From Clostridia bacterium (lineage in GTDB: Bacteria > Bacillota > Clostridia > Lachnospirales > Lachnospiraceae): DNA of 64,000 nt. The DNA is taken from assembly GCA_910576205.1 (NCBI GenBank), contig CAJTHL010000010.1:72900-136899 (forward strand). Direction: 5' to 3'. The notes beneath the pieces were generated by a model that saw nothing but the letters and a program-made list of their open reading frames with translations, made no database searches and was not told the DNA's origin. Positions 1 to 64,000 of this stretch are shown here, one piece after another. Made by a program: the position numbers and the translations under genes. Numbering within the stretch: position 1 is the first letter of the stretch; each line of letters begins with the position of its first letter.

Positions 1-403
1 AATTATAGTAGGCGTTTCCCCTGCTGTCAAACAGATACAGACCCTGGATATCATTGCATAGCAGATGGGTCTGCATCAGTTTATCCTGTAGCGCAACCTG
101 TTGTGACAGCGTGATATCCCCGTCCCTGCGCCCGCTCTCATCCAGAATGGAAAGTACCTTCTGATCCACGGTAATATTTATGAGAAGGGACTGGATCTGA
201 CTGATGTTCTCGTCAATATTGAGACTGATCTGCCATACCAGCTTCGAGAGAAGCTCCCCGGCCAGAATCCTGGAGGTATTCCGGGTAATGACAAACATGC
301 CGAAAACCGTAACCAGAATCAGGGAAACCGAACAGAGAATCCCGGCCAGCAGAACATGAATCCTGAATCCTTTATTTATAATGCTTTCAACAAACTCTCT
401 CAT
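1..403 (-). CDS. sensor histidine kinase, N-terminal part (YesM-like); gene runs off window start
   Basis: Manual translation of minus strand from ATG at 403: MREFVESIINKGFRIHVLLAGILCSVSLILVTVFGMFVITRNTSRILAGEL... TM helix then extracytoplasmic sensor region. Typical partner of a sugar ABC transporter. Stop of upstream permease at 430. Confidence 0.5.
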   Translation of the reverse strand, partial: MREFVESIINKGFRIHVLLAGILCSVSLILVTVFGMFVITRNTSRILAGELLSKLVWQISLNIDENISQIQSLLINITVDQKVLSILDESGRRDGDITLSQQVALQDKLMQTHLLCNDIQGLYLFDSRGNAYYN

Positions 404-429
404 CCACAGTTTCGCCACCTTTTCTTTGC

Positions 430-1275
430 TCAGCCCTTAACGGCCCCCGCCACCATACCTTTGATGAAATACTTCTGGCAGGCCAGAAATACAGCCAGAA
501 GCGGAAGCATCGCCCCAATGGAGCCCGCAAAAACCATGGTCCAGTTTGTAGTATAAAACGCTCCCACAAAATTATACAATGTCACAATCAAGGTCTGAGC
601 GCTGTTTCCCAGAAACAGAAGCGGGGTGAGAAGATCGTTCCAGATGCCAACCAGGCAGAAAATCATTACCGTGGTCAGAGGAGCCTTTATGAGTGGCAGG
701 ATAATGTGGAAAAATGTATAAGCAGGAGTGGCGCCGTCAATAAGAGCCGCCTCGTCCAGTTCTCCCGGAATGGTTTTCATAAAGCCTGTGAGAATCACAA
801 TGGCAATGGGCATAAAGCCCGCCGTATAGATACAGATCACACTCCAGTGGGTTCTCATTATCCCAAGGGTATGGATCAGTTTGTAGAGGGGAAGCATCGT
901 AAGCTGGAAGGGAATCATCATCCCCGCCAGAAAAAACAGGTACAGCCTGGAATAAACCGCTCCTTTCCGCCTTCCCAGCGTATAGGACGCCAGGGAGGCA
1001 GACAGAAGGATCAGCAGAATCGAGACAACGGAGATAAACAGGCTGTTGCAAAGCGCCGGAAAAAATTTCATTTTTTCCATAGCCTCTGCAATATTGCCCC
1101 ATTGAATCTCTGCTGGCAGGCCAAACCGGTTTCTTGCAAATTCCTCCTTGGATTTCAGCGCAATCGAGAAAAGAAGATATAAGGGGGAAAGATAAACCAC
1201 CAGCAGCAGCGCCATGCCGGCGGTCTTTAAGACAGCCGCCGCGCCAGCCCTCTTTTTTCCTGTCTGCCCTCTCAA
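430..1275 (-). CDS. carbohydrate ABC transporter permease (MalG/BPD-type)
   Basis: 281 aa, 6 TM. EAA loop 'LDEAALIDGATPAYTFFHIILP'. 4-nt overlap with upstream permease. Confidence 0.85.
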   Translation of the reverse strand: MRGQTGKKRAGAAAVLKTAGMALLLVVYLSPLYLLFSIALKSKEEFARNRFGLPAEIQWGNIAEAMEKMKFFPALCNSLFISVVSILLILLSASLASYTLGRRKGAVYSRLYLFFLAGMMIPFQLTMLPLYKLIHTLGIMRTHWSVICIYTAGFMPIAIVILTGFMKTIPGELDEAALIDGATPAYTFFHIILPLIKAPLTTVMIFCLVGIWNDLLTPLLFLGNSAQTLIVTLYNFVGAFYTTNWTMVFAGSIGAMLPLLAVFLACQKYFIKGMVAGAVKG

Positions 1276-2183
1276 ATTTCCACCTCCCTCTTATCAAAAA
1301 ACCAGTTTGTCACAACCGTTATCAACATAATCATCAGGAACAAAACCACGCCGATAGCGCAGCCATACCCGTAATCCGAATAGTCGAACGCCTCCCGGAA
1401 AATTTTGGTCGCAATAACCTCCGTGGCATAGCCCGGCCCTCCCTGGGTCATGGTATACACAAGATCAAACTGTTTCAACGCGCCGATCATACACAAAATC
1501 ATATTGATCTTAAAGGCCGGCGCCAGCATGGGCAGCGTGATATTCTTAAGCTTCTGGAAGGGCCTGGCCCCGTCGATTTCCGCCGCCTCATAAATGTCGG
1601 AGGGAATACTCTGAAGGCCGGACACATAGATGACCATGCGGTAAGACATCCACTGCCAGATCCCTGTCAGAATCACAAAATAAATGGCAATGCCGGAATC
1701 CCCGATAAAATCCACCGGCCCCATATGGAGCTTTTCCAGAAAGAGATTGAGTACCCCTTTGTTGTAGCCATAAATGTAGGTCCAGATATAGGATACCACA
1801 ATGGAAGGCAGGACAACCGGCACAAAGAACAGCCCCCGCATGATATTTCTTCCCCGAAGCTTTGTTTCCAGCAGAAGCGCCGTACCCAGGCCCAGCACAT
1901 TCTGCAGCACAACATCCATCAGCACAAACAGGAACGTATTGGAAAGGGCTTTTCTAAAGCCGGGATCCTTAAACATATAAATATAGTTTCCAAACCCAAT
2001 CACTCTCACATTAGCCGAAAAGCCGTCCCAGTTTGTCAGACTGTAATAAAAAGATGAAAACATGGGATAGATAGAAAAAACAACATAAACCAGCAGGGCT
2101 GGCAGCAGAAAGAGCAGGTAAGAGCTCTCTCTGCGCCAAAACGACTTATTTATTTGCCTTTTCCGTTGCCATATCCATATCAT
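1272..2183 (-). CDS. carbohydrate ABC transporter permease (MalF-type)
   Basis: 303 aa. EAA motif 'YEAAEIDGARPFQKLKNITLPMLAPAF'; multiple TM segments. Confidence 0.85.
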   Translation of the reverse strand: MIWIWQRKRQINKSFWRRESSYLLFLLPALLVYVVFSIYPMFSSFYYSLTNWDGFSANVRVIGFGNYIYMFKDPGFRKALSNTFLFVLMDVVLQNVLGLGTALLLETKLRGRNIMRGLFFVPVVLPSIVVSYIWTYIYGYNKGVLNLFLEKLHMGPVDFIGDSGIAIYFVILTGIWQWMSYRMVIYVSGLQSIPSDIYEAAEIDGARPFQKLKNITLPMLAPAFKINMILCMIGALKQFDLVYTMTQGGPGYATEVIATKIFREAFDYSDYGYGCAIGVVLFLMIMLITVVTNWFFDKREVEI

Positions 2184-3438
2184 TCAGCACCTCCACAGGG
2201 GTCTTGTCTCCGCCAATCATCTCCTGAATGCTGGAAAACATAACTGCCTGGACCCCGCTTGCAAAATTTGCGTCGTCAAAGGGATATCCCGGAAGGCCTG
2301 CAGCAGCGTCCATGGTCTCTGCCAGCGCGTCGCTCACTCCGGACTCAATATCGCTAAAACAGGTGATCTGCGAACTTGCGTAGGTTTCCAGAGCCTCCTT
2401 GGACAGTATATAGGCCAGAAGATCTTTTGCCGCCTCCACATTCTCTGAATCAGCGGAAACGCCCCATCCACCTGTGATGCTGACTGCAAAGCCCGTGGAG
2501 CCTCCCTCGGCGGGAATGGGGAATCCGCCCACTTCAAAATCGGGATTCAGCGCAAAGATACTGGCGTCTCCCCAGGTTCCCGTAAAGGTCATGGCCGCCT
2601 CCTTGTTAATAAACGCCTCGTACATCTGCTCCGACGTCATGCCAAGAGAGCCCTCGTTCATATAACCCTTCTTAATCATATCGTCGTATTTTGTCAGTGT
2701 ATCCAGCCACCCGGCATTGTCGGAAAACTTATTGATTCCGTCCGCCGTCCCCTCATAAAAAGACGGATCCGCCGCCTGGACCGCGCTTGCGTTCAGACTG
2801 TATGTAAGCATCTGTGTAACCCAGGTATCCTTGTGTCCCTGAACAACGGGTGTAATTCCGGCCGCCTTTAACACCTCGCAGCAGTTTATCAGCTCTTCCC
2901 AGGTAGCCGGAGCCGTAAGATTGTACTGGGCAAACATATCCTTATTATAGTAAGCCAGCAGAAACTGTTGCAGATATGGAATTCCGATGATTCCCCCGTC
3001 ATCTGCCACAAAGCTGGAAATGGCGCCCTCATTCAGACGGTCAAGGATCTCTGTCATATCCCTCAGATCTTCCAGATATCCGTTTTCATAGTAAGAAAAA
3101 TAATCTGCCGCCGAAAAAACGGGAAGGATATCCGGGGCGTCATTGGACGCCAGCTTCGTCTTAATAATGGTTTTATAGCTCTCTGTGTCCATGATCTGTA
3201 CATCCACCTTTACATTGGGATGCTGGTCACAATAGTCGTCTATTGCCCCTTGAAAAAATTCATTTCCGGTAATAAGAATAATAGAAAGAGAAATCTCCTC
3301 ATTTCCAGAGGCCTCTTTCCCGTCTGTGACGTCTGGTGCAGACTGTCCTCCCGCCTCTCCTTTTGTTTCCTTTGCCCCACATGCCGTCAGTGACAACACC
3401 ATCATAAATCCCAACAACCATGCAACCGCTTTTTTCAT
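2146..3438 (-). CDS. ABC transporter extracellular solute-binding lipoprotein (sugar family 1)
   Basis: 430 aa. Lipoprotein signal 'MKKAVAWLLGFMMVLSLTACGAK'. RBS aggtgaagg upstream. Confidence 0.85.
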   Translation of the reverse strand: MKKAVAWLLGFMMVLSLTACGAKETKGEAGGQSAPDVTDGKEASGNEEISLSIILITGNEFFQGAIDDYCDQHPNVKVDVQIMDTESYKTIIKTKLASNDAPDILPVFSAADYFSYYENGYLEDLRDMTEILDRLNEGAISSFVADDGGIIGIPYLQQFLLAYYNKDMFAQYNLTAPATWEELINCCEVLKAAGITPVVQGHKDTWVTQMLTYSLNASAVQAADPSFYEGTADGINKFSDNAGWLDTLTKYDDMIKKGYMNEGSLGMTSEQMYEAFINKEAAMTFTGTWGDASIFALNPDFEVGGFPIPAEGGSTGFAVSITGGWGVSADSENVEAAKDLLAYILSKEALETYASSQITCFSDIESGVSDALAETMDAAAGLPGYPFDDANFASGVQAVMFSSIQEMIGGDKTPVEVLNDMDMATEKANK

Positions 3439-3726
3439 TTTCCTTCACCTCTTTCGCTTTATTACACAAATAATTCTCTGTGTTGCTTATTATTATAGCA
3501 ATTCTGCACATACCGAAAAAGGCTGTCTGTCTTAGAATTATATCCGGATTATTATACCTCCCGAATAGAGCTCTGTCCGGCGTCCTTTATCTTCCAGGGT
3601 GGCTCTGGCGGAAAACGGAATTGTTATTGTTATGTAAACTTTTTTCCTTTTACCCCTATATAAAAACCACTGTAAGCCTGGTATAGCACGTGGGCCCACA
3701 GCGGTTACTCTTTTACGTCATTCAGC

Positions 3727-4524
3727 TTATAAAATGCCGATTGCTTCTTTCTTCCTTCTCACATAATCCCTCACATGGGAAGCGCTCCCCTTACCATATC
3801 TCTGGCAGAGCTCTACAACCCCCGTTCCCGCCATGACGCCGTCCGCCAGCCTGGCCAGGGAATCTGCCTCCGACCGGGGAAAGCTTCCGGTGTCTATAAC
3901 ACAGGGGATCTCTCTTTCCTGTCTTATCTGTCTTACCAGGACTTCCATGCCTTCTGTACGCCGGACGCCCGGGGCCGGCACACAGTATACAAACCCTTCC
4001 GCCGCCTGCACAATGCCGGAAATGCGTTCCCCTGGGGCAGGGGCAGCCTGCAAAATGAAGGCTATCCCGTTTTCCCGGCAGGGCAGCGCAAACTCTTCCC
4101 GCTCCTCAAAGGGCACGTCGGGCAGAATCAGCGCGTCCACGCCGGCCCCGGCGGCTCTTCTGATAAAAGCCCGGATTCCTCCCGGCTGTTCTTCGCCGGC
4201 CCCCTTTTGCCTGTAAGAAAATACCACGTTGGCGTAAGTCATAAACGCCAGGGGAATCACCGTGTGTCTCCGTATCCGCTCCACCATGGCAAATATCCCG
4301 TCTGTGGTTGCGCCGCCTGTCAGGGCCCGCGCATTTGCGGCCTGGATCACCGGCCCCTCCGCCGTGGGATCCGAAAAGGGAATTCCCAACACAATCAGAT
4401 CCGCCTGCGCCTCCGCCATGGCATACACCATTTCTTCCGTCGCCTCCAGGGAAGGATCCCCGCAGGTGATAAACGGAAGAAATGCCTTTCCATTTTCAAA
4501 TACACTCCTAATCCTGTTACTCAT
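3727..4524 (-). CDS. trpA: tryptophan synthase alpha subunit
   Basis: [31 protein letters not shown]... matches TrpA. Start chosen at MSNRI with RBS GGGGAGGA; 8-nt overlap with trpB. Confidence 0.85.
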
Positions 4525-5701
4525 AGATATCCTCCCCTCTGTAGCGGGCAATGGCCGCACAATCCTTGTCTCCCCGGCCGGATATGGTAATCACCAGAAT
4601 CTGCTCCCTGCCCATGGAGGGCGCCAGCTTTCTGGCATAGGCCACGGCGTGGGCGCTCTCGATGGCCGGGATAATGCCCTCTGTCCGGGACAGATATTCA
4701 AAGGCATCCACAGCCTCCTCATCCGTCACCGGCACATACTCCGCCCTACCCGTATCGTAAAGCCAGGCGTGCTCCGGCCCCACCCCCGGATAATCCAGGC
4801 CTGCGGAAATGGAGTATACCGGCGCGATCTGCCCGTCGTCGTCCTGGCAGAAATAGGATTTCATCCCATGGAAAATCCCCAGACGCCCGGTGGAGATGGT
4901 GGCTGCCGTCTCAGCCGTATCAATGCCCCGCCCTGCGGCCTCACAGCCGATTAAGCGCACTCCGGGATCCTCTATAAAATGGTAGAAGGTTCCCATGGCA
5001 TTGGAGCCGCCCCCCACGCAGGCCAGCACCGCGTCGGGAAGCCGCCCTTCCTTTTCCAGAATCTGCTCTTTGATCTCCCTGGAAATCACAGACTGGAAAT
5101 CACGGACAATGGTGGGAAAGGGGTGGGGGCCCATAACGGAACCCAGTACATAGTGGGTGTCCGAGATCCGGTTACTCCACTCCCGCATGGTTTCCGACAC
5201 TGCGTCCTTCAAGGTGGCTGTGCCGGAGGTCACCCCATGAACCTTCGCCCCCAGAAGCCGCATGCGGTATACGTTCAGCGCCTGGCGCTTTATATCCTCC
5301 TCCCCCATAAAGATCTCGCACTCCATGCCCATCAGGGCCGCCGCCGTGGCTGTGGCCACCCCGTGCTGCCCGGCTCCTGTCTCGGCAATCACCCGGGTCT
5401 TGCCCATTTTTTTTGCCAGCAGCGCCTGCCCCAGCACATTGTTAATCTTGTGGGAGCCCGTGTGGTTTAAATCCTCCCGCTTCAGATAGATCTTCGGCCC
5501 TTTTAAATCCCTGGTCATATGGGCCGCGTAGTACAGACGGGAAGGCCTTCCCGTATACTCCCGGAACAGTTCTGTCAGCTCCCGGTTAAACCCTTCCTCC
5601 TCTTTATAGTGGTTGTAGGCCTCCTCCAGCTCCAGCACTGCATTCATCAGTGTTTCCGGAATATACTGGCCTCCGTGAATCCCAAATCTTCCCTTTGACA
5701 T
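4517..5701 (-). CDS. trpB: tryptophan synthase beta subunit
   Basis: [29 protein letters not shown]...HTGSHKINN (PLP lysine motif). Start at MSKGRF with RBS GGAGAGAGGAGAG. ORF-track start 5770 is likely too far upstream. Confidence 0.9.
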
Positions 5702-5771
5702 GCTTCTCTCCTCTCTCCTGTCCCTGCCCCGGGCGTCCTGTCTTTGCAAACTGCCCTGGGGGCCTGGCACA

Positions 5772-6075
5772 CAAAAAACGCCCTTGACAGAATTTCTTAT
5801 CTGTCAAGGACGAGTATATTTCTAACCCGCGGTGCCACCTTGCTTCATGGTCTGATCCATGCCCTTAGCGGAATACCTGCATATTCCCGGCAACTGACGT
5901 ATGCCTCACGTCGCAGAATACTCGGCCCGGCTTCCAGGCAAAATCCGGCCTTTGACTGCGCCCTCCGCGGCCCATTTGGCAGCCTGCTGTCCGACCCGGC
6001 TCTCACCTGCCCGGGCTCTCTGTGCGCGCACAACTGCTTTTATCTCCGCTTCAACGGTTTTCGTTCTCAGATTTC
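5772..6075 (-). promoter_or_regulatory. T-box riboswitch leader (tRNA-Trp responsive) with intrinsic terminator, upstream of trpBA
   Basis: Minus strand: promoter TTGACA-17-TAGATT (6080-6108). T-box sequence 'AAGGTGGCACCGCGGG' (rc of 5825-5839). Candidate specifier UGG followed by A ('ttttgccTGGaag'). Terminator hairpin ccttgacag/ctgtcaagg (5781-5809) followed by U-run. UGGC bulge fits discriminator G of tRNA-Trp. Confidence 0.6.
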
Positions 6076-6170
6076 TTTAAATCTATCACATTCCCGAAGA
6101 TTTGTCAATGAGGGAAATGGAGCCGTATACGTGGAGCTGTTATGGTAAGGCCGCAGGGTTTGCCATGGTT

Positions 6171-7364
6171 TCACGAGCCGGCATGCTTCATGGCTTCAAT
6201 CTTCGCCATGGGATCGTATTTCTCGATCTCCTCCACCACCATGTCCCGCAGATAATCCGTAATGGGCAGGGACTGGGGACAGACCTTCTCGCATTTTTTA
6301 CAGCCCACGCAGGCGGAGGCCGGGCCGTGGCCCTGTTCGATGAGGGCACCGTAGAACATGGCCTGGGTCAGTACGTCATTGGGGGTACTGCTCTTCTCCA
6401 GCCGCTTCATATCGTTGTACAGGGCAAAATAGTCGGGAATCGCGATCTTCTTCGGGCAGGCGGTCTCGCAGTATCTGCACACGGTACAGGGAATCGGCGT
6501 GTTGGCATTGATGATCTCCACAACCTGGTCAATAACCTTGTATTCCTCCTGGCTCAAAGGCTTGAAATCCTCAAAAACGCTTATATTATCTTCCAGGAAT
6601 TCCATCTTAGGCATACCCGACAGCACTACCCGGACACCGGGAAGGCTGCCTACAAAACGGTAGGCCCAGGACGCAATGGAAGCCTCCGGATTGAATTCCC
6701 GCATAATTTTCTTGGCCTCCTCCGGAATTTCGGCCAGGGTGCCGCCCTTGCAGGCCTCCATAACAACCACAGGTTTCCCGTGCTTCATGGCCACCTCATA
6801 GGATTCCTTTGCGCGGATAGCGGGATTGACCCAGTCTATATAGTTGATCTGCAGCATGACAAAATCAATCTCCGGATGCTCCGTCAGCACTTTATCCAGA
6901 AATTCCGGGGAATCGTGGAAGGATACGCCAAACTCGCGGAATTTCCCCGCCGCCCTCTTCTGCTTCAAAAACTCAAAGGTACCCCATTCCTCACACCTGG
7001 CATAGGTGTCTTTGCTGACACAGTGAATCAGATAAAAATCAAAGTGATCCACATGGCATTTCTTAAGCTGTTCCGCGAAAATGCTCTCCATCTCATCACC
7101 GCTTCGCATCTGCTTAATGGGCATTTTTGTGGAGAGGAAGAAGGAATCCCTGGGGTAGCGGTCTACCACAGCCTCCCCAATGGCCCCCTCCGACAGCTCT
7201 CCGTGGTAAATATACGCGGTGTCAAAATATTTAAAGCCGTTGGCCATATAGACGTCCACAATCTTTTTCAACGTCTCCATATCGATAGACATGGGATTGT
7301 GGGGATCCAGCACCGGAAGCCTGAGGCCCCCAAGGCCCATACGTTTTCCAAAATCAATCGCCAT
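6171..7364 (-). CDS. aldo/keto reductase fused to C-terminal 2x[4Fe-4S] ferredoxin domain
   Basis: Start at MAIDFGKRMGLGGLRLPVLDP (RBS GGAGG). AKR fold 'DTAYIYHGELSEGAIGEAV'. C-terminal CTVCRYCETACP and CVGCKKCEKVCP motifs. Confidence 0.8.
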   Translation of the reverse strand: MAIDFGKRMGLGGLRLPVLDPHNPMSIDMETLKKIVDVYMANGFKYFDTAYIYHGELSEGAIGEAVVDRYPRDSFFLSTKMPIKQMRSGDEMESIFAEQLKKCHVDHFDFYLIHCVSKDTYARCEEWGTFEFLKQKRAAGKFREFGVSFHDSPEFLDKVLTEHPEIDFVMLQINYIDWVNPAIRAKESYEVAMKHGKPVVVMEACKGGTLAEIPEEAKKIMREFNPEASIASWAYRFVGSLPGVRVVLSGMPKMEFLEDNISVFEDFKPLSQEEYKVIDQVVEIINANTPIPCTVCRYCETACPKKIAIPDYFALYNDMKRLEKSSTPNDVLTQAMFYGALIEQGHGPASACVGCKKCEKVCPQSLPITDYLRDMVVEEIEKYDPMAKIEAMKHAGS

Positions 7365-7414
7365 ATAAAAGTAAACCTCCTTGTCAGATACGGTTACCGC
7401 TGTGGATCCGCGGT

Positions 7415-8224
7415 TTATGTCAGATTTTTCAGGATAAAGGACTGGCCGTGGGCGTAGATATAGCCCATTCCGCCCGCCACATACATGCAAAGGCCCGTAA
7501 CGTAAGAGGACAGCTCAGAGGCGAAGAACAGGGCCGGGCCCGCCACGTCCTCGGGAGTACCCATACGCGCCAGAGGAACCTCCGTGCCGGCAATACCGGA
7601 AAACAGAGCCTGACGCTTGTTGCCTTCGGGATCCAGCTCATCCCAGAAGGGCGTCATAATGGGGCCTGGTTTGATGCAGTTCACACGGATACCAAGGGGC
7701 GCGCATTCCATGGCCAGGTTAACCGTCAGGGACTCGCAGGCAGCCTTTGCCATATGATAAGAATACGCAGGCGTGGTGGGGTTAAAAGCTCCGTTGGAGG
7801 AGCAGAGGATTACCTTGCCGCTTTTGCGCTCCTTCATGTGGGGAATCACCTTGAATACCAGGTTGTAGGTGCCGTCCATATTGACGGTCATGGTTTTGCG
7901 GTAAGCCGTGTCGGGATCCAGACCGGCGCCGTCAAAGGTCTGGCCTGCAAACACGCTTAAGATATCGATCTGGCCAAATTCCGCCAGAGTCTGATCCACC
8001 ATAGCGTCAATATCCTCTTTTCTGGAGATATCCATGGAGCCGTAATAGCGGGCGACGCCGCCGGCCGCAGTGATCTCCTCCGCAATGCGTTTCCCCTTTT
8101 TCTCACTGCGCCCGCCAATGATAACGGCCGCCCCTTCCTGGGCATACAGCCTGGCTACGGCCTCTCCCATGCCGCTGGTCGCTCCGGCAACGATTGCAAT
8201 CTGGTCTTTTAACATTTTTTCCAT
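7415..8224 (-). CDS. SDR family oxidoreductase
   Basis: 269 aa. 'IAIVAGATSGMGEAVARLYAQEGAAV' Rossmann TGxxxG motif; YxxxK region present. Confidence 0.8.
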   Translation of the reverse strand: MEKMLKDQIAIVAGATSGMGEAVARLYAQEGAAVIIGGRSEKKGKRIAEEITAAGGVARYYGSMDISRKEDIDAMVDQTLAEFGQIDILSVFAGQTFDGAGLDPDTAYRKTMTVNMDGTYNLVFKVIPHMKERKSGKVILCSSNGAFNPTTPAYSYHMAKAACESLTVNLAMECAPLGIRVNCIKPGPIMTPFWDELDPEGNKRQALFSGIAGTEVPLARMGTPEDVAGPALFFASELSSYVTGLCMYVAGGMGYIYAHGQSFILKNLT

Positions 8225-8270
8225 ACAAAATCATCCTTTCTATTTTTAGTGCCACCCCCATAGGGGATAT

Positions 8271-9467
8271 TTATTTTCCAGCCCTGACGCTTACGTTGGG
8301 CAGAATCACGAAGATGACAGCCAGGATTACCCCGCAGAAGCTGGCGATGAGAAATGCGGCGTCGTTGATTCCTCCGGCCAGGGGCGTGATGACATAGGAG
8401 GGAATTAAAAACGCGCCTCCCATCATGACCGTGGTGATAAGGCCGCCGGCCGCGCCGATCTGGGCAGGGCCGATCTCGGGCAGAATCGTGGGCAGGGACA
8501 TCAAGGTTGGCAAAAGGCCTCCTATGGCAATGCCGCAGACGGCAATCCACACATTCCGCAATCCGTCCGCCTGGGCGTTCCATGCCAGGTACAGGCTTAA
8601 AGCCGCCAGCACAGACAGCACGGAGCAGGTAATCTTTGTATTAAAGAGCCTGCCGATTACGCCTGGCATCCCGATGCTGGCCGCCAGGGCCACCAGGGAA
8701 TAGATAATCACCGTCATACCGGCTGCCTCCTCACTTACGCCTCTTGCCACCAGACCAGGACTTAGCAGAGCGGAAACCGTAATATTCACTCCCATATAGG
8801 CAGCCGCGCCGGCCGCCGCCAGCCACATCCTGGGACTTTTCAGCACATCCCCCATTTTCACGGCCGGCGCTTCACCTCCGGACAGCGAAGGCTCCGGGGT
8901 TTTCTGCTCCTTCACAAACAGCAGCCAGAGCAAGGTGAGCACGGCAAAGACCACGCCTCCATAAAGAAAAGCTATATTGACGTCGGCGGACAGCTTTTTG
9001 CCCACAAACATGGCCAGCACGGTCCCGCCGTTGCCTGCCGCCAGAATAGCTCCGATAGCAATTCCCACCTCCTGGGGCGGAAACCAGGAGCTCATAAACT
9101 TGGCGTTGTTTGCCCCCAGCACCACGCCCCCTACGCCCATGAGCACTGTCACCAGCAATAGCAGAATATAATTCGGCGCAAAAGCCCGGCACAGGGCCCC
9201 AACGGTGGTAAAAATCAGAGACACCAGCACCACCCGTTTCACACCCATTTTGTCGGCCAGAGAGCCGGCCGCAAAACTGAGAAACACGCCCACCAGCATG
9301 GGCGCAGTGGCAATCGTCGCATACTGCTGCTCTGTCAGTGACAGCTTCTGCATCAGGTCTCCCGCGTAAGGCGTCGCCTGGAACTGGCAGAATGCCATCA
9401 TAAAACAGGGCAAAAATGTCAGCAGAAGAATGATCCAGCGATATGCCGGCGCTTTTTGTTGCGTCAT
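8271..9467 (-). CDS. MFS transporter
   Basis: 12 predicted TM helices. Start chosen at MTQQKAPAYRWIILLL (RBS GGGGGAAC). Confidence 0.75.
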   Translation of the reverse strand: MTQQKAPAYRWIILLLTFLPCFMMAFCQFQATPYAGDLMQKLSLTEQQYATIATAPMLVGVFLSFAAGSLADKMGVKRVVLVSLIFTTVGALCRAFAPNYILLLLVTVLMGVGGVVLGANNAKFMSSWFPPQEVGIAIGAILAAGNGGTVLAMFVGKKLSADVNIAFLYGGVVFAVLTLLWLLFVKEQKTPEPSLSGGEAPAVKMGDVLKSPRMWLAAAGAAAYMGVNITVSALLSPGLVARGVSEEAAGMTVIIYSLVALAASIGMPGVIGRLFNTKITCSVLSVLAALSLYLAWNAQADGLRNVWIAVCGIAIGGLLPTLMSLPTILPEIGPAQIGAAGGLITTVMMGGAFLIPSYVITPLAGGINDAAFLIASFCGVILAVIFVILPNVSVRAGK

Positions 9468-9607
9468 TGTCTGTTCCCCCCTTACCAAATACATAAAATT
9501 AGCAGATACTTCCATACAAAAAGTATATAACCTTGTCATTCTTTATGAAAATGCCACAAAACACTTGTTTTTTATGGGGATTTCCGATACAATTTGTAGT
9601 ATAGAAA

Positions 9608-11176
9608 ATGGAGAAGGGGGATTGGAAAGTGCAGTTAAACGGTGATCTTTTATTCTACTGGATTTCCAGAAAATATCCGGCATCCAAGCATATTTTCGGC
9701 GCTCATCTGGCCAGACCCTGCCAGGTGAGCCGGCCTATGTTCTGGGGAACACCGGACGCTATGCGTGGACATTTTGTAGTGTTAGGACCGGATATAAAAA
9801 GACAAATTGTACACCAACAGCGGGACGCTGTTTTTCTCTGTATCGGGGATTATGGAGAAAAACTGGAAGCTGGAAAAAACGAATACATTGTCGTGCCCTC
9901 CTCCGTCTCCACAGAGCAGGTGTTTAACTATGTTCTGGAAATTTTTGACATGTTTGAGAAATGGGAGGAGCAGCTCAGCCAATCTGTCAACACCTTTTTA
10001 AGCTACAACGCCATTATCCGCAGCTGCGACCAGCTCGTGCAGGATCCCCTGGGCCTTACGGATTCCCAGTTCCGCTATGTCAGCTATTCCAAGCGCCTGG
10101 CTCACGAGACCGGTTTCGAGGAAAAATATGGAACCACCGTGCTGCCCCTGGACACCATCAACATTCTGACCTCCCTCCCCAACTACAAGCAGATGGATGA
10201 GATACCAGATGTGTATAATTACGTGGGCGTGGAAAACATGCTCCATAAAAATATATTTTACAATGGCAGATATATCGGAAAGCTGTCCATTCTCAACAAG
10301 ACAGACCCTGCCCAGAACGCCTATTATTCCCAGATTCTGTTGATTCTTTCCGAATACATTGAACGGCTCTACGCCAAACTGGGGACTTTCTGGCACCGGA
10401 AATCCTCCGATACGAAAATCAAGATGATGCTGTGCAATCTCATCTGCGGCACTGCCACCGACACTAAGTTTCTTTATGAAAAAGCCGGTCGGCTTGGGCA
10501 TAAGAGCGGCGACCAGTATCGTCTGGTACAGCTGAAATCACATTTTTCCGCAAACCACGACAAGCTTAACTCTGTGCTGGCAACCCATATTGAGGATATG
10601 TGGCCCGGCTGTCTGGGGCTTGTCCTAGACGAGCAGTTTTATATTCTGGTAAACCTGTCCGAATTCCTCCGCAGGACAGATACGCCCTTTAAGGAAAAGC
10701 TGGCCCTGTTTCTGCGGGAGAGCCTGCTGGTAGCCGGTCTGAGCCGTTCCTTTACGGACCTGTCCCGGCTTCAGACGGCCAGTAAGCAGACACTGGTGGC
10801 GTTGGAAATGGGCGAGCAGGCCGATCCCTCCTACTGGTATTTTAACTTTGACGACTATGCCTTCCAATACCTGCTTCACAAGGGCTGCCAGGGATTCCGG
10901 CCCGAGCAGGTAATTGCTGCCGAAATCCTTCAGCTTCTGGAATACGACCGTCAAAACGATACGGATCTGAACCATACCTTAAAGACCTATTTCCAGCACT
11001 CCTACAACGCCGTGGCCACCGCGAAAGAACTGTTCATCGCCCGCAGCACCCTTCTCAACCGGCTTGACCGTATCGAAAAGCTCACCGGGCTTGATCTGAA
11101 GTCCTATGAAAAGCGGGTATACCTGGAGCTTTCCTATATGCTGATGGAGGAATTCCTTGTTAAGAAACCATCGTAA
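9608..11176 (+). CDS. PucR/CdaR-family transcriptional regulator
   Basis: 522 aa. C-terminal PucR-type HTH 'AVATAKELFIARSTLLNRLDRIEKLTGLDL'. Divergent from the MFS-SDR-AKR operon. A GTG start at 9635 is an alternative. Confidence 0.7.
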   Translation: MEKGDWKVQLNGDLLFYWISRKYPASKHIFGAHLARPCQVSRPMFWGTPDAMRGHFVVLGPDIKRQIVHQQRDAVFLCIGDYGEKLEAGKNEYIVVPSSVSTEQVFNYVLEIFDMFEKWEEQLSQSVNTFLSYNAIIRSCDQLVQDPLGLTDSQFRYVSYSKRLAHETGFEEKYGTTVLPLDTINILTSLPNYKQMDEIPDVYNYVGVENMLHKNIFYNGRYIGKLSILNKTDPAQNAYYSQILLILSEYIERLYAKLGTFWHRKSSDTKIKMMLCNLICGTATDTKFLYEKAGRLGHKSGDQYRLVQLKSHFSANHDKLNSVLATHIEDMWPGCLGLVLDEQFYILVNLSEFLRRTDTPFKEKLALFLRESLLVAGLSRSFTDLSRLQTASKQTLVALEMGEQADPSYWYFNFDDYAFQYLLHKGCQGFRPEQVIAAEILQLLEYDRQNDTDLNHTLKTYFQHSYNAVATAKELFIARSTLLNRLDRIEKLTGLDLKSYEKRVYLELSYMLMEEFLVKKPS

Positions 11177-11362
11177 GCCAGCCTTAACCAGGCGGGGAAT
11201 CGCCGTAAGCCAAAAAGTCCAGCGCCCTTAAAAATTTAACAGGCTTTACACCAGAACATCCGGAAAAATAATTGTAAAGGGGGAGGCATTATTATATAAT
11301 ACCTTTGGAATTTCCTTTTTTAAGGAAACCCCCGGTATTTTAAAGAAAGAGAGGGCAAAAAT

Positions 11363-12175
11363 ATGAGGGCGACGGTTATTGTGGACAATATCGCAGCGGA
11401 AACACTTAAGGGAGAGTGGGGCCTCTGTATTTATATTGAATATACAGACAGGAAGGTCTTACTGGACGCCGGTTCCTCAAAGCTTTTTGTGGAAAACGCA
11501 GAAAAACTTGGCCTTTCCCTAAAGGACATTGACTACGGCGTTTTGTCCCACGCCCACTACGACCACGGAAACGGGATGATACCCTTTTTCAAAATCAACG
11601 ACAAGGCGAAATTTTATCTGCGGGACGCGTGCGGGGAGAACTGCTACGCAAAAAAATGGATTTTCAGGAAATACATCGGGATTCCCAGAGGGATTCTTAC
11701 AGAATATAAAGACCGTATTGTCCCTGTGGCTGGAGACTGTACCATCGCGGAGGGAATCTATCTTGTTCCCCACAAAACGCCGGGGTTGTCCGCTATGGGC
11801 CAGCGGGAAAAAATGTACCTTAAGGGACGGGACGGATGGCGGCCCGACGATTTTTCCCATGAGCAAAGCCTTGTATTTGACTCCCCCCAGGGCCTAATCA
11901 TTTTCAACAGCTGTTCCCACGGCGGGGCCGACCATATTATCCGCGAGGTCTGCGACACATTTCCAGACAAAAAAGCCTATGCCCTGATAGGAGGCTTCCA
12001 CCTCTTTAACAAACCCCGGGAGGAGGTACTCTCCCTGGCCAGACGGATAAAGGACACCGGCATCCAGACTGTCTATACCGGGCACTGCACGGGAAACCAG
12101 GCCTTTGGAATCTTAAAGAATGTGCTGGGTGAAAAAGTGCAGAAACTTAAGACCGGGCTGGTGATGGATTTCTGA
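11363..12175 (+). CDS. MBL-fold metallo-hydrolase
   Basis: 270 aa. 'HAHYDHGNG' metal-binding motif; RBS AGAGAGGG. Confidence 0.8.
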   Translation: MRATVIVDNIAAETLKGEWGLCIYIEYTDRKVLLDAGSSKLFVENAEKLGLSLKDIDYGVLSHAHYDHGNGMIPFFKINDKAKFYLRDACGENCYAKKWIFRKYIGIPRGILTEYKDRIVPVAGDCTIAEGIYLVPHKTPGLSAMGQREKMYLKGRDGWRPDDFSHEQSLVFDSPQGLIIFNSCSHGGADHIIREVCDTFPDKKAYALIGGFHLFNKPREEVLSLARRIKDTGIQTVYTGHCTGNQAFGILKNVLGEKVQKLKTGLVMDF

Positions 12176-12208
12176 CACAAAATCTGACATAAAACTTGAA
12201 AAAAGTCA

Positions 12209-12237
12209 TTGACATTTTTCCGCAAGAGTGCTAATAT
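12209..12237 (+). promoter_or_regulatory. sigma-A type promoter for the tRNA gene
   Basis: TTGACA - 17 nt - TAATAT, about 45 nt upstream of the tRNA. Confidence 0.55.
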
Positions 12238-12283
12238 AAATAAGCGTTGTGAAATTACACAACATACGGATGTAACGCCGTAG

Positions 12284-12367
12284 GCGGAAGTGTCGGAACT
12301 GGCAGACGAGCAAGACTAAGGATCTTGTGGCATTCGTGCCGTGTGGGTTCAAGTCCCATCTTCCGCA
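12284..12367 (+). tRNA. tRNA-Leu (type II, long variable arm), apparent anticodon AAG; no encoded CCA
   Basis: Cloverleaf folded by eye. Acceptor GCGGAAG/CTTCCGC plus A. D-stem TCG/CGA. Anticodon stem CAAGA/TCTTG with loop CTAAGGA giving anticodon A34-A35-G36. Variable arm TGGCATTCGTGCCGT. T-arm GTGGG-TTCAAGT-CCCAT. Confidence 0.75.
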
Positions 12368-12500
12368 TTTATCTAAGAGGCTGAAAATGTTGATTTTTCA
12401 ATGTTTTTGGCCCTTTTTGTTTAAGCATGTGAAATTTTGTAAAGGCCTCAACTACCTGCTCGTAATCCGTCTCTTCCAGACAGCGGATACCCCGATCCAG

Positions 12501-12773
12501 CTACTTTGCCAACTGCCTTGTGGGGGCATTATAAATAGCGCTTCCCGTAAATATAGCAACGGCAGCTATAAGAACTGCCAGAATTGCCAGAATCACTCCT
12601 TTTCCACGGTGTTTTTTCCTTCCTTTCTTTTTCGGTCTGTATCGCCTGTTGCCCAATCTCATTTTTTCTCCGTTTGGAAGAGTGTATTCCAGATTAACAT
12701 ATGCGCCGCTTAACTGACAAAGCGTGGTTATTGTGGGCATATCCGGGATTCCAAGCGTATTAAACTCTTCCAT
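12501..12773 (-). CDS. small tail-anchored membrane protein (hypothetical)
   Basis: 90 aa. Soluble N-part, K/R-rich stretch, one C-terminal TM 'VILAILAVLIAAVAIF'. In frame with the upstream Cys-rich ORF, separated only by a TAA and 10 codons. Confidence 0.5.
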   Translation of the reverse strand: MEEFNTLGIPDMPTITTLCQLSGAYVNLEYTLPNGEKMRLGNRRYRPKKKGRKKHRGKGVILAILAVLIAAVAIFTGSAIYNAPTRQLAK

Positions 12774-12803
12774 CAGCCGCTTCCTGTATGCAATAAAGCA
12801 GCT

Positions 12804-12935
12804 TTAGCCACCCGATTTATAACACCCGGCGACAATACACTCTCCGCCAAATGGGCGTCCGTCTGTTTCTGTGCATCCTTTACAGCTGCTTTTAAATCCG
12901 CATCCGGTACAATCAATTCCACAAAGCGTTTCCAT
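12804..12935 (-). CDS. 43-aa cysteine-rich (7 Cys) zinc-ribbon-like peptide; not in ORF track (<60 aa)
   Basis: Manual translation: METLCGIDCTGCGFKSSCKGCTETDGRPFGGECIVAGCYKSGG*. Strong RBS AGGAGG 6 nt upstream of ATG. TAA stop at 12804-12806. Confidence 0.5.
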   Translation of the reverse strand: METLCGIDCTGCGFKSSCKGCTETDGRPFGGECIVAGCYKSGG

Positions 12936-13121
12936 TTTGCATTACCTCCTGCCTAAATTCTGCTGGCTATAATCCCGAATTATCCTACCATACCAGCCGT
13001 CAATATTCAATTCCCAGAGGACAGTTTTTTGCTTATATATGTATTTTTTTTCTGCAATCTGGAAAATTCCAGATGCATATAGTATAATACTCTCTATAAA
13101 CAGCAATAGGAGGATTTTATT

Positions 13122-13844
13122 ATGATTCACAGAAAACCATTCCTTTTTACACTTGCCCTGGTGTGTGCCCTGTGCCTTGGGGCCTGTGGGAAAGCCCCGG
13201 CAAATACCCAGCCGCCGGCCGCGCCGGCCGAAACGGAAAAAGAGAACCCAGACAGTAAAAACGCCGATGTGGCGGCCGCACCGGAAACGGAAGCCCCGAC
13301 CCCTACCCCCGCCCCGCCGCCAGACGTTTCCATCCCTCAGGACAACGCCGCCGCCCAGTCCGGAGAAGCCTCCGGCATCACTGTGGAGGAAGCGGAAGGC
13401 ATTGCCCTGGAGCATGCGGGCGTTTCCCGGGAGGAGGTCTCCTATATCCGCACGGAGCTGGACATGGATAACGGCGTACAGGAGTACGAAGTGGAATTTT
13501 ATGTAGGGAGCAAAGAATACGATTACGATATCGATGCGGCCACAGGCAGCATACGCAACTATGACTTCGAGATTGAGAATGATTTCTATCATCACAATGA
13601 TCGCCACCACGGCGGAAACTCCCAGGGCTCTTCCTCCGGCATCACTGAAGATGAGGCAAAAAGAATCGCTCTGGCCCAGGTACACGGCGCGGATTCCTCC
13701 CATATCCGCCTGGAGACAGACTACGACGACGGCTTCCTGATTTACGAGGGAAAAATCGTCTACAACGAAATGGAGTATGAGTTTGAGATCGACGCCGCCA
13801 CGGGAACCATTCTGGAGTGGGACGCAGAATCTGTTTTTGATTGA
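13122..13844 (+). CDS. lipoprotein with two PepSY domains
   Basis: Lipobox 'LCLGACGK', Pro/Ala-rich linker, two 'GITVEEAEGIAL.../GITEDEAKRIALAQV...' PepSY-like repeats. RBS GGAGG. Confidence 0.75.
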   Translation: MIHRKPFLFTLALVCALCLGACGKAPANTQPPAAPAETEKENPDSKNADVAAAPETEAPTPTPAPPPDVSIPQDNAAAQSGEASGITVEEAEGIALEHAGVSREEVSYIRTELDMDNGVQEYEVEFYVGSKEYDYDIDAATGSIRNYDFEIENDFYHHNDRHHGGNSQGSSSGITEDEAKRIALAQVHGADSSHIRLETDYDDGFLIYEGKIVYNEMEYEFEIDAATGTILEWDAESVFD

Positions 13845-13951
13845 GAAAAGGCTGATAAAGCCTTATATTTCCCTTGAAATACCAACGATTTTATGTATAA
13901 TAGAATGAGTGGCTTCAAACATGAAAATACAGAAAAACAGAGGATTTCAAC

Positions 13952-15589
13952 ATGATTAGCGCAAATAATGTAACTTTGAGGCTTGGTAAGAAGGCCTTAT
14001 TTGAGGATGTAAATATCAAATTCACCCAGGGAAACTGCTACGGACTTATCGGAGCCAACGGCGCGGGCAAATCCACCTTTCTCCGGATTCTCACCGGGGA
14101 GCTGGAACCCACCCAGGGGGATATCGTCATTACCCCGGGAGAGCGCCTCTCCTTTCTGAAGCAGAATCATTTCGCCTACGACGAATACACGGTTCTGGAT
14201 ACGGTTATTATGGGCAACGCCCGTCTCTACGAGATTATGAAGGAAAAGGACGCCATCTATATGAAGGAGGATTTTTCCGACGAGGACGGCATCCGTGCCA
14301 GCGAGCTGGAGGCAGAGTTCGCCGACATGAACGGCTGGGAGGCAGAATCCGACGCCGCCACCTTGTTAAACGGCCTGGGAATCGACGCCGAGCTGCACTA
14401 TAACCTTATGAAGGATATGCCCGGCGCACAAAAAGTCAAGGTGCTGCTGGCCCAGGCTTTGTTCGGAAATCCCGACATCCTTCTGCTGGATGAGCCTACG
14501 AACCACCTGGATCTGGACGCCATAGCCTGGCTGGAGGAGTTTCTTATTAATTTCAACAACACGGTAATCGTGGTCTCCCATGACCGCTACTTCCTGAACA
14601 AGGTGTGTACGCATACGGCGGACATTGACTACGGCAAAATCCAGCTCTACGCAGGAAACTATGATTTCTGGTATGAGTCCAGCCAGCTTCTTATCCGCCA
14701 GATGAAGGAGGCAAACAAGAAGAAGGAAGAAAAGATCAAGGAGCTGCAGGAGTTTATCTCCCGCTTCAGCGCCAACGCTTCCAAGTCCAGGCAGGCAACC
14801 TCCAGAAAGCGCGCCCTGGAAAAAATCCAGCTGGATGAGATCAAACCCTCCAGCCGGAAATATCCCTACATTGATTTCCGGCCCAACCGGGAGATCGGCA
14901 ACGAGGTGCTGACGGTGGAAGGCATTTCCAAGACCATCGACGGCGTAAAGGTGCTGGATAATATTTCCTTTATCATGGGACACGACGACAAGATTGCCTT
15001 TGTGGGCAGCAATGAATTTGCCAAAACCACCCTTTTCCAGATTCTCTCCGGGGAGATGGAGCCGGACGAGGGCTTCTACAAATGGGGCGTTACCACCAGC
15101 CAGGCGTATTTCCCCAAGGACAATTCTGCGGAGTTTGACAACGACGATACCATCGCCGACTGGCTGACCCAGTATTCCGAGATCAAGGACGCCACCTATG
15201 TGCGGGGCTTCCTGGGAAGAATGCTCTTTGCCGGGGAGGACGGCGTCAAGAAGGTAAAAATTCTCTCCGGAGGGGAGAAGGTGCGCTGCATGCTCAGCAA
15301 GCTGATGATTTCCGGCGCCAACGTGCTCATCCTGGATGAGCCCACCGACCACCTGGATATGGAATCCATCACCGCATTAAACAACGGCATGATAAAATTC
15401 CCAGGGGTGCTGCTTTTCTCCTCCCGTGACCATCAGATCGTACAGACCACGGCCAACCGCATTATCGAGCTGATGCCCGACGGAACCATGATCGACAAGA
15501 TCACCACCTACGACGAGTATCTGGAAAACGACGCCATGGCCAGAAAACGGACTGTTTACACGGCCAAAAAGGACGAGGACGAAAATTAA
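13952..15589 (+). CDS. ABC-F family ATPase (EttA/Uup-like, two ABC domains, no TMD)
   Basis: 545 aa. Two Walker A motifs (GANGAGKST; GSNEFAKTT), two signatures (LSGGEK...), inter-domain linker with K/E-rich coiled segment. Confidence 0.85.
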   Translation: MISANNVTLRLGKKALFEDVNIKFTQGNCYGLIGANGAGKSTFLRILTGELEPTQGDIVITPGERLSFLKQNHFAYDEYTVLDTVIMGNARLYEIMKEKDAIYMKEDFSDEDGIRASELEAEFADMNGWEAESDAATLLNGLGIDAELHYNLMKDMPGAQKVKVLLAQALFGNPDILLLDEPTNHLDLDAIAWLEEFLINFNNTVIVVSHDRYFLNKVCTHTADIDYGKIQLYAGNYDFWYESSQLLIRQMKEANKKKEEKIKELQEFISRFSANASKSRQATSRKRALEKIQLDEIKPSSRKYPYIDFRPNREIGNEVLTVEGISKTIDGVKVLDNISFIMGHDDKIAFVGSNEFAKTTLFQILSGEMEPDEGFYKWGVTTSQAYFPKDNSAEFDNDDTIADWLTQYSEIKDATYVRGFLGRMLFAGEDGVKKVKILSGGEKVRCMLSKLMISGANVLILDEPTDHLDMESITALNNGMIKFPGVLLFSSRDHQIVQTTANRIIELMPDGTMIDKITTYDEYLENDAMARKRTVYTAKKDEDEN

Positions 15590-15604
15590 AATCCCATTAC
15601 CCAA

Positions 15605-15643
15605 AAGACACCTGTGCAGTTTTTCTGCAAGGTGTCTTTTTTA
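15605..15643 (+). terminator. rho-independent terminator (probably bidirectional)
   Basis: Hairpin agacacct...aggtgtct followed by TTTTTT; lies between convergent genes. Confidence 0.6.
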
Positions 15644-15675
15644 TCCTCTCCTTAGGGCAGGACTTCCGGGCCCTG

Positions 15676-15987
15676 CTATTTAAAGCGGTTCTTCAAAGCC
15701 TCCTCCCACTCCCCCTGACGGGCCTCATAGCATTCGTTGAGATATGCCACCGCCTGGGCAAACCCCTCCTCCGTAAAGGGAAAGTCCTGGTACTCCTTTT
15801 TTTCCTCCGGCGTACATTCAAAACACAGGGGCTCCGGGTAAATGGCAAGGGCAAGTACCTTCTCCTCCTCTTCTCCCCTGGTCCGTGTCTCCTTACTCAT
15901 GCGGTAGCGCATGCCGCAAAAGCTTCCCGTATATACGCCCCGGTTGATGTAGGGCAGGCCGGCCTGTCCGTGTAAGTCTATTTTCAT
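15676..15987 (-). CDS. hypothetical protein
   Basis: 103 aa ORF, acidic C-terminus, no recognisable motif. Confidence 0.4.
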   Translation of the reverse strand: MKIDLHGQAGLPYINRGVYTGSFCGMRYRMSKETRTRGEEEEKVLALAIYPEPLCFECTPEEKKEYQDFPFTEEGFAQAVAYLNECYEARQGEWEEALKNRFK

Positions 15988-16168
15988 GGAAATCCTCCTA
16001 TTTCTTGACTTCTGTCCCTAATTGTATGCTATAATTTTATCCGTTTTCACCATTTTTTTCAATACACAAACCCATTTAACAAAGCAATAAAAAGAGCCGC
16101 CTTTTTGTAAAAGCAGCTCCTTATGGCTATCTCTGGTCTGTTCTGGATTTCCATCCCAAAATCCTCCC

Positions 16169-16924
16169 CTACACCGGCACCAGCTTACCGTGAAGCACAG
16201 ACCTGGCATTGTTAAACACATAGGCGCAGGTGGACAGCAGCACATAGCGCTCCCCCTCTCCAGGCTCCACATCCGCCTCAAAGTCGGATTTCGCCAGGGC
16301 ATTTCCGATATACTGGTCCAGCTCCTCCCCGGCTCCCTGGAAAATGGCGTAGGTATCCGACCCGGCCTTGGTGGTATAGCCGCTAAAAAGGACGATCTTG
16401 TAATTCTGTTCTGGCGTCAGCAGCCACATAAAGGGATGTTCCTCGTAAAACTGCTGATCCGCCCACTCCCCCAGAGGGGCGAACATGGTCTTGTTCAGCA
16501 TATGATGACCGTAGATAATGGTGTTGGAATCCGAAAAATCCGGCTGGTTTCCACAGTCTATAAAAATCGACCCGGAGGTGGTGTAGGTGCCGTCGTAGGC
16601 GTGCTTGAGATAATACTGGTTGTCGCTCCCCTGCACCACAGGGTAGTTGATAACCGTGCCCTCACAGTAAATCCAGCCGATCACATGTTCATTTTCCTGG
16701 CGCAGAGCATCAAAATCCACCTCAATGGGCGGAACCTCTACCGTCTCCTCCTTAATGTCCTCCTCATGCCTTGGGACATTGACGGCCGTAAACTGCTTCA
16801 TGGCCTGGCTGTAAAGCTGTTCGTCCGTATGATACTGATGCTGCGCGTAAAGAATCACGCCCACAGACCCCACAAACACCAGAAGAAGCAGCATTGTCAG
16901 CAGGCGCCTTATTTTCCGAAACAT
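16169..16924 (-). CDS. class B sortase
   Basis: 251 aa. N-terminal TM anchor; 'IYGHHM' and 'LLSTCAY' (TLxTC catalytic Cys) motifs. Confidence 0.8.
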   Translation of the reverse strand: MFRKIRRLLTMLLLLVFVGSVGVILYAQHQYHTDEQLYSQAMKQFTAVNVPRHEEDIKEETVEVPPIEVDFDALRQENEHVIGWIYCEGTVINYPVVQGSDNQYYLKHAYDGTYTTSGSIFIDCGNQPDFSDSNTIIYGHHMLNKTMFAPLGEWADQQFYEEHPFMWLLTPEQNYKIVLFSGYTTKAGSDTYAIFQGAGEELDQYIGNALAKSDFEADVEPGEGERYVLLSTCAYVFNNARSVLHGKLVPV

Positions 16925-16954
16925 AGTCTGTCCATTCCTTCCTGCATGATTATT

Positions 16955-17503
16955 CTATCCTTCTCTTCTGCGCTCCCGCATCCTTCCTGCCAGGATGTTA
17001 AACATCACCCCGCAGGCGGCAAAGCAGATCACATAAATCTTTCCCACGGAGCTGGTGTAAATCTCCAGAAACCGTCCAAAAAAAGGATAGTGGCGACTGA
17101 CCCTTCCAATCAGCGCGGAATAGTCCGCCTTTTCCATATCCTCCTCAGCGTTGGCGTCCCCCTTGGTGGTAAATTTTCCCTCCACCACCTGGTTTTCTAC
17201 CACCCGGTGGATAATGACAGAGTCGCCGCTTTGAAAGGCGATAACGTCGCCGCCGGCCACATCCTCGGCCCGCACGCCCTCCACATAGACTACGCTCCCC
17301 ACGGGAATCTCCGGCTCCATACTGCCGCTGACCACGTTGTAGATGCCGTAGCCCAGGAAGCGGGGCAGCGTAAGCGCCAGGCACAGGGCCAGTACGGCCA
17401 TTAGAATAAGGACTCCTAAAATATTGCAGAGCGAGGGAAGAAATCCCCCGCCCCCTTTTTTTCTCCGGGACAGCAAAGCATCATCCATGCCATTCATATA
17501 CAT
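16955..17503 (-). CDS. signal peptidase I, SipW (archaeal/ER-type)
   Basis: 182 aa. 'VVSGSMEPEIPVGSVVYV' catalytic Ser region, 'DVIAFQSGDSVIIHRVV'. Next to SipW-cognate substrates. Confidence 0.75.
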   Translation of the reverse strand: MYMNGMDDALLSRRKKGGGGFLPSLCNILGVLILMAVLALCLALTLPRFLGYGIYNVVSGSMEPEIPVGSVVYVEGVRAEDVAGGDVIAFQSGDSVIIHRVVENQVVEGKFTTKGDANAEEDMEKADYSALIGRVSRHYPFFGRFLEIYTSSVGKIYVICFAACGVMFNILAGRMRERRREG

Positions 17504-18533
17504 CTTCTTCTCTCTCCTCTTTGCGTCGGAAAAACAGGAAATAAGCCCCCAGGCTCACCAGCAGAATCACCAGGGAACATACGCCGAACCTGGCGGCCGT
17601 AGGCATGGCCATCATTCCCATCAGAACGGCAAAGTCTTTGGAATCCACGCTGGAACCCTCTGCCTCTTCGCCGCCTCCTGTATTTCCTGCCAGAGGTACA
17701 GACGGATTATCTATATCCACCAGATCAAAGGGTGTTGCGGGCAGGCTCTCTCCGCCGGGCTCCTCCCCGGCTTCCTCTTCCTCCCCCTGGTTTTCCTGGG
17801 CAGTATTTCCGCCGCCTCCGGCTCCGCCTGTGGCAGTATTCCCTCCGGTTGTTGTGGTGGTGGTATTTGTGGTGGTTGTCGTAGTCGTGGTGGTGGTAGT
17901 GCCGCCAGCCTCAGCCTCCACGCGGCTGTACACAAAGGTAAATACATTGTCCGCGGCATTTGCCTTTAAGGTTCCCGTCAGATTGTAGGCCTGGGGCTGA
18001 TACCCCTCAATATACAGGTGGGCGATTACCGGGCGGTCCCCCACGTTTCCGTAATACGTCTCGTCCGGGGCCAGCTCCTTTCCCGAGGAATCCTGGAATT
18101 TCACCGTGTAGGCCACAGACTCCCCCTTCATGCCGTAGGCAATAACATAATCCGCGTCCTCAGTCACCGTGAAAAAGGATTTTGCCACTTCCTCTGCCAC
18201 ATTATTGTCACGGCCGCTCTTGCGGATTCCCTTCACATAATATTTGCTGTCGTCGCTGACGGCAATACTGATATTGTGGGTCTCCCGGCTGCCTCCCCTG
18301 GAAATCGTCACCGTATTCTGGCGAAAGCTCACCGTGTCCCCATAAGACAAACCCTCCCAGGCCACCTGCCCCTCGTTATTGATGGAGCCCTGGGCCCCGG
18401 AAAGCAGGCGGATTTTGTAGGTATAGGCATCCTCCGCCCTGGCGGAAATGGGGAACATGCCCGCCAGGCAGACAAAAGCTGTCAGAAAAACAAGCCCTTT
18501 ACTGAATAAAGAATTTCTCTTCTTTCTCATCAC
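17481..18533 (-). CDS. cell-surface protein with Thr-rich linker and C-terminal TM/charged tail
   Basis: 350 aa. Signal peptide; poly-Thr (TTTTTTTTTTTNTTTTTT) plus Gly/Glu-rich low complexity; C-terminal hydrophobic segment + RRKEEREE tail. No canonical LPxTG. Confidence 0.6.
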   Translation of the reverse strand: MMRKKRNSLFSKGLVFLTAFVCLAGMFPISARAEDAYTYKIRLLSGAQGSINNEGQVAWEGLSYGDTVSFRQNTVTISRGGSRETHNISIAVSDDSKYYVKGIRKSGRDNNVAEEVAKSFFTVTEDADYVIAYGMKGESVAYTVKFQDSSGKELAPDETYYGNVGDRPVIAHLYIEGYQPQAYNLTGTLKANAADNVFTFVYSRVEAEAGGTTTTTTTTTTTNTTTTTTGGNTATGGAGGGGNTAQENQGEEEEAGEEPGGESLPATPFDLVDIDNPSVPLAGNTGGGEEAEGSSVDSKDFAVLMGMMAMPTAARFGVCSLVILLVSLGAYFLFFRRKEEREEDVYEWHG

Positions 18534-19291
18534 TTCGCCTCCTTCTTCTGCTTTTTCCGGTCTATGGCTCCGAAGAGGGCCAGAAACAGCAGCAGGGTTC
18601 CGCTGACGCAGGCCGCGCCGATAAAGGGCGTCAGATTAAAGTCATCCCCGGTACGCACGTCTGCGGTTACACGCCTTACCGCATGTTCGCTTACCGTGGC
18701 CGTCCGTGTACTAAGCTCCGTGGCAAACCGCATTTGCAGATCCGCCAGGGTGTTCTGGTAGTCGTTTCCGTTTGTCTCGCCGTCCAGGGCAATCTCCAGG
18801 GTAATCTTACTCTTCTCCCCTCCCGCCAGGGTATCCAGGAAAAAGAATTCCTCCAGGGCGTCCGTGGCCTCATGAAGGCCCTGTCCCGCCTGGCTTACGT
18901 CATCGCCGCCTACCGTCTCGCTGTCAAACAGAGTTTTAGGCACGCCGCTGGCATTGGTGTAGGTGAGAATATACGTGTATGCGCCGCCCCTGGTTCCCTT
19001 GTTGGGACTTCTGTCCTCCAGGGAATACAGGACTTTATTCAGCATATACCAGTCGGTAGCCTTCTTATTTTCATTTTTCAGATGAATCGTCAGAATAGCG
19101 TTGTCTCCGGGCTGCATTCCGTAAATCACGTCGTCCATGTCCGAAGTGGAAAAATTGCAGTCCATCTTGCTGTCCGCCGTAAAAACCACGCTCCAGTCGT
19201 CGCTTCCGTAGGAGGTCTCCGCCTGGGCCTTTATGGGAATAAAGACCAGCAAAAGCAACATAAGGAACAGGCCGTAACTCTTTTTTCTCAT
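18530..19291 (-). CDS. secreted protein with C-terminal membrane anchor (hypothetical surface protein)
   Basis: 253 aa. Signal peptide MRKKSYGLFLMLLLLVFIPIKAQA; C-terminal TM + KKQKKEAK tail preceded by 'VRTGDD'. Confidence 0.55.
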   Translation of the reverse strand: MRKKSYGLFLMLLLLVFIPIKAQAETSYGSDDWSVVFTADSKMDCNFSTSDMDDVIYGMQPGDNAILTIHLKNENKKATDWYMLNKVLYSLEDRSPNKGTRGGAYTYILTYTNASGVPKTLFDSETVGGDDVSQAGQGLHEATDALEEFFFLDTLAGGEKSKITLEIALDGETNGNDYQNTLADLQMRFATELSTRTATVSEHAVRRVTADVRTGDDFNLTPFIGAACVSGTLLLFLALFGAIDRKKQKKEAK

Positions 19292-19304
19292 GCTCCTCTC
19301 CCCC

Positions 19305-20102
19305 TTATCTCAGACTTAAGACGCCTTCGTTTACATCTACCCGCCGTCCCCAGGCGCTTAAGATAGCGTCCTTAGCGTTGTGCTCCTGGACAGCGTTCAC
19401 TTCAGCCTCCAGACAGAAGGTGACGCCATTGTAGTCGTAGGTGGTGGTAATCTTTGTACCGCCGTTTACCTTTTCCTCGGTCTGGGTCACCTTGGCCGCC
19501 ACCGCGTTGTCAATAGACAGGGTGTCGGAAAACAGCGGCGTTGCGGCTCCGGCCGCAAGCACCCGGTTATAATAGAGCACTGTGCGCTCCCTGGTGGAGG
19601 CCTCCTGGTCTAACAGCCAGTTCCCGCTGTTTACCAGATTCAGATTAATCCACTCCGGGGACATTTTCTGTGTCTTTTCCGTTTTCTGCCCGTTCTCATC
19701 CAACCAGTACCTGTAAATTATCACCCGGACATACTGTCCGATATCGCCGCTGTTCCGGACGCAGAGCTCCTCCTGGTAGGCCTTCCCCACCACAAGGTTT
19801 TCCGCCTTTTTCTCCTGGCTGTCCCCTTCTCCCAGCATATGTTCCAGCAGGACGCCCATGCCTTCGTCCCAACGTCCGTCCGCAGAGCTTCCGTAATTGC
19901 GCCATGATACGTCCCGGCCGTTCTCCACCAGGGTAACGCCGATGTTGCGGGTCTGCACCCGGGAACCATAAGTGTCCGAATAGTAGGTCAGAGCAGCCCG
20001 GGCTCCTCCCACCGAGGAGAATAAGAGCAGCGCCACAGCCAGCCCAAAAGCAGCCAGCGACACTTTGGGGGATGTGAGAAATTTCCTTATCTTACCCATC
20101 AC
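19305..20102 (-). CDS. SipW-cognate-class secreted protein (TasA/camelysin-like)
   Basis: 265 aa. N-terminal signal ending '...VGGARAALTYYSDT', resembling the GTxAYFSD SipW-cognate signal. Confidence 0.55.
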   Translation of the reverse strand: MMGKIRKFLTSPKVSLAAFGLAVALLLFSSVGGARAALTYYSDTYGSRVQTRNIGVTLVENGRDVSWRNYGSSADGRWDEGMGVLLEHMLGEGDSQEKKAENLVVGKAYQEELCVRNSGDIGQYVRVIIYRYWLDENGQKTEKTQKMSPEWINLNLVNSGNWLLDQEASTRERTVLYYNRVLAAGAATPLFSDTLSIDNAVAAKVTQTEEKVNGGTKITTTYDYNGVTFCLEAEVNAVQEHNAKDAILSAWGRRVDVNEGVLSLR

Positions 20103-20623
20103 GTATCGCCTCCTTTTTCCCCATCGAGGTTAAGCTTCAGTTCCCAGTCCGCATAGGGCTTTCCGTCCTTGTCATAGAGGACCGGGGTACACTCGTAAAT
20201 AACTATCACGTCAAAATTCTCCCCGTCCTCCAGAGGCTTTCCGTCCTCGCCTGTGGGCACTCCGTCGATCTTAACCAGCAGTTCCTCCGTGGCTTCCCCC
20301 GGGTATACCACATCGCTGTAATACCAGAAGCCGTCCCCGCCGTCAGACCATTTCCCGCCTGCATCCGAATACTTCAGCATATATTTGCTGTCGCAAAACG
20401 CCCTGGCGCGGACAAAAACCGCGCCCAGGTCTCCTGTATTCTCAATAGAAACATGTTTTGTCCAGGCGGAAAACTCCTCCTTCATCTCCGTCTTTTCCCC
20501 AAGCTTCAAGGGATAACCGCCCCTGGCCTGGGTGTAAGTGGTAAAATAAGCCCATGCGCCGTCCACAGCCGGAACCAGTAAGAGAACGAGGCAAAGCGCC
20601 AGCAGAAAAACATTTCTCTTCAT
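20099..20623 (-). CDS. SipW-cognate-class secreted protein (TasA/camelysin-like)
   Basis: 174 aa. Signal '...VPAVDGAWAYFTTYTQA'. Confidence 0.55.
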   Translation of the reverse strand: MKRNVFLLALCLVLLLVPAVDGAWAYFTTYTQARGGYPLKLGEKTEMKEEFSAWTKHVSIENTGDLGAVFVRARAFCDSKYMLKYSDAGGKWSDGGDGFWYYSDVVYPGEATEELLVKIDGVPTGEDGKPLEDGENFDVIVIYECTPVLYDKDGKPYADWELKLNLDGEKGGDT

Positions 20624-20624
20624 C

Positions 20625-21773
20625 TTATATGCCCTCCTTATCCTTCTGGCTGTCGGGAAGCTGTTCCCAGGCCCATCCGTTTCCCTCTGTGTAGGTAAAC
20701 CGGTTTGTCAGAGAGCCTCCGCTCTTTCGCTCCTCATTGTAGTCATTGGTAAAGGCAACCTCCGCCACCTTATCCGCCTCAATGGTAACTGTCTGGGATT
20801 TATCCGTCACCACCTCGTAAGAGGCGCCGGAATACACCTCCGTCACCGTCACCGTGGCCCCTATGGGAACGTCCTCCAGAAGAACGTGCTTCTGGCCGGG
20901 ATTGTCGTCAAAGACAATGGACACATACCGGATGGACTCTTCCCCGTCCAGCAGGGTTTTCACCTCAAAGACAAAGGCCGCCTGGCCGCCTGTCTCATAG
21001 CTTAGGAGATTCTTTACAATATCCAGGGAGCCGTAGCGGGGATCCTGCTCCGGCTTCAGACTGATCTGGGGATTGGGAATCCAGGGATTATGTCCATAAT
21101 TGCCGTCCTCATCCGTGATCCCCCAGGCTGTATTCCCTCCCTCTTTGTAGGGGGCAAAAATCATCATGGGCGCGAAGGTGTATGTGTATTCTCTGGAATA
21201 TGCCCTGGTGGCAATCCAGTCCCTGTTCTCCTCGTCCGTCACCTGGGTGATATAATCATCCTCTTCTATATCGCTTCCCCTGGGGATCAGCAGATACAGG
21301 CCCCAGCCTTCCGTTCCCAGTTCCAGCTCCTGCTCCAGCTCCCATGCCTCAAAGGAAGCCGTCATTCCCGGCTCCACAAGGGCAATCCGGGCAGCCGCGT
21401 CCGCCAGCTCCCGCCAGTTATCCTTCTGGGTATCCTGGGCAAGCCCCTTATAAATGTCCGAAAGCTCCTCATAGCCGGCCTTAAACTGGAATTCGTAATC
21501 GCCGGTATTTGCAGGAGCCGCCACATCCGCCAGCTTATACACATCAACCACAATATTCGCCGTCCGCAGATCCTCAGCCATGCCCTGCGTCCCTTCCGTA
21601 TCCCTGGGCGGCACAATGGTCAGAGAACAGGAATCCTTGTAATCTACGGCCATCTTTGTCCCGGTGGTCTGAGCCCCATACACTGGAAACACGCCGGGAA
21701 TCACAAAGAGCAGCGCCAATGCCAGCGCCAGGCACAGCCTGCGTCTCTGTCGTTTTCTCCTCTCCCCATCCAT
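20625..21773 (-). CDS. secreted hypothetical protein (pilus/fibre-associated)
   Basis: 382 aa. Arg-rich N-terminus then signal peptide; no sorting signal. Confidence 0.5.
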   Translation of the reverse strand: MDGERRKRQRRRLCLALALALLFVIPGVFPVYGAQTTGTKMAVDYKDSCSLTIVPPRDTEGTQGMAEDLRTANIVVDVYKLADVAAPANTGDYEFQFKAGYEELSDIYKGLAQDTQKDNWRELADAAARIALVEPGMTASFEAWELEQELELGTEGWGLYLLIPRGSDIEEDDYITQVTDEENRDWIATRAYSREYTYTFAPMMIFAPYKEGGNTAWGITDEDGNYGHNPWIPNPQISLKPEQDPRYGSLDIVKNLLSYETGGQAAFVFEVKTLLDGEESIRYVSIVFDDNPGQKHVLLEDVPIGATVTVTEVYSGASYEVVTDKSQTVTIEADKVAEVAFTNDYNEERKSGGSLTNRFTYTEGNGWAWEQLPDSQKDKEGI

Positions 21774-21776
21774 AAA

Positions 21777-22685
21777 CTAGTCCTCCTTCTTTTTGCGGAT
21801 ATCATCCAGCAGTTCCTGCTCCGATTTTCTGGGGCCTTTCCTGCGGTAATAGATCAGCATTCCCAGCAGTAGCAGGAACATCAGCGGGATGCCCACTGCC
21901 GGAATAACAATGTAGGTAGGTATGCGGAAAGCCTCCGCGGTTATCACCACGGTTTCCGACTGGTTATCCGTCCTGCGTCCCCGCACCAGCATCCTGTGGG
22001 TATTGACGCCGTAAGGCGTACAGGTCACTAATGTGCAGTAATCCTTCCCCTCCACAATGGCCAGGTCTTTTGTCTCCTCTGGCAGCACTATGCGGATCTG
22101 GTCTACCATATAGGTAATGGTTTCATCCATAACCGTAACGGTGAAAATATCCCCCTCCCCGATCTGGTCCAGGTCTGTAAAGAGCTTTGCGCTTGGAAGC
22201 CCCCGGTGCCCGGACAGTACACAGTGGGTACGCTCCCCGCCCACAGGCAGGGACGAGCCGTTCACATGGCCTACCGCGACCTGTAGTACGGATTCCTCCG
22301 TGCCGTGGTAAACCGGAAGATTTACATTGATGGCGGGAATCTGCACATACCCCATGATGCCTGTGCCCGACACATCCAGAAGGCTCTCATACAAGGCCTG
22401 CTCCGCGTCAGTCAGGGTAAAATGCACGCCGTTTGGCATGGAAGCATTGTATTCCCTGGCCGCCTCCAGGATGGCATCCTTATCCTCCTGGGACATCTCC
22501 TCCACCGCCTCCACATAGTTGGCAATGGCCTGGGTGGCATGCATGGAATTCCACCAGTCGCTGACCGTAGGGTACGCCATAATCCCCACGCCGGCCAGCA
22601 GGATAAGCACTAATAAAAACGTCGTGAGGGAAAACCCTTTCTTTTTCCCGGCCGGCTGTTGCTGTTGTTGTTTTTTCTTTTTCAT
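21777..22685 (-). CDS. class C (pilus-assembly) sortase
   Basis: 302 aa. N-terminal TM, 'CVLSGHRG', 'TLVTCTPYG' catalytic motif, C-terminal TM anchor. Confidence 0.85.
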   Translation of the reverse strand: MKKKKQQQQQPAGKKKGFSLTTFLLVLILLAGVGIMAYPTVSDWWNSMHATQAIANYVEAVEEMSQEDKDAILEAAREYNASMPNGVHFTLTDAEQALYESLLDVSGTGIMGYVQIPAINVNLPVYHGTEESVLQVAVGHVNGSSLPVGGERTHCVLSGHRGLPSAKLFTDLDQIGEGDIFTVTVMDETITYMVDQIRIVLPEETKDLAIVEGKDYCTLVTCTPYGVNTHRMLVRGRRTDNQSETVVITAEAFRIPTYIVIPAVGIPLMFLLLLGMLIYYRRKGPRKSEQELLDDIRKKKED

Positions 22686-22840
22686 CGGTTTCCCGTCCTA
22701 TTCATTTGCTGACGTTGGCCGGGCTTACGCCCGTTGCTCACCGCACACCGCTTGAAGGTGTCAGCCTGCGCGGCAGACGATGGAAGAAGCCTTCCATCGC
22801 CGCTTTAATTCCCCTAAACCTAAGAGGAATTACAAAACAA

Positions 22841-24457
22841 TTACTCTCTGCTCATGCGTTTTCTGGTTACCAGGAGTACAAGGGCTCCAAGCGCCAGAAC
22901 GCCGCCGATGATGTAGAAGAGCGTGGTACCGATTCCACCGGTGGAGGGAAGCTGGGTACCAGAGTGGTTGACAATGGTAATCTCGGATACATTGAAGGGG
23001 AATTCATAGGTCTGTGACGATTCTGCCTCTTCTTCCTTCACAATATTGCCGTCCTTGTCATAGTAAACGGTATAGGTTTTCTTGTAAGAGGTTGCGCCTG
23101 TTCTCTGGGCTTCCACAGTCTTGGGATCTGTCAGCATATTGTAGCCGTCCGGAGCCTTAAGCTCTGTAATCTCATAAACGCCTTCCCGGACGCCCTTGAT
23201 TATGATCTGGCCCTTGGCCGCGCCTTCCGTGCCTGTCACAAACTCTTTTACTGCGCCTGGTACATTCTCATCCTTTGCATGCTCGTATACTCCGGGCTGT
23301 CCTTCCACTGGTACGGCCCACAGATCTGTTCCATCCGGATTCTTGATGCCAAAGGTTGCTCCTGCCAGAGGATTTCCCTTCTCATCGGTTTTCTGAATAC
23401 CAAGAGCGTAGGTGTAGGTAATTGTCTCCTCCTCCCTCTCATCCTCATGGGGTTCTCCGTCCTCAGTTATATACTCAAATTTTGCCTTATTCTTGTTGCC
23501 GTCACTGCCATCTCCGGCAATCTCGGCATCCTTATTGATGGTTGTGGTATAAGTTACCGTAATCAGAGAGTTGGCGTCATACAACAGATTCTTGTCGTCT
23601 GCATTGTCCACCCAGGGAATCGTAAGTTTAAAGGCATGATCTGTAGCCGCATCCCATTCAACCGTATATTCCCCTGCCGCAGCGTCCAGAGTTTTATCCC
23701 CTACGGTCACAACCAGGGAATCCTTGTTGTAATCCAGACCCGGGTCAATGGTATCGTTGATGGTATACTCTATAATCTTCTTGTCGTCCAGGTAATTGGT
23801 GGCCTTCACAGAAATCTGGAATTTCACCTCATCCCCAAATGCGCCGTCGCTTATAATTTTGCCGTCTGCATCGGGAAGCATGGGCGTTCCATCCTCGCCA
23901 ATGATTGTCTTGCCCTCATCCGGCCAGCTGGGCTTCTGGTTTTTGTCAATAACGGAGGCCTTGGGCGTAGTGCTGGTAACAGTAATTACGCCGCCTGTCT
24001 CTTTTACATTGCTGGATACATAGTAATAGCCATACTCCAGGCCTTTAAATACAAGGGTCTGCTCTGTAGCTGTTGCCTCTGTCACTTTTGTTCCGTTTGC
24101 TTCAATCCATCCAATCGCGCCTTCAGACAGCTGCTCTGTACTGCCCTCTTTGAAAGCGTCAGGCAGAGCAGAAATATTCCCTTTGGCATCTTTGGCAAAA
24201 AACTCATTATCTGTCCATGTTTTGCCCTCGGGCCAGGTGTAGGCGATTCTCACATCATCCGGATTCTCGTCATTTACCGTTGCGTCAAACACCTTGTAGA
24301 GGGTATAAATGGCATCCTTAGTGGCATTGGTCACGGTAATCTCCGCGGGGCCGCTTCCCCCCTCAGCACCCGGCTCTGCAGCAGATACCGTCACCGTCAT
24401 GGCCAGAACCATAACCGCTGCCAGCATTAAGCTGACAAGTTTCTTCATATGTTTCAT
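22841..24457 (-). CDS. LPXTG-anchored major pilin (isopeptide-forming), E-box present
   Basis: 538 aa. Signal peptide; E-box 'YEITELKAPDGY'; C-terminal LPSTGG + TM + RKRMSRE. Confidence 0.8.
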   Translation of the reverse strand: MKHMKKLVSLMLAAVMVLAMTVTVSAAEPGAEGGSGPAEITVTNATKDAIYTLYKVFDATVNDENPDDVRIAYTWPEGKTWTDNEFFAKDAKGNISALPDAFKEGSTEQLSEGAIGWIEANGTKVTEATATEQTLVFKGLEYGYYYVSSNVKETGGVITVTSTTPKASVIDKNQKPSWPDEGKTIIGEDGTPMLPDADGKIISDGAFGDEVKFQISVKATNYLDDKKIIEYTINDTIDPGLDYNKDSLVVTVGDKTLDAAAGEYTVEWDAATDHAFKLTIPWVDNADDKNLLYDANSLITVTYTTTINKDAEIAGDGSDGNKNKAKFEYITEDGEPHEDEREEETITYTYALGIQKTDEKGNPLAGATFGIKNPDGTDLWAVPVEGQPGVYEHAKDENVPGAVKEFVTGTEGAAKGQIIIKGVREGVYEITELKAPDGYNMLTDPKTVEAQRTGATSYKKTYTVYYDKDGNIVKEEEAESSQTYEFPFNVSEITIVNHSGTQLPSTGGIGTTLFYIIGGVLALGALVLLVTRKRMSRE

Positions 24458-24573
24458 AAGTAGATTCTCCTTTCAAAAAGAATTTTGAAAATAAATATGT
24501 GGTTCTTTTGATCCTCTGGGATGGGAATGGTGTTCCCACCGGATCCTTGACGCATAGGTCGTTTAGGTTTTCA

Positions 24574-27500
24574 TCACCTGCCCATTCCCCCCTTTCTGCG
24601 TCTTACTTGTCTATACCCAAGCAGCGCCGCCGCAATCACAATCTGCAGCAGGGCCGCTATGCGTATCCCTTTTGTACCGGTACCGCCTGTCTCCGGAAGG
24701 GCGTAGCCTACCACCACATTCTGGTAACTCACCACATCGTCTCTTCCCCAGTCAATACTGCCCTCGGCCGTTGTACCGCTTTCAATAATATTGCTGCCAG
24801 AGATATCCGGCTTATAGCTCCCGTATTCCTTCTCCCTGATGCTAAAGGAAGCCCCGTCCGGAAGATTTTTTACCTCGATGGTCTGACCGTTTTTCAGGTA
24901 GAAGGTACCCCCATGTCTGATGGTTCCGGAAAAGTCAATGGTTCCGTCACTCCCCAGAATCATGTAGTCATAGTCGTTCTTTAAGATGTTTCCGGCCATG
25001 TCCTTAAGCTCTATTGCAAACTCAAAGGCCTCGTCTGTCTCCACAACCTCCCCGGTCACGGCCTTTCTTATGGTCAGCGTCTTTTTAAATCCCCCCACAG
25101 GCTCCTCAACCGGCTGGGAAGCCGCACATGGCAGAGTAAACTGCATCCAGCAGGTAGAACCGGAGGCGCCCCGCTCATTGTAGAAGAAGCGGAGGGTATG
25201 CTTTCCGGAATCTCCCTTTTTAATATAGTCCCACAGATCCACGTACTCCCCTACGGATGAGTGGACGCCTCCGATATCGCACACAAGCTTATCGTCCAGG
25301 TATACCCACATATCGTCATCACCGAAGAAATAATAGTTTAAGGGGCCCACATAATCCTCTGTCAGCTCAAATCCCACAGAGAAGTTCATGCTGAAATAGC
25401 TGTTGTGATCCTTCTCATCATCACTGACAGAAAAAGCTTCTGATCCGCCCTTGCTTCCGTGTGCAATCCGATTATCTTTTTTGGATGCATCTCCAAACTT
25501 CAGATCATGCCCATCAGTGCCCCAGGTGCTGGCAGAATCCATGGGCCAGAACTGATTGGACCAGATTTTTTTCCAGCCCCCGGGAGCCCAGGACACAGCC
25601 TTATCAAACACCAGCTGAAATTTATCCAGCCCTGTGACAGAGCTTCCGTTAACCGCCTTCAGCGTGTAGGTGTCCCCGCTTTTATCAAAATCAAGGGAAT
25701 ATCCGGGAACCCCTGTCTTACCTGTCTGTTCCTTATTGCTAAACAGATCCGGAGCCGCCACATTAAATACGGGATAGTCATTGCTTCCCAGAGTGTTGCT
25801 CACAATCCCAAAGGCGCATCCCCCTGTATTGGACGAATTATTCTTGTTTATAAAGGAATTGTTATACATTTCCTCCTGCAGTCCGGTACCGTTAACGTTG
25901 GCATTACCAAAGCCAAGCCTGGGGCCGGACTGCCCTTCAAAGTTCAACTTGTTGTTGATTCCCTGTCTGTTGGTATACCCATGCAGAACCCCCGTGGAAT
26001 TCCGGTCGCCAATCTTCCAGCCATTCGGATATGTATCCGTATAGTCGGAGTAAACCTGGCCGTCAGTAATATCAAAATCATAGAAGGCCACACTGTTATT
26101 GTGAGTGGTCTGCCTTGGCTTTCCTACCAGCCGCAGTACCGTGCCCTCCTTGATCACGATGCAGTTGGGATCATCCTCATATTGGGAGCTGTTTGTAAGC
26201 TCCAGATTTTCCATATCATCATAGATGATCCAGTCTCCGGGCTCCAGGCTTTTCTCGTCACTGCCATCTCTCAGTACCCAGATTTCTTCCACATCATAGT
26301 TGCTGACCCTTGTCTGGCCCTCGTCCTCATTATTTCTTTCATTGTCAAACTTATTAAAATTCTTAAGCTCGGGATATGTAGAAAAGTCATAGCCTTCCTC
26401 TTTATAAATCTCCTCCAGAGACTCTTTAAAGATAACGCTTCCCGTCTTTCCCTCCGCCTTCAGAAAAAGGCTTGCGGTATTCGTGGCCACGCCGTTTCTG
26501 GGCAGATTTCCGCCTGTGCCGTCCCCGTTTCCACTGGTGTCAATTAGGAGAAGCTCTGCGTCCGAGCTGGCCGGCGCCTGGTCCGGCACCTGGATACTGG
26601 CAAAAAACTGCACCTTGAAATGCACATTGGCGATTCCGTTGGCGCTCACACCCACAGTTGTGCTGTCCAGCGCCACATCCAGCGTCTCCTCCTGGACATT
26701 TTCCTCGCTGAGCAGCATATTATCAAGCTGGGCCGCCTGATTATCCTCCTGCAGCGTAAACACCCGGACACGGATTTCATTCTGCTCTTCCTCATTTTCG
26801 GAAAGTTCTTCAGCCTGCTGGATCAAAGACTCGGCCGGAGCGATTTCCGCCGTTATCTGACAGTTATTCAAAGGAATTTCCTGTCCCTCATGGGTTAAAG
26901 ACAGTGTCATGCCCCGAAGCGCAAGCGGAATACTGCCTTCCTCTGTCTCCAGCTCCTGGGCACACTCCGAAATAGCCACAAACTCCCGGGAGCTTTCATC
27001 CAGCTGGGCTACCTCAAGGAGAAACGCAGAATCCCCGCTGGCAGGCACCTGACAAACGCCGGCTGCCGGCGCCTGGTTATTTGTGTCTGTTTCCTGAGCT
27101 GTGCCGGCATTCTCTTCCGGCTCCTGGATCTGGGATCCGGCTGCCTCTTCCCCCTCTGCCAAAACGTCGGCTTTGGTCCGGTCTCCCGTCTCCGGCGATA
27201 CGCCTGCGTCCGAGGCTGCTCCAGTATCCGCCATGACGCCGGCTTTTGGGACGCTTTCCTCTTCCATGGCCTCGGTTCCCGGGTTTATGGCATCCGGTTC
27301 TTCCCCGGCTTCTCCCGCAGCCTCACCGGCCTCTTCCCCGTTTTCTCCTGCTTCCGGCGACACGCTGCCTGCGTCTGACATGGTATTTTCCTGTCCGGCG
27401 CCCTCCGCCGTTCCTGTGCCGGGGCTGTTTTCCGCCGCCAGCCTTGCTTTTCCTTCTATATGAAAGGTAATATGAAATTCTTCGTCGGCATAGGCAAAGG

Positions 27501-28818
27501 ATTCGGAGATCTCCACCATTTTCCCCATGCCTCTGCGCCCTATGGCGATCTCAGAGAAGCTATCCATCTCAAAGGTGGTGCTGTTGTCCTCCGCGTCGCT
27601 TCCGTCCAGCACTTCCGTACCCTTTTCGGCAAAATGCACTACCGTAATGGGCTCCCCGTCTGCCAGGCCGTTCTCGTCCAGGAACTGCACCGTAACCGTT
27701 ACCGCAGACCTGGGCTCAATCTCCTCCCCATCCACGTAGAAGCCGATATGGAAGAGGGCGCTCATGGTGACCTCCTCGTCACCCAGGGTTTCCTGGAATT
27801 CCTCTTCCCGCTGGGCATAATGCCCGGGATCCTCATCCGGGGTAATCAACCTGGCCACAAACTCTGCATCCTCCGGGATATTGGCGTTTGCGCCGTAGGA
27901 AGCGGTAACCACATAGCCGTTCCCCTCAAAAGTCTTTTCCCCTCCCGATGTCTGGCTGTTTTTATTTAAAATCTCGATTTCTTCATTTGTCAGCTCCATT
28001 ATTTTGAAGCATCCTTCCCCGTGGATATGCTCCTCCAGCTGCACACGACCACAGATCAGATTGCCTTCCTGGTCAAAGCATGCCTCCTCATGGGTATGAA
28101 GCTCCGGTTCGTCGCAGGCAGGCACCAGGTCGATTCCGTAGCATTCCTCCGTATGGGCATGACCACCCTCGCCCTCCTGTACGGTACATACAAGGCCTTC
28201 CGTCCATGCATAGCAGTTATCATCATGCGTATGCTCTTCCATACCGCAGTTTAAAATTCCGCTTTCCAGGGCATAGCATTCCTCTGTGTGTGCATGCTCT
28301 TCCGACTCCTCCACATCGCACACCAGAACCTGCTGCTGGCTGTAACAGTCATCTCCATGTGTATGCTCTTCCAGAGTGCAGGTCAGCGCATCCTTTGTCA
28401 TGGCATAGCATGCCATATCGTGCTGATGCCCGGCTGACTCCTCCACACCGCAGACCAGCGTCTCCAGCTCCTGGTAACACTCCTCTGTATGCTCATGGGG
28501 CTCTGTTTCCGGAAGCGGACAGACCAGTTCTCCATTTGTATCATAGCAGTCATCATTATGTATGTGGAGCAGGTAATCCGTATAACCACAGATCAGATTC
28601 CCTTCGTCGTCATAGCATTCCTCTCTGTGTTCATGTACCTCCGCACTGCATTCCAGCGTTTTTACCTGGTGGGTCATTGCCTGGCCATACATTCTGAGGG
28701 CAGCCACCGTCACCAGAACCACCAGAACGGCCGAACACAGAAACATAATCATCCACCGCTTATTCTGCTTCTTTTCACGCAGAAATTTTGCCGCCTGTGA
28801 AAAAAACGAAGCTTCCAT
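24574..28818 (-). CDS. LPXTG-anchored giant adhesin (putative pilus tip) with Cys/His repeats, PA14/fibro-slime-like domain and C-terminal Cna-B/SpaA-like domains
   Basis: Start chosen at MEASFFSQAAKFL (RBS AAGGAAGGGG), 1414 aa. About 10 tandem ~21-aa repeats C-x3-6-EEHxHxxxCY. Acidic G/E/A low-complexity region. 'GDDDMWVYLDDKLVCDIGG' PA14-like. C-terminal LPETGG + TM + RRRK. Confidence 0.8.
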   Translation of the reverse strand: MEASFFSQAAKFLREKKQNKRWMIMFLCSAVLVVLVTVAALRMYGQAMTHQVKTLECSAEVHEHREECYDDEGNLICGYTDYLLHIHNDDCYDTNGELVCPLPETEPHEHTEECYQELETLVCGVEESAGHQHDMACYAMTKDALTCTLEEHTHGDDCYSQQQVLVCDVEESEEHAHTEECYALESGILNCGMEEHTHDDNCYAWTEGLVCTVQEGEGGHAHTEECYGIDLVPACDEPELHTHEEACFDQEGNLICGRVQLEEHIHGEGCFKIMELTNEEIEILNKNSQTSGGEKTFEGNGYVVTASYGANANIPEDAEFVARLITPDEDPGHYAQREEEFQETLGDEEVTMSALFHIGFYVDGEEIEPRSAVTVTVQFLDENGLADGEPITVVHFAEKGTEVLDGSDAEDNSTTFEMDSFSEIAIGRRGMGKMVEISESFAYADEEFHITFHIEGKARLAAENSPGTGTAEGAGQENTMSDAGSVSPEAGENGEEAGEAAGEAGEEPDAINPGTEAMEEESVPKAGVMADTGAASDAGVSPETGDRTKADVLAEGEEAAGSQIQEPEENAGTAQETDTNNQAPAAGVCQVPASGDSAFLLEVAQLDESSREFVAISECAQELETEEGSIPLALRGMTLSLTHEGQEIPLNNCQITAEIAPAESLIQQAEELSENEEEQNEIRVRVFTLQEDNQAAQLDNMLLSEENVQEETLDVALDSTTVGVSANGIANVHFKVQFFASIQVPDQAPASSDAELLLIDTSGNGDGTGGNLPRNGVATNTASLFLKAEGKTGSVIFKESLEEIYKEEGYDFSTYPELKNFNKFDNERNNEDEGQTRVSNYDVEEIWVLRDGSDEKSLEPGDWIIYDDMENLELTNSSQYEDDPNCIVIKEGTVLRLVGKPRQTTHNNSVAFYDFDITDGQVYSDYTDTYPNGWKIGDRNSTGVLHGYTNRQGINNKLNFEGQSGPRLGFGNANVNGTGLQEEMYNNSFINKNNSSNTGGCAFGIVSNTLGSNDYPVFNVAAPDLFSNKEQTGKTGVPGYSLDFDKSGDTYTLKAVNGSSVTGLDKFQLVFDKAVSWAPGGWKKIWSNQFWPMDSASTWGTDGHDLKFGDASKKDNRIAHGSKGGSEAFSVSDDEKDHNSYFSMNFSVGFELTEDYVGPLNYYFFGDDDMWVYLDDKLVCDIGGVHSSVGEYVDLWDYIKKGDSGKHTLRFFYNERGASGSTCWMQFTLPCAASQPVEEPVGGFKKTLTIRKAVTGEVVETDEAFEFAIELKDMAGNILKNDYDYMILGSDGTIDFSGTIRHGGTFYLKNGQTIEVKNLPDGASFSIREKEYGSYKPDISGSNIIESGTTAEGSIDWGRDDVVSYQNVVVGYALPETGGTGTKGIRIAALLQIVIAAALLGYRQVRRRKGGMGR

Positions 28819-28850
28819 AACTGATATCCCCTTCCTTAAAAATCTTACAG

Positions 28851-29522
28851 TTACCTGTTTACCATTCCCATTTCCGAAAACGGCCACACCCGGAACAGCA
28901 CTCTTCCTATAACCATGTCGTTTCCCACGCAGCCCACGGCTGTGTTCCGGCTGTCTATGCTGGTAGCCCGATGATCCCCCATCACAAAGCACTTGTTGTC
29001 CGGCACCTGGTATGGCAGCTGTATGTTGCAGTCCCCCAGGGCCTTATCCGTGACGTAAGGCTCATCCAGCAGTTGATTATTCACGTACACATTACCTTCT
29101 TTATCGATATCTACCCAATCACCGGCGGAGGCGATCACCCGCTTTACCAGAATATTATTGTTATAATAAAATGCAATAATATCGCCGGTGGAATACTGGG
29201 AACTCTTGATTCCCACCACAATGTCTTTGTCCCTAAGGGAGTCCGACATGGAAGTTCCGCTGATCTGAAGTACCGGAAGCAGCAAAACGGCAATCAGAAC
29301 AGCTGCCGCAGCTACCACCATCAAAGAGAATACGGTGCTTTTTAAAACCCTGCTATAGCTGTTTTTATACTGCTCTCTCTTAAGCTCCTCTTCCAGGAGT
29401 TCAAGACTTGGAAAATCCAGCTTTACAGGCTCCTGCTCCGGCGGGTCCGAGGTCCCGGGAATCTCTTGCATAGGCAGCTGTATCTGTCCAAACTCCCTAG
29501 ATTTTTTTACGCCTACATACAT
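28851..29522 (-). CDS. signal peptidase I (LepB/SipS type)
   Basis: 223 aa. 'ISGTSMSDSL', 'VKRVIASAGD', 'GDHRATSIDSR' boxes B-E. Confidence 0.85.
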   Translation of the reverse strand: MYVGVKKSREFGQIQLPMQEIPGTSDPPEQEPVKLDFPSLELLEEELKREQYKNSYSRVLKSTVFSLMVVAAAAVLIAVLLLPVLQISGTSMSDSLRDKDIVVGIKSSQYSTGDIIAFYYNNNILVKRVIASAGDWVDIDKEGNVYVNNQLLDEPYVTDKALGDCNIQLPYQVPDNKCFVMGDHRATSIDSRNTAVGCVGNDMVIGRVLFRVWPFSEMGMVNR

Positions 29523-29528
29523 ATACTA

Positions 29529-30233
29529 TCAAACCTCGATATCCTCCCATCGCAGACTGTCTGACCTGCGTCTGCTTTTTCCACCCTTACCAGGCGTCAC
29601 GCCGATTCCCTGACGTCTGGCCTTCTGCTTCATATACAGCACTCTCATTTTGGAGAGCAGCTCCGGAATGGATCGGGATTCTGTCAGATCCTTCCACCTG
29701 GAACGCCATGTCTCTATCTCCGTTTTCTGTTCCTGTATCTTTGTATCCCTTTCCTCCATCTGCTGGCTCAGCTTTCTTATTAATACTTCTTTATCTTCCA
29801 GTTCATCCCGCAAACGGCTGTTAACCCTCTCTAACCGAAAGGTTTCATCATTCAGCTCCCGGTCTCTATCCTCCAGTTGCTTTCTCAGTCTTTTGATGGA
29901 GTCGTCCTTCTCATCCAGACGGCCTTTCAGCTTCTCCAGAAGCGCGTCCCGTTCGTTGATCTTCCCCTTCAGTCGTTCCCCGTCCTTCTGGGCCAGAACC
30001 TGAATGCTGTCTATCTCTTTGTCCTTCTCGTCCAGACGGCCTTTCAGCTTCTCAATCAAGGCATCCTTGTCGTTTAGCTTTCCCTTCAGACGCTCTGTAG
30101 TATCCATGCTCTGGGTCAGATCCGTATTTGTTTTTTCAAGCTCTTCCCGCAGCGCCAGATTCTCCTTGCTCTGGGTCACCAGAAGCTGCAGCAGATCCTG
30201 CCTGCGCAGTTTATGCAACTCTTTTCCCGTCAT
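29529..30233 (-). CDS. coiled-coil protein with internal ~40-aa repeat (hypothetical)
   Basis: 234 aa, K/E/R/L-rich heptads. 'LKGKxNxxDALxEKLKGRLDEKD' repeated, with ~120-nt DNA duplication. Confidence 0.5.
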   Translation of the reverse strand: MTGKELHKLRRQDLLQLLVTQSKENLALREELEKTNTDLTQSMDTTERLKGKLNDKDALIEKLKGRLDEKDKEIDSIQVLAQKDGERLKGKINERDALLEKLKGRLDEKDDSIKRLRKQLEDRDRELNDETFRLERVNSRLRDELEDKEVLIRKLSQQMEERDTKIQEQKTEIETWRSRWKDLTESRSIPELLSKMRVLYMKQKARRQGIGVTPGKGGKSRRRSDSLRWEDIEV

Positions 30234-30591
30234 ATCCTGTCAAGCCCTGTTTTCAAGATTTTATACCACACGAAAAAGTCTGAATTTCTTTTTTTCATAA
30301 AGTATTCCAGACTCTATCTGTCTCACACAATCTTTGTGTGCTAATATGAAACTTTACCCGTGAGCCGCATATCGGAAATATGCCGTATAAATAATTTCCT
30401 CCATTAGGAAAACACCCCCCCCCGGGAAATTTCGAGGGATTTGTCTGCCGTAACTGTCCGACTGCAATTATCTTCTCTACCCATATCGGAGAGCAGTTCC
30501 TTTTGTTCTGCAATCATTCGTGCCTGCCCCCCTGTTTTCTATTGTAAAGTATTACGCCTTACGACAAAATGTTTTATACTTAACTGCTCTC

Positions 30592-30620
30592 ATTTTATGC
30601 GAATTCCTATGAAATGTCAA
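30592..30620 (-). promoter_or_regulatory. sigma-A-like promoter in 420-nt intergenic region
   Basis: Minus strand TTGACA-17-TAAAAT. Confidence 0.4.
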
Positions 30621-30655
30621 TACGTTTTGGGAAAACAAAAAAACTTTGTTAATCT

Positions 30656-31339
30656 TTAGACATTCATCCGCAGCTGCCTTTCCCGCTCCGCAGCCATCCG
30701 TCCAAACAGCTCCACTTCCTTCTCCACTTCTTTTTTATTGCCACCAAAAACTGCCCGCTGGATAGCGCCCACCTGGCTCATCATACCGTTTTCCAGGGCT
30801 GCCACCCTGGGGGCGGACTTCACCTGGCAGCTTCTGGCCGTATCATAGGCCTTCTCCACAAGCTTGCGGATATCCTTGTCCTCCACGCTTCCCATAATGC
30901 CCTCCAGCTGGGCCGTGGCAGTGCGGACAAATTTCAGCTCTCCCTGCATCCGCGCCTCGTTGGAAGCCGTCTTTTCGTTGGCCAGCATGCTCGTCAGAAG
31001 GGCAAAGGCATAGACCGCCAGAAGGAGAATCTGGACTATCAATGCACCCTTCCACCCCTCGGGATGCACCAGGATAAAGATCACGCCGGCCACCAGCTCA
31101 ATCATAAAGTAGGCACTGGCAATGGTATACAGGGAAAACCCGTACACATCGCTGCTCTTTCCCCTGGTGACCATATGCGGGGTCAGCAGCATCAGCCCAT
31201 ACGCCCCGTGGATAAAGCAATAGGAAATCCAGACCGATGCCGGATGCCCTTTCACTCCCGCCATGGTAAAAAACAAAATATTAAATGCTAGCAGAAAAAT
31301 AAGATCTAAAATAATCCATAAAATTCTTGTCTTTTTCAC
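30656..31339 (-). CDS. membrane protein (YdjH-like?) with cytoplasmic C-terminal domain
   Basis: 227 aa, ~5 TM then soluble coiled region. Confidence 0.5.
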   Translation of the reverse strand: MKKTRILWIILDLIFLLAFNILFFTMAGVKGHPASVWISYCFIHGAYGLMLLTPHMVTRGKSSDVYGFSLYTIASAYFMIELVAGVIFILVHPEGWKGALIVQILLLAVYAFALLTSMLANEKTASNEARMQGELKFVRTATAQLEGIMGSVEDKDIRKLVEKAYDTARSCQVKSAPRVAALENGMMSQVGAIQRAVFGGNKKEVEKEVELFGRMAAERERQLRMNV

Positions 31340-31366
31340 TCCGGTTCCTCCTTTTTCTTTCCTGTC

Positions 31367-32635
31367 TTATATTACCGGCGTCCCGCACTCGCTGCAAAAG
31401 CGCACCCCCAGCTCCAGCTTTGCGCCACAGCCTTTGCAGTTCTCCTGGGCCGGCGCCGGGTTCACGGGCGAACCGCAGTTGTTGCAAAACTTTGCTCCCA
31501 CCGGGTTTTCCGCCCCGCAGACGGGACATTCAGGCTTCTCCTGTTCCAGCTTTCCCCCGCAGTTATTGCAGAATTTCGAGCCCTTCTTATTGGGACTTTT
31601 GCAGGCAGGACATTTTATCTCCTCTGCCAAAGGAGCCCCCTGGCTCTTTTCTGACGGGGAGGGCTGGGCCTGCCGGGAGGCGGCCGGGGCCGCGCCTGCC
31701 ATACCGCCCTCCATGGGGACGAACATCTGCTGGGCCATGGTTCCAAACACGCTTCCGGCCGCCATACCTATGCCAAAGCCCGCTCCGGCCGCAGCCGTTC
31801 CGCCGGCTCCCGGATTCCGTGCCACATCCCGCAGGATATCTGCGGAGGTTCTCTGGGCCCAGCTGATCCCGTAAATCTGGTCTGCCCGGTGCTGGGCGTA
31901 AGCCTCCTCCAGACGGATACGGCCCGGGTCATTCTCCGGAATATCCAGGGCGGCTATGGAAAAGTCCACCAGGCGGATCCCGTATTCGTCAAAGGCCTCC
32001 CCCATTTGCCGGGCAATCTCCTCCGCCAGCATATCCTGCTGGGAACAGATGCCCAGAATTTCCTCGTTGGAATTTTTTATATATCCGGCAATCAGGCTTT
32101 TGATATGCTGGGAAAACCGGCTGCGGAAATATGCGGTCATGTCCTCTTTTGTCATATACGCCTTGCTGTTTCCCACCATTTTCAAGAGGAATTTTTTAGA
32201 ATTCTGCACCTGCACCCGGTAAGCGCCCCTGGCCATAACGCTGGTAGCAATCCCCTGAATGGGATCCCGCACCTGGATGGGGGAATCCGTGCCCCAGAGC
32301 ACCTCCATGGAATGCACCTTGTTTACAAAATACACCTTGCAGTTGAAGGTGCTGATACCTCCTGTCAAGGCATTGCGCAGACGGCTTATAAAAGGATAAT
32401 TGCTGGTATCCAGCTTGTATTTTCCGCCAGTAAACACCTGCTCGATAACGCCATCCTTGAAAAACAGCGCCTCCTCCGACTCCGCCACAATCAGCGTAGA
32501 GTTGTTGTTGAAATCCTCTTCTCCGTTAAGCCAGATCAGGGTATCCACAGGGGAAGTATTTTTGATGACGTCGGCAAAATGCTTTTTCCCGCCCACATAA
32601 TTCACTTCATTTTCATTTTTTGCAAATAATCCCAT
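31367..32635 (-). CDS. SPFH/band-7 domain protein (YdjI-like) with three C-terminal zinc ribbons
   Basis: 422 aa. N-terminal SPFH-like domain; C-terminal 'CPACKSPNKKGSKFCNNCG', 'CPVCGAENPVGAKFCNNCG', 'CKGCGAKLELGVRFCSECG'. Confidence 0.6.
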   Translation of the reverse strand: MGLFAKNENEVNYVGGKKHFADVIKNTSPVDTLIWLNGEEDFNNNSTLIVAESEEALFFKDGVIEQVFTGGKYKLDTSNYPFISRLRNALTGGISTFNCKVYFVNKVHSMEVLWGTDSPIQVRDPIQGIATSVMARGAYRVQVQNSKKFLLKMVGNSKAYMTKEDMTAYFRSRFSQHIKSLIAGYIKNSNEEILGICSQQDMLAEEIARQMGEAFDEYGIRLVDFSIAALDIPENDPGRIRLEEAYAQHRADQIYGISWAQRTSADILRDVARNPGAGGTAAAGAGFGIGMAAGSVFGTMAQQMFVPMEGGMAGAAPAASRQAQPSPSEKSQGAPLAEEIKCPACKSPNKKGSKFCNNCGGKLEQEKPECPVCGAENPVGAKFCNNCGSPVNPAPAQENCKGCGAKLELGVRFCSECGTPVI

Positions 32636-32789
32636 ATCCGTTATCTCCTCTCATTAAAAATCCGGAAATGCCGTCTCTGGCAAAAATGCAGGGACCGTAA
32701 GCCTAAGGTCCGGAAAAAGTCTGGACGGTCAGACCTTTATCAGACTGACCGCCTTATCTTTCCCTGCATATTCTATTTACATGCTTTTC

Positions 32790-33788
32790 CTATGCATTTT
32801 TCTTGTCGCGGATCAGATTGCGCATAGCCGTAAACCGGTCAGCCAGGACAGACTCGTTCTCCCCGCTGGCTCCCAGGCTGGCGCAGAAACTACAGCCTCC
32901 CATGTAAAGTACAAAGCTCTCCCTCTTCTGATTGACATATACTTTCTTTTTGCGGTTAAACACCTTGTACAGGGATTCTCTAAAGTTCATGGCCTCAACC
33001 TCCTGGTAGAAGCACTCGCTTGTCTCTTCCCGGTAAATAAGGCCCGTGGAAATATCCACGTCCGCCACATACATGAGAATCTGGGTATCGGTAAACACAA
33101 AGGTGGAAACCTCCATCAGCATAGAACGGATCCTGTCGTCCGAGCCGATCTTGTAAACCTCCTCCGGATCGTACTCCGTTCCGTCCGCCTTCTTAAACAG
33201 CGCCGAAATCCACCCAAATAAACTGAATCTGCGCCCTCTTCTTGCCTGGGATTCCGCCCTGGCATTGGAAAAGCTGTCATCCGGGGACGCGCCGAAGCCG
33301 ATCAGGGTCACCGGGTCGATAATGCTGGTCTGCTCCTGGATAAGGTTGAGCTTTTCCATACTCCTGGCCTCCAGACGGTCCGCCTGTTTTCTCCATGCCT
33401 GGTCCACGCTGGACTCGCCAGCATAGCTCTCCTTCATCAGCAAGATGATGCCAACGATAATGAGAATCAGGCCAAGACCCATCATACAGATAAAGGGTAT
33501 GCCCACAATAATCAGAACCCAGGGCAGTACCCGGTTGCTTAGGAAATATTTCCGCACTGTCTTCACGTCCACATCCCCATAGCCGCCCTGTCCCCCCGAC
33601 GTATAACCGCCCCCGGAGGGGCAACCTCCCGGCGTATAGCCGCCTGGTGTTCCCGGGGCGTAGCTTCCCGGCGTATAACTGCCAGCCCCATAGACGCTCT
33701 GCTCTGCCGGCGCCTCCACCGGACTTCCGCACACGTTGCAGAATTTCGCGTCGTTTTCCAGCGGCGCGCCACACTTTGTACAATTCAT
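32790..33788 (-). CDS. zinc-ribbon membrane protein (YdjG-like)
   Basis: 332 aa. N-terminal 'CTKCGAPLENDAKFCNVCG'; G/Y/P-rich linker; TM; C-terminal domain. Confidence 0.5.
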   Translation of the reverse strand: MNCTKCGAPLENDAKFCNVCGSPVEAPAEQSVYGAGSYTPGSYAPGTPGGYTPGGCPSGGGYTSGGQGGYGDVDVKTVRKYFLSNRVLPWVLIIVGIPFICMMGLGLILIIVGIILLMKESYAGESSVDQAWRKQADRLEARSMEKLNLIQEQTSIIDPVTLIGFGASPDDSFSNARAESQARRGRRFSLFGWISALFKKADGTEYDPEEVYKIGSDDRIRSMLMEVSTFVFTDTQILMYVADVDISTGLIYREETSECFYQEVEAMNFRESLYKVFNRKKKVYVNQKRESFVLYMGGCSFCASLGASGENESVLADRFTAMRNLIRDKKNA

Positions 33789-33872
33789 AACACAATTCCC
33801 TCCTTAAGATAATATTTCACAAAAGCCCTTCTACCCATAATTTTAAAGAAGAGAACGCTATTCTGACATAAT

Positions 33873-34466
33873 TTACAAGCAATCCGGTTTGGGCGTTCCC
33901 AGAATTCCATATAGCTGTTCCACGTCATAGACCGACAGGCCTGCCTGCACCGCCCCATTAAGAAGCTCCCGGTAATCCGGTGTGGTATTCAGCCGCTTGC
34001 AAAAATAATAGTCGTACTTTACATAGGAAAGGAAATAATAGAAAATTCCCCTGGGCTCTATCAAAAGCGCGGCATTGATGTACTCCTCAATCTTTTCTAT
34101 CACCGGCTTCACCGTCATAAAGGGCCGCTTCCCCTTAAGGAGGCAGACCGCCCCATAGAAAAAGGTTTCCGGGTTATCAAACTCCTGCTCTGCCGCCTTC
34201 TCAAAAGCTTCCTGGGCCTTGTCATAGAGACGAAGCTTAAGGTAGCACATGGCAACGGAGCGATTCAGTTCTGCGTTTTCCGGGTTTTCCGCCAGAGCCT
34301 GCCGGTAAGCGCCTGCATAGCGATTGATCTCCGGCATGGGCATGGTATAGACACTGTTAAATGTAGAGATAATGACCGGCCTGCCACAGTAACGGCACAC
34401 GGTTTCCCCGGCGCCAGACGGCGCGCCGCAGCCCGGGCATTTTAAATCAAGGATCTGATGGGCCAT
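33873..34466 (-). CDS. zinc-ribbon plus TPR-like protein
   Basis: Start at MAHQILDLKCPGCGAP (RBS GAGGGGGAAG); CxxC...CxxC then helical repeats. Confidence 0.5.
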   Translation of the reverse strand: MAHQILDLKCPGCGAPSGAGETVCRYCGRPVIISTFNSVYTMPMPEINRYAGAYRQALAENPENAELNRSVAMCYLKLRLYDKAQEAFEKAAEQEFDNPETFFYGAVCLLKGKRPFMTVKPVIEKIEEYINAALLIEPRGIFYYFLSYVKYDYYFCKRLNTTPDYRELLNGAVQAGLSVYDVEQLYGILGTPKPDCL

Positions 34467-34572
34467 AAATGACTTCCCCCTCATTTATGTATGGATGCAG
34501 TTTCGGCAAGATGTTAAAAAAAATAACTTCTTCTGGAATATTATAGTGCAAAATGTCCATTTCTGTCAAGTT

Positions 34573-37020
34573 TTATGTTTTCCAGAATTCTTCCAGATAT
34601 CCCTTAAGCTCCGGCATCCGGCATATCCTGTGCTCTTCCCATTCCCTGGGAAACAGTTTCCGGTAAGCATTCTGGGTGAAACGCTCATCCAGCAGAAGAA
34701 TCACCCCCCGGTCCTCCTGGGTACGGATCACCCGTCCGGCCGCCTGCTGCACCTTGTTCATGCCCGGGTACTGATAGGCGTAGGCAAAGCCGTCCATCCC
34801 CCGCTCCTCATAAAACCGGCGCAAAAGCTCCCGCTCCCGACAGATTTGGGGAAGCCCGGGCCCCACAATAATGCTGCCGATAAGGGCATCCTGCTTCAGA
34901 TCAATCCCCTCGGAAAAAATGCCTCCCATAATGCAAAAGCCAAGAAGGCTTTCTCCGCCTCCCTGCTCCTCAAAGGCCTCCAGAAATTCCTCCCGCTTTT
35001 TCTCCGTCATGCCTGCGTACTGGGTAAGAAAGCGGACGTCCGGCCCCAGAAACTTCTCCTCGTAGAGGTCTGCCACCTCCTGAAGCATTTTATAGGACGG
35101 AAAAAACGCCAGGTAATTGCCGGGACGGCTGTCCACGGTCTGGCTGATATACGCCGCAATCCGCTCATACTCCCCGGCATTTCTCCTGTTGTAGCGGCTG
35201 CTCACATCCCTGCCCACCAGAAGCAGGCGGTTTTCCCGGGAAAACGGAGACTGGGCATAGATGGCGTAGTCGTCCTCCGCCCCCAGAAGATGCTTATAGT
35301 AGGGCATGGGCAAAAGCGTGGCGGAAAAGAAAATGGCGCTGTTTCCCTTGTCCAGGCATTCCCGCAGGTTCCGGGCCGTCTCCACGCAGTAGAGCTTTAT
35401 CTTAAACCGGCCGTCTTCCTGAAGCTCTGTATAGATGATATAGTCCCCCCCGGACAGCTCTTTTTCCTCTGTCTCCTGCTCCGCCCCCGGCACAGCTTCC
35501 TCCCGGGCCTTCTGTCCAGGAGGCAGTCCGCTCTCTCTTTCTGCCAGCGCGTAAATATTCAGAAAATGCCGTACCTGGAAATAAAACTCCGGCACAGCGT
35601 CGGAAAGCTCCGCCTCCAGGCCCTCCTCCCGGATTTTTTCCAGCTCCGCCATCACATCCATAAGTGCCATCACAAAGAAGGTGATCTCCGTGTGTACCTG
35701 GCAGTCGCCGCTTTCCCGCTTAAGGGCCAGCAGGTATTTGTTGCACTTGTCAAGCTTCCTGCAGAATCCCGGCCATCTGCCCTTCATCTGACGCTTAAGG
35801 GACAGAAAATCCTCCTTGTAGAGCGTGGCACTGTACATCTCCCTCCCCCGCTCCACCAGATTGTGGGCCTCGTCGATGAGAAAAAGATATTCTCCTTTGA
35901 CCCCCTCGGAAAAAAAACGCTTCAGATGCACATTGGGGTCAAACACATAGTTGTAGTCGCAGATAACGGCGTCCGCCCAGGTGGAAAGATCCAGGCTCAG
36001 CTCAAAGGGGCACACCTGGTATTTCAAGGCCTGCTCCTCAATGACTTCCCGGTTCCAGTCGTCCTCCTCCCGGGTAAGCAGATCAAACATGGCCGCGTTT
36101 ACCCGGTCATAGTGGCCCTTTGCATGGATACAGTTCTCTGGATTGCAGTCCATGCGCTCACAGGTACACAGTTTTTCTTTTGCCGTCAGCACCACCGTCT
36201 TCAAGCGAAGCCCCTGGTCCCGCAGCAGGGAAAAGGCCTCTGCGGCCACAGTCCTTGTGATGGTCTTTGCCGTCAGATAGAAAATCTTGTCCCCAAGTCC
36301 TGTTCCAAGGGCTTTCACAGCCGGAAACACTGCGGACATAGTCTTTCCCACCCCCGTAGGAGCCTGGATAAACAGCCGCTTCTTCCGCAGCATGGCCCGG
36401 TACACATTTGTCGTCAGCTCCCGCTGTCCCTCCCGATAGGGGAAAGGGAATTCAAGAGGTTCAATAGAGGCCCTCCTGTGCATTGCCCATTGATACTGGA
36501 AAGATGCCCATTTTCCATATTCTTCCATCAAAGAGAAGAACCATTGCTTTAGATAAGCCGCCGAATAGGCTTCCCGGAAATATTTCTTCTCCTCCGTGTC
36601 CAGATTACAGTAGGTCATCTGCACGCCTATGGAGTCAAGCCCCTTCTGGCTGGCGTAAATCCAGGCATAGCACATGGCCTGGGCCAGATGCACCGGCACG
36701 GGCTCCGTAAAAGCGGCCAGATCCCGGTAGACCCCCTTGATCTCATCCACAAAGGTTTCCCCGTCCTCCGGGAAAATCCCGTCCGCCCGGCCCTCCACCT
36801 GGCAGTCGAAATCCCCCATGGGAACCAGAAGCTTAAGCGCCACCTCCGCCTGGTAGGAAGCTCCCATCTGACGCTGGATTTTCCGGTGGAGCCGCCCGCC
36901 TGCCAGCATGGCCTCCCGGTCTGCCCGGCCTCCTCTTCGGTTGTCCAGATCCCCGCTTCTTAAGATAAATTCCACAAGATTGCGGACGGAGATCCTTATA
37001 AGCTTTCTCTCATTTTCCAT
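34573..37020 (-). CDS. Cas4/RecB-like PD-(D/E)xK nuclease fused to SF2 XPD/Rad3/DinG-family helicase
   Basis: Start at MENERKLIRISVRNLVEF. Nuclease motifs 'EGRADGIF', 'VDEIKG', 'QAMCYAWIY'. Walker A 'APTGVGKT', DEAH box 'LIDEAHNL', helicase C-terminal motifs. Confidence 0.75.
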   Translation of the reverse strand: MENERKLIRISVRNLVEFILRSGDLDNRRGGRADREAMLAGGRLHRKIQRQMGASYQAEVALKLLVPMGDFDCQVEGRADGIFPEDGETFVDEIKGVYRDLAAFTEPVPVHLAQAMCYAWIYASQKGLDSIGVQMTYCNLDTEEKKYFREAYSAAYLKQWFFSLMEEYGKWASFQYQWAMHRRASIEPLEFPFPYREGQRELTTNVYRAMLRKKRLFIQAPTGVGKTMSAVFPAVKALGTGLGDKIFYLTAKTITRTVAAEAFSLLRDQGLRLKTVVLTAKEKLCTCERMDCNPENCIHAKGHYDRVNAAMFDLLTREEDDWNREVIEEQALKYQVCPFELSLDLSTWADAVICDYNYVFDPNVHLKRFFSEGVKGEYLFLIDEAHNLVERGREMYSATLYKEDFLSLKRQMKGRWPGFCRKLDKCNKYLLALKRESGDCQVHTEITFFVMALMDVMAELEKIREEGLEAELSDAVPEFYFQVRHFLNIYALAERESGLPPGQKAREEAVPGAEQETEEKELSGGDYIIYTELQEDGRFKIKLYCVETARNLRECLDKGNSAIFFSATLLPMPYYKHLLGAEDDYAIYAQSPFSRENRLLLVGRDVSSRYNRRNAGEYERIAAYISQTVDSRPGNYLAFFPSYKMLQEVADLYEEKFLGPDVRFLTQYAGMTEKKREEFLEAFEEQGGGESLLGFCIMGGIFSEGIDLKQDALIGSIIVGPGLPQICRERELLRRFYEERGMDGFAYAYQYPGMNKVQQAAGRVIRTQEDRGVILLLDERFTQNAYRKLFPREWEEHRICRMPELKGYLEEFWKT

Positions 37021-37030
37021 TGGTTCTCCA

Positions 37031-39028
37031 CTATCCCTGCATCCCGTGCATGGGCACCAGATTGTATACGCCATAGGTATAAAAACAGTACAGGGACAAC
37101 AGGCAGGTAAGGCACAGGAACACCCGGAAAACCTTATCCTTCCCCTCCCGGTCTGCCCGGTAAGCCAGAAAGGCCCCATAAATAAGGATGGGGACAAGAT
37201 ATCTCCCCTGGGGCTGGAAATCAATCACCCAGCCGTTATACACAATCAACGCATAGTGTACCCCCATGGTAAATACCGCCGCAGCCAGCTCCCACCAGGC
37301 CTTAGCGCTTTTTGCCCGCCAGACCCTGTATACAAAATATCCCAGCAGGGCCAGGTAAAGTATTCCCATCACCATATAATACCAGTCGGCCGCCCCAAAG
37401 GCGTAGGAGCCGAAAAATCCCGCAAAGGTGCGGAAAAGATTCTTGTTAAAGTCAAACCCGGTAAGGAATTCTCCCAGAGTGACGCCCTTTTCCATAAAGC
37501 TCATGGAATATGCCCGTTCCATGGGCGGCGTGGAAAACTTATAGCCGTAGTCCGCCGTTTTCTCCAGCATTTCCATATAGACATCGTATTTTGCAAACCC
37601 GTAATAGGGGAAATCCGTAATCATGTAGCGCAGGGCAAAAATCACAAGCGTAGCACCCAGGATGGTGAGATACCGGAAAAGCAGCGTCCGCTGTACCTTT
37701 CGTTTTTCCTCTATGCCAGTGTTCCCCCCATCTCCCGCCGGGCCGGAAGCGCTCTCCCAGCCGTCTGTCCAGGGATAAAACAGCCGGATCAGAAGAATAA
37801 GGAACACAAAGATCAGCACCGGATAAAAGGAGGGCTTGCCCCACAGAATCTGCACAAATAAGAGCCCCAGTAGGAACACATACCAGATATGTTTTTTGCA
37901 GAAAGGCTTCCCGATCACCTGGTTAAGCATACTTTCCTTTCTGATAAGCTCATAGAGGCACAGAAAGCTCATAAAATAATCGTAGGAATCCGAAGTACAG
38001 TAGGAAAAGAGATACCACACCTGGGGTGTCAGAAGAACGGCAAAAAGAAGCGCGCTGTTTTTCCTGATATTTTTAAGGGCCATTCCCGCCATAATGCAGA
38101 AGGTGATGGTGGTAAAGAGGCGCACCCGGATAATCTCGTCGGTAAACACCTGTCCGGTTTTTGCAGTGAGGAAATAAAAAAGATTCCATTCGCTGTGGCG
38201 GGTGGTTCCGTAAATGGCATAAGAATTGATAATGGCCGGATCCCGCATGTCCGGCGGCATAAAATGGGAAAAATAATGCTCCACCACGGTAAGGGTGTGG
38301 ATTTCATCCGGGTTGAGGTAAAAAGGATTGCGAAATCCCACATATACGGTAAGGAAAACCGCGCCCAGAAGCCCCCCGGACAAAAGAACGGCCGTACAGC
38401 GGTAAAAGAGGCCCCAACCGGAAATCTCCCTTTGAAGCCACAAAACCAGCAGCACAAAAAGGCAGATCCCTCCGCCAAAAACCAGAATGCCCAGTATTTT
38501 TACCGAAAAAGGCGTCGCCCCATACAGATCCTTAAAAGCATCCGTGGGAAGCATCTGGGGATCGTCCCCGGTTACCAGGAAGGTGAAATCCTCCCCCTCC
38601 AGAAGTTCCATATCCCCGTTTACTGTAAAGCACTCCCGAAGCTCCCCGCCGTCAAGCTGCAAAACGGGAATGCCGTTTTTTGACACGGTAATGCCGGTAA
38701 GCGTCAGGGGCTCCCCGCTCTTGTAATACTGATCCAGAGGGTCGATACGCTTTAAGGCGCAGCGGCTCCCTATCTGAACATCCAGGTAGGAGACCCGGGC
38801 AGTTCCCCGGTTCACCACCCGGTATCTGGCATCCCTGGCCGCCGCCTGCTCCCGGGGACCTGCAAACACCGTGACGATAACCTCCCCATGGGGATCCTCC
38901 GCAAAGTTCAGGGTCACCGTCGTATAGACAGGCGTCAGAAACAGACACAGGACAGTCCACAGGGCCGCCAGCGCCAGAATCACCAGTTTTTTATTGGAAA
39001 ATTTCAAAGAGACTTTCTTCATCATCAT
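37031..39028 (-). CDS. large polytopic membrane protein (YfhO/DUF2142-like?), function unknown
   Basis: 665 aa. Signal/anchor + extracytoplasmic N-domain then >10 TM. 10-nt gap to the helicase gene, likely co-transcribed. Confidence 0.5.
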   Translation of the reverse strand: MMMKKVSLKFSNKKLVILALAALWTVLCLFLTPVYTTVTLNFAEDPHGEVIVTVFAGPREQAAARDARYRVVNRGTARVSYLDVQIGSRCALKRIDPLDQYYKSGEPLTLTGITVSKNGIPVLQLDGGELRECFTVNGDMELLEGEDFTFLVTGDDPQMLPTDAFKDLYGATPFSVKILGILVFGGGICLFVLLVLWLQREISGWGLFYRCTAVLLSGGLLGAVFLTVYVGFRNPFYLNPDEIHTLTVVEHYFSHFMPPDMRDPAIINSYAIYGTTRHSEWNLFYFLTAKTGQVFTDEIIRVRLFTTITFCIMAGMALKNIRKNSALLFAVLLTPQVWYLFSYCTSDSYDYFMSFLCLYELIRKESMLNQVIGKPFCKKHIWYVFLLGLLFVQILWGKPSFYPVLIFVFLILLIRLFYPWTDGWESASGPAGDGGNTGIEEKRKVQRTLLFRYLTILGATLVIFALRYMITDFPYYGFAKYDVYMEMLEKTADYGYKFSTPPMERAYSMSFMEKGVTLGEFLTGFDFNKNLFRTFAGFFGSYAFGAADWYYMVMGILYLALLGYFVYRVWRAKSAKAWWELAAAVFTMGVHYALIVYNGWVIDFQPQGRYLVPILIYGAFLAYRADREGKDKVFRVFLCLTCLLSLYCFYTYGVYNLVPMHGMQG

Positions 39029-39099
39029 GTAATTTCCTGGATCTGTAAAATTATGTAAAATACTGTGCGATCACAAAAAAGACTGTCCCGTCCTTCTTA

Positions 39100-39672
39100 T
39101 CAGATCATATCCGGGGAGGTTTCCTGCCCAAAAGCCGGCTGGACGGACACGTTAACCGGCTCCGCTCCGGCTTCCGTAGCTTCCCCGTTTGTTCCTCCTT
39201 CTTCTGGAAGAGCTTCCCTGTCCGTATCTCCTCCCTCTGCCGGAAGAGCTTCCCCGTCCGTATCTCCTCCCTCTGCCGGAAGAGCTTCTCCGTCCGTCTG
39301 CCCTCCCTCTGCCGGAAGAGCCTCTCCGTCCGTCTGCCCGTCGCCCTTGATAAGGCCTTCCTCTGCCGGAAGGGAGCCTTCCTCCGTGATCTCAATCTGA
39401 TCCATCATTCTGGCCAGCATGGTGTCCACGTGGAAATCCTCTGTCATATCCTTCTGGATATGGGCCAGAATCCCGGCGCTGTCCAGGGTATGCAGCTTCA
39501 TGCCCGTATAGTCCAGCAGGACATAGCACAGAAACAGCGCCAGGCTCACATAAAACCGGATGCGGAACCAGGGAATCTCCGAATCCTCCCCGCTTCCTGC
39601 AAAGGAGCCGTATCTCCCCCGCTCCTGCCGCTCCAGCAGCATCTGGCGATACTGACCGGATTCTCTCGCCAT
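39100..39672 (-). CDS. membrane protein with 12-aa tandem repeats (GEALPAEGGxTD)x4
   Basis: 190 aa. One TM; C-terminal acidic repeats encoded by 36-nt tandem DNA repeats. Confidence 0.5.
   Translation of the reverse strand: MARESGQYRQMLLERQERGRYGSFAGSGEDSEIPWFRIRFYVSLALFLCYVLLDYTGMKLHTLDSAGILAHIQKDMTEDFHVDTMLARMMDQIEITEEGSLPAEEGLIKGDGQTDGEALPAEGGQTDGEALPAEGGDTDGEALPAEGGDTDREALPEEGGTNGEATEAGAEPVNVSVQPAFGQETSPDMI
39207..39375. repeat. 36-nt tandem direct repeat x ~4.5 (coding)
   Basis: ggaagagcttccctgtccgtatctcctccctctgcc repeated with a few substitutions. Confidence 0.8.
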
Positions 39673-39726
39673 AAAACCCCCCCTTTCCTCTTCCCTATAG
39701 CTTATGCAAAAAAGAGGGATTTCATG

Positions 39727-40824
39727 TCAGCGGTTGGCCAGCTCCCTGGTCACGTCCTCCCAGGTGACGCCCCGCTCCACCATCAATACCATGGCATGGT
39801 ACAGAAGATCCGACATCTCGTAACGGATTTCCTCGGGATCCGGATTCTTGGCGGCGATAATCAGCTCCGCCGTCTCCTCCCCCACCTTCTTTAAAATCTT
39901 GTCGATGCCCTTGTCAAAGAGATAGTTGGTGTAGGAGCCCTCCTTGGGATGGGCCTTCCGGTCCGCAATCACGCCATAAACCTTTTCAAAGACCTTTAAG
40001 GGATTTGTGCTGCTAAATTCCCTCCTGGCAATATCCTGGTAAAAACAACTATGGTTTCCTGTGTGGCAGGCCGCCCCGGTCTGGGATACCCTGGCCAGAA
40101 TGGTGTCGTAGTCACAGTCTACCATAAGCTCCTTCACATACTGGTAATGGCCGCTGGTATCCCCCTTGACCCACAGCTCCTGACGGCTTCTGCTCCAGTA
40201 GGTCATTTTCCCTGTCCGGATGGTAGCGTTGTAGGCCTCCTCATTCATATAGGCCACCATAAGCACCTCATCCGTCTTGTAATCCTGCACCACCACGGTT
40301 ACCATGCCGTCGGAATTTAACTTAAACTCCGCCCACTCCATATTGCAGTCGAGGGGCTTTACACACTCGGTAAAGGGCTTCAGCTCATTTAAATATATCA
40401 GCTCGCTGACATACTCCTCCACCAGGGCCGCCGGCGCGCTAACCACATCCGTGCTGTCCACCGCAGCCGCGATTTTCTCCCTGCCAAAACGCCGGGAAAC
40501 CTCCTCTGTCAGGTCAATGTTGGACTGCTTGCCATAGTTCAGAATAGCCTTGGCGCATCCTGTATAGAGAACCTTTTTCACATCCTCCATGCGGTTAATA
40601 TGGCCCCCCGCCTTCACGGGTGTCTCCGCCACACGGACAATTTCTTTCAGCACGCCCATATTCCGCTCGTGCTCCGCGTCGCTGTCAGCCAGATCAAACA
40701 CCAGAATTTCATCGGCCCCGTTATCGCTGAAATATTTCGCCAGAGTAACGGCGTCCCTTCCGTCCTCCGCCTTGCCGTCCGCCAGACGGATACATCCGAT
40801 ATTTTTCGTGTTCATCATAATCAC
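39727..40824 (-). CDS. hisI: HisA/HisF-like N-terminal half barrel fused to bifunctional phosphoribosyl-AMP cyclohydrolase / phosphoribosyl-ATP pyrophosphatase
   Basis: 365 aa. Residues ~1-150 align to HisA/HisF beta1-beta5 ('NIGCIRLADGK', 'LAKYFSDNGADEILVFDL', 'KAGGHINRMEDVKKVL'). Then HisI ('VVVQDYKTDEVLMVAYMNEEAY...GHYQ') and HisE ('EETAELIIAAKN...EMSDLLYHAMVLM'). Confidence 0.75.
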   Translation of the reverse strand: MIMMNTKNIGCIRLADGKAEDGRDAVTLAKYFSDNGADEILVFDLADSDAEHERNMGVLKEIVRVAETPVKAGGHINRMEDVKKVLYTGCAKAILNYGKQSNIDLTEEVSRRFGREKIAAAVDSTDVVSAPAALVEEYVSELIYLNELKPFTECVKPLDCNMEWAEFKLNSDGMVTVVVQDYKTDEVLMVAYMNEEAYNATIRTGKMTYWSRSRQELWVKGDTSGHYQYVKELMVDCDYDTILARVSQTGAACHTGNHSCFYQDIARREFSSTNPLKVFEKVYGVIADRKAHPKEGSYTNYLFDKGIDKILKKVGEETAELIIAAKNPDPEEIRYEMSDLLYHAMVLMVERGVTWEDVTRELANR

Positions 40825-41408
40825 AAACTTCCTTTCGTTGATAATACATCCACAATGCGTGGATCCTTTGCCACCGCCATATCCAGGGCCTTGGCAAAGG
40901 CCTTAAACATTCCCTCTGTCATATGATGGCTGTTGGAGCCGGACAGCATACGAAAATGCAGATTCATGGCCGCCTGGCAGGATACCGCATAGAAAAACTC
41001 CGCCACCATCTGGGTGTCGAAATCTCCCACCTGCGGGCTGGGAAACACTGCGTCAGATACATAATAGGGCCGCCCGGACAAATCCAGGGAGCAGAGCACC
41101 AGGGCTTCATCCATGGGCAGAATGCAGGTTCCAAACCGCACAATGCCCTTTTTATCCCCCACCGCCTCCTTTATGGCCTGCCCCAGCACAATTCCCGTGT
41201 CCTCCACGGTGTGATGGCAATCCACCTGCAGATCCCCCTTTACCCTGCAGGTCAGGTCAAAGAGCCCATGGCGGGCAAATCCATCCAGCATATGGTCAAA
41301 AAAACCAATGCCCGTGGAAATCTCCGCCTTTCCGGCGCCGTCCAGATTAAGGCCCAGGGAAATGTCCGTCTCCTTTGTGGTCCGCGTAATCTGTGCTACT
41401 CTCTCCAT
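40821..41408 (-). CDS. hisB: imidazoleglycerol-phosphate dehydratase
   Basis: 195 aa. 'RTTKETDISLGLNLDG...GFFDHMLDGFARHGLFDL' matches HisB. Confidence 0.9.
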   Translation of the reverse strand: MERVAQITRTTKETDISLGLNLDGAGKAEISTGIGFFDHMLDGFARHGLFDLTCRVKGDLQVDCHHTVEDTGIVLGQAIKEAVGDKKGIVRFGTCILPMDEALVLCSLDLSGRPYYVSDAVFPSPQVGDFDTQMVAEFFYAVSCQAAMNLHFRMLSGSNSHHMTEGMFKAFAKALDMAVAKDPRIVDVLSTKGSL

Positions 41409-41480
41409 CTCTATCCCTCCTATAAAAGTCGCTGCGCGACAGCACTAAAGGGTAAAGTCGCTTCGGCACACCTGTAATGA

Positions 41481-41520
41481 GAGGAACTTTCATTCGAAAG
41501 AACACTCATGAAAGTTCCTC
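41481..41520. repeat. 13-bp perfect inverted repeat (hairpin) in hisD-hisB spacer
   Basis: gaggaactttcat-N14-atgaaagttcctc. Confidence 0.7.
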
Positions 41521-41613
41521 TCGTGTACCTTTGCGGCTTTACCGGCCAGCCAAAAGTATTTTTTATAAATACTTGACATTTCTTAGCTGGACTGTTATAA
41601 ACCGCTGCATTTT

Positions 41614-42906
41614 TTACTCTTCGAAGCGCACCGCAATGGAATTTGCATGGGCCGTAAGCCCCTCCGCCTGGGCAAAAGCCTCCACGTCCGTGTGTACGGC
41701 TTCCAGGGCTTCCCGGGAATAATACACGATGCTGGATTTTTTCACAAAATCGTCCACACTTAGGGGAGAAAAAAACTTTGCCGTCCCGTTGGTGGGCAGA
41801 ATATGGTTGGGGCCCGCAAAATAATCCCCCAAAGGCTCGCTGGCGTATTCCCCCAGGAAAATGGCCCCGGCATTTCTGATCTTTGTCATTACATAGAAGG
41901 GATCTCTTGTGACAATCTCCAGGTGCTCCGAGGCGATCTCGTTTGCCGCGTTGATGGCGTCCTCAAGGCTGTCTGCCACCAGGATATACCCGTAATTTTC
42001 CAGGGATTTTTCCAGAATTCCCCTCCTGGAAAGTTTCTCCACAAAGGCGTCCACCTCCTCTGACACTGCCTGGGCCAGTTCCCGGCTGGTGGTCACCAGA
42101 ATGGCGGAAGCCATCTCGTCATGCTCCGCCTGGGAAAGTAGGTCTGCCGCCACAAAACGGGGATTGGCTGTCTCGTCCGCCAGCACCAGGATTTCGCTGG
42201 GCCCCGCAATGGAGTCAATGCTGACATAGCCAAAAACCGCCTTTTTTGCCAGGGCCACATAGATATTTCCGGGGCCCACAATCTTGTCCACCTTGGGAAC
42301 GCTCTTTGTTCCAAAAGCCAGAGCCCCGATGGCCTGGGCTCCGCCTGCCTTGTACACCTCATCCGCCCCCGCCTCCATGGCCGCTACCAGGGTATTGGGA
42401 TTCACCTTCCCGTCCCTTCCGGGCGGGGTCACCATAACGATCTTTCCCACGCCGGCCACCTTTGCGGGAACAATGTTCATCAAAACGGAGGAGGGATACA
42501 CCGCCTTTCCCCCGGGCACATAGACGCCGCAGGAGGCGATAGGGGTGATTTTCTGTCCAAGCATGGTTCCGTTTTCCCCGCTGTCAAACCAGCTGTAACG
42601 TCTCTGCTTCTCGTGATAGGCCCGGATATTTTTAAGGGCTTTGCGAATCACCTCCAGAAGCTCCGGCTCCACCTGCCGGTAAGCCTCTTCCACCTCCCCG
42701 GGCGTCACCCGCACCGTTTCCGCCGTCACCTGCGCGCCGTCAAAGCGGCTGGTGTAATCAAAAAGGGCCGCGTCCCCCTCTTTCCGTACCCGGTCTACGA
42801 TCTCTGACACCCGGTCCATATATTCCCCGTAATTATTGGGGCTTCTCTTCAAAAGCTGATCCAGCAGGTTTTTCCGGCTGTTCTCCTCCAGCTGTAATAT
42901 CCTCAT
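41614..42906 (-). CDS. hisD: histidinol dehydrogenase
   Basis: 430 aa, HisD-like throughout. Confidence 0.9.
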
Positions 42907-43544
42907 TCTGCCAAAACCTCCTTCAGATTGCGGAGCAATTCCCCGATCCGCTGGTTTTCCATCTTCATGCTCACCTGGTTTACCACCATGCGGGCAGACA
43001 GTGATACGATCTCCTCCAGCACCTGGAGGCCGTTTTCCTTTAAGGTGGAGCCTGTCTCCACAATGTCCACAATCACCTCGGAAAGTCCCACTATGGGCGC
43101 CAGCTCTATGGAGCCGTTCAGCTTGATGATCTCCACAGTCTGATGCCTTTTATTATAGAAGTAATCCTTGGCAATGTTGGGATATTTCGTGGCTACCCGT
43201 ATCAGTTCCTGGTGCCGCAGAAGTTCCCGGGCGGATTCCGGCCCGCACACGCACATGCGGCATTTTCCAAAGCCCAGATCCAGCACTTCGTACATGGAAC
43301 GGCCCTCTTCCAGAATCGTATCCTTGCCCACCACGCCCATGTCCGCGGCGCCATACTCCACATAGGTGGGCACGTCCGGCCCCTTTGCCAGGAAAAACCG
43401 GAGCTTGTGCTCCTCGTTTACAAATATCAGTTTCCGGCTGGCCGGATCTTTCATTTCCTCACAGGTAATGCCTGCCCGCTCAAACACATCCAGGGTTTTC
43501 TTTGCGAGGCGGCCCTTTGTCAGAGCAAAAGTGAGATATCTCAT
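42903..43544 (-). CDS. hisG: ATP phosphoribosyltransferase, short form
   Basis: 213 aa '[26 protein letters not shown]'. Confidence 0.9.
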
Positions 43545-43556
43545 ATGGTATTCCTC

Positions 43557-44753
43557 CTATTCCAGTCCCGCATCTGCTACACAGCGGACATCGTCCACAC
43601 CCATGCGCCGGGCGTAAGAGCGATAGGCCTCCATGGTCTTTCCCTCCTCCATCCGGAGAAGCTCCACCGGCGTGCCCGCCTCCCGCAGGGTCTTTGCCTG
43701 GGCGACGGCTTTAGCCCGCTCCTCCTCCCGGTAGAGAAGCAGCAGGGCCGGCATGGGGGTGGGAATCTTGATATTCTGCCGGTTCAGCGCCATAAGAAGC
43801 TGGTCAACTACGATGGCAAAACCCACGGAGGGAGCATTTTTTCCGAAATGCCCAAGAAGCGTGTCGTAGCGGCCTCCTTTTACCACCGGCTCCCCGGTGC
43901 CGTAGGTGTAGGCCCTGAAGAGAATACCCGTATAATATTTGTATTTGCTTACGATTCCCAGGTCAAAGGAAATATATTTTTCCAGACCGTAAAGCTTCAA
44001 AATTTCATAGAGCTTCGCCAGGCGTTCCACCGCCTCTCTCCCCTCCCGGTTCACCGCCAGGGCGGAGGCTTTTTCCAGAATTTCCCTGGAACCATACATC
44101 TGAGGCAGACAGACCAATGCTTCCTTTACATTCTCCCTTATGGAAAGCCCCGACAGCAGCTCCTCCGCGCCAAAATGATTCTTGTTGGAGATCAGCTCAC
44201 GAAGGGCCAGCTCGTCCTCCTCACCGATCTGCGCCTCCCCAAGAAGGCTCTTAAAGTAACCGATATGGCCCACGCTGATCTGGAACTCCCGAAGTCCCGC
44301 GCTTATCAGGGATTCCGCCACAAGGGCCAGCATTTCCGCGTCCGCGTCCACGGACAATTCCCCCATGCATTCCGCCCCCAGCTGGGTGACCTCCTTTAAG
44401 CGCCCCTGGAAATTGGCGTTGTTGATAAAGGTATTTCCCATATAACACAGGCGGATGGGCATGTCCTCCTCCAGAAAATACCTGGACGCCGCCCGGGCAA
44501 TGGAAGGGGTGATATCCGGCCGCAGTACCAGGGTATTTCCCTCCCTGTCAAAAAACTTGTACAGCTCTCTGGAAGGAACCGTCCCTACCTCCTTGCTGAA
44601 CACGTCAAAAAACTCAAAGGTGGGCGTCTGGATATTCCGGTATCCGTACCGCCGCAGGGTATCGTGCAAAAGCTCCTGAAGGCAAAGCTTTTTCTGACAC
44701 TCCTCATTGTAAATATCCCGCACGCCCTCCGGCGTATGCAAAATCTGTTTCAT
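43557..44753 (-). CDS. hisZ: ATP phosphoribosyltransferase regulatory subunit (HisRS paralogue)
   Basis: Start at MKQILHTPEGVRDIYNEE (RBS GGGAGGAG); class II aaRS-like motifs. Confidence 0.85.
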   Translation of the reverse strand: MKQILHTPEGVRDIYNEECQKKLCLQELLHDTLRRYGYRNIQTPTFEFFDVFSKEVGTVPSRELYKFFDREGNTLVLRPDITPSIARAASRYFLEEDMPIRLCYMGNTFINNANFQGRLKEVTQLGAECMGELSVDADAEMLALVAESLISAGLREFQISVGHIGYFKSLLGEAQIGEEDELALRELISNKNHFGAEELLSGLSIRENVKEALVCLPQMYGSREILEKASALAVNREGREAVERLAKLYEILKLYGLEKYISFDLGIVSKYKYYTGILFRAYTYGTGEPVVKGGRYDTLLGHFGKNAPSVGFAIVVDQLLMALNRQNIKIPTPMPALLLLYREEERAKAVAQAKTLREAGTPVELLRMEEGKTMEAYRSYARRMGVDDVRCVADAGLE

Positions 44754-44855
44754 AAGTCTGCTCCTCCCGCCCGGCCCGCTTCCATTTTCCGGGAAACCGC
44801 CGGCCAAACACGCCTTTTACTTTACTCTGGTAAATTACAAAAGTACAGTGTAACT

Positions 44856-44884
44856 ATTATAGGGCAGGACAGGGAAAAAGTCAA
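44856..44884 (-). promoter_or_regulatory. his operon promoter
   Basis: Minus strand TTGACT-17-TATAAT about 95 nt upstream of hisZ; overlaps recU 3' end. Confidence 0.5.
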
Positions 44885-45429
44885 TCCATCCCTTTATCCT
44901 TTCTCTCCAGGTCTTTTTGCAGCCCTTCCAGGTAAGGCACCAGAACGTTTCCTCCCTGGCGCAGAAAAAATGCCGCGTCCAGCTCCTCGTAGCGGAAGCT
45001 CTTGCGGCCGCCCTCCTGGGCCCTGTCCCAGAATTTCTTCATGTGATCGTAGGGCAGATAATAAAACACACCCCTTCCGCTGTAAAAAATCAGAAGAAAG
45101 GCGCATCCCCCCTGTTTTTCAAAATCCCCCATAAAGGCCACCTGATGGGCGTGGATATTCTGCAAAGGGAAGGTGTCCGTGGCGCACTCCTTGGCGTCAA
45201 AACACACGGGAATCCCTTGAACCGCGCCGATATAATCCACCGTGCTTTTCTGGTCAAAATAAGCCAGGGTAATATGGCGGTGCTCCTTATCGATTTTAAT
45301 GGGCGTAATGGGCGTGGGCACCTTCTGAATCAGCGCCAGCCCTTCTTCCCGGTATTTGTCGTTGGCCCGGTTGACGAGGTCTTCCAGGGTGGAACCCCGA
45401 AGCCCCCTGGAATTCCAGGTCGCCATCAA
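44881..45429 (-). CDS. recU: Holliday junction resolvase RecU
   Basis: 182 aa 'STLEDLVNRANDKYREEGLALIQKVPTPI...FDAKE' RecU family. Confidence 0.8.
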   Translation of the reverse strand: MMATWNSRGLRGSTLEDLVNRANDKYREEGLALIQKVPTPITPIKIDKEHRHITLAYFDQKSTVDYIGAVQGIPVCFDAKECATDTFPLQNIHAHQVAFMGDFEKQGGCAFLLIFYSGRGVFYYLPYDHMKKFWDRAQEGGRKSFRYEELDAAFFLRQGGNVLVPYLEGLQKDLERKDKGMD

Positions 45430-45530
45430 TCCTCACGCATCCTTTCTCTCCTCTATATCGTCCGGGACTTCCCGCCCCTTCCAGGCGGCTTCCAATAGTC
45501 CGCCCCTCCTCTTTTAATCCTTCTGGCCCT

Positions 45531-46514
45531 TTATCCCTCTCCCATATCCTCCAGCAGTCTCCCAAACAGCTCCGGCAACGGCGCAATAACCTCACTCTCT
45601 GATAGCCCTGCAAGCGCTCCGGAAAGTCTGGGAAACTCCATACGATACGCGTGAAGAAGCTGATGGGACAGGCCATATGTCTTCTTAAAGTACCTGTTCA
45701 TTTCCGGGATCCCGTATTTCCCATCCCCCACCAGGGGATGTCCCATACTGGCCAGATGGACCCGGATCTGGTGTGTGCGCCCGGTAATGAGATTCACTTC
45801 CAGATAAGTATAGGGACGCCCCCCTAAAGTAAGCCCCCTAAGGGGCCTGTACTCCGTACACACGGGAAGCGCCCTCGGCCGCTCTTTTGAAAAGAGATGG
45901 GCCTGGTTTGCCGCCTCGTCCTTTAAGAGCCAGCCCTGGATTCTCCTGGACTCCTCCACCAGGCCCGCCACAATGCAGCGGTAATATTTGTGAAGGCCGC
46001 GCTCCTTAAAAAGTCCGTTCATAGCCCGAAGCCCCGAAAGGCTTTTTCCCGCCGCCACCAGGCCGCTGGTATTCCGGTCCAGCCGGTTGCAGACGCCTGG
46101 CCGGAATACCCGAAGCTCCTCCTTTGTAATCTGGCCGGATTCCAGAAGATAGGCCGTCACATGCTCCACCAGGGAGACATCCGTCTCCTTCGCCTTCTGG
46201 GAGAGCATGCCCGCCGGCTTATTGAGAAGGAGCACATGGCTGTCCTCATAGATAATGGAAAGATCTGTCTTTTCCCTCCGGAGAGGGAGGCTTTTCTTCT
46301 GAAAGCCTTCCAGGGTTTCCTCGGACAGGTAAATCTCCACCGTGTCCCCCAAAACCAGCCGTTCGCTCCCCAAAGCCCTCTTTCCGTTCAGCTTGATATT
46401 CTTTTTGCGCAGCATCTTATATAAAAAGCTTTTTGGCGCCTGTTCCAGGTATTTTGTAAGAATCCTGTCCAGACGCTGTCCCGCCTCATTTTCCCCAATC
46501 CGCAATGTCCGCAA
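45531..46514 (-). CDS. RluA-family 23S rRNA pseudouridine synthase (RluD-like)
   Basis: 327 aa. S4 domain N-terminus; 'HQIRVH' catalytic region. Confidence 0.8.
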   Translation of the reverse strand: MRTLRIGENEAGQRLDRILTKYLEQAPKSFLYKMLRKKNIKLNGKRALGSERLVLGDTVEIYLSEETLEGFQKKSLPLRREKTDLSIIYEDSHVLLLNKPAGMLSQKAKETDVSLVEHVTAYLLESGQITKEELRVFRPGVCNRLDRNTSGLVAAGKSLSGLRAMNGLFKERGLHKYYRCIVAGLVEESRRIQGWLLKDEAANQAHLFSKERPRALPVCTEYRPLRGLTLGGRPYTYLEVNLITGRTHQIRVHLASMGHPLVGDGKYGIPEMNRYFKKTYGLSHQLLHAYRMEFPRLSGALAGLSESEVIAPLPELFGRLLEDMGEG

Positions 46515-46625
46515 AATCCGTGCCTCCCATTTCCCCAGCCTGCAAGGCCTGCTCCTCCAGCTCCCCAGCCTGCAGGAGCTGTCTGTTCCTCTAAGCCCCC
46601 GGACTGTATTTCAAACCGCTGTATC

Positions 46626-47225
46626 TCAGATGGAAATCGCCAGCATCAGATGCATGATAAGCTCCTCCCTGGTAAGCCCCGGATACCGCTCGTCCGGCGT
46701 ATAGGGAATGTCCTCCTTCTCCGTTCTGGCCGCCAGCGTATCCACCCGTTCCAGGTAATGCTTTAAATCCGTAAATATCTTCACATTCTGCCGCAGTCCG
46801 TTGTCTTTCAGCACCTTGCGGATATGGTTTTCCCCGGTCCGGATATCCAGATCCTTCCCGGAGGTGTAGCCCACAAGGCTGCTGCCGCAGATTACCATGC
46901 TGTCCACGGGATAATTTTTCTCATAGGTGGTCAGCACCAGCTCATAGAGATGCACCAGTTCCCCCACATGGGGATGGATTTCTTTGTAGAGGGCTGCGTC
47001 CATGGATTTCCTCGGAAGGAAAAGCAACAGGTTCACCATCTCCTTACAGGCGGGAAGCGAGCCCACCATGCCGATCACCGCCAGCAGGTTAATTCTCTCG
47101 TTGGTGCTTAAAAGTCCCACCGCCACCAGAGCCAGGGGCAGGGAAAAGAACAGCAGTGTCTTGACCGCCTGCCGTTTTTTATGATTTGCAATATATCCGT
47201 AGGAACCCTTCGCTATCTTTTTCAT
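46626..47225 (-). CDS. hypothetical membrane protein
   Basis: 199 aa, 2 TM N-terminus plus soluble domain. Confidence 0.45.
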   Translation of the reverse strand: MKKIAKGSYGYIANHKKRQAVKTLLFFSLPLALVAVGLLSTNERINLLAVIGMVGSLPACKEMVNLLLFLPRKSMDAALYKEIHPHVGELVHLYELVLTTYEKNYPVDSMVICGSSLVGYTSGKDLDIRTGENHIRKVLKDNGLRQNVKIFTDLKHYLERVDTLAARTEKEDIPYTPDERYPGLTREELIMHLMLAISI

Positions 47226-47228
47226 CGC

Positions 47229-47414
47229 TCACTCTTCTCTTGCCAGCGCCTGACGGATAACGTCGCAGTTTCCGTTGTGTACGCATTTTTCATAGTCGCA
47301 GTCCACATGCTGCAGACTTAAGCCATCTGGCAGCTTTTCATATTCGCAGGTCACAATCTGGGTCAGATTGTGGGCCTTGCAGTACCCGGTAAATATCTCT
47401 TCCACAATTTCCAT
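47229..47414 (-). CDS. small Cys-containing hypothetical protein
   Basis: 61 aa with 5 Cys (CxHxGxC). Only 3 nt from the downstream gene, so translationally coupled. Confidence 0.4.
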   Translation of the reverse strand: MEIVEEIFTGYCKAHNLTQIVTCEYEKLPDGLSLQHVDCDYEKCVHNGNCDVIRQALAREE

Positions 47415-47428
47415 TCTCTGAATCCTTT

Positions 47429-47920
47429 CTACAAAAGCCGGTAATGGGGAATAATGTCTTCGTAAACGCCGTCCCGGTTCAAAAATCCTCCGGGAATCAC
47501 CCCAAGCCGGGTAAATCCAAGCTTCTCATACAGATGCAGGGCCGGGGCGTTGGAGCCCACCACCGCGTTAAACTGAAGAATGGTAAACCCAAGCTCCCGC
47601 CCTTTTTCCAGGCAGTGACGCACCAGCTTTTCCCCGATGCGCTGCCCCCGCACGCCCTTCTTTACCGCGTAGCTGGCATTACAGATATGGCCGCAGCGGC
47701 CCACATTGTTGGGGTGCAGGATATATAAGCCTGCGATCTCCTTCGTATCCCTGTCAAAGGCAATGCCCGTAAAGGACTGTTCCAGGAAAAAGGCCTGTCC
47801 CGTCTCCTCTGTCAGCGTTTCCATCTGGGGAAAAGCCACGCCGTCCTCCACAACTGTGTTCCAAATGGCGGCCGCTGCCAGCGTGTCCTCCGGCCCGTAA
47901 GGCCTGATCTCTATGTCCAT
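47429..47920 (-). CDS. GNAT family N-acetyltransferase
   Basis: Start at MDIEIRPYGPED (RBS GGAGGTAGGAG). 'RGQRIGEKLVRHCLEKGRELGF' acetyl-CoA-binding motif. Confidence 0.8.
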   Translation of the reverse strand: MDIEIRPYGPEDTLAAAAIWNTVVEDGVAFPQMETLTEETGQAFFLEQSFTGIAFDRDTKEIAGLYILHPNNVGRCGHICNASYAVKKGVRGQRIGEKLVRHCLEKGRELGFTILQFNAVVGSNAPALHLYEKLGFTRLGVIPGGFLNRDGVYEDIIPHYRLL

Positions 47921-48137
47921 ACTCCTACCTCCATTCCAGTACCGCATCCCCCCTCCCAAGACCCTGGTCATCTGGAAGAATTTCCGGCTGCTTCGCATCC
48001 GGCAATCCTTCCGGGGCCTTGTACGGGTGGATACTGTTTTCCAGTACCGCATCCCCCCACTTTTACTTCCCTATTACTTTACACGTTATCGGCATTTCTG
48101 ACAAGTAGTTTCTGGAAAAAAGGTGCTTGCGGACACG

Positions 48138-48896
48138 TTATTGGGTCAGCTTTTCCTCCAGATTGCCGGCCCAGGCCTCCACTTTTTCCTCATACTGGCG
48201 TTCCAGCTCTTCAATGCGCCGCCTTGTCTCCTCCGAGCAGCTCTCCGCGTTTATGTTTCCCATAAAGGCATTGATAAACTCCTCGCCAAGCTGAAGCTTC
48301 CACCCGTCCTCCTCCTGGCAGACATGGACGGTTACCTCTGCCTCAAATTCCGGAAGCTCTGGGGAATCCATAATGGTTAAGAGGCTGCTCTTATCGTACC
48401 CCAAATCCCGGATCTCCCTAAAGAGACTTCCAAGGCCCATGCCGTCGCTCTCCACCATGCCTTCCAGAAGAGCCGCCATATAGTTCCCCATAGCCTCCGC
48501 CATATCCAGGTTGGAAATCCTGAGATCAATCTCTGCAGTGTTCCCCTCTTCCCGCACTTCCAGGATCTCCCATTCCAGGTTTTCCACCAGCTTCCGGGCA
48601 AAGTCCTGGTTCCAGCGACAGGCCTTCGTTTTAAAAAGTCCTGGCTGCTGTAGTTCGTTGAATACCCGGTATTCCCGTCTCACGGGAAGGCCGAAAAAGT
48701 TTCGGTGAACCCGGATAAAATTATCAGAGCATGCGTTTAAAGTGTCCATATCTAGTTCCTTTAAACTCTCCATCACACATTCCGCCGCCTCCCGGGGCGT
48801 ATCCGGGCTCTTCCGTGGCTCCTCTGTTTTACATGCCGTCAGACTTAAGGCCACCGCTAAGGCCAGAAGGCCTTTGATTACATGATTCACTGCCAT
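48138..48896 (-). CDS. lipoprotein (hypothetical)
   Basis: Start at MAVNHVIKGLLALAVALSLTACKTE, lipobox LTAC, RBS GGAGG. Confidence 0.6.
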   Translation of the reverse strand: MAVNHVIKGLLALAVALSLTACKTEEPRKSPDTPREAAECVMESLKELDMDTLNACSDNFIRVHRNFFGLPVRREYRVFNELQQPGLFKTKACRWNQDFARKLVENLEWEILEVREEGNTAEIDLRISNLDMAEAMGNYMAALLEGMVESDGMGLGSLFREIRDLGYDKSSLLTIMDSPELPEFEAEVTVHVCQEEDGWKLQLGEEFINAFMGNINAESCSEETRRRIEELERQYEEKVEAWAGNLEEKLTQ

Positions 48897-49065
48897 ATCT
48901 GGTTCCTCCTGTTCTTGTCTTAGAGAGGCTGCCGTAATTTTCCGACAGCCCCCTGCTGTTTTTTCCATTATATTTCCGCCCCTGCCTCCTGGCAACCAGC
49001 CCGTCACGAATCGACGGCTGCACAGCAAAAAAAGGCGCTTTCGCGCCTTTGTCTTTGAAAATATC

Positions 49066-50340
49066 CTAGGAGGGTATCATGGCCGAAAAAGAAAACCAGC
49101 CCTCCTCACATGTCAATACGCTGGTGCCCTTGTTTTTCCTGATTACCGCGTCCACGTTCCGAAGCCCGATGCCGTGACGGAAGGCGTTCCCCTTGGTGGT
49201 GACAATGACATTTCCCTGGATGCGAAGGGGCTCCTTTACCGGATTGCGGATGGACAGAATCAGCCAGCCCTCCTCCATCGTCAGCTTAAGCTTGATTATC
49301 CTCTGGGTTTCCAGCTTCCCGCAGGCCTCGATGGCATTGTCCAGGAGATTTACCAGAAGTACGATCAGATCCTCCTCGTCCATGGAAAGCCCGGACAGAT
49401 CGTTTACCGCCATGGTTACGGCAATGCCCTTTTCGCAGGCCTCCTGATATTTCCGGTTTAGCACAATGTTGACTACCCTGTGATTGGTGTTTACCGCGTC
49501 CCCGCTCTTTCGAATGCCTCCCACAAGCCGGGAAATATAGGATAAAGCATCCTCCTTCTGTCCATCCAGGAGCATCCCCTGGATGGACTGGAGCTGGTTC
49601 TTATAGTCGTGGAGATACCGCCGCTGCTGCTCATACTGGGCCTGGATACTCTGGTACAGCTCCATCTGGTTCTGAATCCGTTCCTGGGACAGCCGCGCCT
49701 CCTGCAGCTTCCCCTCTGTCTCCAGAAAATTTCCGAAAAAATAAAAAACGCCCATCCACACCACCCCAAAGGCTGACAACGCCGCCAGCCGGGCCGCGTT
49801 TTCCCCTCCATGGGAATCCTGGGAAATCATGCTGAGGGCCATAAGCACTACCATGCCACAAAGGGGAAAGAGGGCAAACATCCCCCTCCCCTCCTGTGTC
49901 TGCCACAGGGCGCGCTTCCTGTACCGGAAATGAAAGGCATATATAGCGGCGAGGAACAGGCCGTCCGTAAGAATTTCTATGGCATTGCCTAAGGCAGTCG
50001 TCCATTCTCCTGGAAACATCAAGAAAACAGATAACACCAGCATATTCACAAGCCAGTAAACCGCACACAGCAGGAGAGAAAAAACCAGATTTTTCCATAT
50101 TTTTATATAATAATACATCTGCGCTACAAAAGCCACAAGAACTATAAACCGCACCGGCTGTAAAATATACGGGGGAATCTCTGTGAAGGCTATCACAAGG
50201 AAAGCCGCCGTAAAAGCCCAGGAAGCTGTGCGGCCTGCCGGGGATTCCGGGCGGCGAAGGGGCGCAAGGGTATCAAAAAACAGCCTGCAGCTAACGCCGG
50301 CCATCCAGGACAGCAGAAGGCACTTTATTAACACTTCCAT
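49066..50340 (-). CDS. sensor histidine kinase, AgrC/LytS-like (HPK10, GHKL ATPase)
   Basis: 424 aa. 6-7 TM N-domain; H-box 'RRYLHDYKNQLQSI'; N/G boxes at C-terminus. Confidence 0.75.
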   Translation of the reverse strand: MEVLIKCLLLSWMAGVSCRLFFDTLAPLRRPESPAGRTASWAFTAAFLVIAFTEIPPYILQPVRFIVLVAFVAQMYYYIKIWKNLVFSLLLCAVYWLVNMLVLSVFLMFPGEWTTALGNAIEILTDGLFLAAIYAFHFRYRKRALWQTQEGRGMFALFPLCGMVVLMALSMISQDSHGGENAARLAALSAFGVVWMGVFYFFGNFLETEGKLQEARLSQERIQNQMELYQSIQAQYEQQRRYLHDYKNQLQSIQGMLLDGQKEDALSYISRLVGGIRKSGDAVNTNHRVVNIVLNRKYQEACEKGIAVTMAVNDLSGLSMDEEDLIVLLVNLLDNAIEACGKLETQRIIKLKLTMEEGWLILSIRNPVKEPLRIQGNVIVTTKGNAFRHGIGLRNVDAVIRKNKGTSVLTCEEGWFSFSAMIPS

Positions 50341-50367
50341 AATGCTTCACCTCTCTCAGGCCGCCAG

Positions 50368-51630
50368 TCAGTCTGTCGCAGATTCTGTAATTCCAGGCGG
50401 TGATTCATCGTATTCGCAGATATACCCCGTATTCCCTTTATAGGAGGGCGCCGCATCCAGCATATCGTCCGGCACATCGTTCAGGTAATATCTGCCGTCC
50501 TCCTTGTTGTACATCATAACAAGACAGCTCTCCTCCACCTCCCGGCCGTCCTCGGTCATTCCCCGGTAGGTGGGCTCCATTTTATAGTCCCCGTAATGCC
50601 TCCAGAATCCGTAATAAGCCCGGAATGGCATTTCCCGCCTGCTGCCGTCCGGTTCTATCCAGTTGTAGCCAAATGTGGTTTCCCCATCCATGCGCCCGTT
50701 GTTTGCCCCCACGTAAAAGGTGATGCCTGTCATTCCCTCCTCCCCTATCCGGGCTTCTATGGCCTCCCGCTCCTCCTGGGAGGTGATTACCGCAAGATAC
50801 CCGCCTCTCTTCCTGCATTCCTCCCTGGCCTCCCGCCAGGTGAGATCTTCCACTACCAGATCATAAGTATGATCTGCCGACGTATGCCGCCCTGTCTTTA
50901 GAAGGGACTGAAGCTCTTTCCAGTCGTAGTAAATCTCTGGCGACTTTGCCCGGCTCCTGTCGTAGACTTCCTTAAGAGCTGCCTCATATTCCTCCCCGGA
51001 TACCTGTTTTCCTTCCCAGCTGTACTGGAAAATAAAGTTGTCCTCCTCGTCCAGCACAGGGCCGCCCTCCGGGTCCCCGTACTCTCCCTCCGCCATGAGA
51101 ATCCATTTCCCATCCTTCAGCGCAAAAACCCGGTCATAGTAGAATCCCATATTTCCGTCGGAATTGCACAGGAGGCCTTTCCTCTCCAGATAATCAAAAT
51201 TAAGCCGGTAGGTCTGGACGGCGTCTACCTCCCTGTGACTGTATGTGAGAATCAGACATCCCCCGGCCTCAAACCCGCTGTCGCACACCAGCTCGGGAAT
51301 CTGGTCATCATCCACATAAATAAAGCTATAGGTACAGCCTGCCGCATATTTCCCCCCTGCTTCCTGGTCCAGGGCCTCCAGATACTTTGCATACGCTGTC
51401 CGCCAGGCGTCCCCAAAAGTCTCCTCACGCAAGGCTTCATTTCCGGTTTCTTTTTGTTCTTCCCGGCTTTTTCCATTTTCCGTCTCCCCGGAAGCTTTCG
51501 GCGGGTTTGCTCCGGCGCGCTCCCTGGGAAGTCTCCCGGAATCCTCCTGGCTGCATCCCACAAGGGCCAGCGCCAGAAGGATTCCCCCTATGGCTCTTTT
51601 CAGATATCCGTATCTTTTGCATGTTTTCAT
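50368..51630 (-). CDS. lipoprotein with C-type lectin-like domain
   Basis: Start at MKTCKRYGYLKRAIGGILLALALVGCSQ. CTLD signature 'WREAREECRKRGGYLAVITSQEEREAI...YVGANNG'. Confidence 0.6.
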   Translation of the reverse strand: MKTCKRYGYLKRAIGGILLALALVGCSQEDSGRLPRERAGANPPKASGETENGKSREEQKETGNEALREETFGDAWRTAYAKYLEALDQEAGGKYAAGCTYSFIYVDDDQIPELVCDSGFEAGGCLILTYSHREVDAVQTYRLNFDYLERKGLLCNSDGNMGFYYDRVFALKDGKWILMAEGEYGDPEGGPVLDEEDNFIFQYSWEGKQVSGEEYEAALKEVYDRSRAKSPEIYYDWKELQSLLKTGRHTSADHTYDLVVEDLTWREAREECRKRGGYLAVITSQEEREAIEARIGEEGMTGITFYVGANNGRMDGETTFGYNWIEPDGSRREMPFRAYYGFWRHYGDYKMEPTYRGMTEDGREVEESCLVMMYNKEDGRYYLNDVPDDMLDAAPSYKGNTGYICEYDESPPGITESATD

Positions 51631-51631
51631 C

Positions 51632-52345
51632 TCACATTGCCCCTTTATACGCCACAAAGGCCTCCCTGACGCTCCGGTAGCGAAGCCTTGGAATGGGCAG
51701 CTCCTCCCCGGTATCAAGAAACACCCTGTAATTACTGATCCTGCGGATATGCCGCATATTTACCAGGTAACTCTTGTGAATGCGCAAAAAGCCATACCCC
51801 TGAAGCCTCTCCTCTACGGCGTCCAGCTTATCGTATAACTGATAAGTTACAGGCCCTGTCTCCATATAGGAAAAGAGGGTTTTGTGCCTGCGGCTCTCCA
51901 CATAGAGAAGGTTGTCGGTGTAAAGGTTTTTCTCTCCCTCCAGAAAAGAAAACCGCACCCGTGCCAGCCGCATTTTTTCCAGAATGGCCTCCATACACTC
52001 CGCCACTCCCGCCTCCAGGGCATCCTTTAGAATATAACGCACGGCGTTGACCTTGTACCCCTCCAGCACATAGCTGATAAAGGCCGTCACAAGGACTATA
52101 TACGTGTCCGAGTGAAATGCACGGATTTCCATGGCTGTCTGGATGCCGTCCACCTCTTCCATGTTGATATCCAGAAATACCACGTCATATTTTACCCGGT
52201 TTTCCCCCTCCTCCAGAAAAGCCTTCCCGGAGGGGAACAGGCTGATCTCATAGGGAAGCCTGCGGGCATCCAGGTATTTTTCCAGAAGGGCTTTGATTTT
52301 TTCTAAGTAATACGGTTCGTCGTCGCAGATGGCAAGGCGCAGCAT
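51632..52345 (-). CDS. LytTR-family response regulator
   Basis: 237 aa. Receiver 'LAICDDE...VVFLDINM' plus LytTR DNA-binding domain. Confidence 0.8.
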   Translation of the reverse strand: MLRLAICDDEPYYLEKIKALLEKYLDARRLPYEISLFPSGKAFLEEGENRVKYDVVFLDINMEEVDGIQTAMEIRAFHSDTYIVLVTAFISYVLEGYKVNAVRYILKDALEAGVAECMEAILEKMRLARVRFSFLEGEKNLYTDNLLYVESRRHKTLFSYMETGPVTYQLYDKLDAVEERLQGYGFLRIHKSYLVNMRHIRRISNYRVFLDTGEELPIPRLRYRSVREAFVAYKGAM

Positions 52346-52379
52346 ATTAATATAGGACTCCTTTTTAAAAAGGCAAATC

Positions 52380-53330
52380 TCACCAGATCTTTTTCAACAA
52401 TTCTTTCAATTCCTTTAATTCTGTTTCACAAAAAAGTTTATGATTGGAATTTAATAGATTAAGAATCCGCTTCCTGTCTATTACACAAGTATGTATCTCT
52501 GTGGCATTTTCAAATCTCCCGGAAGCATTCTGACAAAAAAACGGTACAAACATACAGGACCAGAAAGGGGCTAAGGGCGCAATCCTGGTACTCCATACGT
52601 CGTAACCGACAGCCTTTTGTTTATCTATCCATTCATCATAACTACAAGTACATTGGGCAAAAGCAAAAGGAATATGCGATGAATCATCTAATTTAAGAAA
52701 GGAAACAATATCCAGCCCCCCATCTCCTCCACGGATCCTGTCATACCTCTCATCCTGATCTATAATCTTTGTTGTCTGTGCTCCCAGGCATTCAGCAAGC
52801 TGCATAATTCGTGTACGCAGATTCCCATGAAATACACCCTCGTCACGTGCCGTTCCAAATAATTCTGTCTGTGCATTTACAGGCATTAAACATTTCATAA
52901 ATGGATAACAGTATTTTTCAAATGCATAGGTAACCTTCTGCATAGAAAGCTTATCCATAAAACTTATATTTGAGCAAATCAGCAAAAAGAAATAATGTAA
53001 ATATTCTCCAGTTAAGGTTTCTTTTATGGTGATACATTGTCCATCCTCAATCTCAAAAGGATAGTATTCTGAAAACATTTCATTTCGATATTTGATTACT
53101 TCGTAATAATTATCTATATTTGTACTTAATTTATCATAATTCGCCGAGTGAACGCTTTGTCCCCGCTGCAAATCCAGAATATCTTCATCAAAAAACAAAT
53201 CAAGTACGTCATCTTTGGTTATTATGTGATCATCTACATACAAGCATCGAAACTCTATATAATCTGCCCAGCGATTCACATGATACCCACTCCAATCTGG
53301 TATTTTTAATGAATTCTCTGTCTTTATCAT
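52380..53330 (-). CDS. hypothetical protein in low-GC island (partner of ParB-like protein)
   Basis: 316 aa, no recognisable motif except 'GGDGGLDIVSFLKLDD'. ~30% GC versus ~57% flanks. Confidence 0.55.
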   Translation of the reverse strand: MIKTENSLKIPDWSGYHVNRWADYIEFRCLYVDDHIITKDDVLDLFFDEDILDLQRGQSVHSANYDKLSTNIDNYYEVIKYRNEMFSEYYPFEIEDGQCITIKETLTGEYLHYFFLLICSNISFMDKLSMQKVTYAFEKYCYPFMKCLMPVNAQTELFGTARDEGVFHGNLRTRIMQLAECLGAQTTKIIDQDERYDRIRGGDGGLDIVSFLKLDDSSHIPFAFAQCTCSYDEWIDKQKAVGYDVWSTRIAPLAPFWSCMFVPFFCQNASGRFENATEIHTCVIDRKRILNLLNSNHKLFCETELKELKELLKKIW

Positions 53331-53338
53331 AATCGTTT

Positions 53339-54487
53339 TTATTTCCTTAATAGCTTTCTTAGCTGTTCCAGTACTTCCGGGTCAGAAGCAAGCTTCTCTA
53401 TACTAATCCCCTGCTCTTCATTCCGTCCAAAATTAGCTTCCAATCCTCCCGAGATTGTCTTTAATAAACGATCAATATCTTCCAATAGCCCCTTCGCCTC
53501 AAGTGGCTCTTTGCCAAGCTGCTCAATGGCATCTTTAGCCTGTTTTAATTGTTGTTTTGCCTTTGAAAGCATTTCAATAAACGCCTCGGCTGGAGCTGAA
53601 GTATACAGCAAAGCTTCGTCTACAGTACTGCCTTTTTCCAGCCTGGCCAATGCTGCAGGAGATTCTGTAATCTTTGCAAGGTCAGAGATCTCCCTTACCT
53701 CTCTGATAACGGCTTTTCCGGGATAAAACATCCATGTGAATATTTTTTTAAAATGTTCTTCCTCTAAGCTGCTTAGGGAGGCATCCGTTGTGCCAGACAA
53801 GCCAATATATTCTGATATCCCCCTAAAGCCCAAAGCAGTTGTCAGCCAGGAAAACTGAATATCCTCTTCCTTAATATCTGCACCATAATAGGCTCTGTCA
53901 TTTGCTCTCTCATACAGCTTCAGAGCCTTATGGAGCTTTGCAACATAGTCCGTGCGGCTCCCAATAATTTTTGCCAGTTTCTGGTATATTTTATCTAATT
54001 GCGTATTTTGAATATGAATCTTATATAACTGGTCAAGATAACGCGCCTTTTCCAGCGCTCCCCAGTCCTTTACACCTGTAATATGCCTATAGCCCAGATA
54101 ATCCAGAACATCCTCTTTATTTGCATAAAGGATACAAGGTATTACCTCTGGTTTAAACTTTGCTTCCAGAATCACATTTTTAATAGCCTGCTGCCTTATC
54201 TTGGTCAGACCTGGATTATTCAGCAATTTTAAAGCGGCTAACCGCCGGTTTCCCTCTACAACGATATACCTTCCATCTGCTTCCCTTACAACCAGAAGAG
54301 GCTCCGCATCTGAATATCCCATTTCAGCAATGGAAAGCATTAATTCAACAATATTTCCATATTTTACCATATAATCTATAATTTTATTTTCATCCGTCTC
54401 ACCTTGCAGGCGTATGGGTAACCTTGGATTTCTCTCATCAAACCACAAGCTTTTTAACTCTATTTCCAGTTTTTTTCTATCTGCCAT
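53339..54487 (-). CDS. ParB/Srx-fold (ParB N-terminal nuclease-like domain) protein
   Basis: Start at MADRKKLEIELK (RBS GGAGG); ORF track begins at an upstream TTG. 'DGRYIVVEGNRRLAALKLL' ParB-box GxRR motif; long helical C-terminus. Low GC. Confidence 0.6.
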   Translation of the reverse strand: MADRKKLEIELKSLWFDERNPRLPIRLQGETDENKIIDYMVKYGNIVELMLSIAEMGYSDAEPLLVVREADGRYIVVEGNRRLAALKLLNNPGLTKIRQQAIKNVILEAKFKPEVIPCILYANKEDVLDYLGYRHITGVKDWGALEKARYLDQLYKIHIQNTQLDKIYQKLAKIIGSRTDYVAKLHKALKLYERANDRAYYGADIKEEDIQFSWLTTALGFRGISEYIGLSGTTDASLSSLEEEHFKKIFTWMFYPGKAVIREVREISDLAKITESPAALARLEKGSTVDEALLYTSAPAEAFIEMLSKAKQQLKQAKDAIEQLGKEPLEAKGLLEDIDRLLKTISGGLEANFGRNEEQGISIEKLASDPEVLEQLRKLLRK

Positions 54488-54602
54488 AAGGACCTCCAAA
54501 GCATTTTTATCAAACGATATTATAACCTTGTCAGCAATAATTATAAATGAATCCTTAATAAATAGCAATGTATAAAAAGTATTTATATGCTGTAAGAAAA
54601 GA

Positions 54603-54650
54603 GACGCCCACCGCCCCTTTTAAAGGCTGTGACGTCTCTTTCCTTTATAA
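54603..54650 (-). terminator. rho-independent terminator after anti-sigma gene
   Basis: Minus strand gagacg-loop-cgtctc followed by TTTTCTT. Confidence 0.5.
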
Positions 54651-54678
54651 AATACGCTTCACAATCCCAGAGCTGATT

Positions 54679-55881
54679 TTACTGCTCCGGCACTTTATAC
54701 ATATACACGGCAAAAGTTGCGGTTCCGTCTCCATTCCATGTCATGGTGGGGACTTCAAGGTCTGTAACGCCGTCGCTATACATATATCCAAGAATCCCCA
54801 AAGCGCCCGTGGCAGGCTCCTTCCCAAAGAGTTCCTCACAGAAGCAGGTGCCGCTTCCCCCACTACCATCTTCTCCCACCTGGTAGGAATAGGGAACCTC
54901 ATTTCCTTCCACTTTCAGAACCTGCACAGTAGACTCGATAACCGTGGCGTACTGATCCATGAATTCCTTTGTCAGAGTTTTCTCCTGGCTCATGTTTATA
55001 AGCGTCTCCATCCAGTCGTCCACCGCCAGATCTGACTCACTCTTCTCTATGGGCTCCTCCGGGGCATCCCATTCTGCCTGCAGTTCCCTTAAAAACGCTT
55101 CCGCCGCCGCCGGATCTCCCTTGGCTTTATCAATAGGCACGGTAAACAGGGCGTTGACACCGTTAAAGTCTTCATTTCGCGTAATTTCCCCTGTAGCCTC
55201 ATTGAAATTATACGCCTGGGAATCGTAAAAAGTGCCGGAATTGACGCCAAAGTAAATTCCCCTGTCGGCAAACATTTCGATGTTGTTTGTCTCCGCCATG
55301 CGGTAGGTAACTCCGTTCTGTACAAACTCCGAATAGCCGCCGTGCATGGTTATACAGTTGTATTCATTTGGATTTAACCCTCCAATGTACAGGGACGCAA
55401 AGAAGGGATCCTTTCCATAGTTTTCGTCGCTTGTATCTGGCATAGGGGTTCCATCTGTGCGCTCAATGGCCGTGGCAATATACATACGCTCATCCAGAAG
55501 GCTTCCGGCCTCTGTCCCCATATATTTACTGACGTCCTTTCCCCCCACAATTCCCAGAAATGTGATTTTATAGTCCCCAAACTCCTGACTTTCGTTGACC
55601 AGCACTGCGTTTTCCCCCGCAAATGTCTCTGCCAGCTTATCGTCGTTCATCTCCTCTGCCATCTGGGAAGGCGTAAAATATTTGTATGCGGCAAATCCTG
55701 TAATGGAACCAAATGCCAGCGTCAGACACGCCGCCAGGACGACTGCCGGGTATTTTTTTCTTCCTCGTTTCATATAAGTCATCTCCTCTGCCTGCTTAAG
55801 GATACTCTGGTTAAGCCGTGCTTCCGGTCCTCTCTCTGGAGACAACGCCTGCTTTAAAATCCTGTCCATATCTCTGCTCAT
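54679..55881 (-). CDS. anti-sigma factor-like membrane protein
   Basis: 400 aa. Cytoplasmic N-terminus, one TM 'AVVLAACLTLAFGSITGFAAY', large extracytoplasmic domain. Overlaps the sigma gene by ~60-70 nt. Confidence 0.55.
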   Translation of the reverse strand: MSRDMDRILKQALSPERGPEARLNQSILKQAEEMTYMKRGRKKYPAVVLAACLTLAFGSITGFAAYKYFTPSQMAEEMNDDKLAETFAGENAVLVNESQEFGDYKITFLGIVGGKDVSKYMGTEAGSLLDERMYIATAIERTDGTPMPDTSDENYGKDPFFASLYIGGLNPNEYNCITMHGGYSEFVQNGVTYRMAETNNIEMFADRGIYFGVNSGTFYDSQAYNFNEATGEITRNEDFNGVNALFTVPIDKAKGDPAAAEAFLRELQAEWDAPEEPIEKSESDLAVDDWMETLINMSQEKTLTKEFMDQYATVIESTVQVLKVEGNEVPYSYQVGEDGSGGSGTCFCEELFGKEPATGALGILGYMYSDGVTDLEVPTMTWNGDGTATFAVYMYKVPEQ

Positions 55882-56398
55882 TTAAAACAACCTCCAATTC
55901 TCTTTCCAGCAGCTTTTTGGCCCTGTATAGCCGGGTTTTTACCGTGCCCTCCGGGATTTCCAGAATCCGGGAAATCTCCGAGAGTTTCTGCCCCTCCATG
56001 TAAAAGAGAAGGACTGGCAGGCGGTATTTCTCCGGCAATGCCTGGACGGCCTGCCGCACCATGACCCGCTCTTCCCTGGTAATGTACTGCTCTTCCGGGG
56101 AACCCTTTCCGTCTGGTGGATCCTGGGTCATGTCCTCTATTGGAATCTGAGGACCCGTGATCTTCTGCCGCCATGCGGTTTTCCGTTTCCGGTTGGTCCA
56201 GATATGGACGGCCACGGACAGAAGATAGCTCTTGGGATTCCTTGACAATTCCAGTTTTCCCCTGATTTCCACCATTTTCAGAAAGGTGTCCTGGTACAGA
56301 TCGTCCGCATCCTGTCTGCTGTGGGTAAGATACAGGCAAAAAGCGTAGACGTCTTTTCCGTAAGCCTCAATATACGCTTCCAGCGTTTCCAGTTTCAT
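55811..56398 (-). CDS. ECF-type RNA polymerase sigma-70 factor
   Basis: Start at MKLETLEAY (RBS GGAGGAAACAC). Region 2 'DADDLYQDTFLK'; region 4 'LSEISRILEIPEGTVKTRLYRAKKLL'. Confidence 0.8.
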   Translation of the reverse strand: MKLETLEAYIEAYGKDVYAFCLYLTHSRQDADDLYQDTFLKMVEIRGKLELSRNPKSYLLSVAVHIWTNRKRKTAWRQKITGPQIPIEDMTQDPPDGKGSPEEQYITREERVMVRQAVQALPEKYRLPVLLFYMEGQKLSEISRILEIPEGTVKTRLYRAKKLLERELEVVLNEQRYGQDFKAGVVSRERTGSTA

Positions 56399-56507
56399 GT
56401 GTGTTTCCTCCATTGCGCTCCAGACTGTCTGGTTGAAGAACCATTGCCCTTCACTCATATAGGGTCATAAGAGGAAGAAAAGTTTCAGATTATTATAATT
56501 TTTATTT

Positions 56508-57413
56508 TCACGCACTGTTTGATTTCCGGCGTCTCTTTCCCTCATAACCGGAAAGAACCAGCCCGGTTATTGCAAGCCCGGTTCCCCCAAGGGAAATCCA
56601 GGTCACAGGCTCCTCTAATATCAGCGCGGAGGTCACGGTGGTTATGACGGGAACCATATAAATATAGATACTGGTTTTTACGGCCCCCAGAGCCCGCACC
56701 GCAAAATTCCAGGTGAGAAAACAAAGCGCAGAGGCTCCGACTCCCAGGTAAACTATATTGAAAAGGTTTGTCATATCTGTAAAGCGTTCCGCTCCCAGGC
56801 GGAAATCAAAAAACGCCAGGGCAGGCATCATAAACAGGATGCCATAGAAAAAGGTTCTGCGGGTTATAAGAAGAACCGGGTAACCAAAGCCGTTGATCTT
56901 CCGGGTCAGGACAGAATAAACGCCCCACACAAAGGCTGCGGCCACTGCCAGAATATCCCCCAGGGGATTTATCTCCCATCCCGCCCCCTGGAGGCTGATA
57001 AGGACAATCCCCGCCATGGCCACCACGAACCCCACAAAAAAGCCCGGACGCAGCTTTTCCTCTGATTTTCCGGTAAAATACACCAGAATAGCCGTAAAAA
57101 AGGGAGCTACCGAGGTCATAACCCCCACATTGGAGGCCAGGGTATAGGTCAGGGCAATATTTTCCAGCAGATAATACAGGCAGATTCCGCAAAATCCTGC
57201 CATGGCAAATACCGCTTCCTGCCTGATGGTTACTCCCTTCATCCTCCGGGGGCAGACAGGCCACAACAGAAGATATCCCATGACAAAGCGGAAAAACAGG
57301 ATTTCTACCGGCCAAAAATCCTCCAGCAGTATTTTTGTGGAGATAAATGTAGTGCCCCAGATCAGTATTGTAAATAATGCCGCCAGATGGCCGGTCATTC
57401 GTTTATTGTCCAT
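56508..57413 (-). CDS. DMT-superfamily (EamA) transporter
   Basis: Start at MDNKRMTGHLAALFTILIWG; 10 TM, two EamA repeats. Confidence 0.75.
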   Translation of the reverse strand: MDNKRMTGHLAALFTILIWGTTFISTKILLEDFWPVEILFFRFVMGYLLLWPVCPRRMKGVTIRQEAVFAMAGFCGICLYYLLENIALTYTLASNVGVMTSVAPFFTAILVYFTGKSEEKLRPGFFVGFVVAMAGIVLISLQGAGWEINPLGDILAVAAAFVWGVYSVLTRKINGFGYPVLLITRRTFFYGILFMMPALAFFDFRLGAERFTDMTNLFNIVYLGVGASALCFLTWNFAVRALGAVKTSIYIYMVPVITTVTSALILEEPVTWISLGGTGLAITGLVLSGYEGKRRRKSNSA

Positions 57414-57414
57414 G

Positions 57415-57688
57415 TTATGTCTCCCTCTCTTTTTTGCAAAGTATCTCCCGGTATGCCCCAGGGGGGTAAGTCCCATTAAGCTGTTGAAACAGCCGGTAAA
57501 ATGGCTCTGATCCGAAAATCCCGTCCGGGCGGCGGCCAGGGCAGGCGTCTTTCCCTGCTAATGGCACATTCTTTCTCCTTGCAGGACAGAATCCTCTCCC
57601 CCTCCTCCACAAAACCAACCACATAATACTCATGAAAATGGTTAGGAAAGGACTGCGCCATCCCTTCAAAATGGCAGCTTATGGACAA
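57415..57688 (-). pseudogene. AraC-family regulator remnant (N-terminal cupin start and extreme C-terminus in different frames)
   Basis: 70-aa ORF 'HFHEYYVVGFVEEGERILSC' (AraC cupin) and 84-aa ORF ending 'FYRLFQQLNGTYPPGAYREIL' (AraC HTH C-terminus); ~270 nt in total. Confidence 0.4.
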
Positions 57689-57783
57689 ATGTATATCCGT
57701 AAGCTGCCAGTATACAAGCTCCCGCTATTTATTTTTCCTGTTTTCCGTCTTAAGCTTATAGGATTCTCTGACAGAATACCGCC

Positions 57784-58500
57784 TCATCCGAGAATCCGCG
57801 CTCCCAGCCGCACAAGCTTTACCGGCAGGCCGTAGACAGACAGCTCTTTTCCCGCCTCCGCATCAAAGAGGGCTTTGCACACCACTTTTTCCGGCTTTAC
57901 CAGAAAGGGCTTCTTCCAGGCCGGAAGCGCAATATTTCCGTGGACGAAAAATTCCGTGTCCACCGGCCCCGGACAGACGCTGGTAACCGTAATCTTCCGT
58001 TTCTTTAACTCCCGGTGAAGGGCCCTGGAAAAAGAGGTCACATAGGCCTTTCCCGCCCCATAGACGGCAAAACGCGGCTGGGGGCAGAACGCAGAGCCAG
58101 AGGAGAGCTGCAAAATGCGGCTTCCCTTTGTGAGATAAGGCAGACAGAAAAGCGTCACCTGGGTTAATGCACGGCAGTTTAAATCGATCATCTGAAGCTG
58201 CTCCTCCACCGTCAGCTCCTCCACAAGACCATAATGTCCCACCCCGGCCCCGTTTACCAGTATGCGGATGCAGGGCCTGTTTTTCCAAAGCTCCCCCTTC
58301 AAGGTTTCCATATCCGCTTCCCTGGTCAGGTCAAGAGGCAGCAGACGCAGGCGGGAACATCTCCCAGGAAATTTCTCCAGTCCTTCTACTTTCCTGGAGA
58401 TCGCCCAGATCTCATCCAGGGACCTGTAGGCTCCGCCGATCTGCCTGACAAATTCCTTTCCCATGCCGGAGGAGGCTCCGGTAATCACGGCAATCTTCAT
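57784..58500 (-). CDS. SDR family oxidoreductase
   Basis: 238 aa 'MKIAVITGASSGMGKEF'. Confidence 0.8.
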   Translation of the reverse strand: MKIAVITGASSGMGKEFVRQIGGAYRSLDEIWAISRKVEGLEKFPGRCSRLRLLPLDLTREADMETLKGELWKNRPCIRILVNGAGVGHYGLVEELTVEEQLQMIDLNCRALTQVTLFCLPYLTKGSRILQLSSGSAFCPQPRFAVYGAGKAYVTSFSRALHRELKKRKITVTSVCPGPVDTEFFVHGNIALPAWKKPFLVKPEKVVCKALFDAEAGKELSVYGLPVKLVRLGARILG

Positions 58501-58574
58501 AAAACAGCTCCTTTTTGTGTCCCGTTCCCCAAGACCCGGACTCCCCCCTAAAGCGCAGCTTCCCGGTCCCTTTG

Positions 58575-58922
58575 TCAGCTTCCCTCTGTCCGCGCTATAA
58601 ATTCCTCCAGATCTTCTGTTCTTATATCAATATAGGTGTCTATATCTTCCACAAGCACAAGCCGTATGTACATGGGCTTCCCCCCGGAAGTGCCCCCGAT
58701 TATCAGTTTATATTGCCTATCAATATCATACTCCATAATATAAAGGCCGGAACCGGTCTCAATGCCCTCATACTGCTCAAAGTCGCTCCAGGTCAGCTCC
58801 TCTCCCTTCCCGGAAAGCTCCCTGACCTTTTCCAGGGTCAGCCTGTCCGGCTCTCTGGCAGAGCAGCCTGCCAGTATTGCCAGACAGATACACAGAAAAA
58901 AACCAGTCAGTTGTTTTTTCAC
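58575..58922 (-). CDS. small lipoprotein (hypothetical)
   Basis: 115 aa, lipobox 'LAGCSA'. Confidence 0.55.
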   Translation of the reverse strand: MKKQLTGFFLCICLAILAGCSAREPDRLTLEKVRELSGKGEELTWSDFEQYEGIETGSGLYIMEYDIDRQYKLIIGGTSGGKPMYIRLVLVEDIDTYIDIRTEDLEEFIARTEGS

Positions 58923-58949
58923 CAGGTTCCCCCTCTCTTCTTTAAACCT

Positions 58950-59660
58950 TTACACCCCGTTTCTGGCACAGATATCCCGAATACAGCATTTCTCACAGTG
59001 AGGGTTTGTCCGCGCAGTGCAGACATCCCGGCCGTGATATACCAGTCGATGGCAGAAATCACTTCCCTCCTGGGGAGGGATAATCTTCCACAAAGCCATC
59101 TCCACTTTTTTCGGCTCCTTAAAGCCGTCCACCAGACCCATGCGGTTTACCAGGCGGATACAGTGGGTATCTGTCACAATGGCCGGTTTTCCAAACACAT
59201 CCCCCATAATCAGATTGGCGCTCTTTCTCCCTACGCCGGGAAGCGCAAGCAGGTCGTCAAAGCTATCCGGCACTTTCCCCTGGTATTTTTCCTTTAAAAT
59301 TTTCATGCAGGCACTGATATCCCGCGCCTTGCTGCGCCCCAGGCCACAGGGCTTCACAATGGCCTCTATATCCTCCACATCCGCCTCCGCCAGGGCATCC
59401 ACATCGGGATATTTCGCATAGAGATCCTTCACAACCACATTGACCCTTGCGTCCGTACACTGAGCCGCCAGCCGGACAGACACCAGAAGCTTCCATGCCT
59501 GGTTGTAATCCAGCGTACACCCTGCATCCGGGTACGCCTCCTTCAAGCGTCCAATAATTTCCAGGGCCAGCTTCTGTTTTCTTCTGTGTTCCGCCAGGGC
59601 CTTTCCGTTCAGCGCCTCTGAGGTTTTTTTTGTGTTTTGTGCCTTCTTTTGTTTTTCCAT
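58950..59660 (-). CDS. nth: endonuclease III (HhH-GPD, 4Fe-4S)
   Basis: HhH 'LLALPGVGRKSANLI'; catalytic K/D; C-terminal CxxxxxxCxxCxxxxxC cluster; Lys-rich N-terminal extension. Confidence 0.85.
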   Translation of the reverse strand: MEKQKKAQNTKKTSEALNGKALAEHRRKQKLALEIIGRLKEAYPDAGCTLDYNQAWKLLVSVRLAAQCTDARVNVVVKDLYAKYPDVDALAEADVEDIEAIVKPCGLGRSKARDISACMKILKEKYQGKVPDSFDDLLALPGVGRKSANLIMGDVFGKPAIVTDTHCIRLVNRMGLVDGFKEPKKVEMALWKIIPPQEGSDFCHRLVYHGRDVCTARTNPHCEKCCIRDICARNGV

Positions 59661-59718
59661 CTTTTGTGTCTGCCTCTCCTGTTTTAAGATACCGTTTCTT
59701 TACGTTTTCTCTTCTGCC

Positions 59719-61101
59719 TCAATCCTGACGGATTTTACTTCTGATCGCCTCAACATCCTTTCTTTTTTCCTCTTCGCTGAGTTCCGCGAAAGGAATCAGA
59801 CAATTATGTACCCTCTTTATGCTGTCTGTGACAGGTCCAAACTTCCAATTATGGATGTAATGATACCTGTTCCACCGGATATGCTCCAGTTCCGCAATGA
59901 CTTCCATGCTGACTCCTTGTTCAAGCAGACGGTTGATCGTATGCATATAATCCGATGAGCTCACATTTGAGTAGCGTTTAAAAGAATCAAGCTTTTCCCA
60001 TGGCGTTCCCCCATATCTCTTCTGATAAAACTCATGCTGCCTGCGGGCAGCCTCCATAGACCGTCCGTTGAAGATGATCTCGGGAGTCGCCGTTTCCTTT
60101 GCCGTCCCGAAGCATATGATTCTGTCGTTTCCCAAAATACTGCTGATAATATCGCCGTTTGGAGCATAGACATAAATCTGGTGACGGAGGGGCGCCGCTG
60201 TCAGCAGTCTCCCCGCTATCTCAATATTGTGGTCCGCCTCCTTGCCGCCACAGATTATAATCCTGTCAAAGCTCTCCATTTCCGCAAATTCATAGACACC
60301 GTCATCGTGAAAAATGATTTCATCAGGCTTCATTTGCGCAAGTTCTGTATGTTCCCTTCTGAATTCCGCTCCATTTCCATAAATATGATATACAAAATGC
60401 TGCCCGGGATCAATCAGATTCATCTGCAATCCATACAGCAGAATATTTTTTCCTACGTTCCCAAATCCGATGATCGCCACCTTTTCGCTGTGCGTGACCG
60501 GATAGTCCTTCCAGTACTGCCTTGCACAGTTTTCCGAAATACTGAAAACCGTAATCAGCGGGTTCTCAATATTCTGCCTTGCAATATTTTCCAACATGAT
60601 ATAGACGTTTTTGCTCTTCAGCGACTCATAATTCCGATTATAAAAAGCAAGATTCCTGGCATCGCTTGAAAACATAAGCACATATCTTTCCGCACTGTCT
60701 ATAAACTTCTCTTCCCCCCGTATCCGCTGTTTTAATTCCAGATTCTCAAACAGGTATCCCGCATAAACAGAATCCCCATAAACAACCGTCGTATTAAAAT
60801 CCAGAAGCTTAACCCGGTTTATAATGTCCGTCATCTTGTTAAGCCCGTTAATCAACAGGTTAAGAGTTGCCGCCAGTGCCAGAAAACGGGCAATCTGCAA
60901 AAGACCTCCCACTGGAATCCCGCTCTCGGTTGAACCGGAGTAGAGCTTGATAGACGAGTAGACAGCATCCAGAAAAGGGTATACACGGTCCTGTCTGGCA
61001 AAGACAGGAAAATAACAATATATGCCAATAAAAAATGGAAGTATTTTATACAGTATGCTTAGGAGTCTGCCCATTGTCCGATAATTATTTTTCATGACCA
61101 T
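59719..61101 (-). CDS. membrane protein: 2 TM + tandem Rossmann-like (GxGxxG) domains + C-terminal RyR domain
   Basis: 460 aa. TM helices at N-terminus; 'VAIIGFGNVGKNILLYG'; C-terminal 'ELEHIRWNRYHYIHNWKFGPV...LIPFAELSEEEKRKD' matching the RyR-domain consensus. Lower GC than flanks. Confidence 0.6.
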   Translation of the reverse strand: MVMKNNYRTMGRLLSILYKILPFFIGIYCYFPVFARQDRVYPFLDAVYSSIKLYSGSTESGIPVGGLLQIARFLALAATLNLLINGLNKMTDIINRVKLLDFNTTVVYGDSVYAGYLFENLELKQRIRGEEKFIDSAERYVLMFSSDARNLAFYNRNYESLKSKNVYIMLENIARQNIENPLITVFSISENCARQYWKDYPVTHSEKVAIIGFGNVGKNILLYGLQMNLIDPGQHFVYHIYGNGAEFRREHTELAQMKPDEIIFHDDGVYEFAEMESFDRIIICGGKEADHNIEIAGRLLTAAPLRHQIYVYAPNGDIISSILGNDRIICFGTAKETATPEIIFNGRSMEAARRQHEFYQKRYGGTPWEKLDSFKRYSNVSSSDYMHTINRLLEQGVSMEVIAELEHIRWNRYHYIHNWKFGPVTDSIKRVHNCLIPFAELSEEEKRKDVEAIRSKIRQD

Positions 61102-61133
61102 TCCCTTTTTTCCACATGAAGGAGACGCCCGGC

Positions 61134-63326
61134 TCAGTCTTCAACTTTCTCACCGTTTTCCCATTTCACTACAGTGCCGTCTGCGTTGGTTCTGATGCAG
61201 TTAAATTCCTTGCCGTCTTTAAATTCTCCTTCCAGGATATCTCCATTGGCAAAAGTCAGTTTCCCCTGACCATTTATGAGGCTGTCCTTCCATTCGCCCT
61301 CGAGCACATCTCCATTGGCATAGGTCAGTTTCCCCTGGCCGTTACGACTGTTATCTGCCCATTCGCCTTCATACACATTTCCGTTGGCGTAGGTATAGAC
61401 TCCCTGGCCGCCACGGCTGCCGCTTTTCCATTCGCCCTCATACGCGTCCCCGTTGGCATAGGTCATGGTACCCTTTCCGTTGAACAGGCCATTCACCAAT
61501 GCGCCCTTGTAGACGGATCCGTCTTTGAAAGTTATCGTTCCGTTACCGTTAGGCGTGCCATCCTTTGTCGGGCCGGTGTAAACGCCGTTATCCCATGGGA
61601 TGTTATCATCCTTCACCCATTTCTCGTTGACCGTAGTACCGTCCGCCTTGGTATAGATGCCGTCGCCGTCCTTTACGCCTTCCTTGAATTCACCTTGGAA
61701 AAAGCTTCCGTCAGCATAGGTCAGCGTTCCCTGTCCCTGGTACTTGTTGTCTTTCCATTCGCCCTCGTACACTACGCCGTTATAGTATGTCATAATACCC
61801 TGACCACTGTAGTTGCCATCCTCAAATTCACCCTCATAGACACTGCCAGAAGCGAAGCTCAGCGTTCCCTGACCATGGTATCTGCCATCTTCCCATTCGC
61901 CTTCATAGGCCTTGTAGGTACTTCCGTCGGGGTAGGTTATCGTACCACTTCCATGGGGCGTACCGTCCTTTGTGGTGCCGGTGTAAGTGCCGTTATCCCA
62001 TGCAACGGTTTCAATCTTTTGTCCATGTACCCATGTTTCATTTTCTTCCACGCCGTCTACAGTAGTGTAGACGCCGTCGCCGTGCTTTTCACCTTCGCTA
62101 AATCCGCCCTTATAGACAGAACCATCGGCATAAGTCAGTTTTCCCTGGCCGTCTGGCAGATCGTCCTTAAATCCGCCCTCGTAGACAGAGCCATCCGTAT
62201 AGCATGCCGTTCCCTGGCCGTCGATCTCGCCTTCTTTCCATTCTCCCTCGTAAGTCGTCCCGTCCTCCCCTGTAAAAGTCCCTTGACCTTCGGGCTGTTC
62301 CTTTTTCCACTGGCCGGTATAGGTGCCGGAAGTCCCGCCAGGGGTCGTATAGGCTTTGTCGGTGACATTCCCCATCCGGACAATGAATACAATAACCAGC
62401 ACTGCCACAGCTACGGCAATGCCCCCCAGAATAAGTTTCAAATGCAAAGCTTTTTTTGTTTTCTTCTCCGTCTCGTTATCCGTGAAGGAAAAATCCGCCT
62501 TCCTTTCCGGCTGGCTCTCCTGTCCCGCCTGCAAAACCGGCGCGGGCTCCTGTCCGGATTCCGGATCTGGTTCCCGGGCAGGCTCCTGTCTGTATCCCGA
62601 AGCCGACCCACCGGCAGATTCCTGCGCCGGTCCTGGCTGCGACTCAATAATCAGAGACTTGTCAAACACATCGCCGCTGACGGACCTGATGGTTCCCCGT
62701 ACTGCTTTTAGGTCATTAATACTCTTCCGGTTGATGGAGGCATCACGGAAAAAATTGATAAAGGCGTCGGAAATATCATACCTGGACAGCGCATCCTGTT
62801 CCAGCAGAGTGGACAGGCTGGTAAAAGACGACTTCATGGCCCTCATAATATCATTGGAAGTATTATTCGTATTGGTAGCGATATTCGCACCCTGATTAAG
62901 GATCTCATTCTTCACGCCCCGCTCTATAACAGGCTGGTCTGTAGTATCTCCCAGATGAAGGTGTTCCTCCAGCGAGACAAACACAACCTGCTTCCGATTG
63001 TTTACGGCAGTCAGAAGTTCCAGAAAACAGGCATAGCTCTCTATATAGCTCTGGCTGATAAAAGCTATAACCACATCTGCGCCGCGCACATTGCGCAGCA
63101 TAGGAACGATCCACTTATCGTTCACCTTGTCAAAAGCTTTGTCCGCATAAACCCGCAGACCATACTTTTTCTGCATGGGCACCACAGCAGATTTAAACAC
63201 AGCCTCCCAGTTATCGCTGGCGTAGCTTATAAAAACATAAGGCTTTCTCTGAGAGCACTCCGTAATCTTTAGATTTTTCTCCAGAAACTCCGAACGCTCT
63301 TTCTTTTGTACTTCATTCAATCCCAT
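61134..63326 (-). CDS. TIR domain - TM helix - MORN-repeat protein (N-in/C-out topology predicted)
   Basis: Start at MGLNEVQKK (RBS GAGGGAGA). TIR motifs 'KPYVFISYASDN' and 'SQSYIESYACFLELL' (SxxYxxSxWCxxEL). K-rich segment then TM 'LILGGIAVAVAVLVIVFIV'. About 14 MORN repeats 'YEGEWKDGxxxGQGxxTYADGSVYEGEF'. Confidence 0.7.
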   Translation of the reverse strand: MGLNEVQKKERSEFLEKNLKITECSQRKPYVFISYASDNWEAVFKSAVVPMQKKYGLRVYADKAFDKVNDKWIVPMLRNVRGADVVIAFISQSYIESYACFLELLTAVNNRKQVVFVSLEEHLHLGDTTDQPVIERGVKNEILNQGANIATNTNNTSNDIMRAMKSSFTSLSTLLEQDALSRYDISDAFINFFRDASINRKSINDLKAVRGTIRSVSGDVFDKSLIIESQPGPAQESAGGSASGYRQEPAREPDPESGQEPAPVLQAGQESQPERKADFSFTDNETEKKTKKALHLKLILGGIAVAVAVLVIVFIVRMGNVTDKAYTTPGGTSGTYTGQWKKEQPEGQGTFTGEDGTTYEGEWKEGEIDGQGTACYTDGSVYEGGFKDDLPDGQGKLTYADGSVYKGGFSEGEKHGDGVYTTVDGVEENETWVHGQKIETVAWDNGTYTGTTKDGTPHGSGTITYPDGSTYKAYEGEWEDGRYHGQGTLSFASGSVYEGEFEDGNYSGQGIMTYYNGVVYEGEWKDNKYQGQGTLTYADGSFFQGEFKEGVKDGDGIYTKADGTTVNEKWVKDDNIPWDNGVYTGPTKDGTPNGNGTITFKDGSVYKGALVNGLFNGKGTMTYANGDAYEGEWKSGSRGGQGVYTYANGNVYEGEWADNSRNGQGKLTYANGDVLEGEWKDSLINGQGKLTFANGDILEGEFKDGKEFNCIRTNADGTVVKWENGEKVED

Positions 63327-63464
63327 TGTTGTTTCTCCCTCATAAATTCTTGTCCTAAGTTTATATCCATTATAAAACACAGTTTACTAGAAATTAACGA
63401 AACTTTCAATACTTTATGCATGTTCCCCAACCTATCGGCGCATCCGCATGCCTTAAGCCGGTAC

Positions 63465-64000
63465 TCACAAAGCGCCTCCACATCCCGCCTGCCCTGCAAT
63501 CCACCTTCCGGCCTCCCCCAGGTCCGCAAATTTCCCTGCCAGAATCCCTTCCACATCCCTTAAATCCTGGGCCAGATCCGGGATCAGCACAGGGAGCATT
63601 CCCGCATAATGGGCCGCCAGAATGCCGTTTACAGAATCCTCCAGGGCTACCGCCTTCCCCGGGGGACAGGCAAGCAGCTCACACGCCTTCTGGTAAATTT
63701 CCGGGGAGGGCTTGGCCTTTTCCACCATGTCTCCTGTGACAATTTCCCGGAAATACCCAAGAATCCGGTGTTCCCCAAGCTGTCCCAGGGCATACTCCCG
63801 GCTGGAGGACGTGGCCACAGCCAGGGGAAGCTTTAATTCCCGCAGAATTTCCAGAATTTCGTGAAGCCCCTTTCTGGCCGGAATGCCGTGCCTGGCCGCA
63901 TAGTCCATAAAGGCCTGCCTGTTTTCCCTGGAAAATACCTCAAAGGGAAAATCCTTCCCATATTTTTCCATAAAATAGGCTTCCCGGCTCTTCCGGCTCA
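63465..64000 (-). CDS. HAD-IA family hydrolase (beta-phosphoglucomutase-like), C-terminal part; N-terminus beyond window
   Basis: 'LPLAVATSSSRE', 'KPSPEIYQKACELL', 'ALEDSVNGILAAHYAGM' HAD motifs II-IV. Confidence 0.6.
   Translation of the reverse strand, partial: SRKSREAYFMEKYGKDFPFEVFSRENRQAFMDYAARHGIPARKGLHEILEILRELKLPLAVATSSSREYALGQLGEHRILGYFREIVTGDMVEKAKPSPEIYQKACELLACPPGKAVALEDSVNGILAAHYAGMLPVLIPDLAQDLRDVEGILAGKFADLGEAGRWIAGQAGCGGAL

Follow-up and report, generated by a model that had tools for sequence, protein, structure and literature searches.

The N-terminal region of a 1414-aa LPETG-anchored adhesin, encoded in the window (the whole 64,000-nucleotide stretch of DNA that was analysed), consists of ten tandem units of the pattern C-x(4-8)-H-x-H-x3-C-[YF]. 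We infer, with slightly more belief than doubt, that these units are Cys2His2 metal-site mini-domains, probably holding zinc, which together form a semi-rigid architectural rod at the pilus tip. The array belongs to a very large, unnamed family of modules that stand at the N-terminus of secreted and wall-anchored proteins in gut and rumen Clostridia.

The Cys/His repeat array

A regular-expression scan of the adhesin found exactly 10 copies of the unit, which measure 20-24 residues within the array and contribute 20 of the 29 Cys and 20 of the 36 His of the protein. A Cys/His-rich tandem repeat of about ten copies had been predicted for this N-terminal region, at 28000-28680; the ten units (28650..28006) lie inside this interval, and the predicted periodicity withstood a MAFFT self-alignment, in which all of them were in register. 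Composition-preserving shuffling of the 245-aa region (20,000 rounds) gave a mean of 0.0018 units and a maximum of 1, compared with the 10 observed, and the pattern HxHxxxC[YFW] was detected in the six frames of the 64-kb window solely at the ten array sites, in a single frame. The most rigid spacing is that of H-x-H-x3-C, with the next Cys following 8-9 residues on. The original prediction of two Cys and two His at fixed spacing was right for HxH-x3-C; the loop between the first Cys and the first His, given there as 3-6 residues, comprises 4, 5, 7 or 8. Similarly, the HxHxxxC core of its EEHxHxxxCY motif was confirmed, whereas EE ahead of HxH is a consensus and not invariant, and the final two of the ten units end in CF instead of CY.

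The array region is strongly acidic (60 D/E vs 6 K/R, pI 4.2) and contains about three hydrophobic residues per unit, with few conserved hydrophobic positions, namely the Tyr/Phe after the second Cys and L-[VI] ahead of the first Cys. Identity between units is 39% for protein and 53% for DNA, and the units are old, diverged copies. A DNA-level repeat or slippage locus was rejected on account of this DNA identity, the missing period match in TRF and the 10 copies in all strain variants. Two plus-strand ORFs over the array (28080..28697 and 28489..28800) were discarded as spurious and without support; the minus-strand frame has homologues (E-values down to 3e-54), an exact database match and in-frame domains. 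All features are listed in Table 1.

Table 1. Features of the adhesin gene and of the neighbouring pilus genes (window positions)
Feature	Position	Strand	Basis
Class C (pilus-polymerising) sortase	21777..22685	-	NF033745 class_C_sortase, E 2.3e-82, 276 bits, cutoff 160
Major pilin, 538 aa, LPSTG	22841..24457	-	NF033902 SpaH/EbpB family, 98.9 bits, cutoff 95
Pilus tip-type adhesin, whole gene, LPETG-anchored, 1414 aa from MEASFF	24574..28818	-	ORF and translation
LPETG sorting signal (aa 1374-1378), hydrophobic segment, basic tail, stop codon	24574..24699	-	Sequence
CnaB-like DUF7601 domain, aa 1247-1351	24766..25080	-	PF24547, E 3e-18, 66.9 bits, cutoff 27
Fibro-slime/PA14-like domain, aa 1138-1228	25135..25407	-	TIGR02148 Fibro_Slime, E 7.5e-17
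Acidic G/E/A/S/T/P low-complexity tract, aa ~454-600	27019..27459	-	Composition scan
Predicted short helix, aa 278-288, NEEIEILNKNS	27955..27987	-	AF2 model; just past array, conserved in orthologue group
Repeat array, ten C-x4-8-HxH-x3-C-[YF] units, aa 57-271	28006..28650	-	Regex, shuffle test, self-alignment, Cys/His columns in homologue alignments
Array units 1-5	28650-28612, 28590-28543, 28521-28474, 28452-28405, 28380-28342	-	
Array units 6-10	28320-28273, 28248-28210, 28188-28138, 28116-28075, 28053-28006	-	
N-terminal leader, aa 1-45	28684..28818	-	Read from sequence; leader type recurs across family
Signal peptidase I gene	28851..29522	-	Peptidase_S26 E 5e-30, TIGR02227 E 3.6e-33

The adhesin and its pilus operon

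A public protein collection contains the exact 1414-aa product, and a Logan contig encodes it between identical neighbours. The leader of the adhesin, which may act as a signal peptide or as a signal anchor, has a 21-aa basic n-region and a hydrophobic segment of ~20 aa followed by RMYGQA. Searches with the whole adhesin (Pfam and NCBIfam, E<=1) led to hits confined to aa 1138-1407 and to one weak, chance-level hit in the leader. TIGR02148 matched with 61.6 bits (cutoff 45), the PA14 match was weak and under its cutoff (E 0.027), and TIGR01167 scored weakly at the C-terminus (13.1 bits vs a cutoff of 15.9), where the LPETG motif, the hydrophobic segment and the RRRK tail are all canonical. The acidic G/E/A tract, the fibro-slime/PA14-like domain and the CnaB-like C-terminal domain that had been expected in the same protein were thus found by composition, Pfam and NCBIfam. 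The C-terminal region also resembles the S. pyogenes pilus ancillary protein 1 (PDB 2xi9; E 2.6e-4), but no full-length match to the corresponding equivalog NF033396 (pilus_ancill_1) was obtained, as the 38.7 bits (cutoff 600) cover only the CnaB-like part of ~140 residues.

Directly downstream of the adhesin follow the NF033902 major pilin, with further matches to SpaA, GramPos_pilinBB and Gram_pos_anchor, and the NF033745 class C sortase, a synteny that is conserved in related genomes. With its LPXTG signal and with a major pilin and a class C sortase beside it, the adhesin has the features of an ancillary or tip protein of a sortase pilus, and gene order and domain layout suggest that it is incorporated by the sortase at the pilus tip. 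It had been described as the first gene of the pilus operon, which is correct for the structural genes; a signal peptidase I gene precedes the adhesin by 32 nt. This gene shows the catalytic-type motifs SGTSM, KRVIA and GDHRATSIDSR, and in 15 of 20 related loci a signal peptidase gene likewise lies upstream of the gene with the repeat.

Conservation of the putative ligands and copy number

Orthologous operons of signal peptidase, adhesin, pilin and class C sortase were found in 20 Clostridia genomes. In complete orthologues the array has 7-25 units; its opening loops (4,7,7) are conserved in most loci and its last ones (8,5,7) in several, with expansion in the middle, whereas strain variants within the source species always have 10 units. 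A comparison of copy number among strains had been proposed; variation was seen between species but not between strains. Among the strain variants 13 positions differ, 0 of which are ligand positions, and in the homologue alignments nearly all invariant and >=90% conserved columns are Cys or His, the exceptions being one Leu and two Glu. Given that species differ in array length but retain the end units, the primary role of the array is probably architectural, as an extension or spacer, and not the recognition of one specific ligand.

In 245 family proteins both flanking Cys were detected at 2,950 of 3,239 HxH anchors within arrays, and many of the remaining anchors simply have longer loops. 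In 212 of 239 proteins the array opens with a Cys placed 4 residues ahead of the first HxH, and 249 of 369 array ends show Cys-[YF] with no further Cys within 12 residues, a pattern indicating a self-contained unit of exactly two Cys and two His. Co-loss of ligands gave an odds ratio of 1.8 (p = 0.08) for the same unit and of 1.0 for the hairpin pair, with very few units lacking a ligand. Regarding the ligand spacing, the variable loop lies inside the proposed site and the fixed x8 spacing lies between units, which speaks against a unit-wise site; sites made of H-x-H-x3-C plus the next Cys would also fit.

A large family of N-terminal modules

A profile of the repeat detected at least 4,336 protein clusters (50% identity). 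The array was N-terminal in all 242 Met-starting members examined, with the first unit within 120 aa, and was preceded by a hydrophobic leader in 228 of them. Among the top 150 members, 106 of which have an LPxTG ending, the first core lies at a median of aa 59 and 8-45 cores are present, compared with aa 62 and 10 units in the adhesin, which shares the family layout of a leader and tandem C-x4-8-HxH-x3-C-[YF] units from within ~60 aa of the N-terminus. The leaders show the motif LK[ML]YGQAMTH, or VVFCTTYALILPAITME in other members, ahead of the array; their n-regions have a median length of 22 aa and their long hydrophobic segments one of 24 aa, past which the first HxH follows at a median distance of 10 aa. 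RR occurs in 110 of 228 leaders. The long basic n-regions had raised Tat export of a metal-loaded protein as a candidate, which was not supported: RRx-hydrophobic-hydrophobic occurs in only 35 of the 228, and the hydrophobic segments are long.

Partner domains of the array include DUF7601/SpaA/Cna_B with LPXTG, Big_2 arrays, CHAP hydrolases and DUF4874/4832, and the longest family proteins reach 6,101 aa. CHAP proteins such as P0016 and P0039 contain no module other than the array and the catalytic domain, an architecture that hints at binding or targeting by the array in these members. Without exception, the related loci belong to Lachnospiraceae, Oscillospiraceae or Ruminococcaceae whose genomes were obtained from mouse, rabbit or human gut or from rumen. 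A mobile-element origin was rejected, as there was no plasmid match and one weak phage-metagenome match, and P0016, a CHAP member, is located on a chromosome next to a LysM protein. Gut and rumen Clostridia make contact with their surroundings mainly through giant sortase-anchored proteins, hardly any of whose domains has been characterised; the present module heads all of the above clusters and had no name, structure or paper in the sources searched.

Database searches and predicted structure

When the repeat region alone was compared with Pfam-A 2025, 0 families were obtained at E<=10, NCBIfam 20.0 had no family over the repeat, and PDB searches by sequence (sequence and profile) and by fold gave no match for the repeat and no solved zinc site. 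Similarly, no Pfam family covered the arrays of the 45-unit relative P0098, none of 10 family members examined had a domain model covering the repeat, and no description of it was found in full-text literature by motif and topic. The repeat thus corresponds to no named domain, as initially suggested. The order and spacing of the classical C2H2 zinc finger (PF00096; C-x2-4-C-x12-H-x3-5-H) were not found, nor was its beta-beta-alpha fold with a helix of ~12 residues, in line with the empty Pfam search. The CHHC finger (PF05253) has the same C-H-H-C ligand order, with one residue between the two His in our units, and its profile gave no match at E<=10. Likewise, the HxxHxH motif of Strep_his_triad domains in the Pht family was not seen and Pfam returned no hit, the motif here being HxH followed by x3-C.

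AF2 models of the array were poor overall (mean pLDDT 48.7 and 58.6; pTM 0.24-0.25), and within the units and their connections confidence was limited to the linking hairpins CYDDEGNLIC and CYDTNGELVC (block pLDDT 80-92). In the models, the residues running up to the second Cys of the unit also form a one-turn helix, a common geometry for an H-x3-C ligand pair. The helix predicted just past the array (construct residues 233-243) had a block pLDDT of 91, and an 'ELTxEE[IV]xxLN'-like stretch follows the array in family members P0001 and P0025.

A proposed metal-held rod and its alternatives

For a mini-domain of ~20 residues that lacks a hydrophobic core, folding depends on a metal or a disulfide, and Cys2His2 is the classic tetrahedral ligand set for Zn(II). 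In the proposed working of the array, each unit would use its two Cys and two His to bind one divalent metal ion after export, Zn(II) being the most plausible, and this cross-link would fold a very acidic chain that has almost no hydrophobic core. Beta-hairpins of eight residues, from the last Cys of one unit to the first Cys of the next, would couple neighbouring sites, so that the array would behave as a semi-rigid, negatively charged rod. This rod would form the N-terminus of the mature adhesin and hence the outermost tip of the sortase-assembled pilus. The array had also been considered a possible stalk, which fits poorly: the N-terminus of an LPXTG-anchored tip pilin is the end farthest from the cell, and the array is therefore better described as a distal extension than as a wall-proximal stalk. 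A spacer would not usually be expected at the distal end of an LPXTG protein, its N-terminus, which is a point against a rod. The sequence also does not separate Zn from Ni, Co, Cu or Fe, which weighs on the zinc assignment.

Instead of serving as a rod, the array might be a functional multivalent binding surface, adhesive at the pilus tip and targeting in the CHAP hydrolases, with the metal sites as mere scaffolding and with a repetitive polymer (glycan, wall polymer or mucin) or cationic partners as targets. We consider this unlikely. In its favour, the array occupies the extreme distal end of a tip-type pilin, the usual place of binding domains, fills in P0016 and P0039 the slot usually held by a wall-binding domain, and has a conserved aromatic residue in every unit. 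However, surface residues are poorly conserved beyond the ligands and two or three hydrophobic positions, and the number of units ranges between 7 and 25 in complete orthologues. Anionic wall polymers or mucins are moreover disfavoured as targets by the strong net negative charge, and other candidate binding domains such as fibro-slime/PA14 are already present in the protein.

That the array captures metal, scavenging, buffering or handing over zinc or nickel at the cell surface with its ten or more sites as a sponge, appears quite unlikely. A surface-exposed chain with ten potential sites would suit such a task, and His-based zinc motifs have precedents on surface and wall proteins. One is the HxxHxH motif of the streptococcal Pht proteins. 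Another is the HxD/HxH motif of the wall proteins ZnuE/F/G of Corynebacterium diphtheriae, of which ZnuG is sortase-anchored (PMC12445094). Among the neighbours examined, which encode pilus assembly and matrix proteins, neither a metal transporter nor a Zur-type context was seen. Cys2His2 sites are typically structural ones with tight binding and slow exchange, and a module attached to many unrelated enzymes and adhesins is more in keeping with a structural part than with a protein dedicated to metal uptake.

The original prediction had left metal binding and disulfide stapling side by side. In a metal-free, disulfide-stapled repeat the two Cys of a unit, or the pair flanking a hairpin, would stiffen the chain and the His would be used otherwise. 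This would agree with the even Cys count (20) and the fixed spacing of these residues, and in the models the Cys at both ends of the eight-residue hairpin could come close to each other. Nevertheless, stapling would leave unexplained two His that are as invariant as the Cys, bonding of the hairpin pairs would leave nearly every array with an unpaired Cys at either end, and the related genomes are all from gut or rumen Clostridia. These habitats are reducing and disfavour extracellular disulfides. Judged from sequence and habitat, metal binding appears better supported, since conservation of the two His equals that of the Cys and the host organisms are anaerobes of the gut, and we regard stapling as improbable. 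Redox or oxygen-sensitive centres, either a Fe-S (Rieske-like) or copper electron path or a Zn-thiolate switch whose oxidation unfolds or cross-links the pilus tip near oxygenated mucosa, are very improbable despite sites recurring every ~20 residues in anaerobic hosts and a set of two Cys and two His that also occurs in Rieske [2Fe-2S] and CuA centres, as the spacing is unlike known Rieske, CuA or blue-copper motifs and matched no such family, the proteins are as long as 6,101 aa, and the long Sec-type hydrophobic leaders lack a consistent twin-arginine motif, making export of a pre-assembled cofactor unlikely.

If the units of the rod do bind zinc, they would represent a rare Cys-containing zinc site outside the bacterial cell and a new building block for rods, and HxHxxxC[YF] every 20-24 residues after a leader would be a marker for annotating thousands of 'hypothetical' proteins. 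To our knowledge, extracellular thiolate ligands are stable only under anoxic conditions. A hitherto unrecognised extracellular, zinc-finger-like class confined to strict anaerobes could follow from this, since Zn-thiolate sites would survive outside the cell only without oxygen. Through cooperative folding that depends on the metal, pilus tips and wall hydrolases might then change in stiffness, length or exposure with zinc availability or with oxidation. We regard this extension as quite unlikely; were it true, gut Clostridia would possess a built-in sensor of the mucosal oxygen and zinc gradient.

Comparison with known systems

Like C2H2 (PF00096) and CHHC (U11-48K/TRM13, PF05253) fingers, the array is built from tandem two-Cys two-His mini-domains of ~20-30 residues with few hydrophobics; a His/Cys ligand pair is spaced x3 on a helical turn, and the order C-H-H-C is that of the CHHC finger. 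In contrast, the C-x4-8-H-x-H-x3-C spacing with its adjacent H-x-H matches no described finger, and the units are joined by hairpins and not by flexible linkers. The array is also extracytoplasmic and strongly acidic, unlike zinc fingers, which excludes nucleic-acid binding. With the Pht proteins and with ZnuE/F/G it shares the location on Gram-positive surfaces or walls and the repetition of short His motifs for which zinc binding has been shown or proposed. Their motifs are, however, His/Asp-based, lack Cys and occur in 1-6 copies within larger folds and in zinc-regulated uptake loci, whereas the arrays comprise up to 45 compact Cys2His2 units, are associated with pili, hydrolases or adhesins and show no sequence similarity to these proteins.

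The G5-E repeats of Aap/SasG and the choline-binding repeats (PF01473) are likewise short beta-hairpin tandem rods of variable copy number on Gram-positive surfaces, without a sequence match between the array and either type. Aap/SasG uses zinc between two chains, through His/Asp/Glu and near the wall, whereas our N-terminal array has four putative ligands per unit; the choline-binding repeats (20 residues) rely on aromatic residues and no metal. In gene context the adhesin resembles Cpa of S. pyogenes (2xi9, NF033396), also a large LPXTG protein beside a major pilin and a class C sortase, with a C-terminal CnaB-like domain (E 2.6e-4) and a signal-peptidase-family gene in the operon. In the S. 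pyogenes pilus operon this gene is SipA/LepA, and unlike it the signal peptidase of the adhesin operon keeps catalytic-type motifs. While Cpa carries thioester domains at its tip, the adhesin begins with the Cys/His array, followed by unknown domains and the fibro-slime/PA14-like domain.

A ten-unit Cys/His array in the pilus adhesin

Searching the adhesin with the pattern C-x(4-8)-H-x-H-x3-C-[YF] led to ten units, and no more, at residues 57-271, in agreement with the original prediction of ~10 copies at 28000-28680. Of the 29 Cys and 36 His in the protein, 20 of each lie within these units. Shuffling of the 245-residue region yielded a mean of 0.0018 units and a maximum of one (20,000 shuffles), confirming that the repeat is real, and a six-frame scan of the 64-kb window found HxHxxxC[YFW] confined to the ten array sites. 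The periodicity held in a self-alignment, in which all ten units fall in register. The exact adhesin sequence from MEASFF is present in a public protein collection and is also encoded, with the same neighbouring genes, on an independent contig. As unit-to-unit identity is 39% for protein and 53% for DNA, and TRF detected no DNA tandem repeat of a matching kind at the array, the units are old, diverged duplications, and a slippage-prone tract was ruled out. The array region is strongly acidic (60 D/E vs 6 K/R, pI 4.2). Two plus-strand ORFs over the array lack independent support and were taken as spurious; they probably result from the codon pattern of the repeat.

The least variable spacing is H-x-H-x3-C, followed by 8-9 residues until the next Cys, and the loop from first Cys to first His comprises 4, 5, 7 or 8 residues in the adhesin and chiefly 4 or 7 in its homologues (569 units, 95 homologues). 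Conservation beyond the Cys/His tetrad is high only for the Tyr/Phe that follows the second Cys and the L-[VI] that precedes the first, with acidic residues preferred ahead of HxH. Among 245 family proteins, 212 of 239 arrays open with a Cys placed four residues ahead of their first HxH, and 249 of 369 array ends show Cys-[YF] and no Cys in the next 12 residues. Where arrays start and end thus indicates that the self-contained unit is Cys, His-x-His, Cys, a full set of four. Both Cys accompany 2,950 of 3,239 HxH anchors within arrays, and many of the others just have longer loops.

A large extracytoplasmic family

No match over the repeat was obtained in Pfam (even at E<=10), in NCBIfam or, by sequence or profile, in PDB sequences, consistent with the earlier failure to recognise a named domain; motif and topic searching of the literature found nothing on the Cys/His motif. 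The array has 95 clear homologues (best E 3e-54), and a four-unit profile run against 1.84 billion representative proteins matched 4,336 clusters with a cutoff of E<=1e-3; tightening it to E<=1e-30 left 1,446. The repeat is strongly conserved and, in the sources searched, undescribed, and it belongs to a very large family rather than being a one-off. The best 150 members are 437-6,101 residues long with 8-45 cores, the first at median residue 59, and 106 of them end in LPxTG. In each of the 242 examined members that begin with Met, the array lies inside the first 120 residues, 228 of these proteins having a recognisable hydrophobic leader, and the location of the array is always extracytoplasmic. 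Partner domains differ, namely DUF7601/SpaA/Cna_B with LPXTG, Big_2 arrays, DUF4874/DUF4832 and CHAP peptidoglycan hydrolases. CHAP fusions were seen in the family proteins P0016, P0039, P0078, P0089, P0228 and P0098 and at locus L022, 8001-9278; the gene for P0016 is chromosomal and adjoins a LysM protein, with a gene for a 420-residue Redoxin/AhpC-TSA protein close by (L022, 4191-5453). No plasmid match was found, and only one weak match in phage metagenomes.

Twenty related loci come from Lachnospiraceae (including Acetatifactor), Oscillospiraceae, Ruminococcaceae and unclassified Clostridia that live in the rumen or in the gut of mice, rabbits or humans. Their common gene order is signal peptidase, adhesin with the repeat, pilin and class C sortase. 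The copy-number variation looked for among strains was absent, as every strain-level variant that includes the N-terminus (90% cluster) has ten units, but it was found between species, with 7-25 units per complete orthologue. The strain variants differ at 13 positions in the first 300 residues, none at a ligand. Most loci keep the first three loops (4,7,7) and several the last three (8,5,7), with runs of like units mid-array; this pattern is that of arrays whose ends are capping units and whose length can evolve. Some of the orthologous adhesins at loci L011, L013 and L015 have runs of at least eight short units of equal loop length (4,4,4,4...), others 6,6,6,6. Comparison of the arrays indicates that one unit type has expanded internally, lineage by lineage, between conserved end units.

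Gene neighbourhood and leader

Features of the adhesin locus in the window
Feature	Position	Strand	Remarks
Three upstream genes	31367-32635, 32790-33788, 33873-34484	minus	classical CxxC zinc-ribbon motifs
Best promoter-like site	30620-30592		consensus scan; pattern match only
Signal peptidase I	29522..28851	minus	catalytic-type motifs intact; 32 nt upstream of adhesin
Adhesin gene	28818..24574	minus	1414 aa, start MEASFF
Leader	28684-28818	minus
Cys/His array	28650..28006	minus	ten units
Antisense ORFs	28080-28697, 28489-28800	plus	205 and 103 aa, His/Pro/Arg-rich
Major pilin	24457..22841	minus	SpaH/EbpB family
Class C sortase	22685..21777	minus
DUF5979 protein		minus	after class C sortase
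Second secretion/assembly block	16169-20623	minus	directly downstream of pilus genes
BsaA-like SipW-dependent protein	20623..20099	minus	weak match
Poly-Thr/Gly protein	17481-18533	minus	350 aa, secreted
SipW-type signal peptidase	17503..16955	minus
Class B sortase	16924..16169	minus
Strong terminator-like hairpin	16122-16091		pattern match only

The minus-strand order is signal peptidase I, adhesin, major pilin, class C sortase, DUF5979 protein and second block, and one operon-like cluster appears to hold both a sortase pilus and a TasA/BsaA-like fibre system. Two further small secreted proteins of the second block gave no family match, nor did the poly-Thr/Gly protein, which combines a long tract (TTTTTTTTTTTNTTTTTTGGNTATGG...) with a hydrophobic segment at its C-terminus. 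The fibro-slime/PA14-like and Cna-B-like domains claimed for the adhesin were both detected in its C-terminal part, the latter as DUF7601, together with LPETG. Double zinc ribbons occur in one of the three upstream CxxC products, a Band_7/SPFH protein; the three are unrelated to the Cys/His repeat.

The leader, conserved across the family as 'VVFCTTYALILPAITME' or, in the adhesin, 'L[KR]MYGQAMTH', is unusual: in the N-termini of P0096-P0245 a long basic n-region (median 22 residues) precedes a similarly long uncharged segment (median 24) ending in 'YALILPAITME' or 'L[KR]MYGQAMTH', with the first repeat ~10 residues further on. It may either be cleaved off as a signal peptide or serve as a membrane anchor; family leaders showed no consistent Tat-like motif. 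Since a signal peptidase I is kept upstream of the adhesin (15 of the 20 related loci), a peptidase dedicated to this leader is suggested, reminiscent of SipA/LepA of S. pyogenes pilus islands.

Possible role of the array

Small domains without a hydrophobic core need a cross-link to fold. In the ~20-residue unit the Cys2His2 tetrad is invariant and a hydrophobic core nearly absent, and each unit would be folded by a cross-link through the tetrad. Between the two options of the original prediction, metal binding is favoured and disulfide stapling less likely, because both His are invariant; the Cys2His2 ligand set points to Zn(II) as the putative metal. Hairpins between sites are confidently modelled and fixed in length, which suggests that they could couple neighbouring sites mechanically into a semi-rigid acidic rod.

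The main rival to such an architectural role is that the array is a binding module, as it is distal in the tip pilin and the sole accessory module of CHAP enzymes. Arrays vary in length, occur with many different partners and have surfaces of low conservation, which argues against specific recognition, and from these features we favour the architectural role. Metal scavenging by the array and redox-active centres within it are less likely.

Comparison with known systems

The whole protein behaves like pilus tip adhesins, and its DUF7601 domain is similar to the domain at the C-terminus of S. pyogenes ancillary protein 1, to which the adhesin is not orthologous (38.7 bits vs a cutoff of 600). 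From the streptococcal polyhistidine-triad (Pht) proteins and the zinc-linked ZnuE/F/G of C. diphtheriae the array differs by its use of Cys, its compact tandem form and its genomic context. Its ligand order is that of CHHC fingers, but in spacing, profile and fold it fell outside the zinc-finger and zinc-knuckle families in every membership test run. Its working would nevertheless be most like that of zinc-finger/zinc-knuckle arrays, and we infer that it is of the kind of metal-stapled mini-domain repeats.

Follow-up and report, generated by a model that had tools for sequence, protein, structure and literature searches.

A degenerate HisF barrel, predicted to be non-catalytic, is fused to HisIE in the split histidine operon of Lachnospiraceae and shortened in one clade

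The window (the whole 64-kb stretch of DNA analyzed here) carries on its minus strand a histidine operon whose last gene joins a HisF-derived barrel domain (F′) to HisIE. The operon is probably part of an ordinary split Lachnospiraceae histidine regulon, in which F′ would be a dead HisF copy kept as a non-catalytic accessory domain of HisIE and the organism would likely be a prototroph. The split operon is normal throughout the family and thus nothing appears broken in the window. The arrangement of the operon has already been tabulated; what is new here is the six-unit truncation of F′ in the window's clade and the predicted pseudoenzyme character of this domain. The positions of all features are given in Table 1.

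Table 1. Positions of the genes, protein domains and candidate control sites of the histidine operon in the 64-kb window.
Feature	Position	Strand	Basis
Sigma-70-like promoter candidate TTGACT-17-TATAAT, between recU and hisZ	44856..44884	-	11/12 hexamer positions; consensus match only
Candidate HisR operator TAATTTACCAGAGTAAAGTA	44818..44837	-	Holds the sole TTTA-N6-TAAAGT match in 64 kb (expected 0.13)
hisZ, ATP phosphoribosyltransferase regulatory subunit	43557..44753	-	TIGR00443 317.9 bits, cutoff 271.65
hisG, short-form ATP phosphoribosyltransferase	42903..43544	-	PF01634 E 2.3e-56; TIGR00070 209 bits
hisD, histidinol dehydrogenase	41614..42906	-	PF00815 E 6.8e-181
Dispersed ~130-nt structured repeat, one copy, ending in the hisB Shine-Dalgarno	41416..41544	-	nhmmer E 2.9e-41
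hisB, imidazoleglycerol-phosphate dehydratase (IGPD) domain only	40821..41408	-	PF00475 E 2.6e-65
F′-hisIE fusion gene, likelier 363 aa from ATG 40818	39727..40818	-	ORF list, Pfam, NCBIfam, gene calls in other assemblies
F′ domain, aa 1-145, HisF-derived barrel remnant, predicted catalytically dead, six beta/alpha units	40384..40818	-	Profiles, alignments, predicted structure
HisI domain, aa ~161-265, phosphoribosyl-AMP cyclohydrolase	40024..40338	-	PF01502 E 1.8e-35
HisE domain, aa ~276-363, phosphoribosyl-ATP pyrophosphohydrolase	39730..39993	-	PF01503 E 6.7e-23

The operon is made up of hisZ, hisG, hisD, hisB and the fusion gene, all five of them co-oriented, in the gene order of the Lachnospiraceae hisZGDB(FIE) operon (PMC9413887). 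The first-pass annotation of this DNA had described a partial his operon, hisZ-G-D-B, with a barrel-type N-terminus on HisIE, and the ORFs along with Pfam and NCBIfam bear this out. The mechanical ORF of hisZ (43557-44807) is longer than the gene, whose true start is probably ATG 44753, giving MKQILHTPEGVRD. The mechanical ORF of the fusion gene (39727-40824) starts likewise further upstream, at GTG 40824; the likelier start is ATG 40818, which lies 2 nt past the hisB stop with GGAAG about 10 nt upstream, and the protein was called at 363 aa by the gene callers in all four independent assemblies shown. With this start the protein is no longer of 365 aa and the 4-nt overlap with hisB, both given in the first-pass annotation, disappears. 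The candidate HisR operator agrees with the published consensus cacTTTAnnnnnnTAAAgtg (PMC9413887) and sits between the promoter-like site and hisZ.

The similarity of the N-terminal part of the fusion to HisA and HisF, first proposed from the letters alone, is significant in the Pfam profile search, where His_biosynth covers residues 15-126 (profile positions 17-132 of 228; 69.3 bits, E 4.5e-19), followed by PRA-CH at residues 189-262 and PRA-PH at 281-365. The HisIE equivalog NF002747 spans both of the latter domains (residues 167-365; 264.5 bits against a cutoff of 187) and the PDB HisIE 6j2l matches the fusion at E 1.3e-47. The residues D234, C235, D236, D238, C251, H252, C258, E314, E315, E318, E329, E330, E334 and D337 are invariant in 119 homologs; they make up the conserved Cys, His and Asp motifs of the HisI domain and the acidic ones of HisE, with catalytic roles assigned in the literature. 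Judged by these residues and profiles, the HisIE part of the fusion is intact.

HisF is the classic model for the evolution of barrels from half-barrels, and the first-pass annotation had accordingly considered F′ as a possible evolutionary half-barrel. The comparison of the two candidate parents favours HisF. A PDB profile search gave HisF-LUCA at 6.5e-23, T. maritima HisF at about 3e-18 and the best HisA at 2.5e-12, and the N-domains of the long-form fusions scored 79-92 bits on TIGR00735 (hisF) against 42-62 bits on TIGR00007 (hisA), the TIGR00735 range over all long-form N-domains being 62-92 bits, far under the cutoff of 294.55. The N-domain of the window scored 54-56 bits on TIGR00735 and 54-57 bits on TIGR00007, reaching neither the curated HisF cutoff nor that of HisA (228.95), and has Arg instead of Asp in strand 1. 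By hhalign the N-domain profile aligned with T. maritima HisF residues 1-250 at a probability of 99.3%, and Foldseek placed the N-domain on HisF with an rmsd of 2.2-3.5 Å over approximately 120-130 aligned columns. On these profile and alignment data the fused barrel is derived from HisF and not from HisA.

The long form keeps eight strands in its model (pLDDT 92) with a degenerate C-half phosphate site. In the window's clade the segment beta7-alpha8 (approximately 57 residues) is gone; the window form has no GG and S motifs of the C-half, and its AlphaFold model has six strands in six beta/alpha units (pLDDT 85.7). The earlier description of a HisA/HisF-type barrel was thus right in type and short in extent, as the fold does not stop at beta5 and runs on to beta6. 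F′ is a full-length HisF which was secondarily degenerated and then shortened in the window's clade. The reading of F′ as a primordial half-barrel is not supported, given the alignment of the long form with HisF residues 1-250 and its eight-stranded model.

The catalytic residues were mapped by alignment to T. maritima HisF, in a numbering that agrees with the PDB matches. The position of HisF D11 is occupied by Y, P, R, H, S, F or C in all 119 close fusions (R11 in the window protein). Another 26 fusions of greater divergence have F, Y, R, W, S, E, V, L or C, so that the catalytic Asp of strand 1 is missing in 145 of the 145 fusions checked at that position; true HisF sequences that came up in the search for the divergent fusions keep D there. 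The equivalent of D130 in strand 5 is present in the window protein as D121 and is kept in 75/119 fusions. Compared with HisF (TIGR00735; T. maritima 1thf, 1gpw), F′ shows end-to-end homology in its long forms, shares the beta1-beta5 fold and keeps GG (end of strand 3) and N (end of strand 4) of the phosphate site; it differs in the missing D11 equivalent, in a C-half phosphate site that is degenerate or deleted, in scores of 54-92 bits against 294.55, in being fused to HisIE instead of adjoining hisH, and in an unconserved equivalent of D98, which we take to be the HisH-contact residue of T. maritima HisF. From these residues F′ is predicted to be a catalytically dead pseudoenzyme domain.

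The two halves of F′ have been conserved differently. The mean pairwise identity is 61% in the N-half and 33-37% in the C-half region, and 76-86% in HisI and HisE. In the N-half pN is 0.12-0.24 and pS 0.66-0.83, giving pN/pS of approximately 0.15-0.33 with synonymous sites saturated; the neighbouring his genes of the operon are also under purifying selection. E78, D79 and N94 are invariant in the fusions and H50 is found in 118 of 119. The ends of strands 2-4 and the loops that follow them carry the invariant residues, among which are remnants of the HisF N-half phosphate site and also His, Arg, Glu and Asp residues that are newly invariant. By these measures purifying selection acts on the N-half, whereas the C-terminal half has degenerated.

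At least 566 species genomes match the fusion, and almost all of these belong to Lachnospiraceae. All of the 80 related loci read have the order hisZGDB with the fusion last, allowing for contig ends, and recU lies upstream of hisZ wherever the contig extends that far; the arrangement recU-hisZGDB-(F′)IE is therefore common to the window and its relatives, and of the origins first proposed for the fusion, a natural one is upheld by these loci and by the selection on the fragment. The short-form barrel was found in only 2 of the 80 loci. The hisZGDB(FIE) arrangement was tabulated before for approximately 40 Lachnospiraceae, including F. fissicatena KCTC 15010 (locus L046 here) (Ashniev et al. 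2022, BMC Genomics, PMC9413887). It agrees with the window in gene order, barrel-HisIE fusion, family and a candidate HisR operator upstream of hisZ; the window differs in having six and not eight beta/alpha units and an extra repeat element between hisD and hisB. That paper lists the barrel as HisF, and the missing catalytic Asp is not mentioned in those parts of its text and tables available here.

No other his gene was found within the 64 kb. The tblastn search with T. maritima HisF, HisA and HisH gave no match in the window, the one with the N-domain gave no paralog of F′ there, and by Pfam none of 20 further suitably sized ORFs of the window contained an aminotransferase, GATase, His_biosynth or PHP domain; the absence of hisC, hisH, hisA and a full hisF noted in the first-pass annotation thus stands for this stretch. 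In nearly all genomes with hisZGDB(FIE) a second hisF adjoining hisH, plus hisA and hisC, is tabulated elsewhere (PMC9413887 Additional file 2), and Roseburia has its hisF-hisH, hisA and hisC at sites not linked with the hisGZDB-EI operon (PMC7478625). C. scindens ATCC 35704 carries a hisZGDB(FIE)-type operon and requires tryptophan as its sole amino acid. Judging by these relatives and by how strongly purifying selection acts on the other genes of the operon, we infer unlinked hisHF, hisA and hisC in this genome, and its organism is most likely a histidine prototroph and not the auxotroph suggested at first.

The operon, probably repressed by HisR, would provide HisZ and HisG for step 1, HisIE for steps 2-3, HisB as the dehydratase and HisD for the last two steps, with hisH-hisF, hisA, hisC and the phosphatase at other genome sites. 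The ancestral order may have been hisZGD(C)BHAF(IE), with hisF directly upstream of hisIE; hisF and hisIE would have been fused in the family ancestor and a separate hisH-hisF pair would have taken over catalysis. F′ would then have lost the strand-1 aspartate and the C-terminal phosphate site while its C-terminal half degenerated, and the window's clade would afterwards have deleted beta7-alpha8, leaving six units. Purifying selection may have retained F′ as an accessory domain of HisIE, and in the most likely reading HisIE is modulated or coupled through the conserved face of F′, which would have kept the ability to bind a partner protein or a phosphorylated metabolite of the pathway; what suggests this binding is where the conserved residues lie. 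The same face could alternatively be an inter-domain interface.

It is possible, though we would hold it only tentatively, that F′ is purely structural and binds no ligand or partner, HisIE having come after the fusion to rely on the barrel's N-half to fold, stay soluble or oligomerise. The loss of the catalytic residues and of the second phosphate site agrees with such a role, the short clade without beta7-alpha8 indicates that a closed barrel is dispensable, and NCBI names the barrel-HisIE fusion proteins simply HisIE. Some Lachnospiraceae are tabulated as (IE) only (PMC9413887), which suggests that F′ can be lost. Against a purely structural role, the invariant residues, including GG, N and the new ones, sit at strand ends and beta-alpha loops, the ligand face of TIM barrels.

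There is also a modest chance that the conserved N-terminal part of the barrel is an autonomous functional module, a natural partial HisF barrel that either joins its counterpart in the HisIE dimer to make up a composite barrel or acts alone as a sensor or tether of a phosphoribosyl intermediate. In that case natural selection would have produced the six-unit form as a sub-barrel, giving evolutionary and not engineered evidence for separable barrel fragments, and histidine biosynthesis in a major gut-bacterial family would have an unrecognised regulatory or channelling layer. The half-barrels HisF-N and HisF-C, reportedly engineered by Hocker, Sterner and co-workers, likewise present an N-terminal HisF fragment as a folded unit and bear on barrel modularity; F′ is natural, has six units and not four, is predicted to be catalytically dead, is tethered to another enzyme, and arose by reduction of a full barrel and not as a barrel precursor.

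A functionless relic in slow decay, tolerated because a clean deletion is rare, is unlikely. The poorly conserved C-terminal half, the residues already missing from the short clade and the lack of the catalytic Asp in all fusions checked there would all fit decay, but the identity and low pN/pS of the N-half, its three invariant residues and the near-invariant fourth, and the retention of F′ in so many species genomes do not.

Very improbable is an active partial barrel with HisA or HisF activity, which could work, for instance, if the barrels of the two HisIE subunits in a dimer paired, and would make the protein trifunctional. Hocker et al. reportedly found in 2001 that separated HisF half-barrels can associate, which with the retained D130 equivalent would favour such activity. 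E. eligens, B. crossotus and L. pectinoschiza are moreover tabulated as (AIE) or (AI), the fused barrel being the sole HisA listed for them (PMC9413887), and the barrel may still supply HisA activity in some lineages. However, the strand-1 Asp is absent from all fusions checked, the window form has no C-half phosphate site and scores far from both trusted cutoffs, and separate hisF and hisA genes are tabulated for nearly all relatives carrying the fusion. A recent in-frame deletion of hisH, hisA and part of hisF in this strain, leaving a histidine auxotroph, would suit the canonical Firmicutes order, which puts these genes between hisB and hisIE exactly where the barrel fragment lies, but it is hardly credible given the same architecture in 80/80 loci across the family, an identical fusion protein in seven independent assemblies, a short clade diverging down to 67% identity, purifying selection on the fragment and all neighbouring his genes, and the histidine prototrophy of C. 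scindens with the same operon.

If F′ is, as we consider probable, a dead HisF copy retained by HisIE, the reading of such operons as incomplete will give false predictions of histidine auxotrophy for many Lachnospiraceae, and an annotation that takes the fused barrel for a functional HisF will mislead for genomes that lost the real one. The family offers an example from nature of a redundant HisF with one half under selection and the other half decaying, partly deleted in one clade. It raises the question of what service a dead barrel does to HisIE, for which the truncated form offers a handy minimal version of the protein. In the canonical operon hisF lies next to hisI. Like hisIE itself and the (FI) fusion of Clostridium novyi, F′-HisIE joins adjacent his genes into one polypeptide; the fused F of C. 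novyi is the only HisF tabulated there and is presumably active (PMC9413887), unlike the redundant and degenerate copy of Lachnospiraceae.

Most of the 205-nt hisD-hisB spacer (41409-41613) is taken up by a copy of a dispersed repeat. At the centre of the element lies a perfect hairpin of 15 bp, and not of 13 bp as first counted (41479-41522; arms 41479-41493 and 41508-41522, 14-nt loop), enclosed by a longer imperfect inverted repeat. Exact 25-mer matches to the repeat numbered 94 across 89 metagenome stretches, where single contigs carried several copies, some of them arranged in tandem, and nhmmer gave approximately 210 hits in 611 kb. The hisD-hisB spacer of relatives is only 3 to 103 nt. 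The spacer had been taken as a deletion or rearrangement scar at the former site of hisC; this is not supported, the spacer containing an insertion of the dispersed repeat. The element resembles REP, BOX, RUP and Correia elements in being short, multi-copy, hairpin-forming and intergenic, often between co-oriented genes. It differs from them in having no Rfam family and in its orientation, which is shared with the downstream gene, the copies usually ending in the Shine-Dalgarno of that gene.

Five co-oriented his genes were found on the minus strand of the window, and Pfam and NCBIfam profiles confirmed the order that the first-pass annotation had read from the sequence, with hisZ, hisG, hisD and hisB followed by a barrel-HisIE fusion; the operon thus encodes HisGZ, HisD, HisB and HisIE. 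The fusion gene more likely starts at the ATG at 40818, which lies 2 nt past the hisB stop with GGAAG about 10 nt upstream and gives a protein of 363 aa, the length also given by gene callers in the independent assemblies shown. The 4-nt overlap with hisB described earlier appears only with the GTG start of the longest open reading frame and was dropped. The absence of hisC, hisH, hisA and a full hisF from the window was upheld. Searches of the 64 kb by tblastn with Thermotoga maritima HisF, HisA and HisH (approximate sequences) gave no matches, the HisA query being uninformative since it matched nothing anywhere; tblastn with the barrel part of the fusion (N-domain or F', aa 1-145) gave no paralog; and no aminotransferase, GATase, His_biosynth or PHP domain was detected by Pfam in 20 further window ORFs of suitable size.

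Features of the his operon and its surroundings in the window, with the supporting profile matches
Feature	Coordinates	Strand	Evidence or remark
his operon	39727-44807	minus	five genes
hisZ	start probably ATG 44753 rather than longest-ORF TTG 44807	minus	TIGR00443, 317.9 bits (cutoff 271.65)
hisG		minus	short form (Pfam, NCBIfam)
hisD		minus	Pfam and NCBIfam
hisB		minus	IGPD domain only (Pfam, NCBIfam)
Fusion gene	start likelier ATG 40818	minus	His_biosynth, residues 15-126 = profile positions 17-132 of 228, E 4.5e-19
Fusion gene, C-terminal part			PRA-CH then PRA-PH; HisIE equivalog NF002747, 264.5 bits (cutoff 187)
hisD-hisB spacer	41409-41613		205 nt
Repeat copy in spacer	41416-41544	minus	only copy in the window
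Promoter-like site	44884-44856	minus	strong; TTGACT-17-TATAAT
Palindrome TAATTTACCAGAGTAAAGTA	44837-44818	minus	HisR-consensus-like
190-aa ORF	39100-39672	minus	no Pfam match
tRNA	12284-12367	plus	49.2 bits; only Rfam match in the window at gathering score

The N-terminal extension of HisIE has significant similarity to HisA/HisF in the His_biosynth profile search, and its profile scores point to derivation from HisF rather than HisA. The PDB profile search gave 6.5e-23 for HisF-LUCA and about 3e-18 for T. maritima HisF against 2.5e-12 for the best HisA. The N-domains of the long form, the eight-strand fusion of relatives, scored 79-92 bits on TIGR00735 (hisF) versus 42-62 bits on TIGR00007 (hisA), and that of the window about 56 bits on both; as all these scores are far under the trusted cutoffs, F' does not count as a genuine member of either family. 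The HisA/HisF-type character of the barrel fragment therefore stood, but its extent, first given as beta1-beta5, did not: the AlphaFold model of the window protein (pLDDT 85.7) reaches beta6 and has six beta/alpha units, with strands at 7-13, 37-42, 68-71, 90-94, 116-120 and 139-142. The N-domain was superposed on HisF by Foldseek with rmsd of 2.2-3.5 A over about 120-130 aligned columns.

The suggestion that this fragment is a primordial half-barrel was not borne out. Counterparts of beta7-alpha7-beta8-alpha8 are kept in the long forms (MAFFT), the hhalign of the N-domain profile covers T. maritima HisF residues 1-250 with a probability of 99.3%, and the AlphaFold model of the Konateibacter long form (pLDDT 92, pTM 0.76) has eight strands together with the strand-1 hairpin of HisF. 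In the short form of the window the stretch from beta7 through alpha8, about 57 residues, is missing, and this form is therefore a reduced full barrel. Two proteins of the representative search were read by eye as a HisA-HisF fusion (P0276, 474 aa) and a HisH-HisA-HisF triple fusion (P0247, 707 aa), both of which retain the catalytic Asp of HisF.

The distribution of the fusion was surveyed in the best 120 homologous proteins listed, all of which carry PF00977, PF01502 and PF01503 except one truncated sequence without PF01503. They fall in two size classes, 355-378 aa (nearly all of the window's clade, 67-99% identical to the window protein) and 413-459 aa. A search of one genome per species with an N-domain alignment gave at least 566 confirmed matches, and nearly all of the best 80 carry the label Lachnospiraceae or come from genera of that family, among them Blautia, Dorea, Mediterraneibacter, Faecalicatena, Kineothrix, Lachnotalea, Konateibacter and Hominiventricola. 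At these 80 loci tblastn recovered the order hisZ, hisG, hisD, hisB, barrel-HisIE on every contig of sufficient length, with recU upstream on each one that extends that far; no second HisF-like gene was found within 10 kb, and the short form occurs only in L002 and L003. Seven independent contigs, one of them from the metagenome-assembled genome GCA_949743305.1, encode the identical 363-aa protein, with the same neighbouring genes in the four contigs shown. This shared order and the identical protein argue against an in-frame deletion scar of this strain, which had been offered as the other explanation.

Some other Lachnospiraceae have genes inserted in the operon. An unrelated gene lies between hisG and hisD in L014 (7238-8017), L030 and L050, and the product of this insert, in several species, is about 260 aa long and begins with a hydrophobic segment at its N-terminus. 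Ahead of the fusion gene and after hisB, L063 (8693-9988) has an ORF which is EPSP-synthase-like by eye and L033 (8305-9990) a large membrane protein. In L087 (1435-4110) hisZ and hisG form one 550-aa fused protein followed by an acyltransferase_3 gene. The inserted genes were considered as displaced his genes and rejected, being unrelated.

The barrel has lost a key catalytic residue of HisF, D11. The position of D11 is occupied by Y (39), P (33), R (31), H (11) or S/F/C in 119 close fusions and by F, Y, R, W, S, E, V, L or C in 26 divergent ones, while true HisF sequences from the same search as the latter have D. The D130 equivalent is present in 75 of the 119 close fusions, including D121 of the window; the equivalent of D98, the HisH-contact residue, has no conservation among them, and the C-half phosphate motifs are lost. 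Conservation is found instead in the N-half, with mean pairwise identity of 61% against 33-37% in the alpha5-beta6 and beta7-alpha8 regions and 76-86% in HisI/HisE. E78, D79 and N94 are invariant (119/119) and H50 (118), G72 (117), G71 (116), D42 and R76 (113 each) and K90 (112) nearly so. Alignment and models place the conserved positions where strands 2-4 end and in the loops that follow, and G71, G72 and N94 correspond in the alignment to G80, G81 and N103 of the T. maritima enzyme, the region of HisF's N-half phosphate site. Within the short clade, pN of the N-half is 0.12-0.24 and pS 0.66-0.83, which indicates purifying selection about 2-3 times weaker than on HisIE (HisI and HisE pN 0.04-0.13 at saturated pS). 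The barrel is thus HisF-derived, without a key catalytic residue and under selection.

In the genome-by-genome his table of Ashniev et al. 2022 (PMC9413887), about 40 Lachnospiraceae operons are hisZGDB(FIE), and for these genomes the HisF column names both the fused gene and another gene beside HisH, with HisA and HisC at unrelated positions. Examples are C. scindens ATCC 35704 (HisF 1165 and 802, HisH 801, HisA 3365) and F. fissicatena KCTC 15010, the strain of L046 (HisF 835 and 1894, HisH 834, HisA 2113). The same table has hisA immediately upstream of the fused gene in Enterocloster- and Lacrimispora-type genomes and the full hisZGDCBHAF(IE) order retained in a few Lachnospiraceae. Eubacterium eligens, Butyrivibrio crossotus and Lachnospira pectinoschiza are entered there as hisZGDB(AIE) or (AI), and no HisA other than the fused gene is listed for them; in these three, either the barrel is a real HisA or the genomes have no HisA. 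A Roseburia study describes the same split, with a hisGZDB-EI operon to which none of hisF-hisH, hisA and hisC is linked (PMC7478625). Histidine auxotrophy, earlier proposed from the operon layout, does not follow from it, because C. scindens ATCC 35704 with the same operon needs tryptophan as the only amino acid (PMC12065433), and the split architecture is therefore compatible with histidine synthesis. For the window organism we infer that hisHF, hisA and hisC lie unlinked elsewhere in the genome. In support of this, the other genes of the operon are under strong purifying selection: HisI and HisE have the low pN given above, and HisG and HisD are 80-86% identical to those of L002, the nearest species representative.

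The fusion probably arose when hisF was joined to the hisIE next to it in an ancestral hisZGD(C)BHAF(IE) operon, the fused copy would have been made redundant by a separate hisHF pair, and F' would have been retained as a non-catalytic accessory domain. The favoured role, suggested by sequence conservation and models, is that F' would bind either a partner protein or a phosphorylated metabolite of the pathway and so modulate or couple HisIE, because the conserved residues are on the ligand face of the N-half. It is nearly as likely that F' is kept for purely structural dependence.

Database annotation and one comparative-genomics table already record both the layout of the operon and the F-IE fusion, and Ashniev et al. 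was the only mention found in the literature on a pseudo-HisF domain or FIE fusion. Our literature searches gave no earlier description of the fused barrel as a pseudoenzyme, of conservation confined to its N-half, or of the six-unit truncation in one clade including the window. The fusion matters mainly for barrel evolution and for auxotrophy prediction.

The hisD-hisB spacer folds at -76.2 kcal/mol (z = -7.25), and its perfect hairpin, first reported with 13 bp and read as a rearrangement scar, has arms of 15 bp. The spacer has no counterpart in relatives, where the junction is 40 nt (L002), 103 unrelated nt (L086) or 3 nt (L087). A 52-nt stretch of it recurs in L035 (copy at 836-917) upstream of an unrelated gene, and a 25-mer of the spacer is matched exactly 94 times in 89 metagenome stretches, with several copies per contig, sometimes in tandem. 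Alignment of 54 distinct copies gave a repeat core of about 130 nt whose ends nearly coincide with those of the spacer, and about one third of the copies have another 50 nt in common on the upstream side. Compensatory changes are seen in both hairpins: one pair of the central hairpin is C-G in 29 copies and U-A in 22, and the terminal hairpin occurs as GTCGC/GCGAC, GTTGC/GCAAC, ATCGC/GCGAT and ATTGC/GCAAT. The copies are oriented consistently with the downstream gene and usually end in its Shine-Dalgarno sequence: 64 of the 88 with enough downstream sequence have AGGAGG at the end, with a start codon next that opens an ORF of 80 aa or more, and 33 of 62 evaluable distinct full-length copies lie between two co-oriented ORFs. 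Rfam gave no family for the repeat, only sub-threshold microRNA-hairpin matches. The hairpin is therefore an inserted repeat supplying the hisB ribosome-binding site and not a rearrangement scar. The repeat may act in the processing or stability of mRNA, or it may be a mobile element of intergenic regions.

Upstream of hisZ and downstream of the promoter-like site, the palindrome holds the only TTTA-N6-TAAAGT match in the window and fits the published HisR consensus, for which PMC9413887 gives in vitro validation with R. gnavus HisR; it is a candidate HisR operator. T-box or attenuator control of the operon was rejected because no Rfam match for it reached the gathering score. The 190-aa ORF immediately downstream of the operon holds four tandem copies of a unit of about 12 residues, TDGEALPAEGG(Q/D), and its gene also follows the operon in the same-species contigs L082-L085 and not in L086 or L087.

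Follow-up and report, generated by a model that had tools for sequence, protein, structure and literature searches.

A ParB-like protein and a predicted PD-(D/E)xK nuclease encoded in a low-GC island resemble the restriction side of a restriction-modification-like cassette

Introduction

The NTP-dependent Type II systems CglI and NgoAVII consist of an R nuclease, an N NTPase, and an m5C methylase. Their nuclease is of the PLD type and shares its subunit with a DNA-binding domain, and their separate NTPase subunit is an SF2 helicase-like ATPase. The family described here has a similar composition, with an m5C methylase, an NTPase subunit of its own, and a nuclease subunit that contains a DNA-binding domain. 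However, its predicted nuclease is of the PD-(D/E)xK type, and its putative NTPase has a ParB/Srx fold.

AbiR of Lactococcus lactis combines a ParB-like protein with a restriction-type nuclease and depends on the LlaKR2I methylase, being toxic in its absence (PMC13064643). The best structural match of its ParB-like protein, 5K5D, is the same as that of the protein studied here (PMC13064643). However, compared by its description, AbiR has three genes and includes a sigma-70-like protein and a nuclease fused to an Snf2 helicase. No sigma-like or Snf2 gene is present in our island, and only the ParB-like component has an AbiR counterpart. A plasmid search returned no Lactococcus homologue.

PD-lambda-5 is a validated, prophage-borne defence system with a methyltransferase and was described as having a compact RM plus Abi organization (Vassallo et al. 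2022, PMC9519451). Its ParB N-domain is homologous to ours (PADLOC E value, 3e-26). But this domain lies within a protein of 440 to 500 aa, of which only profile positions ~5 to 170 match, and the methylase of the present family is a separate C5 enzyme. The partner of our ParB-like protein matched no PADLOC model, including those of PD-lambda-5, at an E value of ≤1, and the same was true of the phage homologues. We rejected membership in PD-lambda-5 because the ParB domain alone matches and the partner has no match to the B model. Residues 43 to 342 of the ParB-like protein also match positions 58 to 359 of the 715 in the PADLOC profile PDC-M38 (E value, 1e-19), without a match for the partner; we found no description of PDC-M38 in the literature.

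GmrSD, BrxU, SspE, and Menshen NsnA use a ParB-DUF262 NTPase domain together with a nuclease to survey DNA in immunity (PMC12065111, PMC12373910). These systems share with ours a ParB-superfamily nucleotide-binding domain and a nuclease, but they belong to the DUF262 branch (DGQQR), are usually HNH/DUF1524 fusions, and are mostly modification dependent. In contrast, our domain is nearer to classical ParB (EGNRR), the predicted PD-(D/E)xK nuclease is a separate protein, and the family is methylase linked. Neither DUF262 nor DUF1524 matched the pair at an E value of ≤1.

The CTP-dependent clamps ParB, Noc, and KorB resemble our ParB-like protein in domain order and in the box I and box II motifs. 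However, there is no ParA or centromere at the locus, and the family is almost absent from plasmids and is always paired with a nuclease gene. MspJI and AspBHI, which are modification-dependent enzymes of the Mrr type, resemble the partner in nuclease-domain structure and in a similar GGxD...Qx type motif. But the N terminus of the partner is a winged helix rather than SRA-like, and the motif lysine is replaced by T, S, or A, with an invariant K237 further on.

Results

We analyzed a 64,000-nucleotide stretch of Lachnospiraceae DNA, which we call the window. The pair is encoded by two minus-strand genes, which we take to be co-transcribed.

52380..53330, minus strand: gene for the predicted nuclease subunit (the partner, or R), 316 aa
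53339..54487, minus strand: gene for the ParB-like putative NTPase subunit (N), 382 aa from the ATG at 54487

The open reading frames, their sizes, and the 8-nt spacer are those of the two tightly linked genes described in the original prediction. The pair also lies where that prediction had placed it, between the LytTR regulator gene (51632 to 52345) and the anti-sigma gene (54679 to 55881). The ParB-like reading frame itself starts further 5', with a TTG at 54568; a GGAGG ribosome-binding site (RBS) at 54497 to 54493 precedes the ATG.

The GC content of the island (52346 to 54602) is 37.7%, with 36.0% in the partner gene and 40.9% in the ParB-like gene, and that of the flanks is 50.0 to 53.5%. 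The drop is therefore 13 to 16 points, and the earlier values of about 30% GC and about 25 points were both overstated. The foreign composition itself was borne out by windowed GC and GC3. The island is the lowest-GC 2.26-kb stretch in the window, 4.2 standard deviations under the mean of 51.7%, and the GC3 of its genes is 32 to 38%, versus 56 to 66% for the neighboring genes. Therefore, the conclusion that the island is foreign DNA is well supported.

Three features lie at the edges of the pair.

54594..54645, minus strand: terminator-like hairpin closing the sigma/anti-sigma operon (RNA fold ΔG, −29.7 kcal/mol; z score, −6.9 versus 200 shuffles)
54519..54568, minus strand: two overlapping sigma-70-like promoter matches 5' of the ParB-like gene, from a consensus scan
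52346..52379, minus strand: 34-nt junction running from the partner stop codon to the LytTR start, with only an RBS by sequence and terminator scan

The hairpin, 3' of the anti-sigma gene, is the upstream edge of the island, and the GC content falls from there. The promoter-like sites at 54568 to 54540 (TTGCTA-17-TATAAT) and 54547 to 54519 (TTTATA-17-TATAAT) each match the consensus at 10 of 12 positions, in line with the original proposal that the pair has its own −35 and −10 elements. However, they are weak evidence because the region is AT rich; the scan of the AT-rich 3 kb gave 14 sites, versus 7.6 ± 3.1 in shuffled sequence. The terminator scan found no terminator in the junction. In the alignment with relatives that have a methylase, the methylase promoter and gene start lie at the position of this junction. 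The promoter of the downstream LytTR two-component operon is now probably supplied by the island.

The ParB-like protein shows the complete ParB layout. It begins with a ParB/Srx N-domain, continues with a DNA-binding region of the ParB/KorB type, and ends in a long helical C terminus. The ParB motif reported earlier is indeed present, as VVEGNRRLAALKLL at residues 76 to 89. Two motifs are conserved across the family.

54422..54430, minus strand: codons N20-P21-R22 of the ParB box I-like motif (FDxxNPR), invariant
54242..54256, minus strand: codons E78-G79-N80-R81-R82 of ParB box II (GxRRxxA), a predicted nucleotide-phosphate-binding motif

Both NPR and EGNRR are present in the window copy and invariant in 46 sequences from many phyla; NPR is also found in A2. 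EGNRR aligns to GERRLRA of the ParB structure 4umk. The protein scores far under the curated ParB family cutoffs (25 bits against TIGR00180, with a cutoff of 58), and one homologue record is annotated as a "ParB/RepB/Spo0J family partition protein."

There is no ParA among the open reading frames of 48 to 58 kb, and no centromere or parS-like repeat family in 51.5 to 55.5 kb. Homologues are not confined to plasmid partition contexts, a check named in the original prediction; only 4 of 72,556 plasmids carry one. We rejected a partition locus on these three grounds, in agreement with the earlier view of a ParB/Srx-fold protein that is not a partition protein.

The partner had been described as lacking any recognizable domain. 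Profile searches against Pfam, NCBIfam, PADLOC, and PDB sequences indeed gave nothing meaningful, and its fold was revealed by structure prediction only. The confident model has an N-terminal winged helix and a C-terminal PD-(D/E)xK restriction-endonuclease fold. MspJI is the best structural match, and AspBHI is also among the best. Conservation points to a putative active site.

52620..52724, minus strand: putative active-site codons D203-G-G-L-D207, Q226-C-T-C229, and K237
52917..52919, minus strand: putative active-site codon E138

Residues E138, D203, G205, D207, and K237 are invariant in 49 sequences, with E138, D203, D207, and K237 unchanged across phyla, and all present in the window copy, and Q226, C227, and C229 are conserved in at least 90% of the 49. 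An hhalign comparison placed GGDGGLDIV..AQCTC of the partner family opposite RDGGRDA..EAKC of AspBHI-like Mrr_cat, at a non-significant probability of 0.16, and the Pfam Mrr_cat model did not match the partner. D207 and Q226 are conserved, and family members have T, S, or A where (E/Q)xK motifs canonically have lysine. The invariant K237 and E138 may complete the active site. From the model and the conservation, we infer that the partner would act as a nuclease and that the conserved residues are catalytic. Sequences in which the partner seemed to be fused to a PLD or TatD domain (P0072, P0073) are single chimeric or truncated cases and were set aside.

The partner profile matches 2,416 cluster representatives at 50% identity. 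Database names of members are "hypothetical protein" or "ParB N-terminal domain-containing protein," and PADLOC recognizes the family at the domain level only. In 49 of 52 loci, the ParB-like gene directly precedes the nuclease gene on the same strand; contig ends cut the other 3. Paired loci span many phyla, the two genes overlap in relatives, and the pairwise identities of N and R covary (rho, 0.66).

A C5-cytosine methyltransferase gene lies within 10 kb in 47 of the 49 paired loci, within two genes in 43, and as the next gene in 33; these 33 loci contain no other nuclease. The pair is thus not the self-contained two-gene module that was first proposed, and its family is restriction-modification-like. 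The main methylase lineage is 53 to 72% identical across phyla and is better conserved than the pair, and the methylase of relatives has its own conserved promoter and RBS. Vsr was found in 7 loci. In several Lachnospiraceae loci, the adjoining methylase is part of a complete HaeIII-type restriction-modification system. Therefore, adjacency alone is no proof that a methylase is cognate to the pair. Two loci (L056 and L015) have a truncated nuclease gene and have kept the methylase, and in a third (L058) all three genes are degraded; these are typical decay states of restriction-modification systems.

Next to gene A of E. coli and Pseudomonas P2-like phages, the three-gene cassette occupies the P2 prophage defence hotspot. 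The P2-type cassette spans 204 to 3240 of MK907236.1 and is identical in E. coli O145:H28 RM13514. The cassette is also carried by an ICE and lies in defence islands, among them a SIR2-HerA/DarTG/HaeIII/AspBHI island, and the family is represented in 36 complete E. coli genomes. AspBHI-like Type IV genes adjoin m5C methylases in the same islands as family members. These contexts lend partial support to the defence role proposed at the outset. The family looks like an undescribed restriction-modification-like system that is probably NTP dependent. We found no description of the cassette in the literature, and Rousset 2022 does not mention it. A paper on the methylome of E. coli O145 contains no m5C motif.

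The 64-kb window contains no C5 methylase. The pair in the window is an incomplete copy of the family, with both genes intact and the methylase missing, and its homology to methylase-bearing relatives ends at the nuclease stop codon. Intact pairs without a methylase occur in at least three unrelated Firmicutes lineages, namely, the window species, the species with P0014, and B. subtilis. Conspecific strains L070 to L077 have two deletions.

53768..54287, minus strand: deletion in the ParB-like gene, from blastn against metagenome contigs that are ≥99% identical
52399..52548, minus strand: second deletion in the same strains, removing the 3' end of the nuclease gene

The first deletion takes approximately residues 67 to 240 of the ParB-like protein, including box II, and leaves fragmented gene calls of 67, 130, and 243 aa. 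In these sister strains, the pair is thus decaying. A comparison with strains lacking the insertion, as originally suggested, found no such strain; every conspecific contig has the island, intact or deleted, and none has an empty insertion site. The upstream side was not syntenic in 48 related LytTR loci. Synonymous and non-synonymous differences between strains were too few for inference of selection.

Discussion

We suggest, with a probability of roughly 0.55, that the two proteins of the island are the restriction-side subunits of an uncharacterized restriction-modification-like defence cassette whose methylase is missing. In N, a ParB/Srx domain with the motifs FDxxNPR and EGNRR would bind the nucleotide; it is followed by a DNA-binding region of the ParB type and a tail of helices. 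R would be a winged-helix and PD-(D/E)xK endonuclease, and the third gene, present in nearly all relatives, codes for a C5-cytosine DNA methyltransferase and has its own promoter. In this scenario, host DNA would carry marks set by the methyltransferase. N would bind DNA that lacks them, and an NTP-driven ParB-like switch, acting as a clamp or by sliding, would license or deliver R, which would then cut the DNA. The scheme would resemble NTP-dependent restriction systems in which an m5C methylase accompanies a nuclease and an NTPase. The cassette may have reached the window genome by horizontal transfer without the methyltransferase, or may have lost it afterward. The host may tolerate the pair because an unlinked methylase protects it, because the pair is harmless and needs a methylase or a trigger to act, or because the pair is heading for loss, as the sister-strain deletions would suggest. 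We infer that the system depends on NTP, that methylation protects the host, and in which order these events took place.

A more specific and tentative reading is that a ParB-type CTP/NTP-gated DNA clamp surveys for missing m5C marks and delivers a PD-(D/E)xK nuclease, which would make this a new restriction class. If so, this would be the first ParB clamp mechanism used for self/non-self discrimination. The methylase-less Firmicutes copies would then be a trigger-dependent, stand-alone offshoot, or harmless relics that lack, in the methylase, the recognition subunit required by the nuclease.

Some findings run counter to a restriction-modification function. The canonical motif lysine is replaced in the family, and in several Lachnospiraceae loci the adjoining methylase is part of a HaeIII-type restriction-modification system. 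The best nuclease matches are modification-dependent enzymes. Intact pairs without a methylase recur, which fits a classical restriction enzyme poorly if neither trans protection of the host nor methylase dependence of the pair is assumed. The last two findings suit a stand-alone innate nuclease with no need for a methylase, a split analogue of GmrSD, BrxU, and SspE that cuts modified or abnormal foreign DNA or fires only on a phage trigger. The adjoining methylases of relatives would then belong elsewhere or mark sites that the pair ignores. Both top structural matches, MspJI and AspBHI, are m5C dependent, the D...Qx motif is of the Mrr/MspJI type, and the methylase-less lineages in Firmicutes are three and unrelated. 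Moreover, some known Type IV enzymes are driven by ParB-superfamily NTPases (PMC12065111, PMC12373910), and AspBHI-like Type IV genes adjoin m5C methylases in the same islands. We nevertheless consider this reading rather unlikely, given that 47 of 49 loci have a C5 methylase within 10 kb and that in 33 it is the next gene, without another nuclease. The better conservation of the methylase lineage, the winged helix in place of an SRA-like base-flipping domain, and the absence of DUF262 motifs also argue against it.

The tight linkage of the pair to C5 methylases would also suit an accessory role to m5C methylation in DNA repair or housekeeping, in which a Vsr-like mismatch nuclease works with a ParB-like loader and not in immunity. 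Vsr, too, has a restriction-endonuclease-like fold; we regard this role as very unlikely. We give as little credence to the toxin-antitoxin or addiction module that the original prediction offered as an alternative, in which the ParB-like protein would neutralize the nuclease. Nothing in the data favors it specifically. A spacer of 8 nt, or an overlap in relatives, couples the genes tightly, and the pair travels on mobile elements, but both proteins are large and carry invariant motifs of an enzymatic type, with sizes and motifs atypical for a Type II module. The methylase linkage points toward a different logic of self-protection, and the larger sister-strain deletion lies in the ParB-like gene, although the nuclease gene is truncated too. 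Least probable is a partition or nucleoid-organization protein (ParB, Noc, or KorB like) of a former mobile element with an unrelated cargo gene as its partner. The full ParB-like domain order and the single partition-protein annotation speak for it. It is already largely refuted by the lack of ParA and parS-like repeats, the 4 hits in 72,556 plasmids, the scores far under the ParB cutoffs, and the adjoining nuclease gene in 49 of 52 loci.

If the proposed restriction-modification-like cassette is real, it would add an architecture in which restriction depends on a ParB-type nucleotide switch, and would link CTP-gated DNA clamps to bacterial immunity. The window locus would be an example of such a cassette that arrived by transfer, lost its methylase, and is decaying, and the E. 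coli prophage copy offers a directly testable model.

The low-GC island and its two genes

The island (window 52346-54602) has a GC content of 37.7%, compared with 50-53.5% in its flanks, a drop of 13-16 points. It is the lowest-GC 2.26-kb stretch of the window, at 4.2 SD under the mean. The low GC of the original prediction was therefore real, but its figures (~30%, ~25 points) were too extreme. GC3 is 32-38% in the island genes and 56-66% in neighbouring genes. The locus is laid out as follows.

51632-52345, minus strand: LytTR response-regulator gene, one flank of the pair
52380-53330, minus strand: partner (nuclease) ORF, 316 aa
53339-54487, minus strand: ParB-like ORF, 382 aa from the ATG at 54487
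54645-54594: strong hairpin after the anti-sigma gene (dG -29.7 kcal/mol, z -6.9)
54679-55881: anti-sigma gene, the other flank of the pair

As predicted, the two ORFs are separated by 8 bases and lie between the LytTR gene and the terminator hairpin of the sigma/anti-sigma operon. GGAGG is found five bases 5' of the ATG at 54487, and homologues share this start. Two promoter-like sites upstream of the ParB-like gene, each matching 10 of 12 positions, give weak support to the predicted promoter of the pair's own. No terminator was found between the partner gene and the LytTR start 34 nt downstream, and that junction (52346-52379) holds only an RBS. Therefore, the LytTR/lectin-like/kinase operon is probably transcribed by read-through from the promoter of the foreign island. 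The lectin-like gene (420-449 aa, 50368-51630, minus strand, weak C-type lectin match) lies between the regulator and a HATPase_c_5 kinase; in 48 related loci, with a regulator 60-68% identical, the kinase comes straight after the regulator. The only Rfam match to pass the gathering threshold anywhere in the window is a tRNA gene (12284-12367, plus strand).

The pair encodes a ParB-like protein and a predicted nuclease

Curated ParB cut-offs are far above the scores of the ParB-like protein (Pfam, 13.6 bits; TIGR00180, 25 bits). Its box II, VVEGNRRLAALK, lines up with GERRLRA in a ParB of known structure. The 382-aa protein thus has the whole ParB layout, in which an N-domain for nucleotide binding is followed by a region for DNA binding and a helical tail. 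Residues D17, N20-P21-R22, E78-G79-N80-R81-R82, H135, W142, and K147 are invariant in 46 sequences from many phyla. A role as a partition protein has little support in spite of this layout; as originally reported, the pair has neither a ParA nor centromere-like repeats, and flanking repeats are absent as well. The only plasmid with the pair is Persicobacter pPP2 (L160 3846-5915), on which the "partition protein" annotation of the ParB-like gene is probably a misannotation. The PLSDB gene table, which is incomplete, lists no methylase near the pair on pPP2.

The partner had no match in Pfam, NCBIfam, PADLOC, or PDB sequences. However, the original view that it has no recognisable domain was overturned by a structure model (pLDDT 88.6, pTM 0.89), which has an N-terminal winged helix and a restriction-endonuclease fold. 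The top Foldseek match was MspJI (E 4.9e-3). Across 49 sequences, E138, D203, G205, D207, and K237 are invariant, and Q226, C227, and C229 show 90% conservation or more; we infer that these are putative catalytic residues. The motif, GGDGGLD...AQCTC...K, has the Mrr/MspJI-like D...Qx pattern, but T/S/A replaces the usual lysine, and an invariant lysine follows eleven residues further on.

The pair is usually linked to a C5-cytosine methyltransferase

Clustered at 50% identity, the partner family comprises 2,416 representatives, 615 of them at E <= 1e-30; almost all measure 310-350 aa. Scanning one genome per species gave 52 loci from Bacillota, Bacteroidota, Pseudomonadota, Acidobacteriota, Verrucomicrobiota, Planctomycetota, Actinomycetota, and others. 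The ParB-like gene is immediately upstream of the partner, on the same strand and frequently overlapping it, in 49 loci; the remaining 3 end at a contig edge. The third gene gives the decisive result: a C5-cytosine DNA methyltransferase gene directly follows the pair in 33 loci (16 co-directional, 17 convergent) and is immediately upstream in 5, two genes off in 5, and within 10 kb in 4 more, for a total of 47 of the 49. Members of the main methylase lineage share 53-72% identity across phyla, a higher conservation than that of the pair, and the top match of this lineage in PADLOC is the Druantia-type DruM. The nuclease-methylase intergenic region contains a conserved extended -10 (TGTTATAAT) and a GAGGAGGTGA RBS (L061 10952-11009, L161 2490-2549, L009 10949-11011). 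Like its counterparts in many restriction-modification (RM) systems, the methylase therefore has a promoter of its own.

Some clades have other methylase lineages instead of the main one; several Lachnospiraceae have a HaeIII-type M+R in its place, plus an AspBHI-like enzyme. Vsr accompanies the cassette in 7 loci. Single frames of 707-711 aa (L012 5420-7552, L011 6505-8625) combine a C5 DNA methylase domain with a HaeIII restriction endonuclease domain; either this is a genuine M-R fusion, or the simple ORF caller joined two genes. Two loci (L056 and L015) have a truncated nuclease and a retained methylase, and all three genes are degraded in L058, decay states that are typical of RM systems. 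In L057 (9917-13452), ~2 kb of inserted DNA splits the nuclease gene after about profile position 207, with the C5 methylase further downstream (16241-17266).

The genomic contexts fit the proposed link to defence. The cassette occupies the P2 defence hotspot (defined in PMC9519451) beside replication gene A in E. coli phage vB_EcoM-12474II, Yersinia phage HQ103, and Pseudomonas phage vB_PaeM-D14A. It is found on an ICE, beside type IV secretion genes. It also occurs in 36 complete E. coli genomes, where it is annotated as [quoted passage not shown]. In Claveliimonas bilis AP027743.1 (L005 2027-13036), the pair lies between SIR2-HerA, DarTG, and a Vsr/Dcm/HaeIII/AspBHI block. The order in this compact island is SIR2-HerA, DarT-NADAR (DarG-like), pair, Vsr, Dcm, R.HaeIII, AspBHI-like Mrr enzyme, and IS21 element. 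In B. subtilis CP188116.1 (L001 7224-12711), the pair is between rlmH and fbp, a position presumably occupied by yydB-yydD in strain 168; the arrangement suggests a variable hotspot.

A proposed RM-like cassette

The best-supported reading of the family is an RM-like cassette. In this scenario, the methylase would mark self DNA, the ParB-like protein would be an NTP-dependent DNA-binding subunit, and the winged-helix PD-(D/E)xK protein would cut DNA. The original two-gene defence module is partly supported, as an RM-like system whose usual third gene is the methylase that the window lacks. The CglI/NgoAVII restriction systems likewise consist of a nuclease, an NTPase, and an m5C methylase. Lactococcal AbiR, too, includes a ParB-like protein along with a restriction-type nuclease, and depends on a methylase, being toxic without LlaKR2I (PMC13064643). 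A homologous ParB domain and a methyltransferase are also present in PD-lambda-5, which differs in architecture (PMC9519451). Beyond domain-level matches, we found no description of the cassette in the literature searched, PADLOC, Pfam, NCBIfam, or PHROGs, whose entry for both pair proteins reads unknown function. We read it as an RM-like system with a ParB-fold NTPase. The boldest reading, in which a ParB clamp would serve methylation-based self/non-self surveillance, seems to us possible but less likely than not.

The main rival is that the pair is a methylase-independent nuclease, modification- or trigger-dependent, as a split analogue of GmrSD. The MspJI/AspBHI structural matches of the partner and the recurrence of intact methylase-less copies fit this idea, but the methylase linkage is near-universal and often exclusive. 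Roles as a repair accessory or a toxin-antitoxin find little support.

The window copy lacks the methylase, and the pair is decaying in sister strains

The whole 64-kb window contains no C5 methyltransferase, and homology to methylase-bearing relatives stops at the nuclease stop codon. Every invariant residue is retained. Neighbour-joining analysis of the partner places the window sequence inside a Lachnospiraceae clade whose other members (P0005, P0011, L009) have the downstream methylase. A second methylase-less copy (P0014) is on a separate branch, and that of B. subtilis groups with methylase-bearing Paenibacillus and Brevibacillus copies. Therefore, the methylase was lost or left behind at least three times. 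The window locus is incomplete, with the restriction-side pair only, and possibly inactive. Its tolerance could reflect an unlinked protective methylase, a nuclease that relies on the methylase to recognise DNA, like Type I and Type III enzymes, a trigger requirement, or silence.

We compared, at the same site, metagenome contigs that share 99% identity or more with the window. No empty insertion site was found among these conspecific contigs or related LytTR loci. The pair is intact in L066-L069. In L070-L077, 520 bp are missing from the ParB-like gene (window 53768-54287, a stretch with box II in it) and 150 bp from the nuclease gene (52399-52548). The pair is thus dispensable and in the process of being lost. 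In the L070 lineage (L070 ~3247-4341), codon 10 of the anti-sigma homologue is a stop in place of the lysine of the window (K10*), and the gene is called at 364 aa rather than 400.
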